Shown: positions 1 through 56,396, counted from the stretch's first letter. The stretch: DNA of 56,396 nucleotides from a virus (IMGVR_UViG_3300045988_043442:1-56396); one strand, 5' to 3'. Numbers and translations: made by a program. Notes: generated by a model not told the origin, from the letters alone.

Positions 1-36
1 TTATTATGTTTATCAGATAACTCCGTATATTCTTGA
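1..36. repeat. Left copy of 36-bp terminal direct repeat (att core or circular-assembly overlap)
   Basis: ttattatgtttatcagataactccgtatattcttga is identical to 56361..56396. Confidence 0.95.
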
Positions 37-95
37 TTAAAACCATGATAAATGCGGCGTTTAGTGCGGTTTTCTAAATCGCAAAAGTAAAACAC

Positions 96-187
96 TTACA
101 CCACAAAAATCCACGTATTTCTATGTATTTCAATGGCAAAATGGTGTAAAAATGGTGTACGGATAAAGTTAATGGTGTACGGATAAA
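96..187. repeat. Arm-type-like GGTGTA repeats (putative integrase arm sites, P-prime side)
   Basis: TTACACCAC at 96..104 (inverted). AATGGTGTAAA at 140..150. AATGGTGTACGGATAAA twice, at 151..167 and 171..187. Confidence 0.6.
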
Positions 188-224
188 ACAATTGAATAAA
201 AGAGTTATTGCGTGATGTAAATAT

Positions 225-257
225 GAGAAGAACTTGAGAATGTTCTTCTCTTTTTTT
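225..257 (+). terminator. Intrinsic terminator
   Basis: GAGAAGAAC / GTTCTTCTC 9-bp stem, 8-nt loop, followed by a run of 7 T. Confidence 0.8.
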
Positions 258-286
258 ATGCCAAAATATAGTCAGAAAGAGAGGTA

Positions 287-445
287 ATGCAAATGTTTTC
301 TGATGAAGTAAGAGAAAAAATCTTGAGCAAAGAAGAATTACAGAAACTTGACTTAGTGACATTATCTCTTGTTATCCACGCAATCGAGGAAGTTTTAGAG
401 GAGGCAGACAATGAACAATCCTTATCAGACACCTATAATGAATAA
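287..445 (+). CDS. Possible 52-aa acidic protein
   Basis: ATG follows AGAGAGG. The ORF overlaps the start of the next gene by 35 nt. It was too short for the ORF track. Confidence 0.25.
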   Translation: MQMFSDEVREKILSKEELQKLDLVTLSLVIHAIEEVLEEADNEQSLSDTYNE

Positions 446-932
446 TTATTTACCACAATACGGAGCATATCAATACAACCCTATGGCAAATATACAGAGA
501 TTTCAGCCACAGGAACAGATACAACCACAAGTCCAACAGCCTATGCCACAGCAGATAGCAGGCATTAATGGACGAATTGTGCAGACAGTTGAAAATATTA
601 ATGCAAATGAAGTGCCTATGGATGGCAGTATGGCTTTTTTCCCTAAGCAGGATATGTCGGAGATTTATGTTAAGGGCTGGAATGCTGACGGAACAATTAA
701 TACGATTGTGTATAAGCCTTATACAGCCCCTAAAGACAATCAGACAGTAAATTCTATGGCTAATGCAGAAAACGCTAAATTTACCCTATCAGACGAAAGC
801 ACGCAGCTGTTTCTGAATAAGTTCGAAGAATTATCAGAGAAGATAGGACAGTTGGAAGATAGATTTGATAAATCTTTAGGAACGCAGAGAAAAACTTCAA
901 GAACTCAAAGCAAAGGCGGTGATGAAGAATGA
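411..932 (+). CDS. Hypothetical protein with Q/P/Y-rich N-terminus
   Basis: GAGGAGG RBS upstream. Low-complexity N-terminal 50 aa, then a globular region. No family recognised. Confidence 0.7.
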   Translation: MNNPYQTPIMNNYLPQYGAYQYNPMANIQRFQPQEQIQPQVQQPMPQQIAGINGRIVQTVENINANEVPMDGSMAFFPKQDMSEIYVKGWNADGTINTIVYKPYTAPKDNQTVNSMANAENAKFTLSDESTQLFLNKFEELSEKIGQLEDRFDKSLGTQRKTSRTQSKGGDEE

Positions 933-1159
933 ACCCAATTAGCATTTTTCAGATGATGAAAGCTGGTCCGCAACAGTTCATACAGCAGATGATGGGAAAT
1001 AATCAGATTATGAGCAATCCTATGATGAAAAACACTATGCAGATGGCACAGCAGGGCAATATGCAAGGCATAGAGCAGATGGCTAGAAATTTATGCAAGG
1101 AAAAGGGATTAAATGCAGATGATGTATTTAATCAGATAAAAAGTAGATTTGGCAATTAG
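929..1159 (+). CDS. Hypothetical Met/Gln/Asn-rich small protein
   Basis: ATGA stop/start overlap with the upstream gene. Confidence 0.6.
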   Translation: MNPISIFQMMKAGPQQFIQQMMGNNQIMSNPMMKNTMQMAQQGNMQGIEQMARNLCKEKGLNADDVFNQIKSRFGN

Positions 1160-1229
1160 TAGCATATTAGATGTCTTTGCAAACTACCTAGGTGACATCT
1201 TTATGAATATATTTTTAGGAGGTAACAAT

Positions 1230-2018
1230 ATGTTTTCAAACTCAAATTGTGCCAGCGTGCCATTAGTCGCGAACATTGATGGCAACGGCAATAACGGCGG
1301 ATGGGCTGACGGCGGATGGCTTTGGATAATCGTTGTATTCGCATTACTCTTTGGATGGGGCAATGGTGGATTTGGCGGTTTTGGTGGTAACAATGGCGGT
1401 GGCTATGTTGCGACAGCGGCTACACAGGCTGATATTCAGAGAGGATTTGATAATTCAGCAGTTATCAGCAAGTTAGACGGCATTTCCAATGGACTTTGTG
1501 ATGGCTTCTACGCTATGAACAATAGTATGCTCACAGGTTTCAATGGTATTAACACAAATATCATGCAGACCGGCTATGGCATACAGCAGGCTATTAACGC
1601 TGATACAGTCGCTAATATGCAGAATACCAATGCTCTACAGGCACAGCTTGCTAACTGTTGCTGTGAGACAAGAGAAGCCATCCAAGGCATAAACTACAAC
1701 ATGGCAACTAATACTTGTGCTTTACAAAACACCATGAATAGCAACACAAGAGACATCATTGACAGCCAGCAGGCAGGAACGAGGGCTATTCTTGATTACT
1801 TATGTACAAAGGAAAATGCAGATTTGAGAGATAAGGTGCAGAGACTTGAACTTTCTGCTTCACAGGATAGACAGAATGCACTTCTTACTACTGCAATGAC
1901 AGCGCAGACACAGCAGATTGTCAACTCTGTAAATCCTACGGCTATTCCGGCCTATGTTGTGCCTAATCCTAATGCTTATGCTTATGGTTGCGGTTGCAAT
2001 ACCGGATGTGGTTGCTAA
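1230..2018 (+). CDS. Membrane-anchored Gly/Gln/Asn-rich protein with Cys-rich C-terminus
   Basis: ATG 1230 lies behind GGAGG. TM helix WLWIIVVFALLFGW is flanked by Gly runs. It also has a CCCE motif and a C-terminal YGCGCNTGCGC. Confidence 0.7.
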   Translation: MFSNSNCASVPLVANIDGNGNNGGWADGGWLWIIVVFALLFGWGNGGFGGFGGNNGGGYVATAATQADIQRGFDNSAVISKLDGISNGLCDGFYAMNNSMLTGFNGINTNIMQTGYGIQQAINADTVANMQNTNALQAQLANCCCETREAIQGINYNMATNTCALQNTMNSNTRDIIDSQQAGTRAILDYLCTKENADLRDKVQRLELSASQDRQNALLTTAMTAQTQQIVNSVNPTAIPAYVVPNPNAYAYGCGCNTGCGC

Positions 2019-2255
2019 TGAAAGAAGAATATGAAAATTTTGATTTTTTGATAGTAATTCTTTTATATATGGCATTGGTGGAAAAAACTTAACTAAAAAA
2101 ATAAAAGCTTTCAAAAAGGCTTAAAACAATAAAGTATCTTAATTAAGTTTAACTTGTTTTTAATTTGGCATTAACGAATTAAAACAAGATTTAAACGAGA
2201 TTATGTCTGCTAAGCAGTATTACTTGATGTTACCGACACAAATGTCGGGAAGATA

Positions 2256-2288
2256 AAGGGCAGGCTATAATGTTTGCCCTTATTTTTA
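2256..2288 (+). terminator. Intrinsic terminator in the leader of the next gene
   Basis: AAGGGCA / TGCCCTT stem, 12-nt loop, ATTTTTAT tail. It ends about 20 nt before the ATG at 2308. Confidence 0.55.
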
Positions 2289-2307
2289 TGAAAGAGAGGT
2301 AAAAATA

Positions 2308-2727
2308 ATGGAAATAACAGGAATTGCGTTACAAACAGTCGCCGCCGGAGAAGATGTTGCATTTACAGAAACACCGGTATGCGGTAGCAAATGTATAGTC
2401 CACAGACAGGGAAGTGGAATTATCAAGTTAAGAGGTATTACAAATCAGTGCAAGGCTAGATTTTTAGTATCTTATAGTGGAAACATTCAGATACCTACAG
2501 GCGGTACAGTTGAAGAGATTTCGCTTGCCATTGCAGTAGACGGAGAGCCTTTACAGTCTACAAGAATGGTCGTTACACCAGCCGCAGTTGAGAATTTATT
2601 TAATGTATCAGCACAGGCATACGTTGATGTGCCTTGTGGTTGTTGCAGTACAGTAGCGGTGCAAAATACATCTACACAGGCTATTGAAGTACAGAATAGT
2701 AACTTAATCGCAGTAAGGGAGGCTTGA
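2308..2727 (+). CDS. Beta-rich protein, possibly a BclA-C / C1q-TNF-like jelly roll
   Basis: AGAGAGG RBS. Alternating beta pattern with a C-terminal VQNSNLIAV, reminiscent of exosporium BclA C-terminal domains. Recognised by eye only. Confidence 0.6.
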   Translation: MEITGIALQTVAAGEDVAFTETPVCGSKCIVHRQGSGIIKLRGITNQCKARFLVSYSGNIQIPTGGTVEEISLAIAVDGEPLQSTRMVVTPAAVENLFNVSAQAYVDVPCGCCSTVAVQNTSTQAIEVQNSNLIAVREA

Positions 2728-2731
2728 TAAT

Positions 2732-3346
2732 ATGCACAAATGGGCTAAACAGATTATGGAATGTGTCAAGACAAAAGTTGAAGCAATCGGATTAGATAGC
2801 TTTGAGGGGCAGAACCTTGACGATTTAAAGGATTTTACAGAAATAGCGAAGAACATAGCTTGCTTTGACAAGGATTACAGAATCGTTGAAGCAATGGAAA
2901 AGTCAGAAGATAATGAGGATATTATGCGTATGATTGAACAGTACGAAGATTATCCGGACAGAAGATATTACGACCACTACCGCTATGCAAATGGCAGATT
3001 CGCCCCTAAAGGCAAGGGAACATACCGCAGAGGATATGAAGAGCCACCTTATATGCACATGTACCCAGAAGCAGAGCATATGAGAGATATGGATAGAGAT
3101 TATGGCAAGATGTACTATACAGAACCAATGTCTGAAAGTAATTATGACAGAGCAAAGAGAAACTACACAGAAACTAAGGAAATGCACAAGAATAACACGC
3201 CAGAAGATAAGGAACACAAGATGAAGTCACTTGACAGCTATACTAAGGAACTTGCAAGCGATATTACAGGTATGGTGGCTGATATGTCGGCAGAAGAGAA
3301 GAACTTGCTTAGAACAAAGTTAAGTACTCTTGTATCTAAGATATGA
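2732..3346 (+). CDS. Highly charged Tyr/Arg/Met/Asp/Glu-rich protein
   Basis: GGAGG RBS. Contains segments such as RRYYDHYRYANGRF and YEEPPYMHMYPEAEHMRDMDRDYGKMYY. Confidence 0.65.
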   Translation: MHKWAKQIMECVKTKVEAIGLDSFEGQNLDDLKDFTEIAKNIACFDKDYRIVEAMEKSEDNEDIMRMIEQYEDYPDRRYYDHYRYANGRFAPKGKGTYRRGYEEPPYMHMYPEAEHMRDMDRDYGKMYYTEPMSESNYDRAKRNYTETKEMHKNNTPEDKEHKMKSLDSYTKELASDITGMVADMSAEEKNLLRTKLSTLVSKI

Positions 3347-3405
3347 TTTTAATGGCTATGAGTAGCAATATTCATAGCCTGTTTTATTCAGAAAGGAGCA
3401 TACAG

Positions 3406-3726
3406 ATGGTTTTTAGTATTAATGGCACAATGTGGCAAGTACAATATAAAAATTCAAATTCGGGCGAATTAAAGCGGTCAGACAATGTTTCTGTGCTAGG
3501 TGTAACTGATAGAAATACACATACAATTTATCTGTCAAATGCCTTGCATGGATTTATGAAACGTAAAGTGCTGATACATGAAGTATGTCACGCAATCTGT
3601 ATGTCCTATGATGTGTATTTGCCTATCGAACAGGAAGAGATATTGTGTGATTTTGTAGCAACATACGGAGATGAAGTGTTTGACATTGTTGATATGGTTT
3701 TAGGAGCAGTTAGGAGAGTGGGATGA
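3406..3726 (+). CDS. Small HExxH metallopeptidase-like protein
   Basis: ATG 3406 lies behind AGGAG. HEVCH motif in LIHEVCHAI. Confidence 0.55.
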   Translation: MVFSINGTMWQVQYKNSNSGELKRSDNVSVLGVTDRNTHTIYLSNALHGFMKRKVLIHEVCHAICMSYDVYLPIEQEEILCDFVATYGDEVFDIVDMVLGAVRRVG

Positions 3727-3872
3727 TGAGTATTGATGAGCTGTTAAAGACAATTCAAAAGACTAATCCGACTATGACTAAGGAAATATTGATATATGAG
3801 CTTAGCCAATGCCGGTATGCAAGTAAGGCATTGATTTATACAGAAAAATGTTGCCAAAAAATTTCGGGGTAA
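3723..3872 (+). CDS. Hypothetical 49-aa protein
   Basis: ATGA overlap with the upstream stop. Last gene of the plus-strand cargo block. Confidence 0.4.
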   Translation: MMSIDELLKTIQKTNPTMTKEILIYELSQCRYASKALIYTEKCCQKISG

Positions 3873-4165
3873 TGCATTCGATACGCCCCTAGGTATGGCA
3901 TTTTGTATTCGCAATTTCGATTTTGACAATTCCCCAAATTTGGTTCAGATTTCGTTCAAATCCTACTTAAAAAATTGAAAAAATTTTCCCACAAAATATA
4001 ATGCAAAAATTTTGATACCCCCGTCATATGCAATTTTGAAATTTAAAAATCGGTTAAAAACTTTTATCAGATTTTGACCTCGATTTCATTTAGATTTACC
4101 TTGAAAAACAGTTCTGTAATTTTCACAGTTTAAAGTGCTAAAGTCCAATACCTAAGCCGTACATT

Positions 4166-4975
4166 TTACAGGGTGTATTGCTTTTTGATTCGCTTAGCCC
4201 TGTTTTCACCTTTTTCATAAGGTTTAATATAAACGACCTTGCCGCTTTGATAATGCCGGAAATGTCCGCGGACTTCCCAACAGCCGGCAAGTCGTCGCGG
4301 TTTTTTGCTTTTTATTGCGTTAGCCGTCTTATTATTCGACACTTTAAATTTTATATTATTAATTTTAATTTCTTTTACGACATTATCAACATTTTTAATA
4401 TTTTCATCTTGCGAACTTTTAGCCTTTCTTGACTTTCTTCCTTTTCTTTCAACTTCCTTAATTTCCGGGTGTTCCAAAAGCCAATTAATCCAAGTCGTAG
4501 CACGAAAAAAGAAATTTAAACATTGTCCTGCTTGCGGAACAACATTGTCTTTATAAGCTGTAAGCTCTTCAAGCTTACGCTTTTGGCGATTAAAAATCAC
4601 TAATGTTGCATCGCTGTAATCTGTTATAACCAGCTTTAAATTCCGGTTGCAAGTAACCGGAATTTCGCAAGCAATTGAACATTTCCATAGCCATTTTTTA
4701 TAAAAGTTGTCGAAAATTTCAGCTTTTAAAATCAGCATATTTTCACTCACTTCGACATCAAAAATAAAACGCTCCTGAAAGTCGTTGTAATCGGCGATAA
4801 ACACGCCATTTTTTAGAATTGGGATGTATGTTAATACATCAGAATCTTTTATATTAGGAAACCAATTGGCGGAATCTTCAAATTTAGCGGTGATACTATC
4901 AAGATTTTCGCTCTTAGCGGCTAATTCACCGCCTTTTTGCTCTCGCAATAATTGTATTTGCTTTTCTGTTCGCAT
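4166..4975 (-). CDS. Hypothetical 269-aa protein with basic C-terminal region
   Basis: ORF abuts the upstream gene with no spacer. Has a K/R-rich linker and a CWEVRGHFRHYQSGKVVYIKPY tail. No family assigned. Confidence 0.7.
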   Translation of the reverse strand: MRTEKQIQLLREQKGGELAAKSENLDSITAKFEDSANWFPNIKDSDVLTYIPILKNGVFIADYNDFQERFIFDVEVSENMLILKAEIFDNFYKKWLWKCSIACEIPVTCNRNLKLVITDYSDATLVIFNRQKRKLEELTAYKDNVVPQAGQCLNFFFRATTWINWLLEHPEIKEVERKGRKSRKAKSSQDENIKNVDNVVKEIKINNIKFKVSNNKTANAIKSKKPRRLAGCWEVRGHFRHYQSGKVVYIKPYEKGENRAKRIKKQYTL

Positions 4976-5245
4976 TTAAAAGACCTCGTTCTCTTTTTCG
5001 TACAATTTGAGAAGCTCGATAGCCGGCATCTTTACAAGTTGCTCGCCCGGTTCCAATTCAAATTCAGTATCTTTATCATCCATAATAAAATTATAGTCCG
5101 TGTAAATTGTAACTCCATAACTTTTTTTAGTAATGACTTCAACTATTAAGTTGTTGCCAAATTCCGCAATATCCTGCTTTAATTCTTTTATTAAATCTGT
5201 GCACTCAAACGACACAGACAAACCCTCGCTATTTACAAACGCCAT
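4976..5245 (-). CDS. Hypothetical 89-aa acidic protein
   Basis: ATG (MAFVNSEG) lies behind AAAGGAG. A TATAAT-containing promoter region sits upstream. Confidence 0.6.
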   Translation of the reverse strand: MAFVNSEGLSVSFECTDLIKELKQDIAEFGNNLIVEVITKKSYGVTIYTDYNFIMDDKDTEFELEPGEQLVKMPAIELLKLYEKENEVF

Positions 5246-5287
5246 GTTTTTTCTCCTTTTCAACGTTTTTTGATTTTATTATACAAC

Positions 5288-5314
5288 AAAAAAGGCTACA
5301 TTTGTAGCCTTTTT
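5288..5314 (-). terminator. Bidirectional intrinsic terminator ending the ribozyme-containing operon
   Basis: GGCTAC / GTAGCC stem flanked by an A-run and a T-run. Confidence 0.75.
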
Positions 5315-5318
5315 ATAT

Positions 5319-5669
5319 TTATTTTTCCGCAAGCTGGGTTCTTTGCTTACTTAAATATTTATCTATTGCGTCACTCGCAAAGTCTTGCAAATCACACACT
5401 TCCATGTTGCCAGCATGGTCGAGCTTGACAAAATCCGCATATTGTGGATAGCCTGTCTTGAATTTATTCAAGGCGTTTTCATCCTCGCCGAATTCTCTTA
5501 CAAAGCCAGCGAATTCGTAGCAGAAATCTGAATACTCTTCATATATCTGCTCACATTCCTCAATACCAAGGAATGTTCCATCGTCATAGTCAATGACATC
5601 ATAGTCAATATAATTTGACACGTTGCAATTAAAACCCATGTCAAATATTTTTTTAATGTTTTCATTCAT
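5319..5669 (-). CDS. Very acidic 116-aa protein
   Basis: ATG (MNENIKK) lies behind GGAGG. Rich in Asp/Glu/Tyr/Phe. Confidence 0.65.
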   Translation of the reverse strand: MNENIKKIFDMGFNCNVSNYIDYDVIDYDDGTFLGIEECEQIYEEYSDFCYEFAGFVREFGEDENALNKFKTGYPQYADFVKLDHAGNMEVCDLQDFASDAIDKYLSKQRTQLAEK

Positions 5670-5715
5670 TGATTTAACCTCCATATATTTTAATTTTATC
5701 CCTTAAAAGGAAAAA

Positions 5716-5754
5716 CCGCCGCAGGGCGTTGAACCTTGCCGACCGCCTGAACGG
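5716..5754 (-). ncRNA. GC-rich structured element, weak tRNA acceptor/T-arm mimic (or weak terminator)
   Basis: Minus strand: CCGUU(C)-AGGCGGUCGG-CAAGG-UUCAACG-CCCUG-CGGCGG-UUUUU. Same architecture as 5989..6029 but with a mismatch and wobbles. Confidence 0.35.
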
Positions 5755-5765
5755 ATGACGAAAAA

Positions 5766-5963
5766 TTAAAATCCCATTTTTTCAATAAAATATCTATCTT
5801 TATCGTTCTGATTATTGATATAATTCTTCAATGGTTCTATTTCTTCACAAATTGCGAGTTGTTTAGCTCTCCAGCTCTGACAAGTACAGTTTTTTGTTAA
5901 TGGTTCTTTCACTATATATAATTCTTTGTAGTATAGTGCAAATATAAAAATACCACCTTTCAT
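5766..5963 (-). CDS. Hypothetical 65-aa protein
   Basis: AGAGGA RBS upstream. Lies in the operon. Confidence 0.55.
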   Translation of the reverse strand: MKGGIFIFALYYKELYIVKEPLTKNCTCQSWRAKQLAICEEIEPLKNYINNQNDKDRYFIEKMGF

Positions 5964-5988
5964 TTTTTATTGTCCTCTTATGAGGTAA

Positions 5989-6029
5989 AGCAAGCCGGGG
6001 AATCGAACCCCGGAAGCGCCAACCTTGCT
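5989..6029 (-). ncRNA. tRNA-like acceptor/T-arm minihelix
   Basis: Minus strand: AGCAAG-GUUGGCGCUU-CCGGGG-UUCGAUU-CCCCGG-CUUGCU. Canonical T-loop. 6+6 bp coaxial helices. Starts 1 nt after the upstream TAA. Confidence 0.55.
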
Positions 6030-6030
6030 A

Positions 6031-6483
6031 TTATATTGCTTCTTTTTCTTTGCTAATTTCTGCCGCAATTATTCCCTGCTCAATAAAATATCGTAATGCA
6101 CTATCGCCGAAGCGTTGTATATAATATTCTGCAAGCTCCGAAGTGCTGAAAGCTTCTAAGGCTGTGCCAACATCGCTATAAATTCCGCTGCATGTTTTAG
6201 TCCTATTTGCTAGTGCTTTATCAATAGGGCTTTTCGGCTCTTCCTCTTTAACTCCTACAAGCCTATCAGCTCGCATTGTTCTAGTGTGTTCGTTTCCGCT
6301 TTCGTCGGAAATAATAACGCATTTAACGCTTTTTCCGCTCTTGGTAGGCTCTACGCTTTTGACTGTGGAAGTGTAACCAAAATTCCAAACTGTAACCATT
6401 CCCGGCTTTAATTCTGCCGCCGGGATTGCTTTTTGTGGTGTGTGTATTCCTTGTAGTTTAATTGTTTTCATAATATCAACCAT
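6031..6483 (-). CDS. Hypothetical 150-aa protein (start may be Met5 at 6471)
   Basis: ORF in the operon. No family recognised. Confidence 0.65.
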   Translation of the reverse strand: MVDIMKTIKLQGIHTPQKAIPAAELKPGMVTVWNFGYTSTVKSVEPTKSGKSVKCVIISDESGNEHTRTMRADRLVGVKEEEPKSPIDKALANRTKTCSGIYSDVGTALEAFSTSELAEYYIQRFGDSALRYFIEQGIIAAEISKEKEAI

Positions 6484-6495
6484 CCTTTCATTGTG

Positions 6496-6558
6496 TGCCC
6501 TGTCTCATCGGTGCAGGTGGGGCAGTTCCTACAGACCGCCAGAAGTGGCGGTTTCGAC
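6496..6558 (-). ncRNA. Type II hammerhead ribozyme candidate with variant core (C at position 4)
   Basis: Minus strand: GUC-GAAAC-CGCCA-CUUC-UGGCG-GUC / UGUAGG-loop-CCUGCA-CCGAUGA-GAC-A-GGGCA. Loop I UGCCC pairs with GGGCA. Confidence 0.55.
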
Positions 6559-6782
6559 TATTTCACTTGTTCTAAAATCTGTATATATATAGACGGTTTC
6601 GATTCGTCAACCTCTTTATAGACGCATCCGTTATATACTTTATTTGTTGACCCTTTGCAGGACTTGCCAAAACTCTTGCAGTTGTAGCACATTGGGTTAT
6701 ACTCCAATGCTTCAATGGCTTTTTTGCGTGCCTTGCTTCTTTCTATCTGTTCATTTGTTACAACCATTATATATTTTTCCAT
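6558..6782 (-). CDS. Hypothetical Cys-containing 74-aa protein
   Basis: ATG (MEKYIMVV) lies 8 nt behind GAGG. Confidence 0.6.
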   Translation of the reverse strand: MEKYIMVVTNEQIERSKARKKAIEALEYNPMCYNCKSFGKSCKGSTNKVYNGCVYKEVDESKPSIYIQILEQVK

Positions 6783-6805
6783 GTTCAAAACCTCGCTTTC
6801 GTTTT

Positions 6806-6871
6806 ATGGTCTGCCATCATCAGAGCCGGGAGACCATCCCACGGCTGACGCTCCAGGCGGAGCGTTTCGGC
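6806..6871 (-). ncRNA. Type II hammerhead ribozyme candidate
   Basis: Minus strand: GCC-GAAAC-GCUCC-GCCU-GGAGC-GUC / stem I hairpin-CUGAUGA-U-GGC-A-GACCAU. Loop I AUGGUC pairs with GACCAU. Confidence 0.65.
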
Positions 6872-7140
6872 TATGCTATTCTAACAACTGCATTTTTGAT
6901 ATTTGAGAAGTGAAAAAATTCCTTAGTCTCAATATTTTCAAATATTGCAGATTGTGCAAAGGTTTCGAGTGGCGTAAACGCATCACCCTTGCATGTGTAC
7001 GGGCTTTTTTCTGTATTCCAGTCAATTCCAAGTTTTCCGTTTTTCTCGTACACGCAAAAAGTCTTGTCATAGTTTCTAGTTCGTATCTCCCTATTGCTTG
7101 AATCGTATAAATGTACTTTGATTGTATCGTTTGCTTTCAT
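6871..7140 (-). CDS. Hypothetical 89-aa protein
   Basis: ORF in the operon. Its TAG stop contributes to hammerhead stem II. Confidence 0.6.
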   Translation of the reverse strand: MKANDTIKVHLYDSSNREIRTRNYDKTFCVYEKNGKLGIDWNTEKSPYTCKGDAFTPLETFAQSAIFENIETKEFFHFSNIKNAVVRIA

Positions 7141-7158
7141 ATTTAAGCCCTCTCTTTC

Positions 7159-7299
7159 TTATCTGTTTACTATTTCGTAAATCTGTGCTAATTTGCAATA
7201 TTCTTCGCATTCTGCTTGCTTCGGGCACTTGGAGCAATCATTTTCGTAAGTGCCGCAAACCTTTTCGAGTTCCTTTTCTAATTCTTTAATTCTTTCCAT
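7159..7299 (-). CDS. Hypothetical 46-aa Cys-rich protein (first cistron)
   Basis: MERIKELEKE...CSKCPKQAECEEYC. The longer track ORF reads through promoter DNA. Confidence 0.4.
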   Translation of the reverse strand: MERIKELEKELEKVCGTYENDCSKCPKQAECEEYCKLAQIYEIVNR

Positions 7300-7416
7300 A
7301 TTCTTGTACCATTTCGCCGACTGTGTTATAATCGGCTTACCTTTCTTTTTTTGATTGGTGGCGGTTCGTTCTTGGTAGGAGTGACCGCCTTTTTGTATGT
7401 CCTCCTGACAGTTATT

Positions 7417-7445
7417 ATAATAAACTAAAAACAGTTTAAAGTCAA
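7417..7445 (-). promoter_or_regulatory. Leftward sigma-70-type promoter
   Basis: Minus strand: TTGACT, 17 nt, TATTAT (overlapping a TATAAT). Confidence 0.6.
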
Positions 7446-7479
7446 TAGATAAAATAAACTTTTTTAAGATTATTTTTTG

Positions 7480-7508
7480 TTGACAAAACGAGTAAAAAAA
7501 GCTACTAT
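7480..7508 (+). promoter_or_regulatory. Rightward promoter
   Basis: TTGACA, 17 nt, TACTAT. Back-to-back with the leftward promoter. Confidence 0.6.
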
Positions 7509-7539
7509 ATATTGTATAAAACAATGAGGAGGTAACAAA

Positions 7540-7746
7540 ATGCTTGTATATAAAATTAACGTGCTGGAATCTTTAAAAGAGAGTGGATACAACAGCACAA
7601 GGATATTAAAAGAGGGGCTAATAAGTCAATCAGCAATGCAGAGGTTGCGAAAAAATGAAATGATTGGCATTAAAACTTTGGAAAAGCTGTGCGAACTTTT
7701 AGATATGCAGCCGGGAAATATCATTAAATATGTAGAAAAAGATTGA
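7540..7746 (+). CDS. Small XRE/Cro-type HTH regulator
   Basis: GAGGAGG RBS. The 68-aa pattern GYNSTRILKEGLISQSAMQRLRKNE...LEKLCELL is typical of Cro/C1 HTH. Confidence 0.65.
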   Translation: MLVYKINVLESLKESGYNSTRILKEGLISQSAMQRLRKNEMIGIKTLEKLCELLDMQPGNIIKYVEKD

Positions 7747-7769
7747 ACCAAAAAAGATTTAAAAAAGTA

Positions 7770-7798
7770 TTGACAATAAACGATAAATGGTTTATTAT
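7770..7798 (+). promoter_or_regulatory. Promoter
   Basis: TTGACA, 17 nt, TATTAT. Confidence 0.55.
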
Positions 7799-7848
7799 AA
7801 TGGTAGAAACAAAGAAAGGGCAGCCGCAAAGGCTGGATGGTTGAAAGG

Positions 7849-8040
7849 ATGAAAACAGCAGAGTTATTAAACAAGGTTGTTAAACTTGGATTTAGCAGAG
7901 AAAAGGCGCTTGCAGGCATAGACGCAAGTCTTGATGAAGCGATTGGAATAGAAAACAGAAAACCAATTGCTGATGAAGAAATAAGCGAAGAGCTGGCAAG
8001 TGATATTTTATTAGGTTTTGAATGTGAAAAAGAAAATTAA
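7849..8040 (+). CDS. Hypothetical 63-aa protein
   Basis: ATG lies behind GAAAGG. Confidence 0.5.
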   Translation: MKTAELLNKVVKLGFSREKALAGIDASLDEAIGIENRKPIADEEISEELASDILLGFECEKEN

Positions 8041-8067
8041 TCAAGAAAGGTTAAAGGTGTGAATATT

Positions 8068-8334
8068 ATGGCAGTGGCAAAAACATGGAAAGTCTACGGA
8101 GTAGATGGACACAGGCAAAGAGAGAGCTTCGGAAAGTCTTATAAATACGATTTTTCAGAAGGTACAGACGTCAGAATTATTGAAGTTGACAACTTCGACA
8201 AAACAGGCACAAATGAATACTCAATTATTCGCATTACTAGAAACAGCTCTGAAGAATGTGAAGAGGAATTACGCGGACAGCTTTCGGATGGAATTTTTGA
8301 AAATTCCAGAGTTGGGAAAGTTGTGGAAATTTAA
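8068..8334 (+). CDS. Hypothetical 88-aa protein
   Basis: ORF followed by a strong terminator. Confidence 0.55.
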   Translation: MAVAKTWKVYGVDGHRQRESFGKSYKYDFSEGTDVRIIEVDNFDKTGTNEYSIIRITRNSSEECEEELRGQLSDGIFENSRVGKVVEI

Positions 8335-8350
8335 AATATATATTTTAAGT

Positions 8351-8379
8351 GGTGTATAACAGATATACACCGCTTTTTT
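8351..8379 (+). terminator. Intrinsic terminator
   Basis: GGTGTATA / TATACACC stem, then GCTTTTTT. Confidence 0.8.
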
Positions 8380-8538
8380 AATGCCTATTGATTAATTATA
8401 TTTATTGTGTTATTATATTGCCAATAATTAAATATATAAGATTTACACCCGATAATATTAATATTGTTATCGGGTTATTTTTATGTTATTAGTATATATT
8501 ATAATAAGCTGGATAAGCTCCAGCAGAAAGGGGAACAC

Positions 8539-9252
8539 ATGGAGAAAGTGCAAGAAACACCAGAAAGTCAAGAAATTTTTGAAAATGAAATTGATATGTA
8601 TTTCAAACAATTTTGCACAGATGAAAACATTGAAGATATGGCAGCGGCTCCGCAATCCCTTTTTTACGCCGCTTTAATTTATGTATATAATAATACTTTT
8701 AAAGGCACTAATAGATTAAAGCTAAAAGGTAAATTACAGGGATATAATAATAATAATTATAATAATCAATATAGTAATATAAATAATAGTAATTGTAATA
8801 GTTATAATTATGAGTACTTAAATTATATAGCAGATTATTATATATATATGTGTTATAAGTATAATAAAATATGTACTATATCAGGATATTGTAAATTAAC
8901 CGGTATAAATGAAGTGGTTATATATAATTGGGCTAATGAACGAACAAAAACGGATAGACTAAGTACATCGGCTTATGATTTGTGGGAAAAATTATCAAAA
9001 GATTACGAATCCAGCGGAGAGGCTCGGCTCTGGTCCGGTAAGAACCCAGTCGGGCAACTTGCGGTTATGAATCGCCGCTTTGGTTGGAATCTTCCCGGTG
9101 TCAGCAGGGAAAGCACCTCAAAGTATGTTAAAACAGCCGCAGACCTTCCGCGGCTCGGACCATCTGGAAATGCTCAAGGCTCTGATGTTCGTCAAATTGC
9201 ACAACAAGAAATCATTGTGCAAGATGTACAAGAAATCCCACAAAGTCAGTAA
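8539..9252 (+). CDS. Terminase small subunit-like DNA-binding protein with an Asn/Tyr-rich insert
   Basis: AAGGGG RBS. HTH-like ISGYCKLTGINEVVIYNW. C-terminal GKNPVGQLAVMNRRFGW resembles the TerS tail motif. Confidence 0.45.
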   Translation: MEKVQETPESQEIFENEIDMYFKQFCTDENIEDMAAAPQSLFYAALIYVYNNTFKGTNRLKLKGKLQGYNNNNYNNQYSNINNSNCNSYNYEYLNYIADYYIYMCYKYNKICTISGYCKLTGINEVVIYNWANERTKTDRLSTSAYDLWEKLSKDYESSGEARLWSGKNPVGQLAVMNRRFGWNLPGVSRESTSKYVKTAADLPRLGPSGNAQGSDVRQIAQQEIIVQDVQEIPQSQ

Positions 9253-9380
9253 ACAAGCGGATTGTAGCGTTTTTGATATGCAATAACATCACTTCGCGAA
9301 AGTCGGGTTTGACGAAGTGATTAAAACGAACATACGAACGCCAAACAGCTTTAAGCCTAGCAAACAAGCGGATTGTAGCG
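9251..9380. repeat. Two perfect 19-bp direct repeats flanking a 9-bp-stem hairpin
   Basis: AAACAAGCGGATTGTAGCG at 9251..9269 and 9362..9380. ATCACTTCG / CGAAGTGAT at 9288..9296 and 9313..9321. Confidence 0.8.
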
Positions 9381-9772
9381 AATCCATTAAATTTACGCAT
9401 AAAAGTAATATTGGCAATTGCACAGTTCTTATTGCACGCCGCAAATGGCTTTGGGGGTGGGGGTTAGAACATATGTTCGATTTTGCCTTACTAAGTCCCT
9501 CAAATTACGGCAAAAACAAAAAGCCCCTTGCATATGTTTTAAATATAATATATATAATTTTATCAACAACCCATATATTATATATAATTATTGATTACAG
9601 GTCTATATAAATTAATTAATAAACCCACTATACAAATCTGATAAATAGGTGTATAATAGACACATCTTAATTAATCACAAGATATTCAATGAATACACAC
9701 ATCAAAACGGCTAATTCAGCCGAGTAAATTCCAAAAAATTTCAAAAAAATAAAAAAGAGTTAGGAGTTATAA

Positions 9773-10189
9773 ATGCAGGGCAATGAATACCAAAAATTGG
9801 CTATGCGTACTAACGATAAAATGGCTCATCATAGATTAAGTACCGAATTAACCGGTAAACTTCCGCTTAGCCCTCTAACGGAAAACAATGCTAAGTGTAG
9901 CAACATAAATGACATAGCAAGACTTCTTAATGGCGTCTTAGGTTTAACTGGTGAAGCTGGCGAAGTATCAAACCTTGTTAAAAAGGGCATATTTCACGAA
10001 AAGGGAATAGACCTAGAACACCTCAAGAAAGAGTGTGGCGATGTAATGTGGTACGTTGCTATGATTTGCGAAGCTTGCGGATTCAACCTTGATGATGTAA
10101 TGCAGACAAACATAGATAAGCTTATAGCACGTTATCCGGATGGCTTTGATTCTTACAGAGCTAATCACAGACAGGCAGGTGATGTTTAA
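9773..10189 (+). CDS. mazG: MazG-like nucleotide pyrophosphohydrolase
   Basis: EYQKLAMRT, LTGEAGEV, ECGDVMWY and NIDKLIARYP motifs. Confidence 0.85.
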   Translation: MQGNEYQKLAMRTNDKMAHHRLSTELTGKLPLSPLTENNAKCSNINDIARLLNGVLGLTGEAGEVSNLVKKGIFHEKGIDLEHLKKECGDVMWYVAMICEACGFNLDDVMQTNIDKLIARYPDGFDSYRANHRQAGDV

Positions 10190-10557
10190 TGGGAAATGCT
10201 GAAAATAACGGATTTTGCGTTGATTGCACAAACAAATCATTACTATTTAGCACGGAGCCATGTAAGAGTTGCGTTAATAATGGTGGCGAGGAAGATAATT
10301 TTACTCCACTTAAAGATGTTGCTCCTAGTGTCAATGAAAAGCCGGTAAATGACAATGTTAATCATCCGAGCCATTATGCAACAGGTAAATATGAGTGTAT
10401 AGATGTTATGCTTGAGATATTCAGTGTTGAAGCTGTTAAAACATTCTGTTTACTCAATGCCTTTAAGTATAACTACCGAAGCGGCAGAAAAAATGGCTTA
10501 GAGGACATTCAAAAAGCTAAGTGGTACATTGACAAGTACATAGAATTATCAAAATAA
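10189..10557 (+). CDS. DUF3310-family protein
   Basis: VNHPSHY...YECIDV...NAFKYNYRSGRK...DIQKAKWYIDKY signature. Confidence 0.8.
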   Translation: MGNAENNGFCVDCTNKSLLFSTEPCKSCVNNGGEEDNFTPLKDVAPSVNEKPVNDNVNHPSHYATGKYECIDVMLEIFSVEAVKTFCLLNAFKYNYRSGRKNGLEDIQKAKWYIDKYIELSK

Positions 10558-10653
10558 TATTTAATGCCGTGTCTGACCAATGCGTATAAATGGCTACAAA
10601 GAATAGTACACTGCGGCAGTGATGAATATATGTCAGAGAATAAATCACAATTT

Positions 10654-10725
10654 TGCCCTTTCGCCAAGCGGTAAGGCACAGGAGTTTGATTCCTGTATGC
10701 GTTGGTTCGAGTCCAACAAGGGCAG
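10654..10725 (+). tRNA. tRNA-Gln (anticodon UUG)
   Basis: Hand-folded 72-nt cloverleaf. U1:A72 acceptor, anticodon loop GUUUGAU, T-loop UUCGAGU. Confidence 0.85.
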
Positions 10726-10939
10726 TTCAGCTTACTTTTTATTGACAGTCTATCTTTGCAACCAAGATGGACCTCCTTTCAATATTTACCTCTTTGGATT
10801 TGTTCAGTTAAGGGTAGTGCAAGACTATCCGAGAGGTTTCACCTCGCACAGAGGTGTGAAATTCAACTTATCAAGGATTTTTCTTAATGCCCCCGACTAT
10901 TTATTACAAAATTCTTGGTAGCCGTTACAGGCGGCATAT

Positions 10940-11023
10940 GCCGTGTGTCCGGTTGGTCGAGGAAGCAGTCTTGAAAACTGTCTGGGCGTAAAAGCCTCCG
11001 GGGTTCGATTCCCTGACACGGCG
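10940..11023 (+). tRNA. tRNA-Ser (anticodon UGA), long variable arm
   Basis: Acceptor GCCGUGU / ACACGGC, anticodon loop CUUGAAA, variable arm, T-loop UUCGAUU. The D-arm register is slightly irregular. Confidence 0.75.
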
Positions 11024-11097
11024 TTCTCACATGTAAACTGAAAAGAGAAACAAGTTGCTGGTTATCTGTATTTCTCTAAAACCACCTACATGTGAGT

Positions 11098-11238
11098 TGG
11101 TGTGTATGCAAGTGGGTAAGCAACGTGTAGCTGGTAACAAACATATATTTAAAAATGTTTGAGCCGTGCTTATGGGTTTAATTCTCAAAAACGTAAGGAC
11201 GTATGTCTTATGTGCGGTTCGATTCCGCACCACATCAA
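11098..11238 (+). ncRNA. Split tRNA-like RNA: acceptor plus D-arm, about 90-nt insert, then T-arm plus acceptor
   Basis: UGGUGUG pairs with CACAUCA, including a G:U. D-arm-like UGC-AAGUGGGUAA-GCA. T-arm GUGCGG-UUCGAUU-CCGCAC. Discriminator A. Confidence 0.4.
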
Positions 11239-11360
11239 TTACAACAAACTAGGTTAGCTACCGAAAAGCACTTCCGCTGTGCCTGTTTGTTGTTTTTATC
11301 AATTAAGCGGAGTATGTATCACAGGCATACATAAATAATATCAAGCGGAGGTATTCAATT

Positions 11361-12281
11361 ATGGCAACAATTAGAGTGCATAAAACAAAAAATTACACAG
11401 TTATGAGTAATACTCATTTAAGAGATAAGAATTTAAGTCTGAAAGCAAAAGGACTATTGTCTGTAATGCTTTCATTGCCCGATAATTGGGATTATTCAAT
11501 AGCTGGGTTAGTTGCAATAAGTAAAGAGAATGAAACAGCTGTTAAATCGGCTTTAAATGAGTTAAGGGATAATAATTATGTTGTGGTTACTAAGGAAAAC
11601 CCGACAAAAAGCAATGGTGGAAGAATAAAGTACACCTACGAGGTTTACGAAGAACCATATAAACAGAAAATAGAAAAACAAGATACAGAAAATCTAGGGG
11701 TTGAATGTCAACAGGTAGAAAACCACGGACAATTAAATACTAATGAATTAAGTACTGATGAATTAAATATTAATAAACAAAATACTGAAAGATCAATTAC
11801 TAATAAGGACTATACATCAATTAACATTGATGGAGAGGTACATACATCGTTTTCAGAGAAACCGACGGCAAGAGCTGTCACAAGAGATGAAATGTTGCTT
11901 AAAGAAAAAGATATGGTTGATAGGTTCAATAACATCTGTGACAATGACATAGATAATTCAGCTATATGTGATTGCGTTAAGGATGGATTTAAGATGTATA
12001 TGCAGTTATATGAAATCTATTTCCATAAAGTACACCCAATACTTACAGATAAGACATTAAAGAATGTATGTTTTGTACTATCAACTATCACAGATACAGA
12101 ACACGGACATTTCGACGCTGACGCTATATACGAAACAGACGATAAGGGCATTACAGTTTTACAGAGAATGATTAACGACCATTTCATCAGAGAACATAGA
12201 GAAAGCACCAACTACTCAATAACACATTTTGCCAATGCTGAATATCTTAGCAAGCTGGCAAATGGATTTATAGAGATGTAA
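11361..12281 (+). CDS. Winged-helix DNA-binding protein (replication-initiator/DnaD-like N-terminus)
   Basis: YTVMSNTHLRDKNLSLKAKGLLSVMLSLPDNWDYSIAGL...LNELRDNNYV pattern. Confidence 0.55.
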   Translation: MATIRVHKTKNYTVMSNTHLRDKNLSLKAKGLLSVMLSLPDNWDYSIAGLVAISKENETAVKSALNELRDNNYVVVTKENPTKSNGGRIKYTYEVYEEPYKQKIEKQDTENLGVECQQVENHGQLNTNELSTDELNINKQNTERSITNKDYTSINIDGEVHTSFSEKPTARAVTRDEMLLKEKDMVDRFNNICDNDIDNSAICDCVKDGFKMYMQLYEIYFHKVHPILTDKTLKNVCFVLSTITDTEHGHFDADAIYETDDKGITVLQRMINDHFIREHRESTNYSITHFANAEYLSKLANGFIEM

Positions 12282-12294
12282 AGGAACAATGTTT

Positions 12295-12459
12295 ATGAAA
12301 TTAATATTAGGCATAGCGTTACTGATATGGGTTTATTACAACATCAAATACATTGAAAGAGAAGATATATCCATTGCAACAGCTGTTAAAGAAGGAATGT
12401 TAATAATAATATATTTACTGACAGGTATATTGGCAATTATGATACAGAAAATGATGTAA
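12295..12459 (+). CDS. Small two-TM membrane protein (54 aa)
   Basis: Hand-translated: MKLILGIALLIWVYY...LLTGILAIMIQKMM. Confidence 0.45.
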   Translation: MKLILGIALLIWVYYNIKYIEREDISIATAVKEGMLIIIYLLTGILAIMIQKMM

Positions 12460-12480
12460 AACAGACAAGGAGTGATTATT

Positions 12481-12669
12481 ATGGCTATGGGCGTACATCC
12501 ACTAAACAAAGACAAATTCTATGAAGCAATGAACCTTTATATATCGGGGCAGGCTTCACAGGTAAAGGCAGCAAAAGTAGCAGGTTGCAGCGTGCCGACA
12601 TTTAAGAAATACGTTAACAAGATATATGGCGGAGAGGAATTACCAGATAATTTATGGGGGAAGAAGTGA
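12481..12669 (+). CDS. Hypothetical small HTH-like protein
   Basis: QVKAAKVAGCSVPTFKKYVNK. Confidence 0.45.
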   Translation: MAMGVHPLNKDKFYEAMNLYISGQASQVKAAKVAGCSVPTFKKYVNKIYGGEELPDNLWGKK

Positions 12670-12670
12670 T

Positions 12671-12877
12671 ATGTGTGAATTTTGCAAAAACATAGGAATA
12701 GGCATACCAAAATGGGACTTCTGCAATGAAAAATCTCCGAATTATTCTGGGATTGCTATTGAGATACGCAACATTACTAATAACCCAAGCTTAGTATTTA
12801 CAAATTCTGCTGATGAATACGGAGCAGGAGCATTAAGTATAAATTATTGCCCTATCTGCGGTAGAAAGTTGGTGTAA
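12671..12877 (+). CDS. Hypothetical Zn-ribbon protein
   Basis: CEFC ... CPICG pairs. Confidence 0.5.
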   Translation: MCEFCKNIGIGIPKWDFCNEKSPNYSGIAIEIRNITNNPSLVFTNSADEYGAGALSINYCPICGRKLV

Positions 12878-12879
12878 GC

Positions 12880-13119
12880 ATGAAACATAGCAAAGAATGG
12901 CGCACTTGTGACAGGTGCGGAAAAGAAATAATGCCTAAGAGTTGGAAAGAAGTTAGATTTAAGCAAGTTGGATGTTGCGGAGATATAGTTCCCACTTTTG
13001 AAGATAATGATATGTGTCTTGAAATCAAGAATGTTCGCAGATATGAATTTTTAGAAAGAACATATGACTTATGCCCTAAGTGCAGGAAAGATTTTGAGAG
13101 GTTTATGAGAAATGAGTGA
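12880..13119 (+). CDS. Hypothetical Zn-ribbon protein
   Basis: CDRCG ... CPKC pairs. Confidence 0.5.
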   Translation: MKHSKEWRTCDRCGKEIMPKSWKEVRFKQVGCCGDIVPTFEDNDMCLEIKNVRRYEFLERTYDLCPKCRKDFERFMRNE

Positions 13120-13291
13120 TATATATGCAATACCGGTATATAAATATAAAAACAACAAACTCTGTTCGGCGTTTGAAGAAGCCAAGGAAAATGAAGAGTT
13201 TGTAAGCCTTGCGGATTTCAATGCAACAGAGAAGAGATTGAGGAAACGGATAATAGAATTATCGGCAAAGATGGAGGCCTGTGAGGAATGA
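13112..13291 (+). CDS. Hypothetical 59-aa protein
   Basis: Overlaps the upstream stop. Hand-translated. Confidence 0.4.
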   Translation: MSDIYAIPVYKYKNNKLCSAFEEAKENEEFVSLADFNATEKRLRKRIIELSAKMEACEE

Positions 13292-13467
13292 ACAACATTG
13301 ATAATCCTTTATCAGAGTATCAACCGCCATCTAAAGAAGCATTGAGAAATTTTGGCATAGATATTTCAAGAGAAGCGGTAGAAAAATATGCTTTGGAAAA
13401 GTTTGGCAGACTGCCACAAAGCCACATTGAAATGACTTCTGCTAGGGATTCTAAAATAGTTGGATAA
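13288..13467 (+). CDS. Hypothetical 59-aa protein
   Basis: ATGA overlap with the upstream gene. Confidence 0.4.
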   Translation: MNNIDNPLSEYQPPSKEALRNFGIDISREAVEKYALEKFGRLPQSHIEMTSARDSKIVG

Positions 13468-13486
13468 ACAAGGAGATTTATGAGGA

Positions 13487-13720
13487 ATGAAACTGACAGT
13501 CGGAAATAGCGTATATGAAATGAAGGCAGAACAATTAAAAGCTGTTTTACATGTTGCGAGTAAACAGGTTCCGTTTGGAATTTATGCAATCAGCAAAAAA
13601 GGCATAGCTATTCTTTTGAAGGAGACATATTCCACCAATGAGGAGCTGAAAAAGGCTGTTTCTGATTATGCGATGAAAGGATTTAAGGTTTATTATAATG
13701 AGCATGGCAGAAGTAATTAA
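13487..13720 (+). CDS. Hypothetical protein
   Basis: ORF in a tight co-directional array. Confidence 0.5.
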   Translation: MKLTVGNSVYEMKAEQLKAVLHVASKQVPFGIYAISKKGIAILLKETYSTNEELKKAVSDYAMKGFKVYYNEHGRSN

Positions 13721-14024
13721 ATCAATAGAGCGTGAAGCACTTAGAGAAGCACAATCGCGCGAAATAGGCGGTAGAAATGGCGAGCCTATAGATTGTTCCA
13801 CTTTAGAGGATGAACCTGTTATCGTGGCAGATAACGAGGCAGACAGGCAAAAATTTTATGAATGTTTTTATAAGCAAGAGCCTATTGAACCGAATAATAA
13901 AAAATGCAATCTGACTTTTTGCCAATACAACACAGACAAAGAATGCACCAATGACGAGGAAAGAAAAGAATGTGTCGAAGCTTCAAGAAAGGTGTTGTAC
14001 ATAGATGAAGAAAGCAAGAAGTAA
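13698..14024 (+). CDS. Hypothetical acidic protein
   Basis: ORF in a tight co-directional array. Confidence 0.5.
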   Translation: MSMAEVIKSIEREALREAQSREIGGRNGEPIDCSTLEDEPVIVADNEADRQKFYECFYKQEPIEPNNKKCNLTFCQYNTDKECTNDEERKECVEASRKVLYIDEESKK

Positions 14025-14247
14025 AATAATCATTAAAACAAGAGCTAGCGGTTACACAAAGATTTATGCCAATGGGAAATGGCAGAAGAAAGTACGCGTA
14101 ATTGATTATCATGCAGAATGCAGTAACAAAGATGGTATAAATGTTACTTGCGAATTTGATAAATTGAAAACTGATAAAAACGGTTCGGTTATTTACGACC
14201 CGGAAAAAGAAGAAATTGCAAAAGAACACATAGTTGCAAGGATTTAA
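14005..14247 (+). CDS. Hypothetical protein
   Basis: ORF in a tight co-directional array. Confidence 0.5.
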   Translation: MKKARSKIIIKTRASGYTKIYANGKWQKKVRVIDYHAECSNKDGINVTCEFDKLKTDKNGSVIYDPEKEEIAKEHIVARI

Positions 14248-14258
14248 GGAGCAAAGTT

Positions 14259-14447
14259 ATGAAAATATCAGAGATGAATAACTGCATTGAGAAAATGCGG
14301 GAGTGCTACAAGTTTGATGATGATAAAACGGAAATACGGATTGGGGATATGATGAGTGGAAGTAACAGATATGTAACTGTCTGTGCAAGGGACGAAAACG
14401 GAACACAGATTGAAATGACAAGGCGTGCGGATGAATTAGAACAATAA
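14259..14447 (+). CDS. Hypothetical protein
   Basis: ORF in a tight co-directional array. Confidence 0.45.
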   Translation: MKISEMNNCIEKMRECYKFDDDKTEIRIGDMMSGSNRYVTVCARDENGTQIEMTRRADELEQ

Positions 14448-14476
14448 TTGCTGATTATCGGCGGAAAGGAAACCAA

Positions 14477-14635
14477 ATGGACAAAATGAAATTCGGAATG
14501 AAAATTGCCTATCAAGGAGTAAAAGAAGAAATGGAAACAATAGTTGCAGAACTTGCAAGAAAAGAAATTGAAAAGCCAAAAGGCTTTAGTGTATTGGAGC
14601 AGTTTATAAAAGACAGACTTTCAGAATGCGAATAA
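14477..14635 (+). CDS. Hypothetical 52-aa protein
   Basis: ATG lies behind GAAAGGAAA. Hand-translated. Confidence 0.4.
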   Translation: MDKMKFGMKIAYQGVKEEMETIVAELARKEIEKPKGFSVLEQFIKDRLSECE

Positions 14636-14720
14636 AAACAATTACCGACTATGGACTAATTGTAGTTGCTGACCTTAGAAAGATAAAGGTTGATAAAACA
14701 TAGAAAAGGAGACGGAGAAC

Positions 14721-15101
14721 ATGAAGAAGCTATTTGTAAGTGTGCCAATGAAAGGCAGAACAGAGGAAGAAATCAAAGCAAGTATTCAGAAAATGAAAAA
14801 GATTGCTGAGATATACGAGGGTGAGGAACTAGAACTTATCGACAGCTACATTGAGGATAATCCACCTAAAGACAGCAAAGAAGCCGTATGGTATTTAGGC
14901 GAGAGCCTTAAGAAGTTGGCACAGGCTGATGTATTTATCGGAATCGATGAAGCATATGATTGGAATGGCTGTTATATTGAAAGAGATACAGCACAAAGAT
15001 ATGGCATTAAAACATACATGGCTTCGGCAAGATATGTAATTGACGATTATAGTGCACTTGTGCAGAAATTATATCCGGTTGTCCATGACGTACTACTCTA
15101 A
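14721..15101 (+). CDS. Possible nucleoside 2-deoxyribosyltransferase-like / DUF4406-like protein
   Basis: GGAGACGGAG RBS. The N-terminal KKLFVSVPMKG and later ADVFIGID...W pattern gives only a weak resemblance. Confidence 0.5.
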   Translation: MKKLFVSVPMKGRTEEEIKASIQKMKKIAEIYEGEELELIDSYIEDNPPKDSKEAVWYLGESLKKLAQADVFIGIDEAYDWNGCYIERDTAQRYGIKTYMASARYVIDDYSALVQKLYPVVHDVLL

Positions 15102-15205
15102 CAAAATTTTACCGGCTAACAAATAGAGTTAGTCGCTACCCTAAAACAGTTATAGGCAGAGGTCTATAAGCACCTTTGCTTTTTAAAAGTGGAGGTGCTT
15201 TTCTT

Positions 15206-16939
15206 ATGGCTAGTCAGAGCCTTATTTCCACAGTTAATGGATATGAAAATTACATAGAGAAAAATGGAATAGATGAACAGGTAATTAATGCCTATGTAGA
15301 CGCTTGCAGCGTAGCCATAAACGGCGAGAAAGATGTTGGGTATGGATTACAACTTACAGAAAAGGCAAAAGAGCTTATAGAGCGTTTCTGTAAGGACAAG
15401 ACAGGCGGAACGATATGGGATTTAGAGAAGTATGCGTTTGCAAATAAAACGGAATATGAGCTGATTAATTGGTTTTACGATATTTTACTGATTGAAGCTC
15501 AACACAAAGTTGTTGATAGCGGATTTAGATATCTTGAAAAGAAAAGAGAGCCTAAAGAACGATTTTATATGCCACGTCGCAAACAATTCTTAAAAATGGG
15601 ATTAATAGAAGCCTTACAGGGCATGATTGATGATAAATACGATATATTGTGCGTGTCATTAATACCTGGAGCGGGAAAGACAACCATCGAAAAGATGTTT
15701 AACGCTTTAGTAGCTGGTTGGTTTCCTAATGATTTTTGCCTTTTTTACTCCCATTCTGGCGACATTACACGAATGTATTATGATGGTGTATACGATATTG
15801 TTACAAATGCTGATGAATATGCATGGAACGAAATCTTTCCTAGCCTTACAGTTACAAGCACTAATGCAAAGTTAGAGCAGTTCAATATCGGCAAATATAA
15901 GCCATTTCCAAGCGTACAATGTACATCTGTAGGAAGTAAGAATGCCGGTAAAGTTCGTGCAAGTAAGTTTTTACTTGTGGATGATATGATAGGTGGTATT
16001 GAAGAAGCACTTAATCCTATGGTACTTGATAAGCTGTGGGATAAATATGCAGTAGATGCCAGACAAAGAAAAATCCAAGATACAGACGGACATAACTGCA
16101 AAGAGATACATATTGCTACACGTTGGAGCGTACATGATGTTATCGGAAGAATACAGAATATGTACGCAGGAAACAAAAGAGTTAAGACTATTGCCGTACC
16201 AGATGTAGACCCAGTAACAGGCGAGAGTAATTTTGATTATGAGTATAGCGGATTTACGAAAGAGTTTTTTGCTGACCAACAATTACTCATGGACGAAATA
16301 TCTTATAGATGTTTGTATAAACAAGAGCCTATCGAACGTGAGGGGTTATTATTCCCAGATGATAAAATCCGCAGATACCTTAATCTGCCACACGGAGAAC
16401 CAGAAATTATCACAGCTCAATGTGATACAAAAGGTAAAGGTACGGATTATTTTGTACTACCGGTATTGCAAAAATATGGAGAAGATTATTACTGCATTGA
16501 TTGCGTATGCGATAACACGGCAGATTATGAAGAACAATATAGAAATGCTGCAGGTGTGCTTGTAAATAATAAAGTGCAAGAGTGTGAGTTTGAGCGTAAC
16601 GCCGGCGGCGACAGAGTGGCTATGGAAGTTAATAAGCGAGTTGAGAGTGTAGGTTGGATATGTAACATTACTGATACACCAACTGAAACAAATAAGGAAG
16701 CAAGGATATTCCAATGTTCCAACTGGATATTACAACATATTATTTTCAAAGACTCATCGCTCTACAAACCTAATGAGCCATACGGAGTAATGATGTCGCT
16801 ATTAAAGCAGTATTCAGTATCGGGTAAAAAACAATTAGATGATGTTCCAGATGTTTTCTCAAACTTTGCACTAAGAATGACACAAGGTAATAGAACAGCT
16901 AAAGTTGAAGCTGCTATAAATCCATTTAGGAGGTATTAA
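15206..16939 (+). CDS. terL: Terminase large subunit
   Basis: GGAGGTG RBS. Walker A-like PGAGKTT. Size and position directly upstream of the portal region. Confidence 0.8.
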   Translation: MASQSLISTVNGYENYIEKNGIDEQVINAYVDACSVAINGEKDVGYGLQLTEKAKELIERFCKDKTGGTIWDLEKYAFANKTEYELINWFYDILLIEAQHKVVDSGFRYLEKKREPKERFYMPRRKQFLKMGLIEALQGMIDDKYDILCVSLIPGAGKTTIEKMFNALVAGWFPNDFCLFYSHSGDITRMYYDGVYDIVTNADEYAWNEIFPSLTVTSTNAKLEQFNIGKYKPFPSVQCTSVGSKNAGKVRASKFLLVDDMIGGIEEALNPMVLDKLWDKYAVDARQRKIQDTDGHNCKEIHIATRWSVHDVIGRIQNMYAGNKRVKTIAVPDVDPVTGESNFDYEYSGFTKEFFADQQLLMDEISYRCLYKQEPIEREGLLFPDDKIRRYLNLPHGEPEIITAQCDTKGKGTDYFVLPVLQKYGEDYYCIDCVCDNTADYEEQYRNAAGVLVNNKVQECEFERNAGGDRVAMEVNKRVESVGWICNITDTPTETNKEARIFQCSNWILQHIIFKDSSLYKPNEPYGVMMSLLKQYSVSGKKQLDDVPDVFSNFALRMTQGNRTAKVEAAINPFRRY

Positions 16940-16945
16940 TTCACT

Positions 16946-17377
16946 ATGACAACTAAGGATTATCTGAATCAGATAAGCAGGCTTAACAGAATGATAAATA
17001 ATAAGCTGACAGAAATAACACAGCTCAGAGAACTTTCTCGCAGCATATCGGCTATTGGAAACGAAGAAAAGGTAATATCGTCATCTGACCCAGATAAAAT
17101 AGGCACTACATACGCCAAGATTGATGAAATGGAACGTAATCTTGATAAGATGATAGATGAATATATTGAAAAGAAAAACTTGATTATAGGGCAAATAGAC
17201 AGCATAGAGAATGAAGATTACTATAATATTCTGTTTTCAAGATATATCGAAAAGAAAACTTTTGAAGTTATTGCTACAGAAATGAAATATTCATGGAGAC
17301 AAATCATCAGACTTCACGGAAAGGCTCTTAAAGCATTTGAAGAAAAATATGGTAACACATATTTAAAGATGTCATAG
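16946..17377 (+). CDS. DUF1492 / sigma-70 region-4-like phage transcriptional regulator
   Basis: YLNQISRLNRMI...SSSDPDK...ILFSRYIEKKTFEVIATEMKYSWRQIIRLHGKALKAF. Confidence 0.6.
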   Translation: MTTKDYLNQISRLNRMINNKLTEITQLRELSRSISAIGNEEKVISSSDPDKIGTTYAKIDEMERNLDKMIDEYIEKKNLIIGQIDSIENEDYYNILFSRYIEKKTFEVIATEMKYSWRQIIRLHGKALKAFEEKYGNTYLKMS

Positions 17378-17461
17378 AATGTCATATTACACCAATGATA
17401 TACTGTATCTGTAAGAAATTACAGAGCTGTTTTTCATAAATAAAATATTCCTTATCGAGAG

Positions 17462-17492
17462 GCACCGTTGCTTAATTGTGACGGTGCTTTTT
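17462..17492 (+). terminator. Intrinsic terminator between the terminase and portal units
   Basis: GCACCGT / ACGGTGC stem, then TTTTT. Confidence 0.65.
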
Positions 17493-17513
17493 GTTATGCA
17501 ACGAGGTAAAAAT

Positions 17514-17723
17514 ATGAATTTTTATATGAATAAAGATAAATCAATCATGTGTCCGAACTGCCGTAAGTTCTTAACTAAGGCAGACAGCAAAGACCCAAGA
17601 ACACATAAACTGGCTTGTAGGCACTGTCACAAGTGGATTTGGTATGTGCCTAACGATGATGATAATTTTCAAATTAAGGAAATGCCGGACAGCAGAAGTT
17701 CAAGCGGTATGACATTTTATTAG
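17514..17723 (+). CDS. Mu Com-like zinc-ribbon protein
   Basis: CPNCRKFLTKADS...LACRHCHKWI resembles the Com translational-activator finger. Confidence 0.45.
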   Translation: MNFYMNKDKSIMCPNCRKFLTKADSKDPRTHKLACRHCHKWIWYVPNDDDNFQIKEMPDSRSSSGMTFY

Positions 17724-17732
17724 GAGCAAGAT

Positions 17733-19166
17733 ATGAACACAATGTATTTTCAAGACCTTGTTAGAGGCTGTTATGGTAGAAAAATTGCATACACGAATGT
17801 AGATACAATAACTGCTAACAATGTTGTTAAGGTTATTGGAAGTACTATAGGCGTATTTAATTGGAATAAGCCGGTTATCAAGTATCTGTGGCATTATTAC
17901 AAGGGCGACCAACCAATATTATACAGGCATAAGCTAACCAATGAAGATATTACAAACAAGATTGTCGAGAACCACGCATATGAAATTGTTCAGTTTAAGG
18001 TAGGGCAAACATATGGTGAGCCAATTCAATTTATTAGCCGCAAAGATGATGAAGCTATCAATAAGGCGGTTGATATACTCAATGATTTTATGGCGGATGC
18101 CAATAAGCAGGAGAAAGATATTAAAGCTGGAGAATGGCAGTCGGCAACAGGAACATCATTCAAAGCAGTTCAACCCAAAAATGGAGATGTGCCATTCAGA
18201 ATTGTAGCACCTACGCCAATGAATACTTATGTTGTTTACAATGAAAGTACAGAAGAACCTATGCTTGTTGTGCAGGAACTTAAAGACGAGGATGGAAACT
18301 GGTATAAGATGGCATTTTCCGACACTATGTCTTTTAGAATTGTTGACAGCAAAGTAGTTGAAAGGAAACTACATACATATGGCGAAATTCCTATTGTAGA
18401 GTTCCCTAATAACCACGAAAGAATATCTGATATTGAGCTTGTTATAGGTATGCTTGACGCAATCAATAATATGCAGTCTAACAGAATGGATAGCATACAG
18501 CAGTTTGTTGAGTATTGGGTTAAGTTTGTTAATTGCGAAGTTGACACAGAAACATTTGAAAAAATGAAAATGAACCACGCTCTTACAGTTAAATCTATCA
18601 ATAAAGACAACAAGTCAGATGTTGAGATTATGACGCAGGAGCTTAATCAGACACAATGCCAAGTTGCTAAGGAAGATTTATGGGATAACACATTATCAAT
18701 ATTGGCAATTCCTAACAAACAAGGTAATACCGGCGGAGATACACAGGGGGCAGTTGAATTAAGAAATGGTTGGGACTTTTCTAAAACAAGAGCAAAGTTG
18801 AAAGACCCTATTGTTAAATCGTGCGAAAAGCGATTAGCTGTAGCAGTTCTTAATATTCTAAGACTTGCGGGACAAGATTTAAAGTTGTCAGTCAGAGATT
18901 TTGATGTACAGATAAATCACAGTCCACAAGATAATATGTATACCAAGGCTCAGACGTTGCTTTTGCTTTTACAAGCTGGCATACATCCACTTGTTGCAAT
19001 TAAAACAGTTGGGTTATGGGGCGATTCTGAAAAAACATATGTATTATCTAAGCCATATTTAGATAATCTATACAAAACTATTAAAGATGTAGAAGAACAA
19101 GAAAAGAAAGCGCAAGAGATAGTTAATCAACTTAATAATCAGCAAAATAAGGCAGTTATCGAATAA
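17733..19166 (+). CDS. Portal protein (SPP1 gp6-like)
   Basis: 477 aa. Position after TerL. YYKGDQPILYR-type N-terminal motif. Confidence 0.8.
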   Translation: MNTMYFQDLVRGCYGRKIAYTNVDTITANNVVKVIGSTIGVFNWNKPVIKYLWHYYKGDQPILYRHKLTNEDITNKIVENHAYEIVQFKVGQTYGEPIQFISRKDDEAINKAVDILNDFMADANKQEKDIKAGEWQSATGTSFKAVQPKNGDVPFRIVAPTPMNTYVVYNESTEEPMLVVQELKDEDGNWYKMAFSDTMSFRIVDSKVVERKLHTYGEIPIVEFPNNHERISDIELVIGMLDAINNMQSNRMDSIQQFVEYWVKFVNCEVDTETFEKMKMNHALTVKSINKDNKSDVEIMTQELNQTQCQVAKEDLWDNTLSILAIPNKQGNTGGDTQGAVELRNGWDFSKTRAKLKDPIVKSCEKRLAVAVLNILRLAGQDLKLSVRDFDVQINHSPQDNMYTKAQTLLLLLQAGIHPLVAIKTVGLWGDSEKTYVLSKPYLDNLYKTIKDVEEQEKKAQEIVNQLNNQQNKAVIE

Positions 19167-19273
19167 TCGGTAGCTGCTTTTATTTTATACATTTTGCAGC
19201 TATGCGGTAAATAGCAGAAGACACAGCAGGAGCGACCTGCGGTAACAAAAGCGTGTGTTTAACGGAGGTAATT

Positions 19274-19831
19274 ATGACAAGAGAAGATGTATTAAAACTT
19301 TTTCCAGAAGCAACAGATGAACAGATTACAAATCTTCTTAATCAGAACAATTCAGAAGTTGCTACGGAGAAAAACAAGGCAAAGCAGTACAAGGCTAAGG
19401 CTGACACAGCAGACGACTTAAAGAAACAGCTTGATGAATTACAAGCTGGCAATCTGACAGAGCTTGAAAAGGCAAACAAAGCCTTAGATACAGCTAATCA
19501 GCAGATAGCCGATTTACAGAAATCTAACGCTATCAGAGACCAGAGGGAAGCAGCTATGACTAATTTTAAGATTACTGCCGAACAGGCAAAGACAGTTGTT
19601 AAAGATGATGGAAGTCTTGATTACACCGAACTTGGCAAGATTATGTCCGAGAAAGAAACAGCTGCGGCACAAGCCAAGGAACAGGAGATTGCTAAACATC
19701 AGGATATTCCAGGCGGCGGCAGTAATAAAGGCGGTGCAGACAATAAGACAAATGCTGAAAAGATAGCAGAAAGCCTTATATCTAATGCACCTAAGAACAA
19801 TGACGTTTTATCACATTACATTCAGCAATAA
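19274..19831 (+). CDS. Scaffolding protein (GP20-like)
   Basis: Coiled-coil, K/E/A/Q-rich. Lies between the portal and capsid genes. Confidence 0.7.
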   Translation: MTREDVLKLFPEATDEQITNLLNQNNSEVATEKNKAKQYKAKADTADDLKKQLDELQAGNLTELEKANKALDTANQQIADLQKSNAIRDQREAAMTNFKITAEQAKTVVKDDGSLDYTELGKIMSEKETAAAQAKEQEIAKHQDIPGGGSNKGGADNKTNAEKIAESLISNAPKNNDVLSHYIQQ

Positions 19832-19844
19832 CAGGAGGTAAGAA

Positions 19845-20198
19845 ATGGCAAAGGAAATGAATATGCAGTATGAAAAGACTTCATACGCAGGAGATGTTCA
19901 GATTTTAAAGAGAGAGCCTAATGAAGCAATCCCATTAACACTTGATTTTGATGGCGTAACAACTACAAACGCACAGGGCAAGAAGATTGTCAAAGCAGGT
20001 ACTCCAATCGGAGCAAACGGAAAGGCTGATAACACAGCTACAGTAGTGGGTATTTTAAGGTTTGATGTAACAGAGGACAGACCGCAGGGCGTACTGCTCA
20101 AGAAAGCATATCTTAACACAAAGGTAGCAGAAGCACATTCAGGCGTTACATATGATGCAACAGTTAAGACAGCCCTTCCAATGATTGTATTTGAATAA
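19845..20198 (+). CDS. Head decoration-like protein
   Basis: 117 aa, immediately upstream of the major capsid gene. AGGAGG RBS. Confidence 0.5.
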   Translation: MAKEMNMQYEKTSYAGDVQILKREPNEAIPLTLDFDGVTTTNAQGKKIVKAGTPIGANGKADNTATVVGILRFDVTEDRPQGVLLKKAYLNTKVAEAHSGVTYDATVKTALPMIVFE

Positions 20199-20215
20199 TA
20201 ACAGGAGGTAAACAG

Positions 20216-21289
20216 ATGTTAATCAATGAAGTATTAGACAGCAAGTCTATCGCATTATCAGCAACAGAAAACGCTAGTAATCAGATACCTTATCTCGGTT
20301 TACAGTGGTTTCCGGAAAGAAAGAAACAGGGGCTTGATTTAAGCTGGATTAAGACACATAAAGGACTTCCAGTATCACTTGCACCATCCAACTTTGACAC
20401 AATCCCAACAATTAGAGCTAGAGAGGGATTAAGCAAGGAAAAAACACAGATGGCATTTTTCCGTGAGGGAATGACAGTAGGCGAAGAGGAAATGCTCGAA
20501 ATCGAGCGTATTCAGTCAGCGGACGACCCTTACCTTGCAAGTGCTTTATCAAGCGTATATGACGATACCAACAACCTTGTAAGCGGTGCAGAAGTTGTAC
20601 CGGAGCGTATGAGAATGTCACTTCTTGCTACAAATGCGGGTCACCCAGTAATTGCCATTGTGAGCGATGACGTTCAGTATGCTTACGATTATGACAAGGA
20701 TGGTTCATACGCAAAAGACCATTACGCAAAGTTATCCGGCACAAGTATGTGGAGCGATACAACTAATTCAAAGCCACTTACAGACCTTAACAACGCAAGA
20801 AAGAAGTTAAAGAAGCAGGGCAAGATTGCTAAATATGTGCTTATGAATAGCAATACATTCCAGTATTTGCTTGATAATGCACAGATAAGAAACTCAATCC
20901 TCGCACAGAACCTTACAGCAACTATCGAGGTTGATGATGATACCGTTATTTCAGTAGTGCAGAAGAGAACAAAGCTCACTATTGTACTTTACGATAAGAT
21001 GTACATTGATGATGATGGTAAGGAGCAGTACTTCTACCCGGATAACAAGGTTACACTTCTTCCAGCTAGCAATCTTGGTAGCACTTGGTTTGGAACTACA
21101 CCGGAAGAAAGAACAGCAAGACAGGTAGCTGATGTAGACGTAACAGTATATGGTGTAGGTATTACAGTTGCTACAAAGACAGAGTACGGACCACCTATGA
21201 AGATGTCAACATTTGCTTCCGAAGTTGTACTTCCATCATATGAAAACATGGATAGCACATTCGTATATGAGGTTCATAGCGAAGAGTAG
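20216..21289 (+). CDS. Major capsid protein (lambda gpE-like family)
   Basis: 357 aa, AGGAGG RBS, position after scaffold and decoration genes. Confidence 0.8.
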   Translation: MLINEVLDSKSIALSATENASNQIPYLGLQWFPERKKQGLDLSWIKTHKGLPVSLAPSNFDTIPTIRAREGLSKEKTQMAFFREGMTVGEEEMLEIERIQSADDPYLASALSSVYDDTNNLVSGAEVVPERMRMSLLATNAGHPVIAIVSDDVQYAYDYDKDGSYAKDHYAKLSGTSMWSDTTNSKPLTDLNNARKKLKKQGKIAKYVLMNSNTFQYLLDNAQIRNSILAQNLTATIEVDDDTVISVVQKRTKLTIVLYDKMYIDDDGKEQYFYPDNKVTLLPASNLGSTWFGTTPEERTARQVADVDVTVYGVGITVATKTEYGPPMKMSTFASEVVLPSYENMDSTFVYEVHSEE

Positions 21290-21301
21290 GAGGTGCAACT
21301 T

Positions 21302-21520
21302 ATGATATATCCATATATAGTGATTCATAACGGAAAATGGTATAACGCAGGCGAAGAGGTTCCCGAAGAGGGGGCTTTTTTAGGTTATAGCAAGACAACC
21401 ATTAATCGTATGTCTACATCTGATTTGCAGGCTTTTGCCACAGAACAAGGCATAGACAATGCAGAAGAACTTACAGGAGCAGAGTTAAAGAAGCTGTTAA
21501 TTGAGAAATTAGGATTATAG
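21302..21520 (+). CDS. Small protein with Rho-N/SAP-like helix-extended-helix C-terminus
   Basis: DLQAFATEQGIDNAEELTGAELKKLLIEKLGL. Confidence 0.5.
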   Translation: MIYPYIVIHNGKWYNAGEEVPEEGAFLGYSKTTINRMSTSDLQAFATEQGIDNAEELTGAELKKLLIEKLGL

Positions 21521-21530
21521 GAGTTAGGCT

Positions 21531-21776
21531 ATGGAATTGAAAGATACAGTAGAAATGATGAATAGTGCTGATTACAAAGAGAGATTTAAAGCGGAATATC
21601 AGCAGGTAGTTATTCGCTATAAGAAACTAAAAAATATGCTTGATAAGTGGGATAACGATAAACTTACATTTACTCCAACTTGCCCCAGAAGTACATATAA
21701 TATGCAGATTAAAGCAATGACAGATTATATTGCAGTTCTTGAAGCAAGAGCGGTAATGGAAAATGTAGAGATTTAG
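21531..21776 (+). CDS. Hypothetical head-module protein
   Basis: ORF in the late array. Confidence 0.5.
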   Translation: MELKDTVEMMNSADYKERFKAEYQQVVIRYKKLKNMLDKWDNDKLTFTPTCPRSTYNMQIKAMTDYIAVLEARAVMENVEI

Positions 21777-21790
21777 AAAGGGTTTGAACT

Positions 21791-22171
21791 ATGGAAGAAT
21801 ACACCACATTGGAGCAAGTTAAAATCAGACTTAAACAATTTCATATTGATACAGTCACAAATGATGATGAAACAACATCTGATGTGGTAGTGTTCGATAA
21901 CAAAGAAGATAATCCAATAATCGAACAACTTATTAAACAGGCTACAGAAGATGTAAAGGCAAGAAGAAATTACCCTGACATCTACACAGATGAAATGATA
22001 ACCGAGGACTTAAAGAAATTTGAGAGTGTTATTGTTAATCTGGCTGTCTACGACCATTCACAGGCAGGTGAAGCATTTATGGCAAGCTACAATGAAAATG
22101 GTGTCAACAGAACTTGGAGAGATAGAGACAGCTTATTTGTTGGGGTATTTCCTTTTGCTAAGGTTTTATAG
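21791..22171 (+). CDS. Head-tail connector (gp6-like) candidate
   Basis: Size and position. N-terminal YTTLEQVKIRL pattern. Confidence 0.5.
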   Translation: MEEYTTLEQVKIRLKQFHIDTVTNDDETTSDVVVFDNKEDNPIIEQLIKQATEDVKARRNYPDIYTDEMITEDLKKFESVIVNLAVYDHSQAGEAFMASYNENGVNRTWRDRDSLFVGVFPFAKVL

Positions 22172-22257
22172 AAGATTGTGCGTTACCAATACGGTAGCAG
22201 GCGGCACACATTAAGGGTGGTGGGCGGTGTGCCTATTAATTTTGCAGGAGATATAAA

Positions 22258-22563
22258 ATGAAAGAATTTTTATTACAAACTTATACCGTAGTATTACCGA
22301 TATTACTTGGCTATATAGTTTGGCTTCTGAAACAACAGAAAAAAGACAAAGACGCCAATAGTAAAGGCACAATGTTACTTTTACGAGTACAACTTATCGA
22401 ATATCACGATAAGTATATGAAAATAGGCGAAATTCCATCTTATGCTTATGACAATTTTGTTGAGATGTATAACGCATATCACGCATTGGGCGGCAATGGA
22501 ATGGTAACTAAGATGTATAACGAAATACAGGAAATTCACTTAAAGAATGGAGGTAAAGATTAA
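22258..22563 (+). CDS. Single-TM protein, holin-associated candidate
   Basis: N-terminal TM VVLPILLGYIVWLL followed by KQQKKDKD. Adjacent to the holin. Confidence 0.45.
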   Translation: MKEFLLQTYTVVLPILLGYIVWLLKQQKKDKDANSKGTMLLLRVQLIEYHDKYMKIGEIPSYAYDNFVEMYNAYHALGGNGMVTKMYNEIQEIHLKNGGKD

Positions 22564-22564
22564 A

Positions 22565-22834
22565 ATGGATATAACATCAGTATCAACAGTAGTTGCAATC
22601 GTTGTAATTACATATCTGATAGGCTTAGGAGCTAAGGCGATTCCTCACATTAAGGATAATTACATTCCTATAATCGTAGGCGTTGCAGGCGGTATCTTAG
22701 GCATTATAGGTATGTATGTAATACCGAACTTTCCGGCAAATGACATTCTTAATGCGATAGCAGTAGGAATTGTGTCCGGATTATCAAGCACAGGTGTTAA
22801 TCAGATTTATAAGCAGGTAAAGAACAATGCTTGA
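22565..22834 (+). CDS. Holin (Hol44 / Phage_holin_5_2-like)
   Basis: Three hydrophobic helices and a C-terminal GVNQIYKQVKNN tail typical of this holin family. Confidence 0.7.
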   Translation: MDITSVSTVVAIVVITYLIGLGAKAIPHIKDNYIPIIVGVAGGILGIIGMYVIPNFPANDILNAIAVGIVSGLSSTGVNQIYKQVKNNA

Positions 22835-23285
22835 CATTAATAAGCAGGCTATGAAGTATTCACTTCAAGGGCAGACAGTAACTATCTATGAAAGAGATGA
22901 TGACGGCAATATCCTTTATGAGGGATATACCGACACAGAGGGCAACTTCATTCCTTATCTTGATGATGAGGGAAATAAGATACCAAAAGTTCTTGAAGAG
23001 AAAACGGGCTTTTCAGAGCCTGCGGATTTCAAAGCAAACATATCATTCAGCGGCGGAGAAGCACAGAGCAAGGAATATGGCTTTGATACGGCTGATTTTG
23101 ACGCTATTTTGCTGACAGATAGGAATGTGTTACCTATTCAAAAAGGCGACCTTATATGGCTTGATAGCAAGCCTACATACACATCTGACAGTCTTGTTGA
23201 TGAAACATCAGCGGATTTCACGATTGTAGGCATTAAGCCAGCATTATATTCAACCAAGTATATGCTTAAAGCAGTTGTAAAGTAG
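22827..23285 (+). CDS. Hypothetical head-tail joining protein
   Basis: ORF in the late array. Confidence 0.5.
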   Translation: MLDINKQAMKYSLQGQTVTIYERDDDGNILYEGYTDTEGNFIPYLDDEGNKIPKVLEEKTGFSEPADFKANISFSGGEAQSKEYGFDTADFDAILLTDRNVLPIQKGDLIWLDSKPTYTSDSLVDETSADFTIVGIKPALYSTKYMLKAVVK

Positions 23286-23294
23286 GTGGTAGAC

Positions 23295-23483
23295 ATGAAG
23301 TATCAGACAGGTGGATTTTCAAAAAGCGACTCTTTGTTTATACACGCAGACAATGAACAATTAGTTGGTTCTGTCTTTAAAGGAAAGATGATTCCATCTA
23401 CGCAAGAGCCAATAACTGAAAGCATAAGGCAAGCTGTTTTGCAAGCAGTTAAGGAGCGTGTTTATGGCAAGACATACAATTAA
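23295..23483 (+). CDS. Hypothetical small protein
   Basis: ORF in the late array. Confidence 0.4.
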   Translation: MKYQTGGFSKSDSLFIHADNEQLVGSVFKGKMIPSTQEPITESIRQAVLQAVKERVYGKTYN

Positions 23484-24000
23484 TATATCATTGTCAGAAA
23501 AGTCCGTAAATGAAGCTATCAGACAGCTACAACAGTATAAGCAGAGTTTACAGTATAAATGCGAACTGCTTGTTGAACGACTAGCAGAATTAGGCGACAA
23601 AGCGGCAATTATGAGTGTCAATGAAAGTCCATTAGGTAGGACAGTAACATTGAGAGTTGACAGAAAGCCTATTCAAGATGGCTACCAAGCTATTTTAATT
23701 GCTACAGGTAAAACTGTTGAGGTAGAAGATAGAGAGCCATTTTACACGCTATTAGCGATTGAATTTGGTGCTGGTATTCATTATAACGCTGTTGCTAATC
23801 CTAAAGCTGATGAATTAGGGTTAGGAGTTGGCACATATCCTGGACAGGTTCATGCTTGGGACGACACATGGTGGTTTTGGGATGAACAAAGTGAAAGTTG
23901 GAAACCTACTCACGGCGTTAAGGCTACAATGCCTATGTATAACGCCACAATGGAGATTGTTAATCAGTATAAGCAGATAGCAAGAGAGGTATTTAGTTAA
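23464..24000 (+). CDS. HK97 gp10-like tail-component candidate
   Basis: Position and size only. Confidence 0.4.
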   Translation: MARHTINISLSEKSVNEAIRQLQQYKQSLQYKCELLVERLAELGDKAAIMSVNESPLGRTVTLRVDRKPIQDGYQAILIATGKTVEVEDREPFYTLLAIEFGAGIHYNAVANPKADELGLGVGTYPGQVHAWDDTWWFWDEQSESWKPTHGVKATMPMYNATMEIVNQYKQIAREVFS

Positions 24001-24416
24001 TGGCGAATGCAAACGATTGGGCGATAGACCTTGAAAACACAGTCACAGCACTTGTCAAGGCTAAAACCCTAACACAGCTTAAAAAGACATATCCAAAGAT
24101 AGTCATAACAAATGAGGGAGAAAACAGCGGTCAAGCAGTGTTCCCAACAGTATACATTCATTTACTGCCAGCAGTTGAACAAGGACAAACACTTGGCGGA
24201 CAGACAGTTAACGCATTATTAGCGACATTTCAAGTAGATGTCACAACTAACACAAGCAAGTCTGACTGTCGCAAGGTTATGGCAGTAATTACAGATACAT
24301 TCAAGACAATGAGATTTCAGGGCAACGCAATGCCAGAGTTCTCGATCAGCAATAAAGTACATAAGAGTACCGCTAGATTCAGAAGAATGATAGCGGCAAA
24401 TGACAGATTATTGTAA
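24000..24416 (+). CDS. Tail completion/terminator candidate
   Basis: Lies upstream of the major tail gene. Confidence 0.4.
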   Translation: MANANDWAIDLENTVTALVKAKTLTQLKKTYPKIVITNEGENSGQAVFPTVYIHLLPAVEQGQTLGGQTVNALLATFQVDVTTNTSKSDCRKVMAVITDTFKTMRFQGNAMPEFSISNKVHKSTARFRRMIAANDRLL

Positions 24417-24418
24417 CA

Positions 24419-24444
24419 AAGAGCAGGAATGCTCTTATTTTTTT
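24419..24444 (+). terminator. Terminator-like hairpin before the major tail gene
   Basis: AAGAGC / GCTCTT stem, then ATTTTTTT. Confidence 0.55.
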
Positions 24445-24471
24445 GCAAATTTTTAGGAGGTAGACAAGGCA

Positions 24472-24954
24472 ATGGCAAGTACAAGTTATAAAGCTAGGGT
24501 TATCTACAAGGAGCATAGCGAAGATGGTTTTGCAGGCTCATATAAGTTAATGGTTGCGGCTAAGTCAATTTCAGCACCAGTATCAGCACCTAACACAGTT
24601 GAAAGTACAACATTTGAAGATGATTCACAGACATTCTTAATGGGTATCAAAACATCTGACGCCAAGACTTACACAGGAAATCTTGAAAAGGCTTATTTAC
24701 AAGACTTAATCAAGGCAGAGGGCAAGCGGTTAGATATTATTCAGTTATATGGCTCTGACGGATTAGGTGCGGTTGCTAAGTACGCATTTGTCGGACAGGT
24801 AACAGCAACACCTAATGATGTTTCTGGTACTGATTCAGTACTTGAAATGACAGTAACAGCAGTTCCTAACACTTCACCTATTGAATGCACAGACAAGCTT
24901 CAAGTTGTCGAAGGTGCTGGTGGCACATTCACAGTAACAAAGGTGGGGGAATGA
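24472..24954 (+). CDS. Major tail protein
   Basis: 160 aa, GGAGG RBS, directly upstream of the chaperone pair and tape measure. Confidence 0.65.
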   Translation: MASTSYKARVIYKEHSEDGFAGSYKLMVAAKSISAPVSAPNTVESTTFEDDSQTFLMGIKTSDAKTYTGNLEKAYLQDLIKAEGKRLDIIQLYGSDGLGAVAKYAFVGQVTATPNDVSGTDSVLEMTVTAVPNTSPIECTDKLQVVEGAGGTFTVTKVGE

Positions 24955-25126
24955 TAAGCCAATCGACTAAATCAAAGGCTGTGTCGATTGGTGGCACAAA
25001 CGCCAAAACAGCCGACTACACATCATATCTTGATGATGTAACAGAATAATTATTTTAAAAGGTAGGTGCGGTGTAAAATCCGCACCTTTCCCTATATGGA
25101 CGATAGGGTGGGAAAGGGTAAAAATT

Positions 25127-25615
25127 ATGATGAATATTAATGTAAACGGAAATGAATATAAGATTGAGTTTTCTTTCGGTGCGGCGGAGTGCAAGGAAAT
25201 AGTGCAGAAAATGTTTTCTGTCGTGAATGGTTCTTACCTACTTGCACAGACAGATAAAAGTGTTGCACAGGCTTCTTTTGACGGCTTGGCAAATATGACA
25301 GCAGATGTGCCAGAGATTTGCATTTTAGCCATTTATGCAGGCTGTATTGACAATAACCCAGTAACTATGAATGAAGCAAAGAAACTCACTAGAGCATATA
25401 TTACAGAAAAGAGAAAGACAGATAAGAGTTACGGATATAGAACATTGTTTGAAGAAATCAAGAAAGCGATGGAAGATGATGGTTTTTTCGAGTTGAGCGG
25501 AATAACGACGATGTTAGAGGAAATGGCGAACAATGTGGAAGAAGCGGCACAGGAACAGAAGAAACCGACAGTAGTACCACAAGACCACAAGAAAAAACAG
25601 ACTTCCACAAAATAA
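25127..25615 (+). CDS. Tail assembly chaperone (gpG-like)
   Basis: Position before the tape measure. Acidic C-terminus. An overlapping -1 frame stays open from 25453. Confidence 0.7.
   Translation: MMNINVNGNEYKIEFSFGAAECKEIVQKMFSVVNGSYLLAQTDKSVAQASFDGLANMTADVPEICILAIYAGCIDNNPVTMNEAKKLTRAYITEKRKTDKSYGYRTLFEEIKKAMEDDGFFELSGITTMLEEMANNVEEAAQEQKKPTVVPQDHKKKQTSTK
25483..25489 (+). promoter_or_regulatory. Slippery heptamer T_TTT_TTC for a -1 programmed frameshift (G to GT fusion)
   Basis: In the zero frame this reads GGT TTT TTC. The -1 frame is open from 25453 through 25974. Confidence 0.55.
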
Positions 25616-25677
25616 TCTGGGAAGAATACTTTGTCTTAGCCAGTTCACTAGGCGTTAGTTATTCAGACTTTCTAAAA

Positions 25678-25974
25678 ATGACACCTACAAAATTATTACT
25701 ATATGCAAAAGGCAAAAAGATTGATAGGCAAAATCGCGATTCAGAAATGTATAACTGGTTTTTAGTTTACGCAATTCCAGCTATTTCTTGCGGCATTGGT
25801 GCGGCATTTAGTAAAGATACACACATTGAATATCCGAAGCAGGCTATTTTATCAGAAAAAACGGAAGAAAGCGAAGAAGATACCTACGATAAAGAGTTAC
25901 AGCGAATGCTACTCAATGAACAGAAATGGGCGGCACGAGCTGAAAAGAGAGGACTACCGCCAACAATCCTATAA
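25678..25974 (+). CDS. gpT-like portion of the frameshifted chaperone
   Basis: Frame is -1 relative to 25127..25615. The frame is open well upstream of its first ATG. Confidence 0.6.
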   Translation: MTPTKLLLYAKGKKIDRQNRDSEMYNWFLVYAIPAISCGIGAAFSKDTHIEYPKQAILSEKTEESEEDTYDKELQRMLLNEQKWAARAEKRGLPPTIL

Positions 25975-25987
25975 AGGGGGTTAAAGC

Positions 25988-28900
25988 GTGGAATTAGATT
26001 CATTAGAAGTCAAAATTACCGGTACTGCCATTAAAGCTATTAATTCCGTCGATAAACTGATAGATCAGCTTACAAGGCTATCAACATCACTTGCAACTGT
26101 GAATGGTTCATCACTAAGCGGTCTTGCGAGTGGCGTTAGTCAGTTAGGTTCTGCTATGCAGAATATGAACGCAGGAACGGCAGATTTTACAAGGCTTGCT
26201 AAGAACATCACAAAGATAGGTTCTGTTGATTCAGTTGCCCTAACTAACACGGCTACATCACTTCAAGCTGTCACAAAGGCAGTTGCAAGCATATCAGCTA
26301 TTCCGCAAAATGCAACACAAGTCACAGAATTTGCAAAGTCACTTGGTAAGCTAGGCAGTAAGAGTATAGAAAACGCCGTTGTAAACATTCCAAAATTGGG
26401 CAATGCTTTAAATGGCTTAATGACAACGCTATCAAGAGCACCAACAGTAAGCCAAAATGTTATTCAAATGACTAACGCATTGGCTAATCTTGCTAGTCAA
26501 GGTAGCAAGGTGGGTACTTCTTCAAACTCACTTCAAAAGTCGCTGTATGGCGTTTCTACAAGTGCTAGGACAGCAACTAGAAGTAGTTGGAACTTGGCAA
26601 GTGCAATAGGCAAGTTTTATGCCACTTATTTTATGGTAATTCGTGGCAGCAAGAAGCTTATAGAAGCAATCAAGTCAACGACAGATTACATTGAAGCGTT
26701 CAACTATCAAGCGGTTGCGTTTGGTAAAATCGGTTCAGAGTGGGATAAAGATTACGAAAAGTACGGCTACGATAATGCAACAGCATATGCAGAGAGCTTC
26801 CAAAGCAGAGTAAATGATACTCTCGGAAAGCTGTCTGGTTTAAAAGTCAATGTTCAAGGCGGCTTGCTTGAAGAAAGCGGAGCAAAGAACTTAGGACTTA
26901 ACATACAAGAGATAACACAGTATGCTTCACAGTTAGCTTCCGTTACTAACTCACTAGGACAGACAGGCGAAGCAACAACGGCAATAACAAAGTCAATGAC
27001 AATGCTTGCAGGCGATATAAGCTCACTTTTTAATGTGGACTATTCAACAGTAGCACAGAACTTACAAAGCGGCTTAATCGGTCAATCAAGGGCATTGTAT
27101 AAGTATGGTATTGATATTACTAATGCTACATTAGCGACGTATGCCTATAACTTAGGCATTTCTAAGTCTGTATCAGAAATGACACAGATGGAAAAACAGC
27201 AGTTAAGAGTGTTAGCAATATTAGACCAAAGTAAAGTATCTTGGGGCGATTTAGCTAATACGATTAACAGCCCATCAAATATGCTACGCCAGTTCAGCAA
27301 CAATATGAAAGAGGTAGGAATGGTAGCGGGACAGCTATTTATCCCAATTCTTTCAAAGGTTATGTCGATAGCAAGCGGAGTAGCTATTGCAATCAAAAGA
27401 TTATTAGTCAGCCTTGCTTCTCTAATGGGCGTTAAGATTGACTTTGAAAGCTTCGGACAAAGTGGCTATAAAGACACATCAGACGGCTTAGAAGATATTT
27501 CAGATGGCTACAAAGATGTAGCTGATTCAGCAAAGAAAGCTACATTATCCCTAATGGGATTTGATGAAATAAATAAATTACAGGACGATACAAGCTCAAA
27601 CAAGGGTTCAAGCGGCGGTGGCGGTGGTAGCACTATTGATTTGACAGACGATATTGCTAAGGCGGCGGCTGATTATGAAGCGGCGTGGAATAAAGCGTTT
27701 GCCAATATGGAAAATTCGGCAGTTGCCTGGGCTGACAGAATAGAGAAAGCACTTGAACCTGTTAAACAGATTTTTAAAGATTTTGCAGTTGGTGATTTCT
27801 TTAAGGCAGGGCAAGATACATCAAACCTAGTGGCAGGAATTTTTAATTGGTTTGCAAAGGCTATAGATGATGTTCCTTGGTTTAAAATCGGTCAGAAAAT
27901 GGGAGATTTCCTTGCAGGCATTAATTGGACTAAGGTGTTTAAATCGGCGGCTAAAGTGCTTGTACAAGGCTTAAAAGCAGCTATTGAATTATACCTAGGT
28001 ATGCTATCTAAAGCACCTATAGAAACACTTCTTATATCGCTTGTGGCAGTTCCTAAAGTGCTTGGGGCAATAGGCGGTACAAATGTAATAAAAAGCATAA
28101 CTAAAACTTACAATAAGCTTAACTCCCTAAGTAAAGCAACAGAAGATGTAGTGTTAGCGACAAAACTATCTAAAATGGGATATGACGAAACAGCGGCTAC
28201 ACTCCTTTCTTTTCATCCTAAACTTGTAAAGGTCACGACAAGCTTTAAGGACTTTGGAAGCGTAGTTAAGGATAAAAGATTATTCACGGCTTTAAACGGC
28301 GGAATAACTACTGCCAGAGATAATATGACACTATTCCAAAAAGCATTACTTGGCGGCGTATCAGCTTTTGGAGAATTTAAACTTATTAAAAGCGGATTTG
28401 ATGACGTGGCAAAAGGCAGCGACAACCTCGTAGCTTCAATTGCTAAAATTGCTGCTGGTGCGGCTATTGGTGCGGCAGGATTATACACAGCTTTCGGACC
28501 GGCGGGCTTGGCTATGGCAGGAATAACAGCCTTAATTGCAGGAATAATGTCTATTAACGACAATATTGATTTAACATCAACCGAAGTAACTAAATATTGC
28601 AATGAATATGCAAATGTACGTGATGAAGTAGATAAGACGACAAAGGAGATAGCAAGCTCTTTAGACACTATTGAGAAAGGCTGGCAAAATACAACAACCT
28701 ATGATGATATAGACGCTCTTAAAACAAAATATTTTGAATTAGCAGACCAAACTGATTTAACAACCACACAACAACAAATGCTCAAAGATGTTTCGCAAGA
28801 ACTCATAAAAAAAGTACCAGAGCTAAGCGAAGCTATTGACAGTGAAACAGGAGCATACAAAGGAACAAGAGAAGAAGTTGAAAAACTTATAGAAAAGAAA

Positions 28901-29956
28901 AAAGAAGAGTATAGACTTGAGGCATTAAGAGAAGAGTACATCCAGCTTATAAAAGACGAATATAAAGCCAAGAAGAATGTTCGTGAAATGGAAGCCGCAC
29001 TTACTGATAGTAAAGAACGCTTAAAAGAAAAGCAAGACGAATTGGCAAACGCAATGCAAAGGACACAAGGAATTGCAGAGGACTTAGATACAAGTGGCGT
29101 TGCGGCGGCAACTGACCTTGAATATCAAGTAAGGGAACTTGAAAAAGCTGTAAAATCTAACGAAGATTCTTATAACAATGCTAAAGATGAATGGATTAGA
29201 GCTACGAACGACATGGAATATTGTTCAAACGAAATGACAAGCACCATGTCAAGCAACACTCAAAAAACGCATGATGAAATGATTAATACGTTTGAAAATG
29301 TAAAAAATGAAATTGCTACAAGGCTTGGAATTATTGGCAGTGATACTGAAAACACATTTTCAAAAATGGGAAATATTGGTGCTAATGCAGGAAAATCGCT
29401 AAGTGACAATTTTGCAAATAATATTAATAATATACCATATGCGGCAGTAAGAGCTTTTCAAGGTATTGTCAATGGTGTAAATGCAGGAAGCATTGGAGAA
29501 GATACCGGAATTCAATTGATGAACTCTTTGGAAGACACAATCAATAATAATGCTTGGCGAATTAGAAACAGTTTGTCTAACAGTTTTACAAGTAAATTTA
29601 CAGGTGAAGTTTTAGATAGCGACGGCAATGTTTCTGCAAGTGCTTTTCATATTAAAATTGCACCTAAATATGCAACAGGCGGTTTCCCAGAAGATGGATT
29701 TTTCTTTGCTAACCATAATGAAATGGTTGGTAAATTCAGTAATGGTAAGACAGCGGTCGCAAATAACGAACAGATAACGCAAGGCATTAAGCAAGCTGTT
29801 ATTGAGGGCATGTCAGAAGTATTTGCTAATGCAAATATAGGACAACAAAACGGAAACATTGTTGTGCAGATTGACGGACAGGAAGTGTTTAGAACAACAC
29901 AGAGATATGCCAATCAATACACCAATATGACAGGTCAAGCGGCTTTTCCATATTAA
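25988..29956 (+). CDS. Tape measure protein
   Basis: 1322 aa, helical, Ala/Ser/Leu/Lys-rich, with hydrophobic central segments. Confidence 0.9.
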   Translation: MELDSLEVKITGTAIKAINSVDKLIDQLTRLSTSLATVNGSSLSGLASGVSQLGSAMQNMNAGTADFTRLAKNITKIGSVDSVALTNTATSLQAVTKAVASISAIPQNATQVTEFAKSLGKLGSKSIENAVVNIPKLGNALNGLMTTLSRAPTVSQNVIQMTNALANLASQGSKVGTSSNSLQKSLYGVSTSARTATRSSWNLASAIGKFYATYFMVIRGSKKLIEAIKSTTDYIEAFNYQAVAFGKIGSEWDKDYEKYGYDNATAYAESFQSRVNDTLGKLSGLKVNVQGGLLEESGAKNLGLNIQEITQYASQLASVTNSLGQTGEATTAITKSMTMLAGDISSLFNVDYSTVAQNLQSGLIGQSRALYKYGIDITNATLATYAYNLGISKSVSEMTQMEKQQLRVLAILDQSKVSWGDLANTINSPSNMLRQFSNNMKEVGMVAGQLFIPILSKVMSIASGVAIAIKRLLVSLASLMGVKIDFESFGQSGYKDTSDGLEDISDGYKDVADSAKKATLSLMGFDEINKLQDDTSSNKGSSGGGGGSTIDLTDDIAKAAADYEAAWNKAFANMENSAVAWADRIEKALEPVKQIFKDFAVGDFFKAGQDTSNLVAGIFNWFAKAIDDVPWFKIGQKMGDFLAGINWTKVFKSAAKVLVQGLKAAIELYLGMLSKAPIETLLISLVAVPKVLGAIGGTNVIKSITKTYNKLNSLSKATEDVVLATKLSKMGYDETAATLLSFHPKLVKVTTSFKDFGSVVKDKRLFTALNGGITTARDNMTLFQKALLGGVSAFGEFKLIKSGFDDVAKGSDNLVASIAKIAAGAAIGAAGLYTAFGPAGLAMAGITALIAGIMSINDNIDLTSTEVTKYCNEYANVRDEVDKTTKEIASSLDTIEKGWQNTTTYDDIDALKTKYFELADQTDLTTTQQQMLKDVSQELIKKVPELSEAIDSETGAYKGTREEVEKLIEKKKEEYRLEALREEYIQLIKDEYKAKKNVREMEAALTDSKERLKEKQDELANAMQRTQGIAEDLDTSGVAAATDLEYQVRELEKAVKSNEDSYNNAKDEWIRATNDMEYCSNEMTSTMSSNTQKTHDEMINTFENVKNEIATRLGIIGSDTENTFSKMGNIGANAGKSLSDNFANNINNIPYAAVRAFQGIVNGVNAGSIGEDTGIQLMNSLEDTINNNAWRIRNSLSNSFTSKFTGEVLDSDGNVSASAFHIKIAPKYATGGFPEDGFFFANHNEMVGKFSNGKTAVANNEQITQGIKQAVIEGMSEVFANANIGQQNGNIVVQIDGQEVFRTTQRYANQYTNMTGQAAFPY

Positions 29957-29985
29957 TTGACAAAAACATAATAAAAAGATATATT
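29957..29985 (+). promoter_or_regulatory. Moron promoter
   Basis: TTGACA, 17 nt, TATATT. Starts immediately after the tape measure stop. Confidence 0.65.
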
Positions 29986-30016
29986 AAAGGCACAAAAGAT
30001 AAGGAGGTATTTTAAT

Positions 30017-30511
30017 ATGAGGTGCAAAACAATGCTGACAGTCACTTTAATAGCAATTTGCCTTTTCACATTGATAGGTTGCGGTCAAGGCGGACTTGTA
30101 GGTGAGGTAGTGCTACAACTTAGCAATGAAAATCAAACAAATAATCAATCTGATGGGGAGTTTGCTTATAAAAACAAAACTGTCAAGTATTTAAAACACG
30201 AAGTAACAGAAAATGATTTTGGCGAAAAGGTACTTATTGTTTATTATGATTTTACTAATAATTCAGATGATAATGCTGTCTTTGATTATTCTTTTGATGA
30301 TACTTGTTTTCAAAATGGTGTTGAAATTAAACATTCTATGTGGCATGCCAATGATGAATCAAAAAACAGCGGAAAAGAAATTCAAAAAGGTGTTACTATA
30401 ACAGTATCTTCTTCATTTGTATTAGGGGATAGCGAAGATGATGTTACATTGGAAATAACACCATTTATATCCGACAAAAAACTTTTAGTAAAAACTCTAC
30501 TATTAAAATAA
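30017..30511 (+). CDS. Lipoprotein (DUF5067/DUF4352-like Ig-fold candidate)
   Basis: Signal peptide with lipobox LIGC. AAGGAGG RBS. Confidence 0.75.
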   Translation: MRCKTMLTVTLIAICLFTLIGCGQGGLVGEVVLQLSNENQTNNQSDGEFAYKNKTVKYLKHEVTENDFGEKVLIVYYDFTNNSDDNAVFDYSFDDTCFQNGVEIKHSMWHANDESKNSGKEIQKGVTITVSSSFVLGDSEDDVTLEITPFISDKKLLVKTLLLK

Positions 30512-30537
30512 TTGCCTTAGTAAAATATTAACTTGTC

Positions 30538-30571
30538 AAAAGAACGTATCGAAAGGTACGTTCTTTTTTTG
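30538..30571 (+). terminator. Moron terminator
   Basis: AGAACGTA / TACGTTCT stem, then TTTTTTT. Confidence 0.8.
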
Positions 30572-30594
30572 ATGCCTTGAAAGGGGTGGTTTGA

Positions 30595-30966
30595 TTGATT
30601 GACGCAGTTGTGATTGAGGGGGTGACATTCCCAGTAGCATACAACGGCTACACATACAGCAGAAACAAAATATGGTCTAAAAATACAGGGAGAAACGACT
30701 ACGGAGAAATGGTTGGCACGATTGTGGATATTAAAGACAAAGTAGAGCTTCAATTACCGCCATTAACAGGTGAACAGGCATTAATACTTGATAATGTAGT
30801 AAGCGACGTAGATAACCCATTTCCAACGGCACAAGTCCTATTTTTAGGAGGTACGCAAAAAGAAATGACAATATACACAGGAGATGTGACATATCCGTAC
30901 CTTACAAGGGCAAAGAATGAGGACGGATTAATAGTCGGAGCGAAACTAAGTTTAATTCAAAAATAA
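30595..30966 (+). CDS. Small tail protein (distal-tail position)
   Basis: TTG start. ORF lies between the tape measure and the fibre gene. Confidence 0.45.
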   Translation: MIDAVVIEGVTFPVAYNGYTYSRNKIWSKNTGRNDYGEMVGTIVDIKDKVELQLPPLTGEQALILDNVVSDVDNPFPTAQVLFLGGTQKEMTIYTGDVTYPYLTRAKNEDGLIVGAKLSLIQK

Positions 30967-30979
30967 AGGAGAGTTCCAC

Positions 30980-31363
30980 ATGAAACTTAAAACAAGTGAG
31001 CTAATAGACAGATTTCAGAGTTTGAGCAACATATCACATGACAAGACCACAGGCAGAATTGCTATGGCTGTTATGTGCAATATTAAGGCGTTGGAAGAAC
31101 TGTATAAGGCAACGCTACAGACCATAGAAGATACTAAGGTTAAGTATGCAGATAAGGACGACAGCGGTAATCCAGTTATCAACGATAATCAGTATCAGGT
31201 TACATCAGAGAACTTAAAGAAGTTACAGGAAGAATTGCAGGAAATCAATGAACAAGAAATTGAAGCGCCTGACATGACAATGCTTCCTATGGACGCATTC
31301 GACAAATGCGAAGAAATTACACCAGCTAAATTATACTCAATTGAATTTATGATAAGCCATTAA
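30980..31363 (+). CDS. Hypothetical tail-module protein
   Basis: GGAG RBS. Helical and acidic. Confidence 0.5.
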   Translation: MKLKTSELIDRFQSLSNISHDKTTGRIAMAVMCNIKALEELYKATLQTIEDTKVKYADKDDSGNPVINDNQYQVTSENLKKLQEELQEINEQEIEAPDMTMLPMDAFDKCEEITPAKLYSIEFMISH

Positions 31364-31386
31364 TTAATCAATAAAGGCGGTGTAGA

Positions 31387-34300
31387 ATGAAGATATTAGA
31401 CACAGCTATGACGGAAATTATTAAGGGAAATAGTGCAAGATACTATTCCAAGTATGTTGTTGATGAAAAAGAACATACTGAAACACTTAACAATTTCAAG
31501 TTTCAAAACATGATAAATCCCAATAACGAAATTACGATAGGTAACACTTGCAGCAGCAGTGTTACCTTTTCTATTTATATGCCAACAATAAGCCTTGAAA
31601 ATAAGGAAATTACCATATTTGAAGGTGTTAAGGTTGGCACAGAAATTAAATATATTCAGTTGGGAATATTTACAGTTACTAAGCAGACAAGTGACGGAGA
31701 ATATACAAGCTACGAAGCATACGACAGAATGTATAAGGCTGATATGCCTTACTTCTCAGATATGGCATTTCCTAGCACAGATAAAGCTATTCTTAATGAG
31801 ATATGTGGCAAGTTAGGTATATCTTTAGCAACAAATATAGTCACAACACATACTATCAGTGACAAGCCACAAGGTTATACTTATAGAGAAATTATCGGCT
31901 ATATGGCTATGTTACAAGGCTGTAATGCGGTAATTAATGCTGATGGCAACCTCGAATTAAGGTGGTATAAAGATAGCGGTTATGTACTTGACGGACATAA
32001 GTATTATCAGCAGGGCGTTACATTTACAACAAGCAAGGATTTTATCATACAGAAGCTAACTTGCAACAATACCAAAAGCAGTTCTACAGAACAAAGCGAG
32101 ATTACTTCTGGTGACGGGGCGACAGGACTTAGTTTTGCCAATCCGTTTATGACACAGACAATTCTTGATGAACTCTATAAAAAGATAGGTGGTTTTACAT
32201 TTAGACCGCTTACAGTTAAGTTTGTCGGTGATTACCGATTAGAGGTAGGTGACATTATAACTGTCAACAAGGGCGGCGTTGATTACAAAGTACCTATAAT
32301 GCAGATTATACACGAATGTGACGGCGGCTTAATGGATACTGTTACATCTATCGGTCAATCTGACACGGAGAATACAAGCGTTGCTTCTGGACCTATTACT
32401 AAGCAGATGGAGCGGTACTACGCAAATTTATTAGTTGTTAATAAGGCGTTAATCAATAAGCTAGATGTAGATACAGCCAAGATTACTTATGCAACAATAA
32501 CAAATCTCACAGCCGTAAAAGGCGATGTTGATTACTTAAAGGTAAACAATCTTACAGTTGACAAGGCAAATCTTTTGTACGCTTCTATAAAACGAATGGA
32601 AGTCGTAGAGGGGCAAATCCGAAACCTTAATGTTGATGATTTAAAAGCTCAAGTCGCAAATATCAATACACTTATGTTTGGTTCTGCATCCGGCGGAAGT
32701 CTTACGACGGAGTTTAGCAACAGCATTGTTGCAAATATCGGTGATGCACAGATAAAGTCTGCAATGATAGAAAGTATAGCCGCAGATAAAATCACAAGCG
32801 GTAAGATTTATACAAACCTTGTTGAAATTCTAAGCGAAAGCGGAAATCTTGATATAGCTGACAATACGATACAGATAAAAGATGATAACAAAGTTGCAAG
32901 AGTTCAAATCGGTAAAGACGCCACAAATGACTACAATATATACGTCTGGGATAAATCCGGCAACTTGATGTTTGATGCTTTAGGTTTAACCGAAAACGGC
33001 GTAAAACGTGAGATTATCCGTAACGACATGATAAAGGAAGATGCAAATATTGCGGCAAATAAGCTGAATATAGAAAGCCTTTTTAATGTTATTAATAAAG
33101 ACGGAAGTCACACGCTGAAAAGCAGTAAGATTTATGTTGATGCGAACAAACAGACGCTTGATGTTGCGTTTAAAAACATGACTACAAATGTTACGGAGTT
33201 ACAGAAGTCTGTAACAACGCAAGGAACACAGCTTACTGCTGTGCAAGGACAAATTTCAAGCAAGGTTTGGCAACAGGATATAACTACGGCTGTAAATAAT
33301 TTGCAAATCGGCGGAAGAAATCTTTTATTAAATACAGCAGATTTGACAAAGTGGCTATGCGAAGATAAAACAACTGTTACTAAAGATGTAGATGGATATT
33401 TTAAAGTATCGACTACGCAGAAGACAAGTTGGTTTAGTATATATCAGACGGTCACAGCAGTATCAGCAGGTCAGACATATATGTTATCAGGTTACAGCAA
33501 AAAAGGAACTAAGGTAGGCTATGTTGCTGTGAGGTACTATAAAAGCGGAATAGCCAACATTCTTTTACAACAAAATGTTTCGGAAGGACGCTTTACAATT
33601 AAATTTACAATTCCAGCGGAAGCCGATTCTGAAATAACTGTATACCTCGGACTACAACCGACAACAAGTGGAGATTACACCTATTTCAAACTGCCAAAGT
33701 TAGAGAGAGGTGACAAAGCAACAGACTGGTCTCCAGCACCAGAAGACATTGACAATGATATATCATCTGTAGATACAAAAGTCACGACAGTAAGCAATCA
33801 ATATACGTCGTTAAATCAGTCGCTTACAAGTCTTACTGCAACAGTGAACAGCAATACAACAAAGATAAGCGAAAAAGCCGACGGAAGTACCGTCACAGCT
33901 TTACAAGCGAATGTAACAGCTTTGACAGCAGATTTGAGTGGCTTTAAAACAACTGTTAGTCAAACGTACACAAGCAAGACAGAACTTAATAATTTGCAGA
34001 TTGGTGGAAGAAATCTTTTGTTAAATACAGCTGATTTGACAAAATGGCATAAAGAGGGAAATGTTACTGTAACAAAAGATTCTAACGGTTACTTTAAAGT
34101 ATCAACAACTAATACAAGTGGTTGGTGGAGTACATATTGGTATATATCATCTGATAAAAGTGAACAAACATATACTCTTTCGGGATACAATAAAAAAGGA
34201 ACAAAGGTCGGACATGTTGTTGTAAGATATTATAAGAGTGGAACTAATAATATTCTTGTACAGAAAGACGTATCTGAAGGGTATTTCACAATTAAATTTA

Positions 34301-35703
34301 CAGTACCATCAGGAGCTGAAACAATAACAGTATATTTAGGAATTAGTCCAACAGCAAGTGGTGATTATACGTATTACAAACACCCAAAACTTGAACTCGG
34401 TGACAAGGCAACCGATTGGACGCCAGCACCGGAAGACATAGATGAAAAATTTACAGCATACAGCACAACAACGCAAATGAACTCTGCAATAAATCAATCA
34501 GCCAGTTCGATTTTAACTACAGTAAGCTCTAATTATGCCACAAAGGCTAGCTTAGAGGTAAAAATAGACAAAGACAAGCTGATAAGCGAAATTAATGCAA
34601 GTGCTGATGTTATCACGCTTAAATCGAATCGTTTTGTATTAGATAGCACTAATGCGAAGATAGCGGCAGATGGAACTGTAAATTTTGTTCAAGGCACTAT
34701 TGCAGGTTGGAATATTTCTTCAGCAAAATTAAGTGGTTCAGCCGGATTGTATGGCATTGCAATTAATAAGCCGTCGTCCACGTCAACAAAAGTTATAAAT
34801 ATTAATCATGTAGACACGACAGCGGCGACATATGTAGATGATTTTTATGTTCGTGCTGATGGATATACTTATATTCCAGACGGATATTTATCTACAAAAA
34901 ATCACAGCATTGGCGGTAAAGGAATTGAGATACATGAAGCGAACATAGATTTTTATGACTGGACTAAAAAGGATAATTTTATTGGCACAATTTTAGCCGG
35001 AGTTATTGGTAAAGATTCATCTGACGCAAGAGGTGCAATTGCAATTCTTTGCGATGACGGCGACCGCGTTCAAATTGGAAGAAGAAGAGGCGTGTCTGCA
35101 TCGTCTTATGATAGTGCAATAACCGTCAATGGAGATGATGAGCTAGGGATTGAATTTTATGGAAATGTTAAAGGGCATGGGCAAAAGGGTGCATGTTTTT
35201 ACGTTAATTCTGCTGGACTTACAAATTTTGCAATAACAAACCAAGAAAATACAATATATGGAAATTGCGAACTTAGTGTTTATGGCACGCAGAGGTTGAA
35301 ATACGAGCTTTACGTTGAAGGCAATATACATGGAAATGTAATATCTACTTCAGACAAGAATGTAAAAAAAGACATTAAGGCTCTTGATATTGAAGATTCA
35401 GCACATTTTATCTATAGTTTAATTCCGTCAGAGTTCCGATTCAAAAATGGAACGTCAAACCGCTTGCACCATGGCTTGATTGCTCAGGAAGTTAAAAAGT
35501 CAATGGGAGATAGTGATTGGGGATTGTTTATAGATAAAAAAGTTGACAACGAAAACTATATTGAAACCGAAGTCAACAGCGAGACAGGCGAGCAAACACA
35601 ACTTTTAACAGCACGCTATGGTTTGAGATATGACGAACTTATAGCTGATTTAATAGCGACAGTGCAAAGTCTGAACAACAGGCTTAAAGCATTAGAAAAA
35701 TAA
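31387..35703 (+). CDS. Tail fibre / minor structural protein with a C-terminal S74 intramolecular chaperone domain
   Basis: N-terminal phage minor-structural-protein-like region. Two tandem about 152-aa modules. C-terminal SDKNVKKDI...HHGLIAQEV...RYDELIA motif. Confidence 0.85.
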   Translation: MKILDTAMTEIIKGNSARYYSKYVVDEKEHTETLNNFKFQNMINPNNEITIGNTCSSSVTFSIYMPTISLENKEITIFEGVKVGTEIKYIQLGIFTVTKQTSDGEYTSYEAYDRMYKADMPYFSDMAFPSTDKAILNEICGKLGISLATNIVTTHTISDKPQGYTYREIIGYMAMLQGCNAVINADGNLELRWYKDSGYVLDGHKYYQQGVTFTTSKDFIIQKLTCNNTKSSSTEQSEITSGDGATGLSFANPFMTQTILDELYKKIGGFTFRPLTVKFVGDYRLEVGDIITVNKGGVDYKVPIMQIIHECDGGLMDTVTSIGQSDTENTSVASGPITKQMERYYANLLVVNKALINKLDVDTAKITYATITNLTAVKGDVDYLKVNNLTVDKANLLYASIKRMEVVEGQIRNLNVDDLKAQVANINTLMFGSASGGSLTTEFSNSIVANIGDAQIKSAMIESIAADKITSGKIYTNLVEILSESGNLDIADNTIQIKDDNKVARVQIGKDATNDYNIYVWDKSGNLMFDALGLTENGVKREIIRNDMIKEDANIAANKLNIESLFNVINKDGSHTLKSSKIYVDANKQTLDVAFKNMTTNVTELQKSVTTQGTQLTAVQGQISSKVWQQDITTAVNNLQIGGRNLLLNTADLTKWLCEDKTTVTKDVDGYFKVSTTQKTSWFSIYQTVTAVSAGQTYMLSGYSKKGTKVGYVAVRYYKSGIANILLQQNVSEGRFTIKFTIPAEADSEITVYLGLQPTTSGDYTYFKLPKLERGDKATDWSPAPEDIDNDISSVDTKVTTVSNQYTSLNQSLTSLTATVNSNTTKISEKADGSTVTALQANVTALTADLSGFKTTVSQTYTSKTELNNLQIGGRNLLLNTADLTKWHKEGNVTVTKDSNGYFKVSTTNTSGWWSTYWYISSDKSEQTYTLSGYNKKGTKVGHVVVRYYKSGTNNILVQKDVSEGYFTIKFTVPSGAETITVYLGISPTASGDYTYYKHPKLELGDKATDWTPAPEDIDEKFTAYSTTTQMNSAINQSASSILTTVSSNYATKASLEVKIDKDKLISEINASADVITLKSNRFVLDSTNAKIAADGTVNFVQGTIAGWNISSAKLSGSAGLYGIAINKPSSTSTKVININHVDTTAATYVDDFYVRADGYTYIPDGYLSTKNHSIGGKGIEIHEANIDFYDWTKKDNFIGTILAGVIGKDSSDARGAIAILCDDGDRVQIGRRRGVSASSYDSAITVNGDDELGIEFYGNVKGHGQKGACFYVNSAGLTNFAITNQENTIYGNCELSVYGTQRLKYELYVEGNIHGNVISTSDKNVKKDIKALDIEDSAHFIYSLIPSEFRFKNGTSNRLHHGLIAQEVKKSMGDSDWGLFIDKKVDNENYIETEVNSETGEQTQLLTARYGLRYDELIADLIATVQSLNNRLKALEK
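33295..33753 (+). repeat. Tail-fibre internal module, copy 1
   Basis: NNLQIGGRNLLLNTADLTKW ... GDKATDWSPAPEDID. Confidence 0.9.
33988..34443 (+). repeat. Tail-fibre internal module, copy 2
   Basis: NNLQIGGRNLLLNTADLTKW ... GDKATDWTPAPEDID. Diverged in the middle. Confidence 0.9.
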
Positions 35704-35735
35704 GCAAAAACAGATTATATATGGAGGTAAAAAAT

Positions 35736-35960
35736 ATGTTAAGTATTACAAAAAGCATTTCAGTACAGGGAACAAGTATGATTGAAGAAAACGGAAACAA
35801 AGTTGCGGTTATGCATTTATCCGCAAATATTACAGAGAGCGGTGCGACATCTATAAGCCAAACGATAAATGATAAAGAACTGTATGTCGCAAATAAGAGC
35901 ACATGCGAAGCTGATTATGAAGAATTCAAGGCAGAAGTTGACAAATTAATGTTACAATGA
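35736..35960 (+). CDS. Hypothetical 74-aa protein
   Basis: ATG lies behind GGAGG. Lies between the fibre and endolysin genes. Confidence 0.5.
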   Translation: MLSITKSISVQGTSMIEENGNKVAVMHLSANITESGATSISQTINDKELYVANKSTCEADYEEFKAEVDKLMLQ

Positions 35961-35975
35961 AAGTGAGGTATAAAA

Positions 35976-37259
35976 ATGATTAAATTCGGAATTGACACAT
36001 CAAGATGGCAGGGAGACTTTGATTTTAAAGGTGCAAAGGAAAATGAGGGTGTAGACTTTGCTATTATCAAGGCAGGCGGCGCTGATGATGGCTTATACGA
36101 AGATAGAGAATTTGAGAACAGCTATAACAAGTTGGAGAATGCAGGAATTCACAAGGGGGCGTATTATTTTGGTAACGCTTTAAGCACCGATGAAGCTATT
36201 AATGAAGCAAGGCATTGTGCAAGCATTTTAACTAACAAATCTTTTTGTTATCCTGTTTTTTACGATGTTGAGGGCGGTATGCTTACAGGCGAGGATTTAA
36301 CGGAGATTGTGCTTGCATTTATGAATGAACTTAAAAGGGCTGGCTTTAAAAATATAGGGCTTTACATGTCAGCTAACCATTTTAATAATTATGTAGATGT
36401 TGCGAGAGTAAAAAACGATGGTTTCAGCCTTTGGGTAGCAAGCTATTCAAGTGGAAAGCCACAGCTTACAAATGACACGGATTATGATATGTGGCAGTTT
36501 GGCGGAAGTGTTAATTATCTTAGAGACACACAGATTAACGGACAGACAGTAGACCAGAATTATTGCTACACTGATTATTGCACAGACCATGTCGTTGAAG
36601 AAATCACAGTACCGGACTATGAGCCAGTGCCAGACACTAAGTATCATAAAGACGATACAGTTAAGGTTATTAACGCTATTCAGTACGATAATGGCGAGCC
36701 ATTTAGCACTTACTATGATGAGTACAGTGTTTTATCAGCTAACGGCAGAAGAGTTGTTATTGGCGTTGATGGCGTAATCACTGCTGCTATTGACGAGGAT
36801 AACATAAGCCTTATCAAGTGTATTTATGACAATGACAATGATATTAACACAGATACAGTAAACCGTGGTGATGGCAAGAAAGTCAGAGTGCTTGATAACA
36901 TTGATTATGACGGCGTGAGATTCGCGACATATTATGATGAATATGATGTAATTGAAGAGGACGGAGACAGAATTGTTATAGGTATTGGCACAACAATCAC
37001 AGCCGCTGTAAATATTGCTAATCTTGAATTTATCGGCGGTGCAAGTTCTGATGATACGCCTACAGATATTCCATTTAGCGGAGATATTGAAGAGGGCAGT
37101 ACTGTAAGATTTGTCGGCAATACCGATTATGACGGAACACCTATTAAGGCTTGGTTTGATGAGTACACAGTATCAGAAAGAAGTGGAGACAGAGTTGTAC
37201 TTGTGCATGACGGAGAATTATTCGCAGCAGTCAATGTAACCGATTGCGAACTTATTTAA
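35976..37259 (+). CDS. Endolysin: GH25 muramidase plus three SH3-like wall-binding repeats
   Basis: FGIDTSRWQG and later GH25 motifs. Three about 65-aa repeats ending AAI/AAV-N-x-x-N/D-x-x-LI. Confidence 0.9.
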   Translation: MIKFGIDTSRWQGDFDFKGAKENEGVDFAIIKAGGADDGLYEDREFENSYNKLENAGIHKGAYYFGNALSTDEAINEARHCASILTNKSFCYPVFYDVEGGMLTGEDLTEIVLAFMNELKRAGFKNIGLYMSANHFNNYVDVARVKNDGFSLWVASYSSGKPQLTNDTDYDMWQFGGSVNYLRDTQINGQTVDQNYCYTDYCTDHVVEEITVPDYEPVPDTKYHKDDTVKVINAIQYDNGEPFSTYYDEYSVLSANGRRVVIGVDGVITAAIDEDNISLIKCIYDNDNDINTDTVNRGDGKKVRVLDNIDYDGVRFATYYDEYDVIEEDGDRIVIGIGTTITAAVNIANLEFIGGASSDDTPTDIPFSGDIEEGSTVRFVGNTDYDGTPIKAWFDEYTVSERSGDRVVLVHDGELFAAVNVTDCELI

Positions 37260-37267
37260 AAACAAAA

Positions 37268-37299
37268 ATACAGGTCTTGCTTTAATGTAAGACCTGTAT
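37268..37299. terminator. Bidirectional terminator
   Basis: ATACAGGTCTT / AAGACCTGTAT 11-bp stem between convergent genes. Confidence 0.75.
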
Positions 37300-37310
37300 A
37301 AATTAAAAAA

Positions 37311-37712
37311 TTATTTCTTTTCTTTTAACATTTTCTCAAATGATTCTCGGCGTTCTTTTATATTTTTAAGCCATTCAGATTTAGAATCTTGCGATACCAG
37401 CTTATTATCCGAAAGCGAAAGCGATATTTCAACGCTTGAAAAAGCGGCAGAAAGTGTTTTATCATCAGCTTGTTTTTCTGCCAAATTTGTTAAATTCTCC
37501 ATTTTGGTGCTTGCTTCTTTTGCACTTAAAGTTCCATTTTCAAAATCATCAATAATTTTAATCGCACTGTCTATCATTTTCCTGTCGCTTTCAGAGTAAC
37601 GATAATCGTTAAATACTCTAAAATAACACAGTAATACAGCAACGATAATTATTGCAAAGAAAACTATTGCGGCAATTATGCTTGTTTTGCTTATCTTTTG
37701 CTTTTCTTCCAT
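37311..37712 (-). CDS. Membrane-anchored protein, likely lysogen-expressed
   Basis: GGAGGG RBS. N-terminal TM IIAAIVFFAIIIVAVLLCYF. Confidence 0.7.
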   Translation of the reverse strand: MEEKQKISKTSIIAAIVFFAIIIVAVLLCYFRVFNDYRYSESDRKMIDSAIKIIDDFENGTLSAKEASTKMENLTNLAEKQADDKTLSAAFSSVEISLSLSDNKLVSQDSKSEWLKNIKERRESFEKMLKEKK

Positions 37713-37738
37713 AAAATAACCCTCCGTTTTTTGCTTGC

Positions 37739-37767
37739 ATTATAACATACCATTTTTAAAATGTCGA
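37739..37767 (-). promoter_or_regulatory. Promoter with extended -10
   Basis: Minus strand: TCGACA, 17 nt, TATAAT preceded by TGT. Confidence 0.55.
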
Positions 37768-37906
37768 ACACTGTCGCAATTTTACGATGTTATATATTAG
37801 AAATTTTAATATTCAGCATGTATAATAAACATGTCTTCAAAAGAAGACACTTCAAGTTCTGGCGTAGTGGTGCTGTTTAATTGGCGTTGGCAGTGCCACT
37901 ACATAC

Positions 37907-37935
37907 TTGACACAATAGAACGTGTGTTCTATAAT
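37907..37935 (+). promoter_or_regulatory. Consensus promoter overlapped by a palindrome
   Basis: TTGACA, 17 nt, TATAAT. TAGAAC-GTGT-GTTCTA spans 37916..37931. Confidence 0.7.
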
Positions 37936-37973
37936 AATCGTATCGCTATCGGAGTGCGGCTAGGGGGTACATA

Positions 37974-38081
37974 ATGGAGAATGAAGAGTACAGACAGAAG
38001 ATAATCGAATTAATCAATAATTGCAATAATAATCATTGGCTAAAAACAATATACAGCTACATTAAAACACTTTTGAAGTAA
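37974..38081 (+). CDS. 35-aa micro-ORF (or part of a small RNA unit)
   Basis: ATG lies behind GGGGG. Followed directly by a terminator. Confidence 0.3.
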   Translation: MENEEYRQKIIELINNCNNNHWLKTIYSYIKTLLK

Positions 38082-38086
38082 AAGAA

Positions 38087-38113
38087 AAAGACCGAGATTT
38101 TTTCTCGGTCTTT
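38087..38113. terminator. Bidirectional terminator
   Basis: AAAGACCGAGA / TCTCGGTCTTT stem. Confidence 0.8.
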
Positions 38114-38138
38114 GCTTATTCTTGGCTCAACAAATTTG

Positions 38139-38501
38139 TTACCTCTCATTTATCAAGTCAATCAGTTTTTCTAAACTTTCCCAGTCGCTTTCATTTAACT
38201 TGGCTAATGCACTTACAAGCCTATGTTTGAAATTGTCTTCACCGCTTCTCTGAATATTTCCAAGCATTTCAGCAATCTGCTCATCTTTGGATTTCTCTAT
38301 AAACATTTCCCCATCGCCGGTTCGCAGCCATTCTTCATTAACGGAAAATTCATTACATATCAGTTTTATAGTCTGTTCTGACGGATAATTTTCTCCGCTT
38401 TCCATTTTACAAACAGCAGAACGGGATATAGATAGTTTTTGAGCAAAATCAGTCTGGCTTATATTCAAGCTATTTCTAATTTTTTTAATTCTCTCATTCA
38501 T
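38139..38501 (-). CDS. XRE-family CI-like repressor without a peptidase domain
   Basis: AAAGGAGGAA RBS. IKKIRNSLNISQTDFAQKLSISRSAVCKMESGENYPSEQTI. Confidence 0.85.
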   Translation of the reverse strand: MNERIKKIRNSLNISQTDFAQKLSISRSAVCKMESGENYPSEQTIKLICNEFSVNEEWLRTGDGEMFIEKSKDEQIAEMLGNIQRSGEDNFKHRLVSALAKLNESDWESLEKLIDLINER

Positions 38502-38527
38502 AAGTAGTTCCTCCTTTCTTGAAAAGT

Positions 38528-38556
38528 ATAATAACATAAAATGCACATTAAGTCAA
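38528..38556 (-). promoter_or_regulatory. Repressor promoter
   Basis: Minus strand: TTGACT, 17 nt, TATTAT. Confidence 0.6.
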
Positions 38557-38564
38557 CAAAAGTG

Positions 38565-38593
38565 TTGACAATGTATATTTAATGTGCTAATAT
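38565..38593 (+). promoter_or_regulatory. Early rightward promoter with GCACAT operator half-sites
   Basis: TTGACA, 17 nt, TAATAT. GCACATTAA at 38543..38551 faces TTAATGTGC at 38579..38587. A third ATGCACAT lies at 38594..38601. Confidence 0.65.
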
Positions 38594-38628
38594 ATGCACA
38601 TCAGATGAACAGAAAGGAAGTGAATTGA

Positions 38629-38775
38629 ATGAGTGAAAAGGAAAAGGAAGTAGTTGAGAAGCTAAAGGAAGCAATTCCTAAGATGTCAGATTTTGACAAG
38701 GGCTATATTCTTGGCAAAGTCGAGAATATGGCAGAGAAAAGCGATAAGGAATGCGACAACAAGAGAAAGGAGTAA
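38629..38775 (+). CDS. Hypothetical 48-aa early protein
   Basis: GAAAGGAAG RBS. Hand-translated. Confidence 0.45.
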   Translation: MSEKEKEVVEKLKEAIPKMSDFDKGYILGKVENMAEKSDKECDNKRKE

Positions 38776-38777
38776 GA

Positions 38778-38927
38778 ATGGAAAGAGAATTGAAAGAATT
38801 AATCCAGATTGAAAAGAAAAGAAATTCCTTGCTTGAAGAAATCAATCGGTCATTGAAGAAACTTGCAAGCAAGGAAGATAAAGAGTGTCAGAGTGAAGTT
38901 GGTAAATCGGCTTTTAATCTTGATTGA
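38778..38927 (+). CDS. Hypothetical 49-aa coiled-coil protein
   Basis: ATG lies 2 nt after the upstream stop. Confidence 0.4.
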   Translation: MERELKELIQIEKKRNSLLEEINRSLKKLASKEDKECQSEVGKSAFNLD

Positions 38928-39138
38928 GCCAATTATGGTAATGTTCCAGCATTTCCATAATGCCAATTTCAACCCACGCACGACGAATAAACTCGTGTTC
39001 TTCAGCAATGTCAGTAAAGTTTTGCTTTTCAGTAGCAGACATTACTTTCTGATGAATTGAAGAATGAATTTCATTGCCATTAGAGCTTACAAAAGCTTTG
39101 AAATCTTCAAAATTTTTCACAATCTCACCTCTTTTCAT
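38914..39138 (-). CDS. Hypothetical 74-aa protein
   Basis: An extended -10 (TGCTATAAT) lies 13 nt upstream of the ATG. No obvious SD. Confidence 0.45.
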   Translation of the reverse strand: MKRGEIVKNFEDFKAFVSSNGNEIHSSIHQKVMSATEKQNFTDIAEEHEFIRRAWVEIGIMEMLEHYHNWLNQD

Positions 39139-39188
39139 AAAAGATAAGAGGATTATAGCACAAAGTACAAACAGATTAGAATTTTTGA

Positions 39189-39216
39189 TATTGATGCAAT
39201 AGAAAAGTGATGGTAG
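39189..39216. repeat. Left arm of a 28-bp inverted repeat
   Basis: TATTGATGCAATAGAAAAGTGATGGTAG. Matches 26 of 28 positions in the reverse complement of 39466..39493. Confidence 0.9.
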
Positions 39217-39305
39217 CGGTAAATAGTTACAAATCTCTTATAATGTAGTATTCATTGGTTTTTCAAAACAGGAGTGGCGTCCTGCTTACATCGAGTGTAA
39301 ATTAC

Positions 39306-39443
39306 CTACCGATTGGCAGTTTTGTCTTTAGCATATTTGTTTAATTCTATTGATATAGAAATAAAAGTATATAGGGTGCAGAAGTCTAAACCATAGAAGT
39401 ATGAGCCGACCACTGATATGCACAATGCTATGACAGTATCCAT
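39306..39443 (-). CDS. 45-aa hydrophobic peptide, type I toxin-like
   Basis: AAAGGAG RBS 5 nt from the ATG. MDTVIALCISVVGSYFYGLDFCTLYTFISISIELNKYAKDKTANR. Confidence 0.45.
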   Translation of the reverse strand: MDTVIALCISVVGSYFYGLDFCTLYTFISISIELNKYAKDKTANR

Positions 39444-39465
39444 ACAATCTCCTTTCGGAAAGTGT

Positions 39466-39493
39466 CTACCATCACTTCTCTATTGTATCAATA
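39466..39493. repeat. Right arm of the 28-bp inverted repeat, overlapping the peptide promoter
   Basis: CTACCATCACTTCTCTATTGTATCAATA. On the minus strand TTGTAG (39510..39505), 17 nt, TACAAT (39487..39482). Confidence 0.9.
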
Positions 39494-39601
39494 AATATAA
39501 AGTTCTACAAGTTACAGCAGATAGGAATGAGCAGAATCGCTTAAATGCACCTTAAAAGGTCAAAATATATCACACACAAATACAAAAGGAAAGGAATGTT
39601 T

Positions 39602-40378
39602 ATGGAGCTACAGATTTTTAGCAATTCAGAGTTTGGAGAAATCCGAACTATTACTAAAGATGATGAGCCTATGTTTTGCTTGGCTGATGTATGCAAGGCA
39701 TTGGAACTTACACAGCCATCAAAGGTAAAAGAAAGATTAAACGAAAAGGGTGTGCGTAGTATTCCTACCCTTACAAAAGGCGGAGAACAAAAGCTCTTAT
39801 ACATAAATGAGCCAAATCTTTACAAGACAATCTTTCAGAGCCGTAAAGATAGTGCAGAAAGATTTACAGATTGGGTAACAGGAGAAGTTCTTCCGTCAAT
39901 CAGAAAGAATGGCGGCTACATAGCAGGGCAGGAAACAATGTCTGATGAAGAACTTATGGCAAAGGCACTTCTTGTAGCCAATAACAAGATAGCTGAAAGA
40001 GACAGAGTCATTGAACAGAAGCAGGCAAGAATTGAACAGATGAAACCTAAAGAGATTTTCGCAGATGCAGTATCAGCAAGCCATACATCAATTCTTGTTG
40101 GAGATTTGGCAAAGTTGATTTGCCAGAACGGCTATCAGATAGGGCAGAAGCGATTGTTTGATTGGTTGAGAGCCAATGGCTATCTGATTAAGAGCGGTAG
40201 TTCTTACAATATGCCTACACAAAGGTATGTTGAACAGGGGCTATTTGAAATCAAGGAAAGTAACCTTGTTAATCCAGATGGAAGCGTAAGAATTACACGC
40301 ACACCAAAGGTAACAGGCAAAGGACAGGTTTACTTTGTTAATAAGTTTTTAAGTAAGGAGAATGTTTATGAAAAATGA
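39602..40378 (+). CDS. Antirepressor (Bro-N plus KilA-C/ANT-type domains)
   Basis: MELQIFSNSEFGEIRTI...FCLADVCKALE...ERFTDWVTGEVLPSIRKNGGY. Confidence 0.85.
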   Translation: MELQIFSNSEFGEIRTITKDDEPMFCLADVCKALELTQPSKVKERLNEKGVRSIPTLTKGGEQKLLYINEPNLYKTIFQSRKDSAERFTDWVTGEVLPSIRKNGGYIAGQETMSDEELMAKALLVANNKIAERDRVIEQKQARIEQMKPKEIFADAVSASHTSILVGDLAKLICQNGYQIGQKRLFDWLRANGYLIKSGSSYNMPTQRYVEQGLFEIKESNLVNPDGSVRITRTPKVTGKGQVYFVNKFLSKENVYEK

Positions 40379-40559
40379 ATTACAAGCAACACCACAGTAT
40401 AGCATATCAGTAGAAGAACTGATAGCAGAAAGAAACAACTTAGAAATCTCTATTGCGGCATACAAGAAAGCAAAGAGAGGCAGTAGGATAGCTGAATATT
40501 TATACATGTTATCAGCAATATTATTTATTGTGTCAATGATATTTCAGCTTATTAATTAG
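40362..40559 (+). CDS. Small C-terminally membrane-anchored protein
   Basis: LYMLSAILFIVSMIFQLI tail. Confidence 0.45.
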   Translation: MFMKNELQATPQYSISVEELIAERNNLEISIAAYKKAKRGSRIAEYLYMLSAILFIVSMIFQLIN

Positions 40560-40576
40560 AAAGGAGTTTTAGCAGA

Positions 40577-40858
40577 TTGATATTTATTATTTCTGAAAAA
40601 GGCGAAAGAGAGCAGATTAATGAGGTGGAAAGACTTGAAATTCTGGCACACATTGGCAGAAGAACAAGTTACCTCTTAGGAAGAAATAAGCATTGTGAGC
40701 CATTAAGAAACATGGTTGTAAAAGATATTTTAGGGCAGTTGGGGCACGAATTCGGGTGTGAACTAAATGAACTGAAAAAGAAATACATAGCAGACACTCA
40801 CGATTATATCGACTGCTACGAACTGCCTACAATAATGAAAGAGAGATATAAGCTATGA
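40577..40858 (+). CDS. Hypothetical protein
   Basis: TTG-start ORF in the early array. Confidence 0.4.
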   Translation: MIFIISEKGEREQINEVERLEILAHIGRRTSYLLGRNKHCEPLRNMVVKDILGQLGHEFGCELNELKKKYIADTHDYIDCYELPTIMKERYKL

Positions 40859-40992
40859 TACAGGTAAACGAGAGAGAAATAACAATACAGGATTGCATTG
40901 ATATGTTTGAAAAGAAAAACATGTATACAGTAATTGATGGCGGCGAGATTGTCGGATTTGTAAGTACAACAGAATTGAAAGGGGAAAAATAA
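40855..40992 (+). CDS. Hypothetical 45-aa protein
   Basis: ATGA overlap with the upstream gene. Confidence 0.35.
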   Translation: MIQVNEREITIQDCIDMFEKKNMYTVIDGGEIVGFVSTTELKGEK

Positions 40993-40993
40993 A

Positions 40994-41623
40994 ATGATAG
41001 AAAATAACAAAATTGAATTGTGCGGAGTTATAGCAAGCACTCCAGAGCTTAATCACAAAACTTATGGCGAAAATTTCTATGGTTTTCGTTTAAGCTGTTC
41101 CAGAAAAAGCACCGAAAAGGACATGCTGCCAATTATTGTATCTGACAGATTGGTAGAAATCAAAGATTTACAGGTAGGTAAAAAAATATTAGTTAAGGGA
41201 CAGGTGAGAACCTTTAACAAGCATATATCAGATGATAAACGTAAACTTTTAATAATGGTGTTTGCTAGGGATGTTCGGGAGATTGAAGAAGAGAGCGAAT
41301 CAGCCCCGGAATTTAACAACAATGTTAAATTGAGCGGTTATATTTGCAAGCCGCCGGTTTACAGAGTAACACCTAAAGGTAGAGAGATAGCTGATGTATT
41401 AATTGCGGTTAATCGTACGTATGGCAAATCAGATTACATACCATGTATTACATGGGGTAGAAATGCAAGATATACCGGCAACCTTGATGTGGGTACTCGC
41501 GTTGACGTTGAGGGAAGATTGCAAAGCAGAGAATACACAAAGAAACTTGATGACGGCACAGAAGAAATAAGAACAGCTTACGAAATTTCAGTAAGTAGAA
41601 TAGAAGAAAGTGAGGAAAAATAA
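40994..41623 (+). CDS. Tandem-OB-fold single-stranded DNA-binding-like protein
   Basis: Two internally similar halves: L-G-x-I...R...D-x-(L/I)P-x-I...VG-x-x-(I/V)-x-V-x-G. Confidence 0.55.
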   Translation: MIENNKIELCGVIASTPELNHKTYGENFYGFRLSCSRKSTEKDMLPIIVSDRLVEIKDLQVGKKILVKGQVRTFNKHISDDKRKLLIMVFARDVREIEEESESAPEFNNNVKLSGYICKPPVYRVTPKGREIADVLIAVNRTYGKSDYIPCITWGRNARYTGNLDVGTRVDVEGRLQSREYTKKLDDGTEEIRTAYEISVSRIEESEEK

Positions 41624-41625
41624 TA

Positions 41626-41841
41626 ATGGATGATAAGTTTGAATTAACAATGCATGGTGCACTTTCCAGCATTATAACAGTACCGCTCGCAAGATATGAA
41701 GAATTGATAGATTGCGAGACGAGAGCAGAGGTACTTACAAGTGTGGCAAAAGGACATTCTGTGATTAATACAGAGGACGTATTTAGAATTCTTGGAGTTA
41801 CAGATTTTTATAAAGAAAGGATATGTTTATGGAGAGAGTGA
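41626..41841 (+). CDS. Hypothetical protein
   Basis: ORF in the early array. Confidence 0.45.
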   Translation: MDDKFELTMHGALSSIITVPLARYEELIDCETRAEVLTSVAKGHSVINTEDVFRILGVTDFYKERICLWRE

Positions 41842-43757
41842 TATTAAAAAAGGTAGTGCTTGAAAACTTTATGTGCTATGCACACGCAGAATTTGATTTT
41901 TACGCCATTACAAAGATTGTGGCTAAGAATGGCAAAGGTAAGTCAACTATTGCCACAGCTTATCTGTGGTGCTTATTCAACTGCGATTATGAGTTAAAGG
42001 ATAATCCGGTTGTAAGACGAGAAGTTGACGGAAAGTCCGTTGATGATATGGACACAAGTGTTGAACTTACACTTGATGTTGACGGAAAAGAAGTAACTAT
42101 GAAGAAAGTGCAGAAGAGGACTTACAGCAAGGACGGCAACAGCTATAAGGATGATAGCAAGTATTTTGTCAATGATGTTCCTAAGACCTTAAAGGATTTT
42201 AACGCATATCTTGATGTTGATATGAATGTATTTAAGATGTGCAGTAACGTAAACGCATTTCTTAATCAGAAACCAGCGGAAATGCGTGAATACTTATTCG
42301 GCCTTGTGGGAGATGTTACAAACCTTGATATTGCTTCACAGAAAGCTGAATTAGCCGAGTTAGTTCCTTTGCTTAATAAATACACAGTTGAAGAATTATC
42401 CGCTATGAATAAGGCTACCAAGACCAAGATTGCAAAGGATTTGCCTATTCTTGACGGACAGATTAAGGAAAAGGAAAGAGATATACAGCTTAAACAGGCT
42501 ATTGAAGTATCCGACCTTGAATTACAGAAAAACAGTCTTAAAGAGCAGATTACTGATTGTGTGGCAAAGCAGACCGACAATGACAAGCTGATAGCTGAAT
42601 ATGACAAGGCTAGTTCGGATATTCTCAATCTTAAATTTGAGCTTAGTGATATGTCACGCAAAGCCAATGAGGAAAATGTTAAGGCTAGGAGAAATCTTAA
42701 ATCACAGATTAGTAACCTTAATTATGTGATTGAGGATAGTAAGAAGTCAATCAGCAATGCAAAGAATGTCGTTGGCTTTGATAAAGATAAGATAGCTGAA
42801 TATCAGAAAACACTTGATGATAGCAGAACCGAATGGAAAGCCGAAAAAGAGCGTGTATTTGACGAGAATAACCTTATTTGCCCTTATTGCAAACAGGAAT
42901 ACCCAGAGGATAAGAAAGAAGAATTAAGGGCAGATTTTAAGACACACAAAGAAGCAGAACTTAACAGAATTACCGATAAAGGCAACACAGCTAAGAAAAT
43001 GCTTGATGAAGTCAAAGGATTGTTAGTTGGAGCTGAACAGGAATTGGCTGACAGAAAGCAGAAGTTAGAAAAACATTTAGTGGATTTAGCAGACCTTGAA
43101 AAACAGTTATCAGAACTTCCGCAGGAAATTGATGTGTCAGCCACAGAAGAATACAAAGCACTCGAACAGAAGATAGCTGAAAAGGAACAGGCTATGCACA
43201 AGGCTAATGATATTTCAGCAGTCAAGGCTGAATTAAAGGCACAGGAAACAGCTTTAAGGCAGCAGTTAGCAGAATGTGAAAGTCAGATTGCAAAGTCTGA
43301 TACGGCAGCAGACGAGCAGCGACTTGAAGAATTAAGGCAGACAAGGATTGATTCTGAACAGAATAAGGCTAATGCCGAGAAAATCCTTGATTTGCTTGAT
43401 GAACTTGACAAGGCAAAGAATGAAGCCTTGACAGAAGCAGTAAACAGTCATTTTGGGTTAGTTAAGTGGCAGTTGTTTGAATATGCCAAGAATAGCAATT
43501 ACAAGAGTTGTTGCATACCTACTGTTGACGGAAAGAGCATTTTAACAACTATGAGTAACAAGGGCAACAGGATTTTAGGCAGGGTTGACATTTGCAATTC
43601 TATCCAGAAGATTAGCGGTATGTCAGCACCTATTGTTTTAGATGATTCTGAAAGCCTTAGTACAGATAATCAGAAAAAAGTTGCTGAAATGGTAGATAGT
43701 CAGTTGATTATGCTGATTGTTAATGATAGCGAGAAATTAGAGATTACGGAGGGATAA
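41823..43757 (+). CDS. SMC/Rad50-like AAA ATPase
   Basis: N-terminal LENFMCY...AKNGKGKST Walker A, long central coiled coil, C-terminal VLDDSESL Walker B-like motif. Confidence 0.75.
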   Translation: MFMERVILKKVVLENFMCYAHAEFDFYAITKIVAKNGKGKSTIATAYLWCLFNCDYELKDNPVVRREVDGKSVDDMDTSVELTLDVDGKEVTMKKVQKRTYSKDGNSYKDDSKYFVNDVPKTLKDFNAYLDVDMNVFKMCSNVNAFLNQKPAEMREYLFGLVGDVTNLDIASQKAELAELVPLLNKYTVEELSAMNKATKTKIAKDLPILDGQIKEKERDIQLKQAIEVSDLELQKNSLKEQITDCVAKQTDNDKLIAEYDKASSDILNLKFELSDMSRKANEENVKARRNLKSQISNLNYVIEDSKKSISNAKNVVGFDKDKIAEYQKTLDDSRTEWKAEKERVFDENNLICPYCKQEYPEDKKEELRADFKTHKEAELNRITDKGNTAKKMLDEVKGLLVGAEQELADRKQKLEKHLVDLADLEKQLSELPQEIDVSATEEYKALEQKIAEKEQAMHKANDISAVKAELKAQETALRQQLAECESQIAKSDTAADEQRLEELRQTRIDSEQNKANAEKILDLLDELDKAKNEALTEAVNSHFGLVKWQLFEYAKNSNYKSCCIPTVDGKSILTTMSNKGNRILGRVDICNSIQKISGMSAPIVLDDSESLSTDNQKKVAEMVDSQLIMLIVNDSEKLEITEG

Positions 43758-43762
43758 TCACT

Positions 43763-44302
43763 ATGAATGACAGATATGTTGTAGAACGTGAGTTTGAGCA
43801 CGCTGGGTATAAATGTGTTGTTACATTTGGCGTAACAGGGCATAGGTGCGGATATGTAGGCATTCCTAAAAACCACCCTTTATATGGTAAAGAGTATTCA
43901 GACTATCTTGAAATTAAGAAAGCAGATGTCGGAGACCGAAAAATAAGCGGTATTTTCCCTTTACTTGGAGCTTGCCTTGATAAAGACGAAAGAATACGAA
44001 TTGAAGCATATTTTCAATGCCACGGCGGTATTACCTTTGCGAATGGTGGAGAAAATTCAAACTATCCAATAGAAAGTGATTTATGGTGGTTTGGATTTGA
44101 CTGCGCACATTGTGACGATGCAAAAGAATTTGGACTTGCTTACGAGAGATTTCCTAATTATAGAAAAAGTCTTTTTATACAAATGGAGATTGAAAGTAAA
44201 TTTCATATTGATGGGTTGATAATCCGCACAGAGGAATATGTAGCAGAAGAGTGCAAGAAGTTAGCAGAACAGTTGAAAAAGTTTGAAGAAAGTGAGGATT
44301 AA
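43763..44302 (+). CDS. Hypothetical protein
   Basis: GHRCGYVGIP...CHGGITF...FGFDCAH motifs. Family not recognised. Confidence 0.55.
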   Translation: MNDRYVVEREFEHAGYKCVVTFGVTGHRCGYVGIPKNHPLYGKEYSDYLEIKKADVGDRKISGIFPLLGACLDKDERIRIEAYFQCHGGITFANGGENSNYPIESDLWWFGFDCAHCDDAKEFGLAYERFPNYRKSLFIQMEIESKFHIDGLIIRTEEYVAEECKKLAEQLKKFEESED

Positions 44303-44304
44303 TT

Positions 44305-45375
44305 ATGGCAGAGAATACAGCAGTTGCGGAAAAGAAAGCGTTTACCACCTCATTAAGTGAGTGGAGTAATACAATGACAGGACTTATTATCAATGATTAT
44401 AAGGCTGTTGGAATGGATATGGACGATTACGCAAAAGAGTGTGCTATGGAAGCTATGACGAGCATATTCAATCTTGTTAAGAGTGACCCTAAGATTGATA
44501 TGAGAAACCTTGATACAAGCAATCTAAGAGGCATTGTCAAGCGTTGTGCAAGCCTTAAGTTAAATGCTAGTGCATACCCAAGAGAGTGCTATTTTCAGTT
44601 AAGGAATGTAAAAATAGGAGTTGACCCGCAGACAGGCAAGGATGTATGGCAGAAACAGGTTGAAATGGGAATCGAGGGTACAGGTTATGACTCTTTGCTT
44701 GCCAACTATGGAAAAGATGTTAAGCAGGTTTATCCGTACTGGGTAATTAAAGAGGGTGACAAGTACATACCACCTAAGCATAAAGGACTTACAGTTACAG
44801 AGCCGGAGTGGGAAGAAAGCGGATTATCTGATAAAGCGGTAAGAGTTGTATATCCTGTTAAGCTGTTAGACGGAACAGTAACATATCTTTCTGCTGATAG
44901 AGATAGTGTTAAGGTAAATCTTTTAGCTCATGTTAAGCAAAACATAATGAATGAGACTTTTGGTATCTGTGAGGATAGATACCACGCCACACCAAAGCAG
45001 AAAGCAGAAATTAAGGCTAAGAAAGACGAGATACTCAATGCCTTAAGAGTGTGCAAGACGGTTGATGAAATGCTTGAATGTGAGCTTGCAAGACCTTTTA
45101 TAAGCGGTGCTTGGCTTGATACCCCAGAGAGTATGATACAGAGAAAAATGTGTAACAATGCAACAAGGAAATACCCTAAGAATTATGACCCGATGGCAAG
45201 ACAGGCGCAAGTTGAAATGGACGAGGTATATCAAGTTGCACAGGCTGAAATTGCTGAAAATGCTAATACTGTTGAGTTTATAGAAGATAAGGCAGATGTA
45301 GTTGACGACACAGCCGCAGAAGCAACCGAAGAACAGGCAGAAGATAGCACATTACCGCCATTTATGCAGGAGTAA
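44305..45375 (+). CDS. RecT-like single-strand annealing protein
   Basis: Position beside the ATPase. IVKRCASLKLNASAYPRECYFQLRN resembles the RecT core. Acidic tail. Confidence 0.5.
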   Translation: MAENTAVAEKKAFTTSLSEWSNTMTGLIINDYKAVGMDMDDYAKECAMEAMTSIFNLVKSDPKIDMRNLDTSNLRGIVKRCASLKLNASAYPRECYFQLRNVKIGVDPQTGKDVWQKQVEMGIEGTGYDSLLANYGKDVKQVYPYWVIKEGDKYIPPKHKGLTVTEPEWEESGLSDKAVRVVYPVKLLDGTVTYLSADRDSVKVNLLAHVKQNIMNETFGICEDRYHATPKQKAEIKAKKDEILNALRVCKTVDEMLECELARPFISGAWLDTPESMIQRKMCNNATRKYPKNYDPMARQAQVEMDEVYQVAQAEIAENANTVEFIEDKADVVDDTAAEATEEQAEDSTLPPFMQE

Positions 45376-45379
45376 GCCT

Positions 45380-45769
45380 ATGAAATCAGCAAGTTTAGAA
45401 CAGATGATGGCTGATATGAATAATGGCACTTATGATTTGACTTGCAACGGAGAATGTACTCAATGCGGTAATTGTTGTAGTAACTTACTTCCTATGACAG
45501 AAGATGAAATTGCAACAATCCGCAGGTACATCAAAAAACATCATATCAAGCAACATAGACATAATTATCCGACAGCTACACCAACAATGGATATGACTTG
45601 TCCGTTTCTTAATGACGATAAGTCAAAAGAAAAGTGTGAGATTTATTCAATTAGACCAAGGATTTGCAGAGAGTTTATCTGTTGCCCGAGTAAAAGACCA
45701 CCGATTGATGATTGGGGTTACAAATTAAAGTGCAAGATAGTTGACGTCAGAAAGGAGTTTTACGGATGA
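45380..45769 (+). CDS. YkgJ-family Cys-cluster (CxxCxxCC) protein
   Basis: CTQCGNCCSN...CPFL...CEIYSIRPRICREF. Confidence 0.7.
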   Translation: MKSASLEQMMADMNNGTYDLTCNGECTQCGNCCSNLLPMTEDEIATIRRYIKKHHIKQHRHNYPTATPTMDMTCPFLNDDKSKEKCEIYSIRPRICREFICCPSKRPPIDDWGYKLKCKIVDVRKEFYG

Positions 45770-46122
45770 GAGTAATTTCACAGGACGGAACAATGGATAT
45801 GCCATATGAAATGAGTACTATGTGGTGTGATGATGATGGGGCTGTGCTTTTGCAACCCATCGGAGAAATAGGAGAATATCAGACATTTGCTAAATATTTC
45901 ACCAAAGCAAAGGCAATTAAGGCCATGGAAATGCTTAGAGAAGCATATGTCGGTATGCCTATCGTAATGCAGAATGTTGATATTTCGGAAGATGTGGCAA
46001 AGGAATTTGAAAGATTAAAGAAATGTGGCATTATGGCACGAACAGAAAATCAGCCGTCAAAAGTAGATTTTATTAACAATGTTGTTTTTCAGTTCCCACA
46101 GGATGATGAAATCGAGGTGTGA
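45766..46122 (+). CDS. Hypothetical protein
   Basis: ORF with a 4-nt overlap. Confidence 0.5.
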   Translation: MRVISQDGTMDMPYEMSTMWCDDDGAVLLQPIGEIGEYQTFAKYFTKAKAIKAMEMLREAYVGMPIVMQNVDISEDVAKEFERLKKCGIMARTENQPSKVDFINNVVFQFPQDDEIEV

Positions 46123-46124
46123 GT

Positions 46125-46352
46125 ATGTCAGTTGAAGAAATCCGCAAATGTGATAGATGCGGAAAGCCTTTTGAGTACAGTTTGTCTAAATGGGCTGGAT
46201 ATTTTAAATATGGTATCAAAAAAGAAAATCGACTGTGCTTTCATTCAATGTTTTATGGTAATCCAGATGGCTATTCATATGTAGATTATAGATATGACCT
46301 TTGTGCTGATTGTACAGAAAAATTATTATTGTTTTTGCGAAGTAGTGAGTAA
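46125..46352 (+). CDS. Hypothetical Zn-ribbon protein
   Basis: CDRCG...CADC. Confidence 0.45.
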   Translation: MSVEEIRKCDRCGKPFEYSLSKWAGYFKYGIKKENRLCFHSMFYGNPDGYSYVDYRYDLCADCTEKLLLFLRSSE

Positions 46353-46366
46353 AGGAGAAGATGTAA

Positions 46367-47121
46367 ATGTACTTAAAATGTTTAGGCTCATCGTCAGCCG
46401 GAAATTGCTATCTGCTAACTTCCAACAGTGGAGAAACACTTATCCTTGATTGTGGGATACCGATTAAGGAGATTAAAAAAGGCTTGAATTGGCACATAAG
46501 GGGGATAAAGGGTGTGATTATAAGTCACACCCACCTACCCTAGACCACAGCAAGTCATTAAACGATTTTAAATCAATGGGAATACCGATTTATGCACCAT
46601 ATATACAATACGCACAACACGAGGGCATACATCGTTATCACACGATACCATTTAGCAGCTTTAAAGTTAAGGCATTTGACCTAACAACAATAGATGGGAG
46701 CTGGACACACACAGACGCAAACGGCGAACCTTGCCCGATATATGGCTTTCTGATTACTCACAAGGAAATGGGAAGAATGCTTTATATAACCGATTGTGAA
46801 CTAATCAAATGGAGATTTAAAGACATAAACCACATTCTCTTAGGTGTGAATTATGACAAGGATTTAATTGACAGGGATAATACAGGCAAAGCTAATCACG
46901 TTTTCAGAGGTCATTTATCCATTGACACGGCTTGCGATTTTGTTAAGGCAAATTATTCAGATAGTTTGCAGAACGTCATAATGTGCCATCTATCAAGTGA
47001 AAATGCTGATAGAGATAGTTTTATCGAGAAGATGAAAAAAGTTGCTTGTGGGGCGAATGTGGACGTTGCGGTAGCAGGGAAAAGTTGGGATTTGAAAAAT
47101 CCTAGCGAATGTCCGTTTTAG
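46367..47121 (+). pseudogene. MBL-fold metallo-hydrolase interrupted by a 5-nt insertion in the HxHxDH motif
   Basis: Frame A: MYLKCLGSSSAGNCYLL...VIISHTHLP-stop at 46541. Frame B continues LDHSKSLNDF... Removing CTACC restores SHTHLDHS. Confidence 0.7.
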
Positions 47122-47133
47122 AAAGGAGATTAT

Positions 47134-47286
47134 ATGGCTAAATATAAAGATATTTTGGGAAATGTAAGAGAGTATGAGGACAATACAATAACAATCAGCC
47201 TTGAAAGATACAATACTTTGATTATCAAAGAAGCTATTGCCGATTGTCTTGTAGAAGCCAAGACGAAAGAGAAAGAAGATAATTAA
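47134..47286 (+). CDS. Hypothetical 50-aa protein
   Basis: AAAGGAG RBS. Confidence 0.45.
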   Translation: MAKYKDILGNVREYEDNTITISLERYNTLIIKEAIADCLVEAKTKEKEDN

Positions 47287-47303
47287 GAGGGAAAGGAGCA
47301 GTA

Positions 47304-47750
47304 ATGGAGAAACTAACGATTGATGAGATAATTGAGCACTGCGACAGAAAAACAGGGATGTACGAAAAGGCTTGCGATATTAAGTATCTCGAAACAACTA
47401 TGAATAATTCTACAAAGGAGTATTGGGAGCATAAACAAGTTGCTGAATATTTAAGAAAGTTCAAAGACTATGAGGACTTAGAAGAACAGGGCAGACTTGT
47501 AAAATTGCCTTGTAATAGAGGAGATAAAATTTACTTTATTAAATCTGCTTTTTCAATGGCACATTTCCCTATAGAAGCAAGGATAACAAGCATTTGTGGA
47601 ATTGATTGTGACAGTGATGTAATGTATTCGTCAATTACGGAATATAACAAAATTGATAGAAGATTTAAAAGTTCTGATATAGGCAAAACAGTATTCCTCA
47701 CAAAATCAGAAGCCGAAGCCAAACTGAAAGAATTGAGAGGTGGAGAATGA
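47304..47750 (+). CDS. Hypothetical protein
   Basis: AAAGGAG RBS. Confidence 0.55.
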   Translation: MEKLTIDEIIEHCDRKTGMYEKACDIKYLETTMNNSTKEYWEHKQVAEYLRKFKDYEDLEEQGRLVKLPCNRGDKIYFIKSAFSMAHFPIEARITSICGIDCDSDVMYSSITEYNKIDRRFKSSDIGKTVFLTKSEAEAKLKELRGGE

Positions 47751-47926
47751 AAGTATTCAAATGGGATGATTACTATGATACAGAACATTGCCCTCATTGT
47801 GGCAGACTAAGGCTTATGATAGCCCGTACAGAATATGGAACTAAAAGAGTTTGCGAAAAGTGCGGATGGTGCGTTGAGGATAATAACTACTTTGTGGAAG
47901 ATGAAACAATCGAGGAAGAGAGGTAA
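47747..47926 (+). CDS. Hypothetical Zn-ribbon protein (59 aa)
   Basis: CPHCG...CEKCGWC. ATGA overlap. Confidence 0.45.
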   Translation: MKVFKWDDYYDTEHCPHCGRLRLMIARTEYGTKRVCEKCGWCVEDNNYFVEDETIEEER

Positions 47927-47930
47927 GGAA

Positions 47931-48143
47931 ATGGGTAATAACTGTAATTGTAAACACAATCACAACTCTAATTCAGATGAGCCTTGTTGCAGATGTGATA
48001 GCAAACAGACCAATGCCGACAGGATAAGGAATATGCCGGATAAAGAGTTAGCAGAGTTTCTTATAACTTTTAAGAATACATTCGGCGAAGAATACGAGGG
48101 AGAAGCTAGTTGTATGGATTGGCTTCAATCAGAAGCAGAATAG
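47931..48143 (+). CDS. Hypothetical Cys/Asn-rich protein
   Basis: ATG lies behind AGGTAAGGAA. Confidence 0.45.
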   Translation: MGNNCNCKHNHNSNSDEPCCRCDSKQTNADRIRNMPDKELAEFLITFKNTFGEEYEGEASCMDWLQSEAE

Positions 48144-48151
48144 GAGAGAAT

Positions 48152-48625
48152 ATGGCAAAAATATTCAGATTTAGCGGCTATTTAGTTTCCAATCGTGAAA
48201 ATATTTCACTTGAGGATATATATGATGATATAAGCAATGTAGGATATGCCGAAAATTGGCAGCAGTTACATATCGAACAGTCGGAAGAATTTAATCTTGA
48301 TGGCGAAGATAAGCCAAACTGCGACCTTGCGTTACTCACAAGGCACTTTAAGGCAGATAACATCAGTACAGAATTTGACAGACCTTTACCGCAGAAAGGC
48401 GAGAAATATAAGCATTTTAAGATTGGTAAGATTGTTACTATTATCGGTATTTCAAGGCATACCGAGACAGAAGAAATATCAGTTGTATATGAATATGAGG
48501 GGCATATCTGGAATAGACCTCTTGAGACGTTTATGAGCGAGGTTGATAAGGAAAAATACCCTAATGCAGAACAGAAATACAGATTTGAAAGGCTTAGTGA
48601 TGTTTTGGTGCGAGAAAGAAAATAG
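48152..48625 (+). CDS. Protein with a C-terminal DUF1653-like domain
   Basis: YKHFKIGKIVTIIGISRHTETEEISVVYEYEGHIWNRPLETF. Confidence 0.6.
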   Translation: MAKIFRFSGYLVSNRENISLEDIYDDISNVGYAENWQQLHIEQSEEFNLDGEDKPNCDLALLTRHFKADNISTEFDRPLPQKGEKYKHFKIGKIVTIIGISRHTETEEISVVYEYEGHIWNRPLETFMSEVDKEKYPNAEQKYRFERLSDVLVRERK

Positions 48626-48727
48626 GTGGTGCTCAGTTTGGAGTTGCGACGGAAAGGAATGCGAATTTGGCGAATTTTTAGCACTTGCAGTAGACAATGT
48701 GGAAGCAGAAGAAAGTGAGGGAAAATA

Positions 48728-49159
48728 ATGAACAGAGTAATTTTATGTGGCAGACTGACTAGAGACCCAGAGATTAGATATTCACAGACAGTAAACGGAA
48801 GTATGGCAGTAGCAAGATACACATTAGCTGTTGACAGAGCTTTCAAGAAAGAGGGCGAACAGGCAGCAGACTTTATTTCCTGCGTAGCATTTGGCAAGAA
48901 CGGAGAGTTTGCGGAGAAGTATCTTCATCAGGGAACTAAGATTATCGTTGAGGGCAGATGGCAGACAGGCAATTACACTAACAAGGACGGACAGAAAGTC
49001 TACACTAATGATTGTGTTGTTGAAAGACACGAATTTTGTGAAAGCCGTGCTAATCAGCAGAACAACAGTAACAATGGAATTATGGGCGGTAATGCTAGTT
49101 CAGACAGCTTTATGTCAATCCCAGATGGCGTAGCTGACGAGGGATTACCATTTAATTAA
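48728..49159 (+). CDS. ssb: Single-stranded DNA-binding protein
   Basis: MNRVILCGRLTRDPEIRY...FISCVAFGK...GRWQTGNY. Acidic tip DEGLPFN. Confidence 0.9.
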   Translation: MNRVILCGRLTRDPEIRYSQTVNGSMAVARYTLAVDRAFKKEGEQAADFISCVAFGKNGEFAEKYLHQGTKIIVEGRWQTGNYTNKDGQKVYTNDCVVERHEFCESRANQQNNSNNGIMGGNASSDSFMSIPDGVADEGLPFN

Positions 49160-49171
49160 AGAGGTGTGAGT

Positions 49172-49657
49172 ATGACAGAGAATGAAGCAATAGAAAAACT
49201 GAAAAATATGAGATTGTTTATGCAGATTGAGGACGAGAACAACGACTGCAAGTTTGTAGAAGATGATTATAAAGCTAACGAAATGGCAATACAGGCACTT
49301 GAAACAATCAAGAAGCTATCTGACCGCAAAATGACAGTAGAAGTCCTTGAAAACTATATGCAGTTTGAAGATGAATGTGTTAAGAAAAGCTTTACATTTA
49401 AGAGTGTGATTGAAGCTAGAGAAAAGCAGATACCAAGGAAGCCTATTTTAAAAAATGGAGAAACCGGGAGTTTTGTTGATTATGAGAATGGGCACGGAGA
49501 ATATAGAGTAATAAAATGGCAAGATTGGGTATGCCCTATTTGCGGTTGGTTTGTCGGACAGAGATATAATCGGTCTCAAAACCATTCACACGACCAAAGG
49601 AAATGTAATTACTGCAATGAGTGCGGTCAAAAAATTGATTGGAGTGATAACGCTTGA
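49172..49657 (+). CDS. Hypothetical protein with C-terminal Zn ribbons
   Basis: CPICGW...CNYCNECG. Confidence 0.5.
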   Translation: MTENEAIEKLKNMRLFMQIEDENNDCKFVEDDYKANEMAIQALETIKKLSDRKMTVEVLENYMQFEDECVKKSFTFKSVIEAREKQIPRKPILKNGETGSFVDYENGHGEYRVIKWQDWVCPICGWFVGQRYNRSQNHSHDQRKCNYCNECGQKIDWSDNA

Positions 49658-50259
49658 ATTATCAGAACATAGCAAGAGCTAAGGCAATAGAGAAAAGTAA
49701 TAAGCAAAGGCTACTAAAGATAAATCCAAAACTTGATGATAAGAGTGGTATTTATTTTTTGACCAGAGTTGACGAGAACAATATTCCTTATTTTTACATC
49801 GGGCAAGCACTACACCTATCGCAGAGGATGTGTGGTCACCTTGTAGGGTATCAGCACATAGATTTATCAATCAAGAAAAGGGGATTTTATAGCAAAGATA
49901 ATCCTTATGGTTGGAAACTAAACTTTATTCATTACCCAGAAAACGAACTTGATAAATGGGAGCAGTACTGGATATTAGAGTACACCAAAAAAGGCTATCA
50001 ATGTAGATACAACAAGACAGCAGGCGGTCAGGGAGAGGGTAAGGAAAAGATAAATGAGTTTAAGCCCTCTAAAGGTTATCGTGACGGCATACAGCAAGGT
50101 AAAAAGGTGTTAGCAAGGGAATTATCCTCTATCGCTGAAAAGCACCTTATAATCCGCTTAAAGCCAGAAAAAGAGCACAACAAGGTATCGCAGAAGCAAT
50201 ACGAGAAGTTTATGAATTTATTGAAAGTGGGTGAAAACAATGCTAATTCCGAAAGTTAA
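49654..50259 (+). CDS. GIY-YIG domain nuclease
   Basis: SGIYFLT...YFYIGQALHLSQRMCGH...E.YWILEY...YNKTAGG. Confidence 0.7.
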   Translation: MNYQNIARAKAIEKSNKQRLLKINPKLDDKSGIYFLTRVDENNIPYFYIGQALHLSQRMCGHLVGYQHIDLSIKKRGFYSKDNPYGWKLNFIHYPENELDKWEQYWILEYTKKGYQCRYNKTAGGQGEGKEKINEFKPSKGYRDGIQQGKKVLARELSSIAEKHLIIRLKPEKEHNKVSQKQYEKFMNLLKVGENNANSES

Positions 50260-50533
50260 AGCCAAAGAGTTTGAAAAATTCGGATTTAAGAAGTGCAAGG
50301 GCGAGTATGGCAAGAATGGTTGTTATTACCTTTGCGTTGCAAGGGGGTGCAAAATGCTTTTTGTCAGTGATGTGCGTTTTGATGTTAATAATTGGAAAGA
50401 TAATGACTCAAGAATACACAAGGACGCAAATTGCCGATACAGAGACCGCAGGACATATCTTGATATTGTTTATGAACTAATCAAGGCAGATATGCTTGTA
50501 AGCGATTGTTTGAAAGTGGGTGATTCAGAGTGA
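50240..50533 (+). CDS. Hypothetical protein
   Basis: ORF in the early array. Confidence 0.45.
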   Translation: MLIPKVKAKEFEKFGFKKCKGEYGKNGCYYLCVARGCKMLFVSDVRFDVNNWKDNDSRIHKDANCRYRDRRTYLDIVYELIKADMLVSDCLKVGDSE

Positions 50534-50670
50534 ATGATTGTAAAGGCTGTAGATACGAAAACAGCACAGATATAAATGTACATTTAGAATTTTGTACGAA
50601 TTGCAAAAGAGCCTATTCCAATGAAGAAGATAGGGAATTTCACGAAGATAAGTATAGGACTATAGACTAA
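50530..50670 (+). CDS. Hypothetical Zn-ribbon peptide (46 aa, GTG start)
   Basis: CKGC...CTNC. GTGA overlap. Confidence 0.3.
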   Translation: MNDCKGCRYENSTDINVHLEFCTNCKRAYSNEEDREFHEDKYRTID

Positions 50671-50733
50671 AAATCAAAGAAAGGAATAGGTTGTCGCGAC
50701 ATAAAACCGAGGTTTCCTTTTGGTAGATTTAGA

Positions 50734-51588
50734 ATGTATAAAAAGAAGATTAAATGCGAGATATATCGTGATTCTATGCAGAATTACAAGAAATATGCAA
50801 TACCCCCAGCACAGCTTATTATTGCTGATGTTCCTTACAATGTAGGAACTAACTTCTATGGAAGTAACCCTATGTGGTACAACGGTGGCGATAATAAGAA
50901 CGGAGAGAGCAAACTTGCGAAGAAAGCAGCTTTCAATTCAGATTTTAACTTTAATTTGTATGAATACTTCCATTTTTGTTCAAAGATGTTGAAGAAAGAA
51001 GATACAAAACCTATCGCAAGGGGGAGAAGTAGTAATAGCCCTTGTATGATTGTATTTTGTTCATTTGAACAGTTGTCAACATTGATTGCCGCCGCAAAGA
51101 AACACGGATTTGTTAATTACATACCGCTTGTATTCTGTAAAAATTACAGTCCACAGGTGCTTAAAGCAAATATGCGTATCGTTGGTGCTACGGAATATGC
51201 ACTTGTACTGTACCGAAATAAGTTGCCGAAATTCAGAAATGGTTTGCAGATTGATGAAAAAGGAAAGAATATCAGAGGTACAGGACATATGGTGTTTAAT
51301 TGGTTCAACTGGGAGAAAGACGGAAAAGATGTACCCAAGATACATCCCGCACAAAAGCCTGTAGCAGTCCTTAAAAAACTGATTGAGATTTTTACAGACG
51401 AGGGAGATGTTGTTATTGACCCTTGTTGCGGTAGCGGTAGCACACTAAGAGCCGCCGCAGAACTTGGCAGAAGTGCATACGGATTCGAGATTGACAGAAA
51501 CTTTTACGAGCGTGCCAAGAATGAAATGCTTGTATTTGAAAAGGATAATCAAATGGATATAAGCGATTTTATAGGAGATACAGTATGA
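50734..51588 (+). CDS. DNA methyltransferase (beta-class N6A/N4C, N6_N4_Mtase family)
   Basis: Motif IV-like DVPYN precedes motif I VIDPCCGSGSTLRAA. No adjacent restriction endonuclease gene was recognised. Confidence 0.85.
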   Translation: MYKKKIKCEIYRDSMQNYKKYAIPPAQLIIADVPYNVGTNFYGSNPMWYNGGDNKNGESKLAKKAAFNSDFNFNLYEYFHFCSKMLKKEDTKPIARGRSSNSPCMIVFCSFEQLSTLIAAAKKHGFVNYIPLVFCKNYSPQVLKANMRIVGATEYALVLYRNKLPKFRNGLQIDEKGKNIRGTGHMVFNWFNWEKDGKDVPKIHPAQKPVAVLKKLIEIFTDEGDVVIDPCCGSGSTLRAAAELGRSAYGFEIDRNFYERAKNEMLVFEKDNQMDISDFIGDTV

Positions 51589-51776
51589 AAGACGAAACAA
51601 AGCAGGAAATACAGATTTTACTTGACCTACTCAAAGGCAGTCTTACAAGAAATGGTGTAAGTATGGCAACAGACAATAGCGGCAACATGATGTTCTTTGA
51701 TACATCTGCCTATGTTAGAAGTAAAGGTAAGGAATTTGACGGATTTAGAATTAACATCAACGATTTAGTGAAGTAA
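51585..51776 (+). CDS. Hypothetical protein
   Basis: 4-nt overlap with the upstream gene. Confidence 0.45.
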   Translation: MKDETKQEIQILLDLLKGSLTRNGVSMATDNSGNMMFFDTSAYVRSKGKEFDGFRININDLVK

Positions 51777-51805
51777 CAATGTAGCAGAACTTGAAGAGGT
51801 AGACT

Positions 51806-52600
51806 ATGAATAAAGGTTGGATAAAATTGCATAGGCAACTACTGGATTGTTGGATATGGCAAGCAAATGAACCATTTGACAAGCGTTCAGCTTGGGTTGA
51901 TTTATTGCTTACCGCTAACCATTCAGATACAAAACTATTATTCAATGGAGAAATAATTACAATAACAAGGGGGCAGATTTTAACATCTGTCCGACAGTTA
52001 TCGGTGAAATGGAATTGGAGTGTAAATAGAACATATCGTTTTTTAAAAATGCTAGAAAATGAAAATATGGTGCAAAAAGAAAGCAATGATAATAGAACAC
52101 TTCTAACCATAGTAAATTATAGTGTTTTCCAGTTTTCAGAAAACAGTAATGGAAACACTGACGGACACACCAACGGAAACAGTAGTGGAAACACCGATAG
52201 AACACTTACGGAAACACCAACGGAAACAGTGACGGAACACATACAAGAATGTAAAGAATGTAATAATGACAGAGAATTAAAGAATGATAAGAATATAAAA
52301 GAAAAAGATATTACTAACGTAATATCCAAAAAGAAAAGTTATTACCCAGATGATGAATTACTTGATGAAGCATTTAACGAGTATGTGACAATGCGTAAGA
52401 GAATTAAAAAACCTATATGCACTGACAAGGCATTACACCGAGCTATGAACACTATCGAGAGGCTTTCAAAGGGTGATAACGATTTAGCTGTTAAAATTCT
52501 TAATCAGTCAGTAGACCATTGTTGGCAAGGGCTATTTGCACTAAAGGACAATGAGCCACATTCAGCTAACAAAGGCACCATTGATTGGGACAATGTGTAA
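51806..52600 (+). CDS. Phage replisome organiser (DnaD/G38P-like N-terminal domain)
   Basis: GWIKLHRQLLDCWIW...WVDLLLTANH...RGQILTSVRQLS..W.WS.N...RFL..L. Confidence 0.7.
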   Translation: MNKGWIKLHRQLLDCWIWQANEPFDKRSAWVDLLLTANHSDTKLLFNGEIITITRGQILTSVRQLSVKWNWSVNRTYRFLKMLENENMVQKESNDNRTLLTIVNYSVFQFSENSNGNTDGHTNGNSSGNTDRTLTETPTETVTEHIQECKECNNDRELKNDKNIKEKDITNVISKKKSYYPDDELLDEAFNEYVTMRKRIKKPICTDKALHRAMNTIERLSKGDNDLAVKILNQSVDHCWQGLFALKDNEPHSANKGTIDWDNV

Positions 52601-52613
52601 AGGAGTGATAAAA

Positions 52614-53051
52614 ATGGCAGAAAAAGAATGCAAGGGAGATATGAAACATAATCTTGCGGAAATGTATGCTAAAAATATGGTTGATTATGGAGTTGATGTA
52701 ACTAAAGCATGGCAAACAGCAACACAACAATCATGTGCTTTAGAAAAAGCATATATCCGTGGTAGACAATACGAAGCAGATAGGCTTATCGAATTGAGAA
52801 AAGAATACAATGATGGTTGGATTCCTTGCAGTGAGAGGTTGCCGAAATTTGTATTCAGTGGAGATATGATACAGAAAATGCTTAAAGAAGAATATAACAA
52901 GGCCATTGATGATTTAATTGCAGAATGTGAAAATGCAAAATTCGCAGAAAGTAACGAGATTTCACTATCTGATGTTCACACAGGAGTAAATAGTGGACTA
53001 AGTATGGCTATACATTTTGCAGAACAGTTAAAGGCAGGTGGCGATTCTTGA
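52614..53051 (+). CDS. Hypothetical protein
   Basis: AGGAG RBS. Confidence 0.5.
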   Translation: MAEKECKGDMKHNLAEMYAKNMVDYGVDVTKAWQTATQQSCALEKAYIRGRQYEADRLIELRKEYNDGWIPCSERLPKFVFSGDMIQKMLKEEYNKAIDDLIAECENAKFAESNEISLSDVHTGVNSGLSMAIHFAEQLKAGGDS

Positions 53052-53710
53052 CAAGAGACGAGACAGTTAAAATCATTCGCATAATGTGTGATTGCTACCC
53101 TAACTACAAGCCTAACAACCTATCAGAGACGGTAGATGTGTGGAATATGATGTTGGAAAATTACAGTTATGAACAAGTGTCAGTCGCACTTAAAGCATAC
53201 ATCAACTCTGATATAAGCGGATTTGCTCCAAGCATAGGACAGTTGATAGGTAAAATACAGACAATATCGCAGCCGCAGGAACTTGACGGAATGACAGCTT
53301 GGGGGTTGGTCAGTAAAGCATTAAGGAACGGCACATATGGGGCGGTTGAAGAATTTAACAAGCTACCGCCACTTGTAAAACAGGCGGTTGGTATGCCAGA
53401 CAACCTTAAAAACTGGGCGACATCAGATTATCAGACAATAGAAACAGTAATACAATCAAATTTTCTAAGAACTTACGAAACAGTTGTTAAGCGTGCGAAT
53501 GAAATAAATCGTATGCCGGACAATATCAAATCACTTATCGAAAAGACGAATGCGAATTCGTATAAGGCTCAAATCGAGCAAAAATTCCAAAGAGATATAA
53601 ATACATTACAAATTAAAGAAAATGCCCTTATCGGTCAAAATACAAGCACGGAAGAATATATTGAAGCACCCAAAGAGATACAAGATAGAATTGACAGAAT
53701 GAGAGGTTGA
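53048..53710 (+). CDS. G39P-like helicase loader
   Basis: ETVKIIRIMCDCYPNYK...VDVWNMMLENYSYEQVSVALKAYI...FAPSIGQLI. Confidence 0.6.
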   Translation: MTRDETVKIIRIMCDCYPNYKPNNLSETVDVWNMMLENYSYEQVSVALKAYINSDISGFAPSIGQLIGKIQTISQPQELDGMTAWGLVSKALRNGTYGAVEEFNKLPPLVKQAVGMPDNLKNWATSDYQTIETVIQSNFLRTYETVVKRANEINRMPDNIKSLIEKTNANSYKAQIEQKFQRDINTLQIKENALIGQNTSTEEYIEAPKEIQDRIDRMRG

Positions 53711-54378
53711 TTTTAGTGGAAACAACGCCAATTAGTCCACAAATGAGAATGTATTACAGGCGAAAAGAAGCCGGATTATGCGTAAATTGTGGAAAGCCAC
53801 TTGATATTGCTGGGGTTAAATGTAGCAAATGCCGCGACAGAACAAACAAAGATAGGCGAGAACTTATTAGTTTGTATAAAAAAAATGGAATATGCCCTAT
53901 ATGCCGTAAAAACAATTTATTTGGCGACGAAAAAGAATGTATTGAATGTTCAGCCAAGAGATACGCAAAAAGAATGACATATTATAATTTGAATCCCGAA
54001 AAGTTTAAAGAAAAAGACAGAATCGAGCAGAAAAAAATACGTGAAAAAAGAGCCGCTAACGGTTTATGTGTATATTGTGGCAAAGTTAAAAGTGACGAGA
54101 ATTTTAAAACATGTACCAAGTGCCGCAATAAGCAGAAAATCAAAAAAAGAATAAGGGATGCCAAGAAAAATTACAAACTTGATATTAAACGCGAATGGGT
54201 AATGAATGGCAAATGCTGGTTTTGCGGCGAGCCGGTTTATAATCATTCAAAATTATGTAAAGAGCATTACATTAAGTCTTTAGTTTATGCAAAGAAAAGC
54301 AAGGAAGCGAGGATAAAAAATGAGCAAGCCAGAACAGCGAAGATTTCAACAGCAAATGATGAGAGTTCAAGAAAATAA
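53707..54378 (+). CDS. Multi-CxxC zinc-ribbon basic protein
   Basis: Repeated C-x2-C...C-x2-CR units. Confidence 0.55.
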   Translation: MILVETTPISPQMRMYYRRKEAGLCVNCGKPLDIAGVKCSKCRDRTNKDRRELISLYKKNGICPICRKNNLFGDEKECIECSAKRYAKRMTYYNLNPEKFKEKDRIEQKKIREKRAANGLCVYCGKVKSDENFKTCTKCRNKQKIKKRIRDAKKNYKLDIKREWVMNGKCWFCGEPVYNHSKLCKEHYIKSLVYAKKSKEARIKNEQARTAKISTANDESSRK

Positions 54379-54586
54379 AATTAAAAACAGGCAACAAAAA
54401 GAAAATTTTACATCAGCTTTAATAATTTTTTGTTGGGTTTTGCATGACAAATTTGGATTTGGCGGCAAAAGATTAGAAAAACTTGTAGACGAGATACATG
54501 AGATTATAGAAGCATACAATGGTGGATATATAAATGCAAAAGATTTAATTGAACAGTTAGAAAAGGAAACAGGAATAAAATTTTAA
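54320..54586 (+). CDS. Hypothetical protein
   Basis: ORF overlapping the upstream 3-prime end. The start is uncertain. Confidence 0.45.
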   Translation: MSKPEQRRFQQQMMRVQENKIKNRQQKENFTSALIIFCWVLHDKFGFGGKRLEKLVDEIHEIIEAYNGGYINAKDLIEQLEKETGIKF

Positions 54587-54601
54587 TAAGGAGTATGGCT
54601 T

Positions 54602-55000
54602 ATGAAGTTTTCAGAACTTACTAAGCCGGAGCTTGATGAAATAATTGAAAATGCCAATTTTACAGAAGAAGAATTAAGAATATTTAAGTTGCTTGTAGGT
54701 AACATGAGCCTAGAACAAATTAGCCAAAGACTTATGTTATCTAAAGCAACAGTTTCAAGGAGAGTTAAAGATATAAAAATCAAAATAGAAAGGGCTGACG
54801 AAATGGTTAAAACAATTCCCATATGGGAGAAAGTCACATTAACAGTTGAAGAAGCGTCTGAATATAGCAATATCGGGATTAATAGAATCAGCAATATGCT
54901 TAATGAAATTAGCTGTCCGTTTGTTCTAAAGGTGGGAAATAAGCGGCTTGTTAAGCGTAAAGAATTTGAGAAATATATAGAAAAAAGCAGGGAAATATAG
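54602..55000 (+). CDS. Sigma-70 region-4/LuxR-type HTH fused to an excisionase-type HTH
   Basis: LRIFKLLVGNMSLEQISQRLMLSKATVSRRV, then TVEEASEYSNIGINRISNML...PFVLKVGNKRLVKRKEFEKYI. Directly upstream of int. Confidence 0.55.
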   Translation: MKFSELTKPELDEIIENANFTEEELRIFKLLVGNMSLEQISQRLMLSKATVSRRVKDIKIKIERADEMVKTIPIWEKVTLTVEEASEYSNIGINRISNMLNEISCPFVLKVGNKRLVKRKEFEKYIEKSREI

Positions 55001-55085
55001 AGATATATTGAAATATAAGCTATTGTGTAGTAATATTAATTATCACGCAATAGCTCTTTATTTATTGAAAGGAGAGCTAAAGAAA

Positions 55086-56273
55086 ATGGGAAAGGATTTA
55101 AAAGGCAAAGAGTTAGGAAATGGAATCTGTCAACGAAAGAACGGAAAATATTGCGGTCGTTATGTTGATAGATTCGGCCAGAGAAAAAGCATTTATGACG
55201 ATAAACTGTCAGAATTAAGAAAGAAACTTGCAATTGCAATAGCTGATAGTCAGTCATTTACAAGTGTAAGAGATAGCATCAAGTTGGACGATTGGTTTAA
55301 GCGGTGGGTGGATGTATACAAAAAGAAAAGTGTACGCCCCAATACACTTAGGGAATACACTCACATATACACTAAGAATATATCACCTTTTTTTGGAAAT
55401 CGCAACATAAATTCCTTTGTTAAGTCGGATATTCAACAATTAATTGATATTGCTGACGATAAGGGCTATGGATATGAACGGCAAAGTAAAATTAAAGTTA
55501 TATTATCAGACATGTTTTCAAGAGCGATGGAAGATGAACTTATGCCCAGAAATCCAGCAAAAGGAGTTAGATTAAGGGCAAAAAAGGAAGTTTTCGCTAA
55601 AGCATTGACAGTTGATGAGCAAGAAGCGTTTTTTGAATGTTGTGCCGGCACATTTTACGACAATCTATTCAATATCGCTGTAAATACAGGCTTGCGACCG
55701 GGAGAACTGTTTGCCTTAACTGAAAATGATATTGATTTTGAAAATGGGCTGATAAATGTATCCAAGACGCTTGTATATCAAAAATACCTTGATGATGAAC
55801 GCAAGGAATTCCATTTAGAAGAGCCTAAAACAGAACAAAGTAACAGAAAAGTGCCTATGAACAGCTTATGCAGAAAGTATCTTGAAAGGCAGATAAGGCA
55901 GAAACATGTTATCGAAAGTAAACAACCTAAAGAGCAGAACGACTATTTATTTACAACAAAATTTAATACACCACTCAATTCAGTTTTATACAGTGCGGCG
56001 ATTGATTCTGTTGTAGATACAATAAATCTTGTCCGTTCTGTTGATGAAGAAATGGAATATTTCAGCGGACATACCTTGAGACATACATTTGCGACAAGAT
56101 GTTTTGAAGCAGGTGTTCAACCGAAAGTTGTTCAATCATATTTAGGTCATGCAACATTACAAATGACAATGGATTTATACACACATGTTATGCCACAGAA
56201 AGCAAGTGACGACATTGAAAGAATTGTTAAAAGCAAAAATAAAATTGTTGATTTTGTGAAAAACGTGGTGTAA
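55086..56273 (+). CDS. int: Tyrosine integrase
   Basis: AAAGGAGAG RBS. GLRPGEL, HTLRHTFAT and LGHATLQMTMDLYTHV catalytic motifs. Confidence 0.95.
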   Translation: MGKDLKGKELGNGICQRKNGKYCGRYVDRFGQRKSIYDDKLSELRKKLAIAIADSQSFTSVRDSIKLDDWFKRWVDVYKKKSVRPNTLREYTHIYTKNISPFFGNRNINSFVKSDIQQLIDIADDKGYGYERQSKIKVILSDMFSRAMEDELMPRNPAKGVRLRAKKEVFAKALTVDEQEAFFECCAGTFYDNLFNIAVNTGLRPGELFALTENDIDFENGLINVSKTLVYQKYLDDERKEFHLEEPKTEQSNRKVPMNSLCRKYLERQIRQKHVIESKQPKEQNDYLFTTKFNTPLNSVLYSAAIDSVVDTINLVRSVDEEMEYFSGHTLRHTFATRCFEAGVQPKVVQSYLGHATLQMTMDLYTHVMPQKASDDIERIVKSKNKIVDFVKNVV

Positions 56274-56284
56274 ACGTGGTGTAA
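56263..56284. repeat. Tandem ACGTGGTGTAA x2 overlapping the int stop codon (putative arm sites, P side)
   Basis: Perfect 11-bp tandem repeat. It shares the GTGGTGTAA core with 96..104 (inverted) and the GGTGTA core with 140..187. Confidence 0.6.
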
Positions 56285-56340
56285 ATATACGCCACATTCT
56301 AATTAAAAACCCAGTGTTTATGCTATTTAGGAGATTAAAA

Positions 56341-56396
56341 ATGTATAATATTTTAGAAACTTATTATGTTTATCAGATAACTCCGTATATTCTTGA
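56341..56396 (+). CDS. ORF start (RBS plus ATG) running through the 36-bp repeat and off the window end
   Basis: AGGAG lies 7 nt before ATG 56341. MYNILETYYVYQITPYIL... is open to the last base. Confidence 0.3.
   Translation, partial: MYNILETYYVYQITPYIL
56361..56396. repeat. Right copy of 36-bp terminal direct repeat
   Basis: Identical to 1..36. Confidence 0.95.

Follow-up and report, generated by a model that had tools for sequence, protein, structure and literature searches.

The locus analysed here raises the question why a temperate phage would place a short gene for a hydrophobic peptide, enclosed by a long inverted repeat, directly in front of its antirepressor gene and on the opposite strand. 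The window, i.e. the whole stretch of 56,396 nt that was examined, is a temperate phage genome of ca. 37% G+C, and its features are collected in Table 1. The cassette of about 300 bp is situated between the cro-side early genes and the antirepressor gene ant. The order cro-like genes, module, ant was seen in subgroups A, B1, E and F of its relatives (see below), while subgroup G possesses the cassette and a terminator and lacks an adjacent ant gene. The conserved block (ca. 39140-39700) reaches past both arms of the repeat, and the sequence that flanks it is mosaic. The cassette is optional, since in a cassette-free phage with a 96% identical Ant protein the cro-like gene abuts ant. The slot adjoins a hot spot of variable small genes, and the cassette points away from the early operon. 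A DNA search of INPHARED gave no match with 39100-39600 (distant mode) or with 15000-36000 (near mode); the nearest database phage is Dulem virus 39, which is related at the protein level only (terminase, 83%).

Table 1. Features of the phage genome and of the cassette in the window, and repeat arms in subgroups of relatives (each arm is written along its own direction of transcription).
Feature	Position	Strand	Remarks
GH25 lysin	35976-37259	+	
cI-like HTH repressor	38139-38546	-	
Divergent promoters	38528-38593		
Small early genes	3' of the divergent promoters	+	
74-aa ORF	38914-39138	-	
Cassette under study (toxin-like peptide module)	39189-39510		
Left arm	39189-39216	+	39207-39216: predicted 3' partner of the fold-back in the minus-strand mRNA (CUACCAUCAC); 39193-39201: candidate antisense promoter on the plus strand (TGATGCAAT)
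Putative antisense (antitoxin) RNA	39207-39329	+	ca. 80-120 nt; would pair with the 3' UTR and the final codons of the peptide mRNA; placed from promoter and terminator calls in relatives
3' UTR hairpin CAGGA-N6-TCCTG (predicted)	39269-39284		4/5 pairs compensatory across subgroups
Stop-codon hairpin CUGCC-AAUC-GGUAG (predicted)	39306-39319	-	G.U pair kept in 16/17 sequences
45-aa peptide gene	39306-39443	-	one transmembrane stretch, conserved G13 and D20-F-C-T-L, charged tail YAKDKTANR
Long-range helix within the ORF (predicted)	39324-39434	-	39425-39434 with 39324-39334, joins start and end of the coding region; 4/8 pairs compensatory
5' UTR	39444-39465	-	predicted ACA/UGU helix (39463-39465 with 39444-39446) encloses the SD hairpin UUUCC-GAAA-GGAGA (39448-39461)
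Right arm	39466-39493	-	extended -10 TGATACAAT, 6-nt discriminator, first 10 transcribed nt GTGATGGTAG (39475-39466)
Peptide-promoter -35, TTGTAG	39505-39510	-	17 nt from TACAAT
Bro-N/KilAC antirepressor (ant)	39602-40378	+	
SSB, RecT	downstream of ant		
Tn916-type integrase (tyrosine recombinase)	55008-56273	+	
Subgroup A arms			peptide-promoter arm TATTGATACAATAGAGAAGTGATGGTAG; far arm TATTGATGCAATAGAAAAGTGATGGTAG
Subgroup B1 arms			peptide-promoter arm GTTGATACAATGAAGATGTGATGGCGG; far arm GTTGATACAATGAAAATGTGATGGCGG
Subgroup B2 arms			peptide-promoter arm ..GAATACGTGATGGCGG; far arm ..GGATATGTGATGGCGG
Subgroup F arms			peptide-promoter arm GTTGGTATAATGGATATAAGTGATGGCGG; far arm GTTGGTATAATGGATATGTGATGGCGG
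Subgroup G arms			peptide-promoter arm ..TATTATTAAATTAATGGTGGCGG; far arm GGTATAATAGATGATGGCGG

Relatives were gathered from more than 200 viral and metagenome contigs, which fall into eight diverged subgroups (A, B1, B2, C, D, E, F and G). An exact scan of IMG/VR with the arm yielded at least 119 contigs, in which 113 loci were uncut; each uncut locus holds one arm pair, always in the same genomic slot. Subgroups B1 to G were found via the Ant protein, the cores of the arms and peptide alignment, and B1 includes a prophage inside a Lachnospiraceae MAG. The hosts of the cassette are a family of temperate Lachnospiraceae phages of the human gut. As the arm or the peptide was the bait for most loci, part of the conservation seen in these features reflects the manner of collection.

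The minus-strand ORF encodes the 45-aa peptide MDTVIALCISVVGSYFYGLDFCTLYTFISISIELNKYAKDKTANR and is preceded by the Shine-Dalgarno (SD) sequence AAAGGAG (39449-39455), 5 nt ahead of the ATG, both in agreement with the original prediction. The build expected of a type I toxin was also recognized, with hydrophobic residues 3-32 followed by the tail KYAKDKTANR, and it recurs in all subgroups. The 45-codon frame is intact in 81 of the 113 group-A loci, where the common replacements are conservative (I/V, V/A, L/V, T/A, L/F, C/Y). Coding constraint is evident between subgroups A-F, with dN/dS values of 0.12-0.53 at a pS of 0.42-0.75, which is near saturation. An exhaustive phmmer search of 1.84 billion representative sequences returned 12 peptide clusters of 45-81 aa (nine of them 45-50 aa), all with a DFCTL core and most with a YxNDKxARR tail; the family consensus is ..G..[FY]..[ILV]DFCTL[YF]TF.S....L.K....Y[TA]NDK[TA]A[RK]R. 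No entry of Pfam, NCBIfam or PHROGs matches the peptide even at E = 10, and a word-indexed protein search gave near-identical peptides only. Its conservation thus indicates a real, conserved gene of an orphan family of membrane peptides of 45-49 aa. Motifs as sharp as DFCTL and YxNDKxARR are more than would be required of a generic pore-former and may hint at a specific partner.

The arms of the inverted repeat are complementary at 26 of 28 positions (93%) and lie 249 nt apart, as had been noted. Within the 56-kb window the arm is unique to these two sites when up to 3 mismatches are allowed (0 expected, 100 shuffles). The promoter proposed for the peptide gene was likewise found, with TTGTAG and TACAAT (39482-39487) separated by 17 nt and the -10 inside the right arm. 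This -10 carries a TG extension (TGATACAAT, 39482-39490), and a generic promoter scan omits the promoter in the window because its -35 matches TTGACA at 3/6 positions. In the relatives the -35 reads TTGTCT (B1, B2, C, F) or TTGATA (G), with an unchanged distance to the -10. For these five subgroups the generic scan lists a promoter in each of the two arms, with scores of 9-10/12, 17-nt spacing and mostly a TG extension.

Comparison of the arms between subgroups (Table 1) revealed three segments that behave differently. Positions 2-12 correspond to the extended -10, positions 13-18 vary freely between the two arms, and positions 19-28, the transcribed 10-mer, are the same on both arms in A-D and F. 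The 10-mer was altered jointly on both arms between A and the rest (GTGATGGTAG to GTGATGGCGG). The promoter halves changed in concert on both arms in subgroup F, to GTTGGTATAATGGATAT, whereas those of subgroup G are unrelated to each other and the 10-mer alone is still complementary, with one G.U pair. Since both arms are called as promoters in relatives, the repeat reads as two convergent promoters plus a 10-nt RNA element. From its sequence, then, we conclude that the 28-nt repeat consists of the -10 regions of two predicted promoters and a 10-nt fold-back element, and we see in it neither a site of recombination nor the end of a transposon.

A start predicted 7 nt past the -10 places GUGAUGGUAG (39475-39466) at the 5' end of a peptide mRNA of about 270 nt, while CUACCAUCAC (39216-39207) is located 90 nt beyond the stop codon. 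The proposal that the inner 10 nt of the arms close this mRNA from 5' to 3' is borne out by structure prediction: the pairing of 39466-39475 with 39207-39216 is part of the MFE structure and shows compensatory changes across subgroups, its covariation deriving from one double change (group A versus the rest) and from subgroups E and G. In subgroup E the closing helix is 9 bp long. The sense RNA of the window (39475 to 39189) has a folding energy of -69.6 kcal/mol, with an MFE z-score of -3.7 that is reached by none of 200 shuffles, as compared to -0.67 for the plus strand. The 5'-3' terminal helix is present in the MFE of 10/10 subgroup representatives; sense z-scores range from -2.6 to -6.8 in nine of these and amount to -1.2 in G, and the sense value is below the antisense value in 9/10.

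RNAalifold analysis of 17 sequences gave seven helices: the 10-bp closing helix, the ACA/UGU extension, the SD hairpin, two helices between the start and the end of the ORF, the stop-codon hairpin and the 3' UTR hairpin. In this alignment 96% of the cells are paired against 28-53% when the partners are slid. Compensatory pairs number 10 (1-3 with slid partners), and the covariation score is 0.276 (at most 0.075 with slid partners). A hairpin at the SD had been described as abutting it; the hairpin is real, but is better drawn as UUUCC-GAAA-GGAGA and then contains the SD. Its 5-bp UUUCC/GGAGA stem occurs in the single-sequence MFE, and RNAalifold keeps three pairs (39459-39461 with 39450-39452). 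In the model, the closing helix would stack on this GAAA-loop hairpin that buries the SD, and further covarying helices would draw in both the 3' UTR and the coding sequence. Sense-strand specificity is indicated for the hairpins at the SD and at the stop codon, whose G.U pairs fit that strand only. On the plus strand the stop-codon hairpin is followed by TTTTGTCTTT, a possible 3' end of an antisense RNA, and where the sense strand of the 3' UTR hairpin shows A.C intermediates, the plus strand has G.U. Within the group-A arms the asymmetry of G.U and A.C is not significant (5 variable positions favour minus-strand pairing and 2 the opposite). Several of these asymmetric positions lie upstream of the predicted start.

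Concerning the opposite strand, a plus-strand TATAAT had been proposed as the source of an antisense RNA. It lies at 39239-39244, 2 nt off the predicted 39237-39242, and was rejected as antisense promoter: it is confined to the 249-nt haplotype (13/113 loci) and has neither a -35 nor a TG extension. The conserved candidate is the left arm, called by the scan in five subgroups (B1, B2, C, F and G), with a predicted plus-strand start near 39207. In the window its -10 is TGCAAT, in which the key A is replaced by G, and there is no -35 and no canonical terminator after it. The left-arm -10 of group A is TACAAT in 33 loci and TGCAAT in 81 (71%, window included), also with no -35 and no canonical terminator. 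An intact ORF is retained in 49 of the 81 loci with TGCAAT, which means that the fold-back alone suffices, that read-through from the early operon supplies the antisense sequence, or that the peptide has little toxicity.

Terminators on the antisense strand were found by the scan ca. 85-130 nt from the far-arm promoter in B2 and F, in F at the equivalent of the stop-codon hairpin. In B2 (by the scan) and B1 (by eye) a U-run comes after the 3' UTR hairpin when the antisense strand is read; the B1 element was read as ACCGAT..ATCGGT and then TTTTGTCT. Just past the peptide promoter stands, on the same strand, a second strong terminator of the form CCAACTA..TAGTTGG; the scan lists it for B1, B2, C, F and G, and it was read by eye in D and E. 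By analogy, two terminator sites would fit short and long antisense forms such as those described in C. difficile (PMC7699646). The predicted antisense RNAs fold no better than shuffles (z about 0), so their folding is uninformative.

Across the relatives the ORF has been destroyed or changed by no fewer than seven independent lesions, a pattern that resembles the evolution of a toxin gene. These comprise deletions leaving 103, 105, 73 or 207 nt, a -1 frameshift giving a KLPxGR tail, a TGG-to-TAG nonsense mutation (B1) and, in D and G, shifted tails. Every one of these alleles has kept its arms, and only the deletion that leaves 73 nt has cost the 3' UTR; arms and 3' UTR, that is the putative antisense gene, are what survives in 26 ORF-deleted loci. 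The antisense -10 is weakened in 32 of the 33 lesioned group-A alleles. The association between a weakened left-arm -10 and ORF lesions (32/81 versus 1/33) is suggestive, with shared ancestry as a confounder and about five independent events.

Taken as predictions from the DNA, these features make it probable that the cassette is a new type I toxin-antitoxin-like module, in which a 5'-3' fold-back in the manner of hok and aapA is combined with the convergent, 3'-overlapping layout of Gram-positive systems. The full-length mRNA would be stable and translationally inert, as in hok and aapA, and the left arm would act as the second, convergent promoter. As the left-arm RNA would begin with the 10 nt that also open the mRNA, and would itself be complementary to the 3' UTR, it would compete with the mRNA 5' end for the same 3' site and may displace it. 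Antisense pairing would open the fold-back, after which the duplex is cleaved or the message stays silent, and during lytic growth read-through from the early promoter may supply the same antisense sequence. Peptide that escapes this control would damage the membrane and might serve prophage maintenance or abortive defence.

The main rival holds that the peptide is a non-toxic membrane protein expressed during lysogeny (a moron) that might, for instance, exclude superinfecting phages or modulate a membrane partner in the host, with the RNA structure and the antisense promoter tuning its level only. The specific, strongly conserved motifs and the dN/dS well below 1 would suit such a protein, as would an optional cassette that is placed by a variable-gene hot spot and faces away from the early operon, in the way of morons, and the many alleles that stay intact despite a weakened antisense -10. 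However, SD occlusion, a 5'-3' closing helix and a convergent antisense promoter together typify genes that must be silent (PMC6733600, PMC7472228), and ORF-destroying lesions recur while the RNA elements are retained. We regard this explanation as unlikely, although it deserves more weight than any of the others.

Next in rank is the possibility that the cassette is primarily a regulatory insulator for ant, in which read-through from the early operon into ant is blocked by convergent transcription and antisense pairing, together with a strong terminator just ahead of ant in most subgroups, and the peptide is secondary. The position of the module between the cro-like genes and ant in four subgroups agrees with this, and so does the terminator beyond the peptide promoter, which has 9-11 bp and a T-run on the ant strand and in one B1 locus ends ca. 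25 nt before the ant RBS; in cassette-free phages cro abuts ant. Subgroup G, however, has cassette and terminator without an adjoining ant, and group A, window included, has no such terminator. As an insulator would also leave the purifying selection on the peptide, the SD occlusion and the fold-back unexplained, this role is improbable as the main function.

A still smaller probability attaches to the arms being bound by a single protein that regulates both promoters, perhaps with DNA looping, and to the repeat being kept for protein recognition rather than RNA pairing. A palindrome-like ATTG-N3-CAAT does span the -10 in each arm, and the concerted change of the promoter halves in subgroup F (GTTGGTATAATGGATAT) could be read in this way. 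Against it stand the differing promoter halves in subgroup G, where the transcribed 10-mer alone is complementary, and the free variation of positions 13-18 between the arms. Moreover, ATTG-N3-CAAT is not enriched in the window (7 matches versus 5.75 expected), and the cI-cro operators differ in appearance.

Two further alternatives had been offered for the repeat in the original prediction. An invertible, phase-variable promoter cassette was suggested by the 28-bp inverted repeat around ca. 250 bp with a promoter, and the phage does encode a tyrosine recombinase. Nevertheless, with the ant leader as reference, the inner segment points the same way in 113/113 viral loci and in 126/126 distinct group-A modules, a constancy which argues against inversion, the 126 modules coming from viral and metagenome assemblies in which a minor orientation could be missed. 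The -35 also falls outside the arm, and no dedicated invertase was present among the eight ORFs scanned (35976-40378), so that the integrase is the sole recombinase found; we consider inversion very improbable. A MITE or other small mobile element, to which a short segment with terminal inverted repeats might be ascribed, is ruled out for practical purposes by the single pair per phage contig, in the same slot each time, and by the absence of the arm from 185,579 species-representative genomes (0 matches), and it also fits poorly with a conserved block (39140-39700) that exceeds both arms and with the lack of any target-site duplication noticed by eye beside them.

If the cassette is indeed a type I toxin-antitoxin-like module, its relation to the known systems has to be considered. 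The module had been called hok-like. That designation holds, as a prediction and by analogy, for the fold-back and the SD sequestration, and the likeness of the closing helix to the hok fbi element is apt; it does not hold for membership of the hok family. In hok/sok of plasmid R1 and its chromosomal homologues the toxin is also a small membrane peptide, the full-length mRNA is inert with its extreme 5' end paired to the 3' fbi element, covariation supports the fold, and the toxin copies are often inactivated, as here (PMC6733600 and references therein). Unlike Hok, to which it is unrelated (no Pfam match), the cassette peptide has no overlapping mok frame (no second frame over the start), and it is carried by a Firmicutes phage. 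Sok targets the 5' leader, whereas the candidate antisense promoter of the cassette is on the 3' side, and its RNA would cover the fbi-like element. In aapA/IsoA of Helicobacter pylori a long-distance 5'-3' interaction is likewise combined with local hairpins that sequester the SD, and activation requires 3' trimming (PMC6733600). The 3' element of aapA is an anti-SD, while the SD of the cassette would be held by the local GAAA hairpin stacked on the closing helix; IsoA overlaps the 5' part of its target, and the peptides are unrelated.

The par system of pAD1 (Fst, RNA I-RNA II; Fst/Ldr) resembles the cassette in its convergent promoters bracketing a module of ca. 300 bp, a pair that is weak in the window, and in the intramolecular helix that sequesters the extreme 5' end next to a 5' stem-loop over the SD (PMC7472228). 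It differs in having direct repeats (DRa, DRb) and a shared bidirectional terminator, whereas the cassette has an inverted repeat and no shared terminator; the terminators found in relatives act on the antisense strand only. The 5' end of the cassette mRNA is predicted to pair with the far 3' end, that of par pairs with a nearby upstream helix, and the cassette peptide has no Fst motif and no family match. The modules of the C. difficile prophages phiCD630-1 and phiCD630-2 (CD0977.1/RCd11 and others) are also carried by prophages of gut Clostridia, and as reported for them (PMC7699646) their toxins have a hydrophobic N-terminus and a positively charged tail, toxin and antitoxin are transcribed convergently with overlap at the antitoxin 3' end, the antitoxins have short and long forms, and the modules play a role in the maintenance of mobile elements. 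There is no detectable sequence similarity, the family search giving DFCTL-type peptides only, and a twin-promoter inverted repeat or a 5'-3' fold-back does not appear in the passages of PMC7699646 that were consulted.

Like the cassette, the Bacillus subtilis systems bsrG/SR4 and txpA/RatA are borne by prophages or prophage-like elements, and their peptides are unrelated to that of the cassette. They produce convergent RNAs with 3' overlap, which act via RNase III and SD structure; to our knowledge, a closing 5'-3' helix has not been reported for them. In the immI region of phage P22, the sar promoter is an antisense promoter upstream of the antirepressor gene that fires against the ant transcript, and the sar RNA is non-coding and covers the ant RBS. 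In contrast, the antisense-oriented transcript of the cassette would encode a conserved peptide and stop well upstream of ant. Rfam also gave no family match within the module. Judged by these comparisons, the cassette lies outside hok, Fst and every other known toxin family.

More tentatively, the cassette may embody a principle that is undescribed for type I systems, which we hold to be possible rather than likely. The RNAs from two convergent promoters would share their first 10 nt, so that the antitoxin RNA mimics the 5' end of the toxin mRNA and competes with it for a single 3' docking site. The closing helix, together with the U-rich complement of the discriminator of the other promoter, might end the mRNA, and the cassette might also gate read-through into ant, by which a killer peptide would be tied to the lysis-lysogeny switch of phages that are abundant in the human gut.

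Type I toxins evade homology searches, and we know of few families beyond those of Enterobacteria, Bacillus, Staphylococcus, Enterococcus, Helicobacter and C. difficile. The present peptides form an orphan family marked by sharp motifs, whose mRNA has a fold supported by covariation and which is carried by over 200 related contigs from the human gut. The module would bring the 5'-3' fold-back, so far linked to hok and aapA of Proteobacteria, into Firmicutes phages, and would provide a compact case in which an antisense RNA and the mRNA 5' end have a common target. The natural ORF-deleted, frameshifted and promoter-weakened alleles constitute a ready-made genetic dissection of the module. If toxic, the peptide could serve as a counter-selection marker in Lachnospiraceae, a use that has been realized in C. 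difficile (PMC7699646).

The peptide promoter in the right arm of the cassette (the optional module of about 300 bp) is followed, on the strand of the antirepressor gene ant, by a strong terminator in most of the diverged subgroups of cassette loci. In subgroups B1, B2, C, F and G a scan detected it as CCAACTA..TAGTTGG with a T-run behind, and by eye the same terminator was recognized in D and E; in the B1 locus L181 it ends, also by visual inspection, about 25 nt ahead of the ant ribosome binding site. No terminator of this type is present beyond the peptide promoter in the window, which belongs to group A. With such a terminator in place, expression of ant would require read-through or antitermination.

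The conserved ant leader also contains AAATGCACCTTAA (window 39543-39555), which is similar to AAATGCACATTAA (38539-38551), part of an inverted repeat within the cI-cro intergenic region; AAATGCACCTTAA is a possible half-site for a repressor ahead of ant. The table includes a second terminator, in the cI region, and RNA elements elsewhere in the window, of which the hammerhead ribozyme is surrounded by a block of small minus-strand ORFs.

Positions of terminators, a conserved motif, an ORF and RNA elements in the window and in related loci (L numbers)
Feature	Location	Strand	Remarks
Terminator, CCAACTA..TAGTTGG then T-run	L200 3899-3921; L288 12024-12048; L375 1395-1420; L379 1415-1441; L284 5553-5576	ant strand	strong
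Perfect 11-bp hairpin, T-runs on both sides	window 38087-38113		bidirectional terminator just downstream of cI-like gene
TGcTATAAT	window 39152-39160	-	conserved, immediately after left arm
74-aa ORF	window 38914-39138	-	preceded by TGcTATAAT
Type II hammerhead ribozyme	window 6805-6872	-	63 bits vs gathering score 37
int-alpA RNA motif	window 11242-11308	+	45 bits; just upstream of HTH_36 ORF 11361-12281
tRNA-Gln(UUG)	window 10653-10726	+
tRNA-Ser(UGA)	window 10939-11024	+

On the other side of the cassette, the gene that follows TGcTATAAT differs by phage: it is the 74-aa ORF in the window and elsewhere encodes a 58-62-aa protein or a CxxC zinc-ribbon protein, or is missing. A mosaic cargo slot adjoins the cassette here. 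Two metagenome contigs carry the cassette twice (L324/L327 in ERZ809744.15 and L362/L364 in ERZ1673738.222); the copies lie about 55-59 kb apart, which suggests that the phage was assembled as a concatemer or dimer. The size of the contigs of two other loci, L317 and L322 (153 and 265 kb), suggests integrated prophages.

Within the peptide gene, frameshifts recur at the 3' end in separate lineages (L063, L014, L362-L365, L300 and L379/L380), all into one alternative frame. The resulting tail, ..KLP(I/D/N)G(R/I), is basic as before and ends 4 nt past the normal stop, and these changes could represent attenuation of the peptide rather than its loss. Synonymous variation is nearly nil in the 3' half of the ORF in the group A comparison, and TCTATTGATATAGA within the ORF (window 39346-39360) is similar to the beginning of the arms (TATTGATA..); this may reflect a constraint at the RNA or DNA level.
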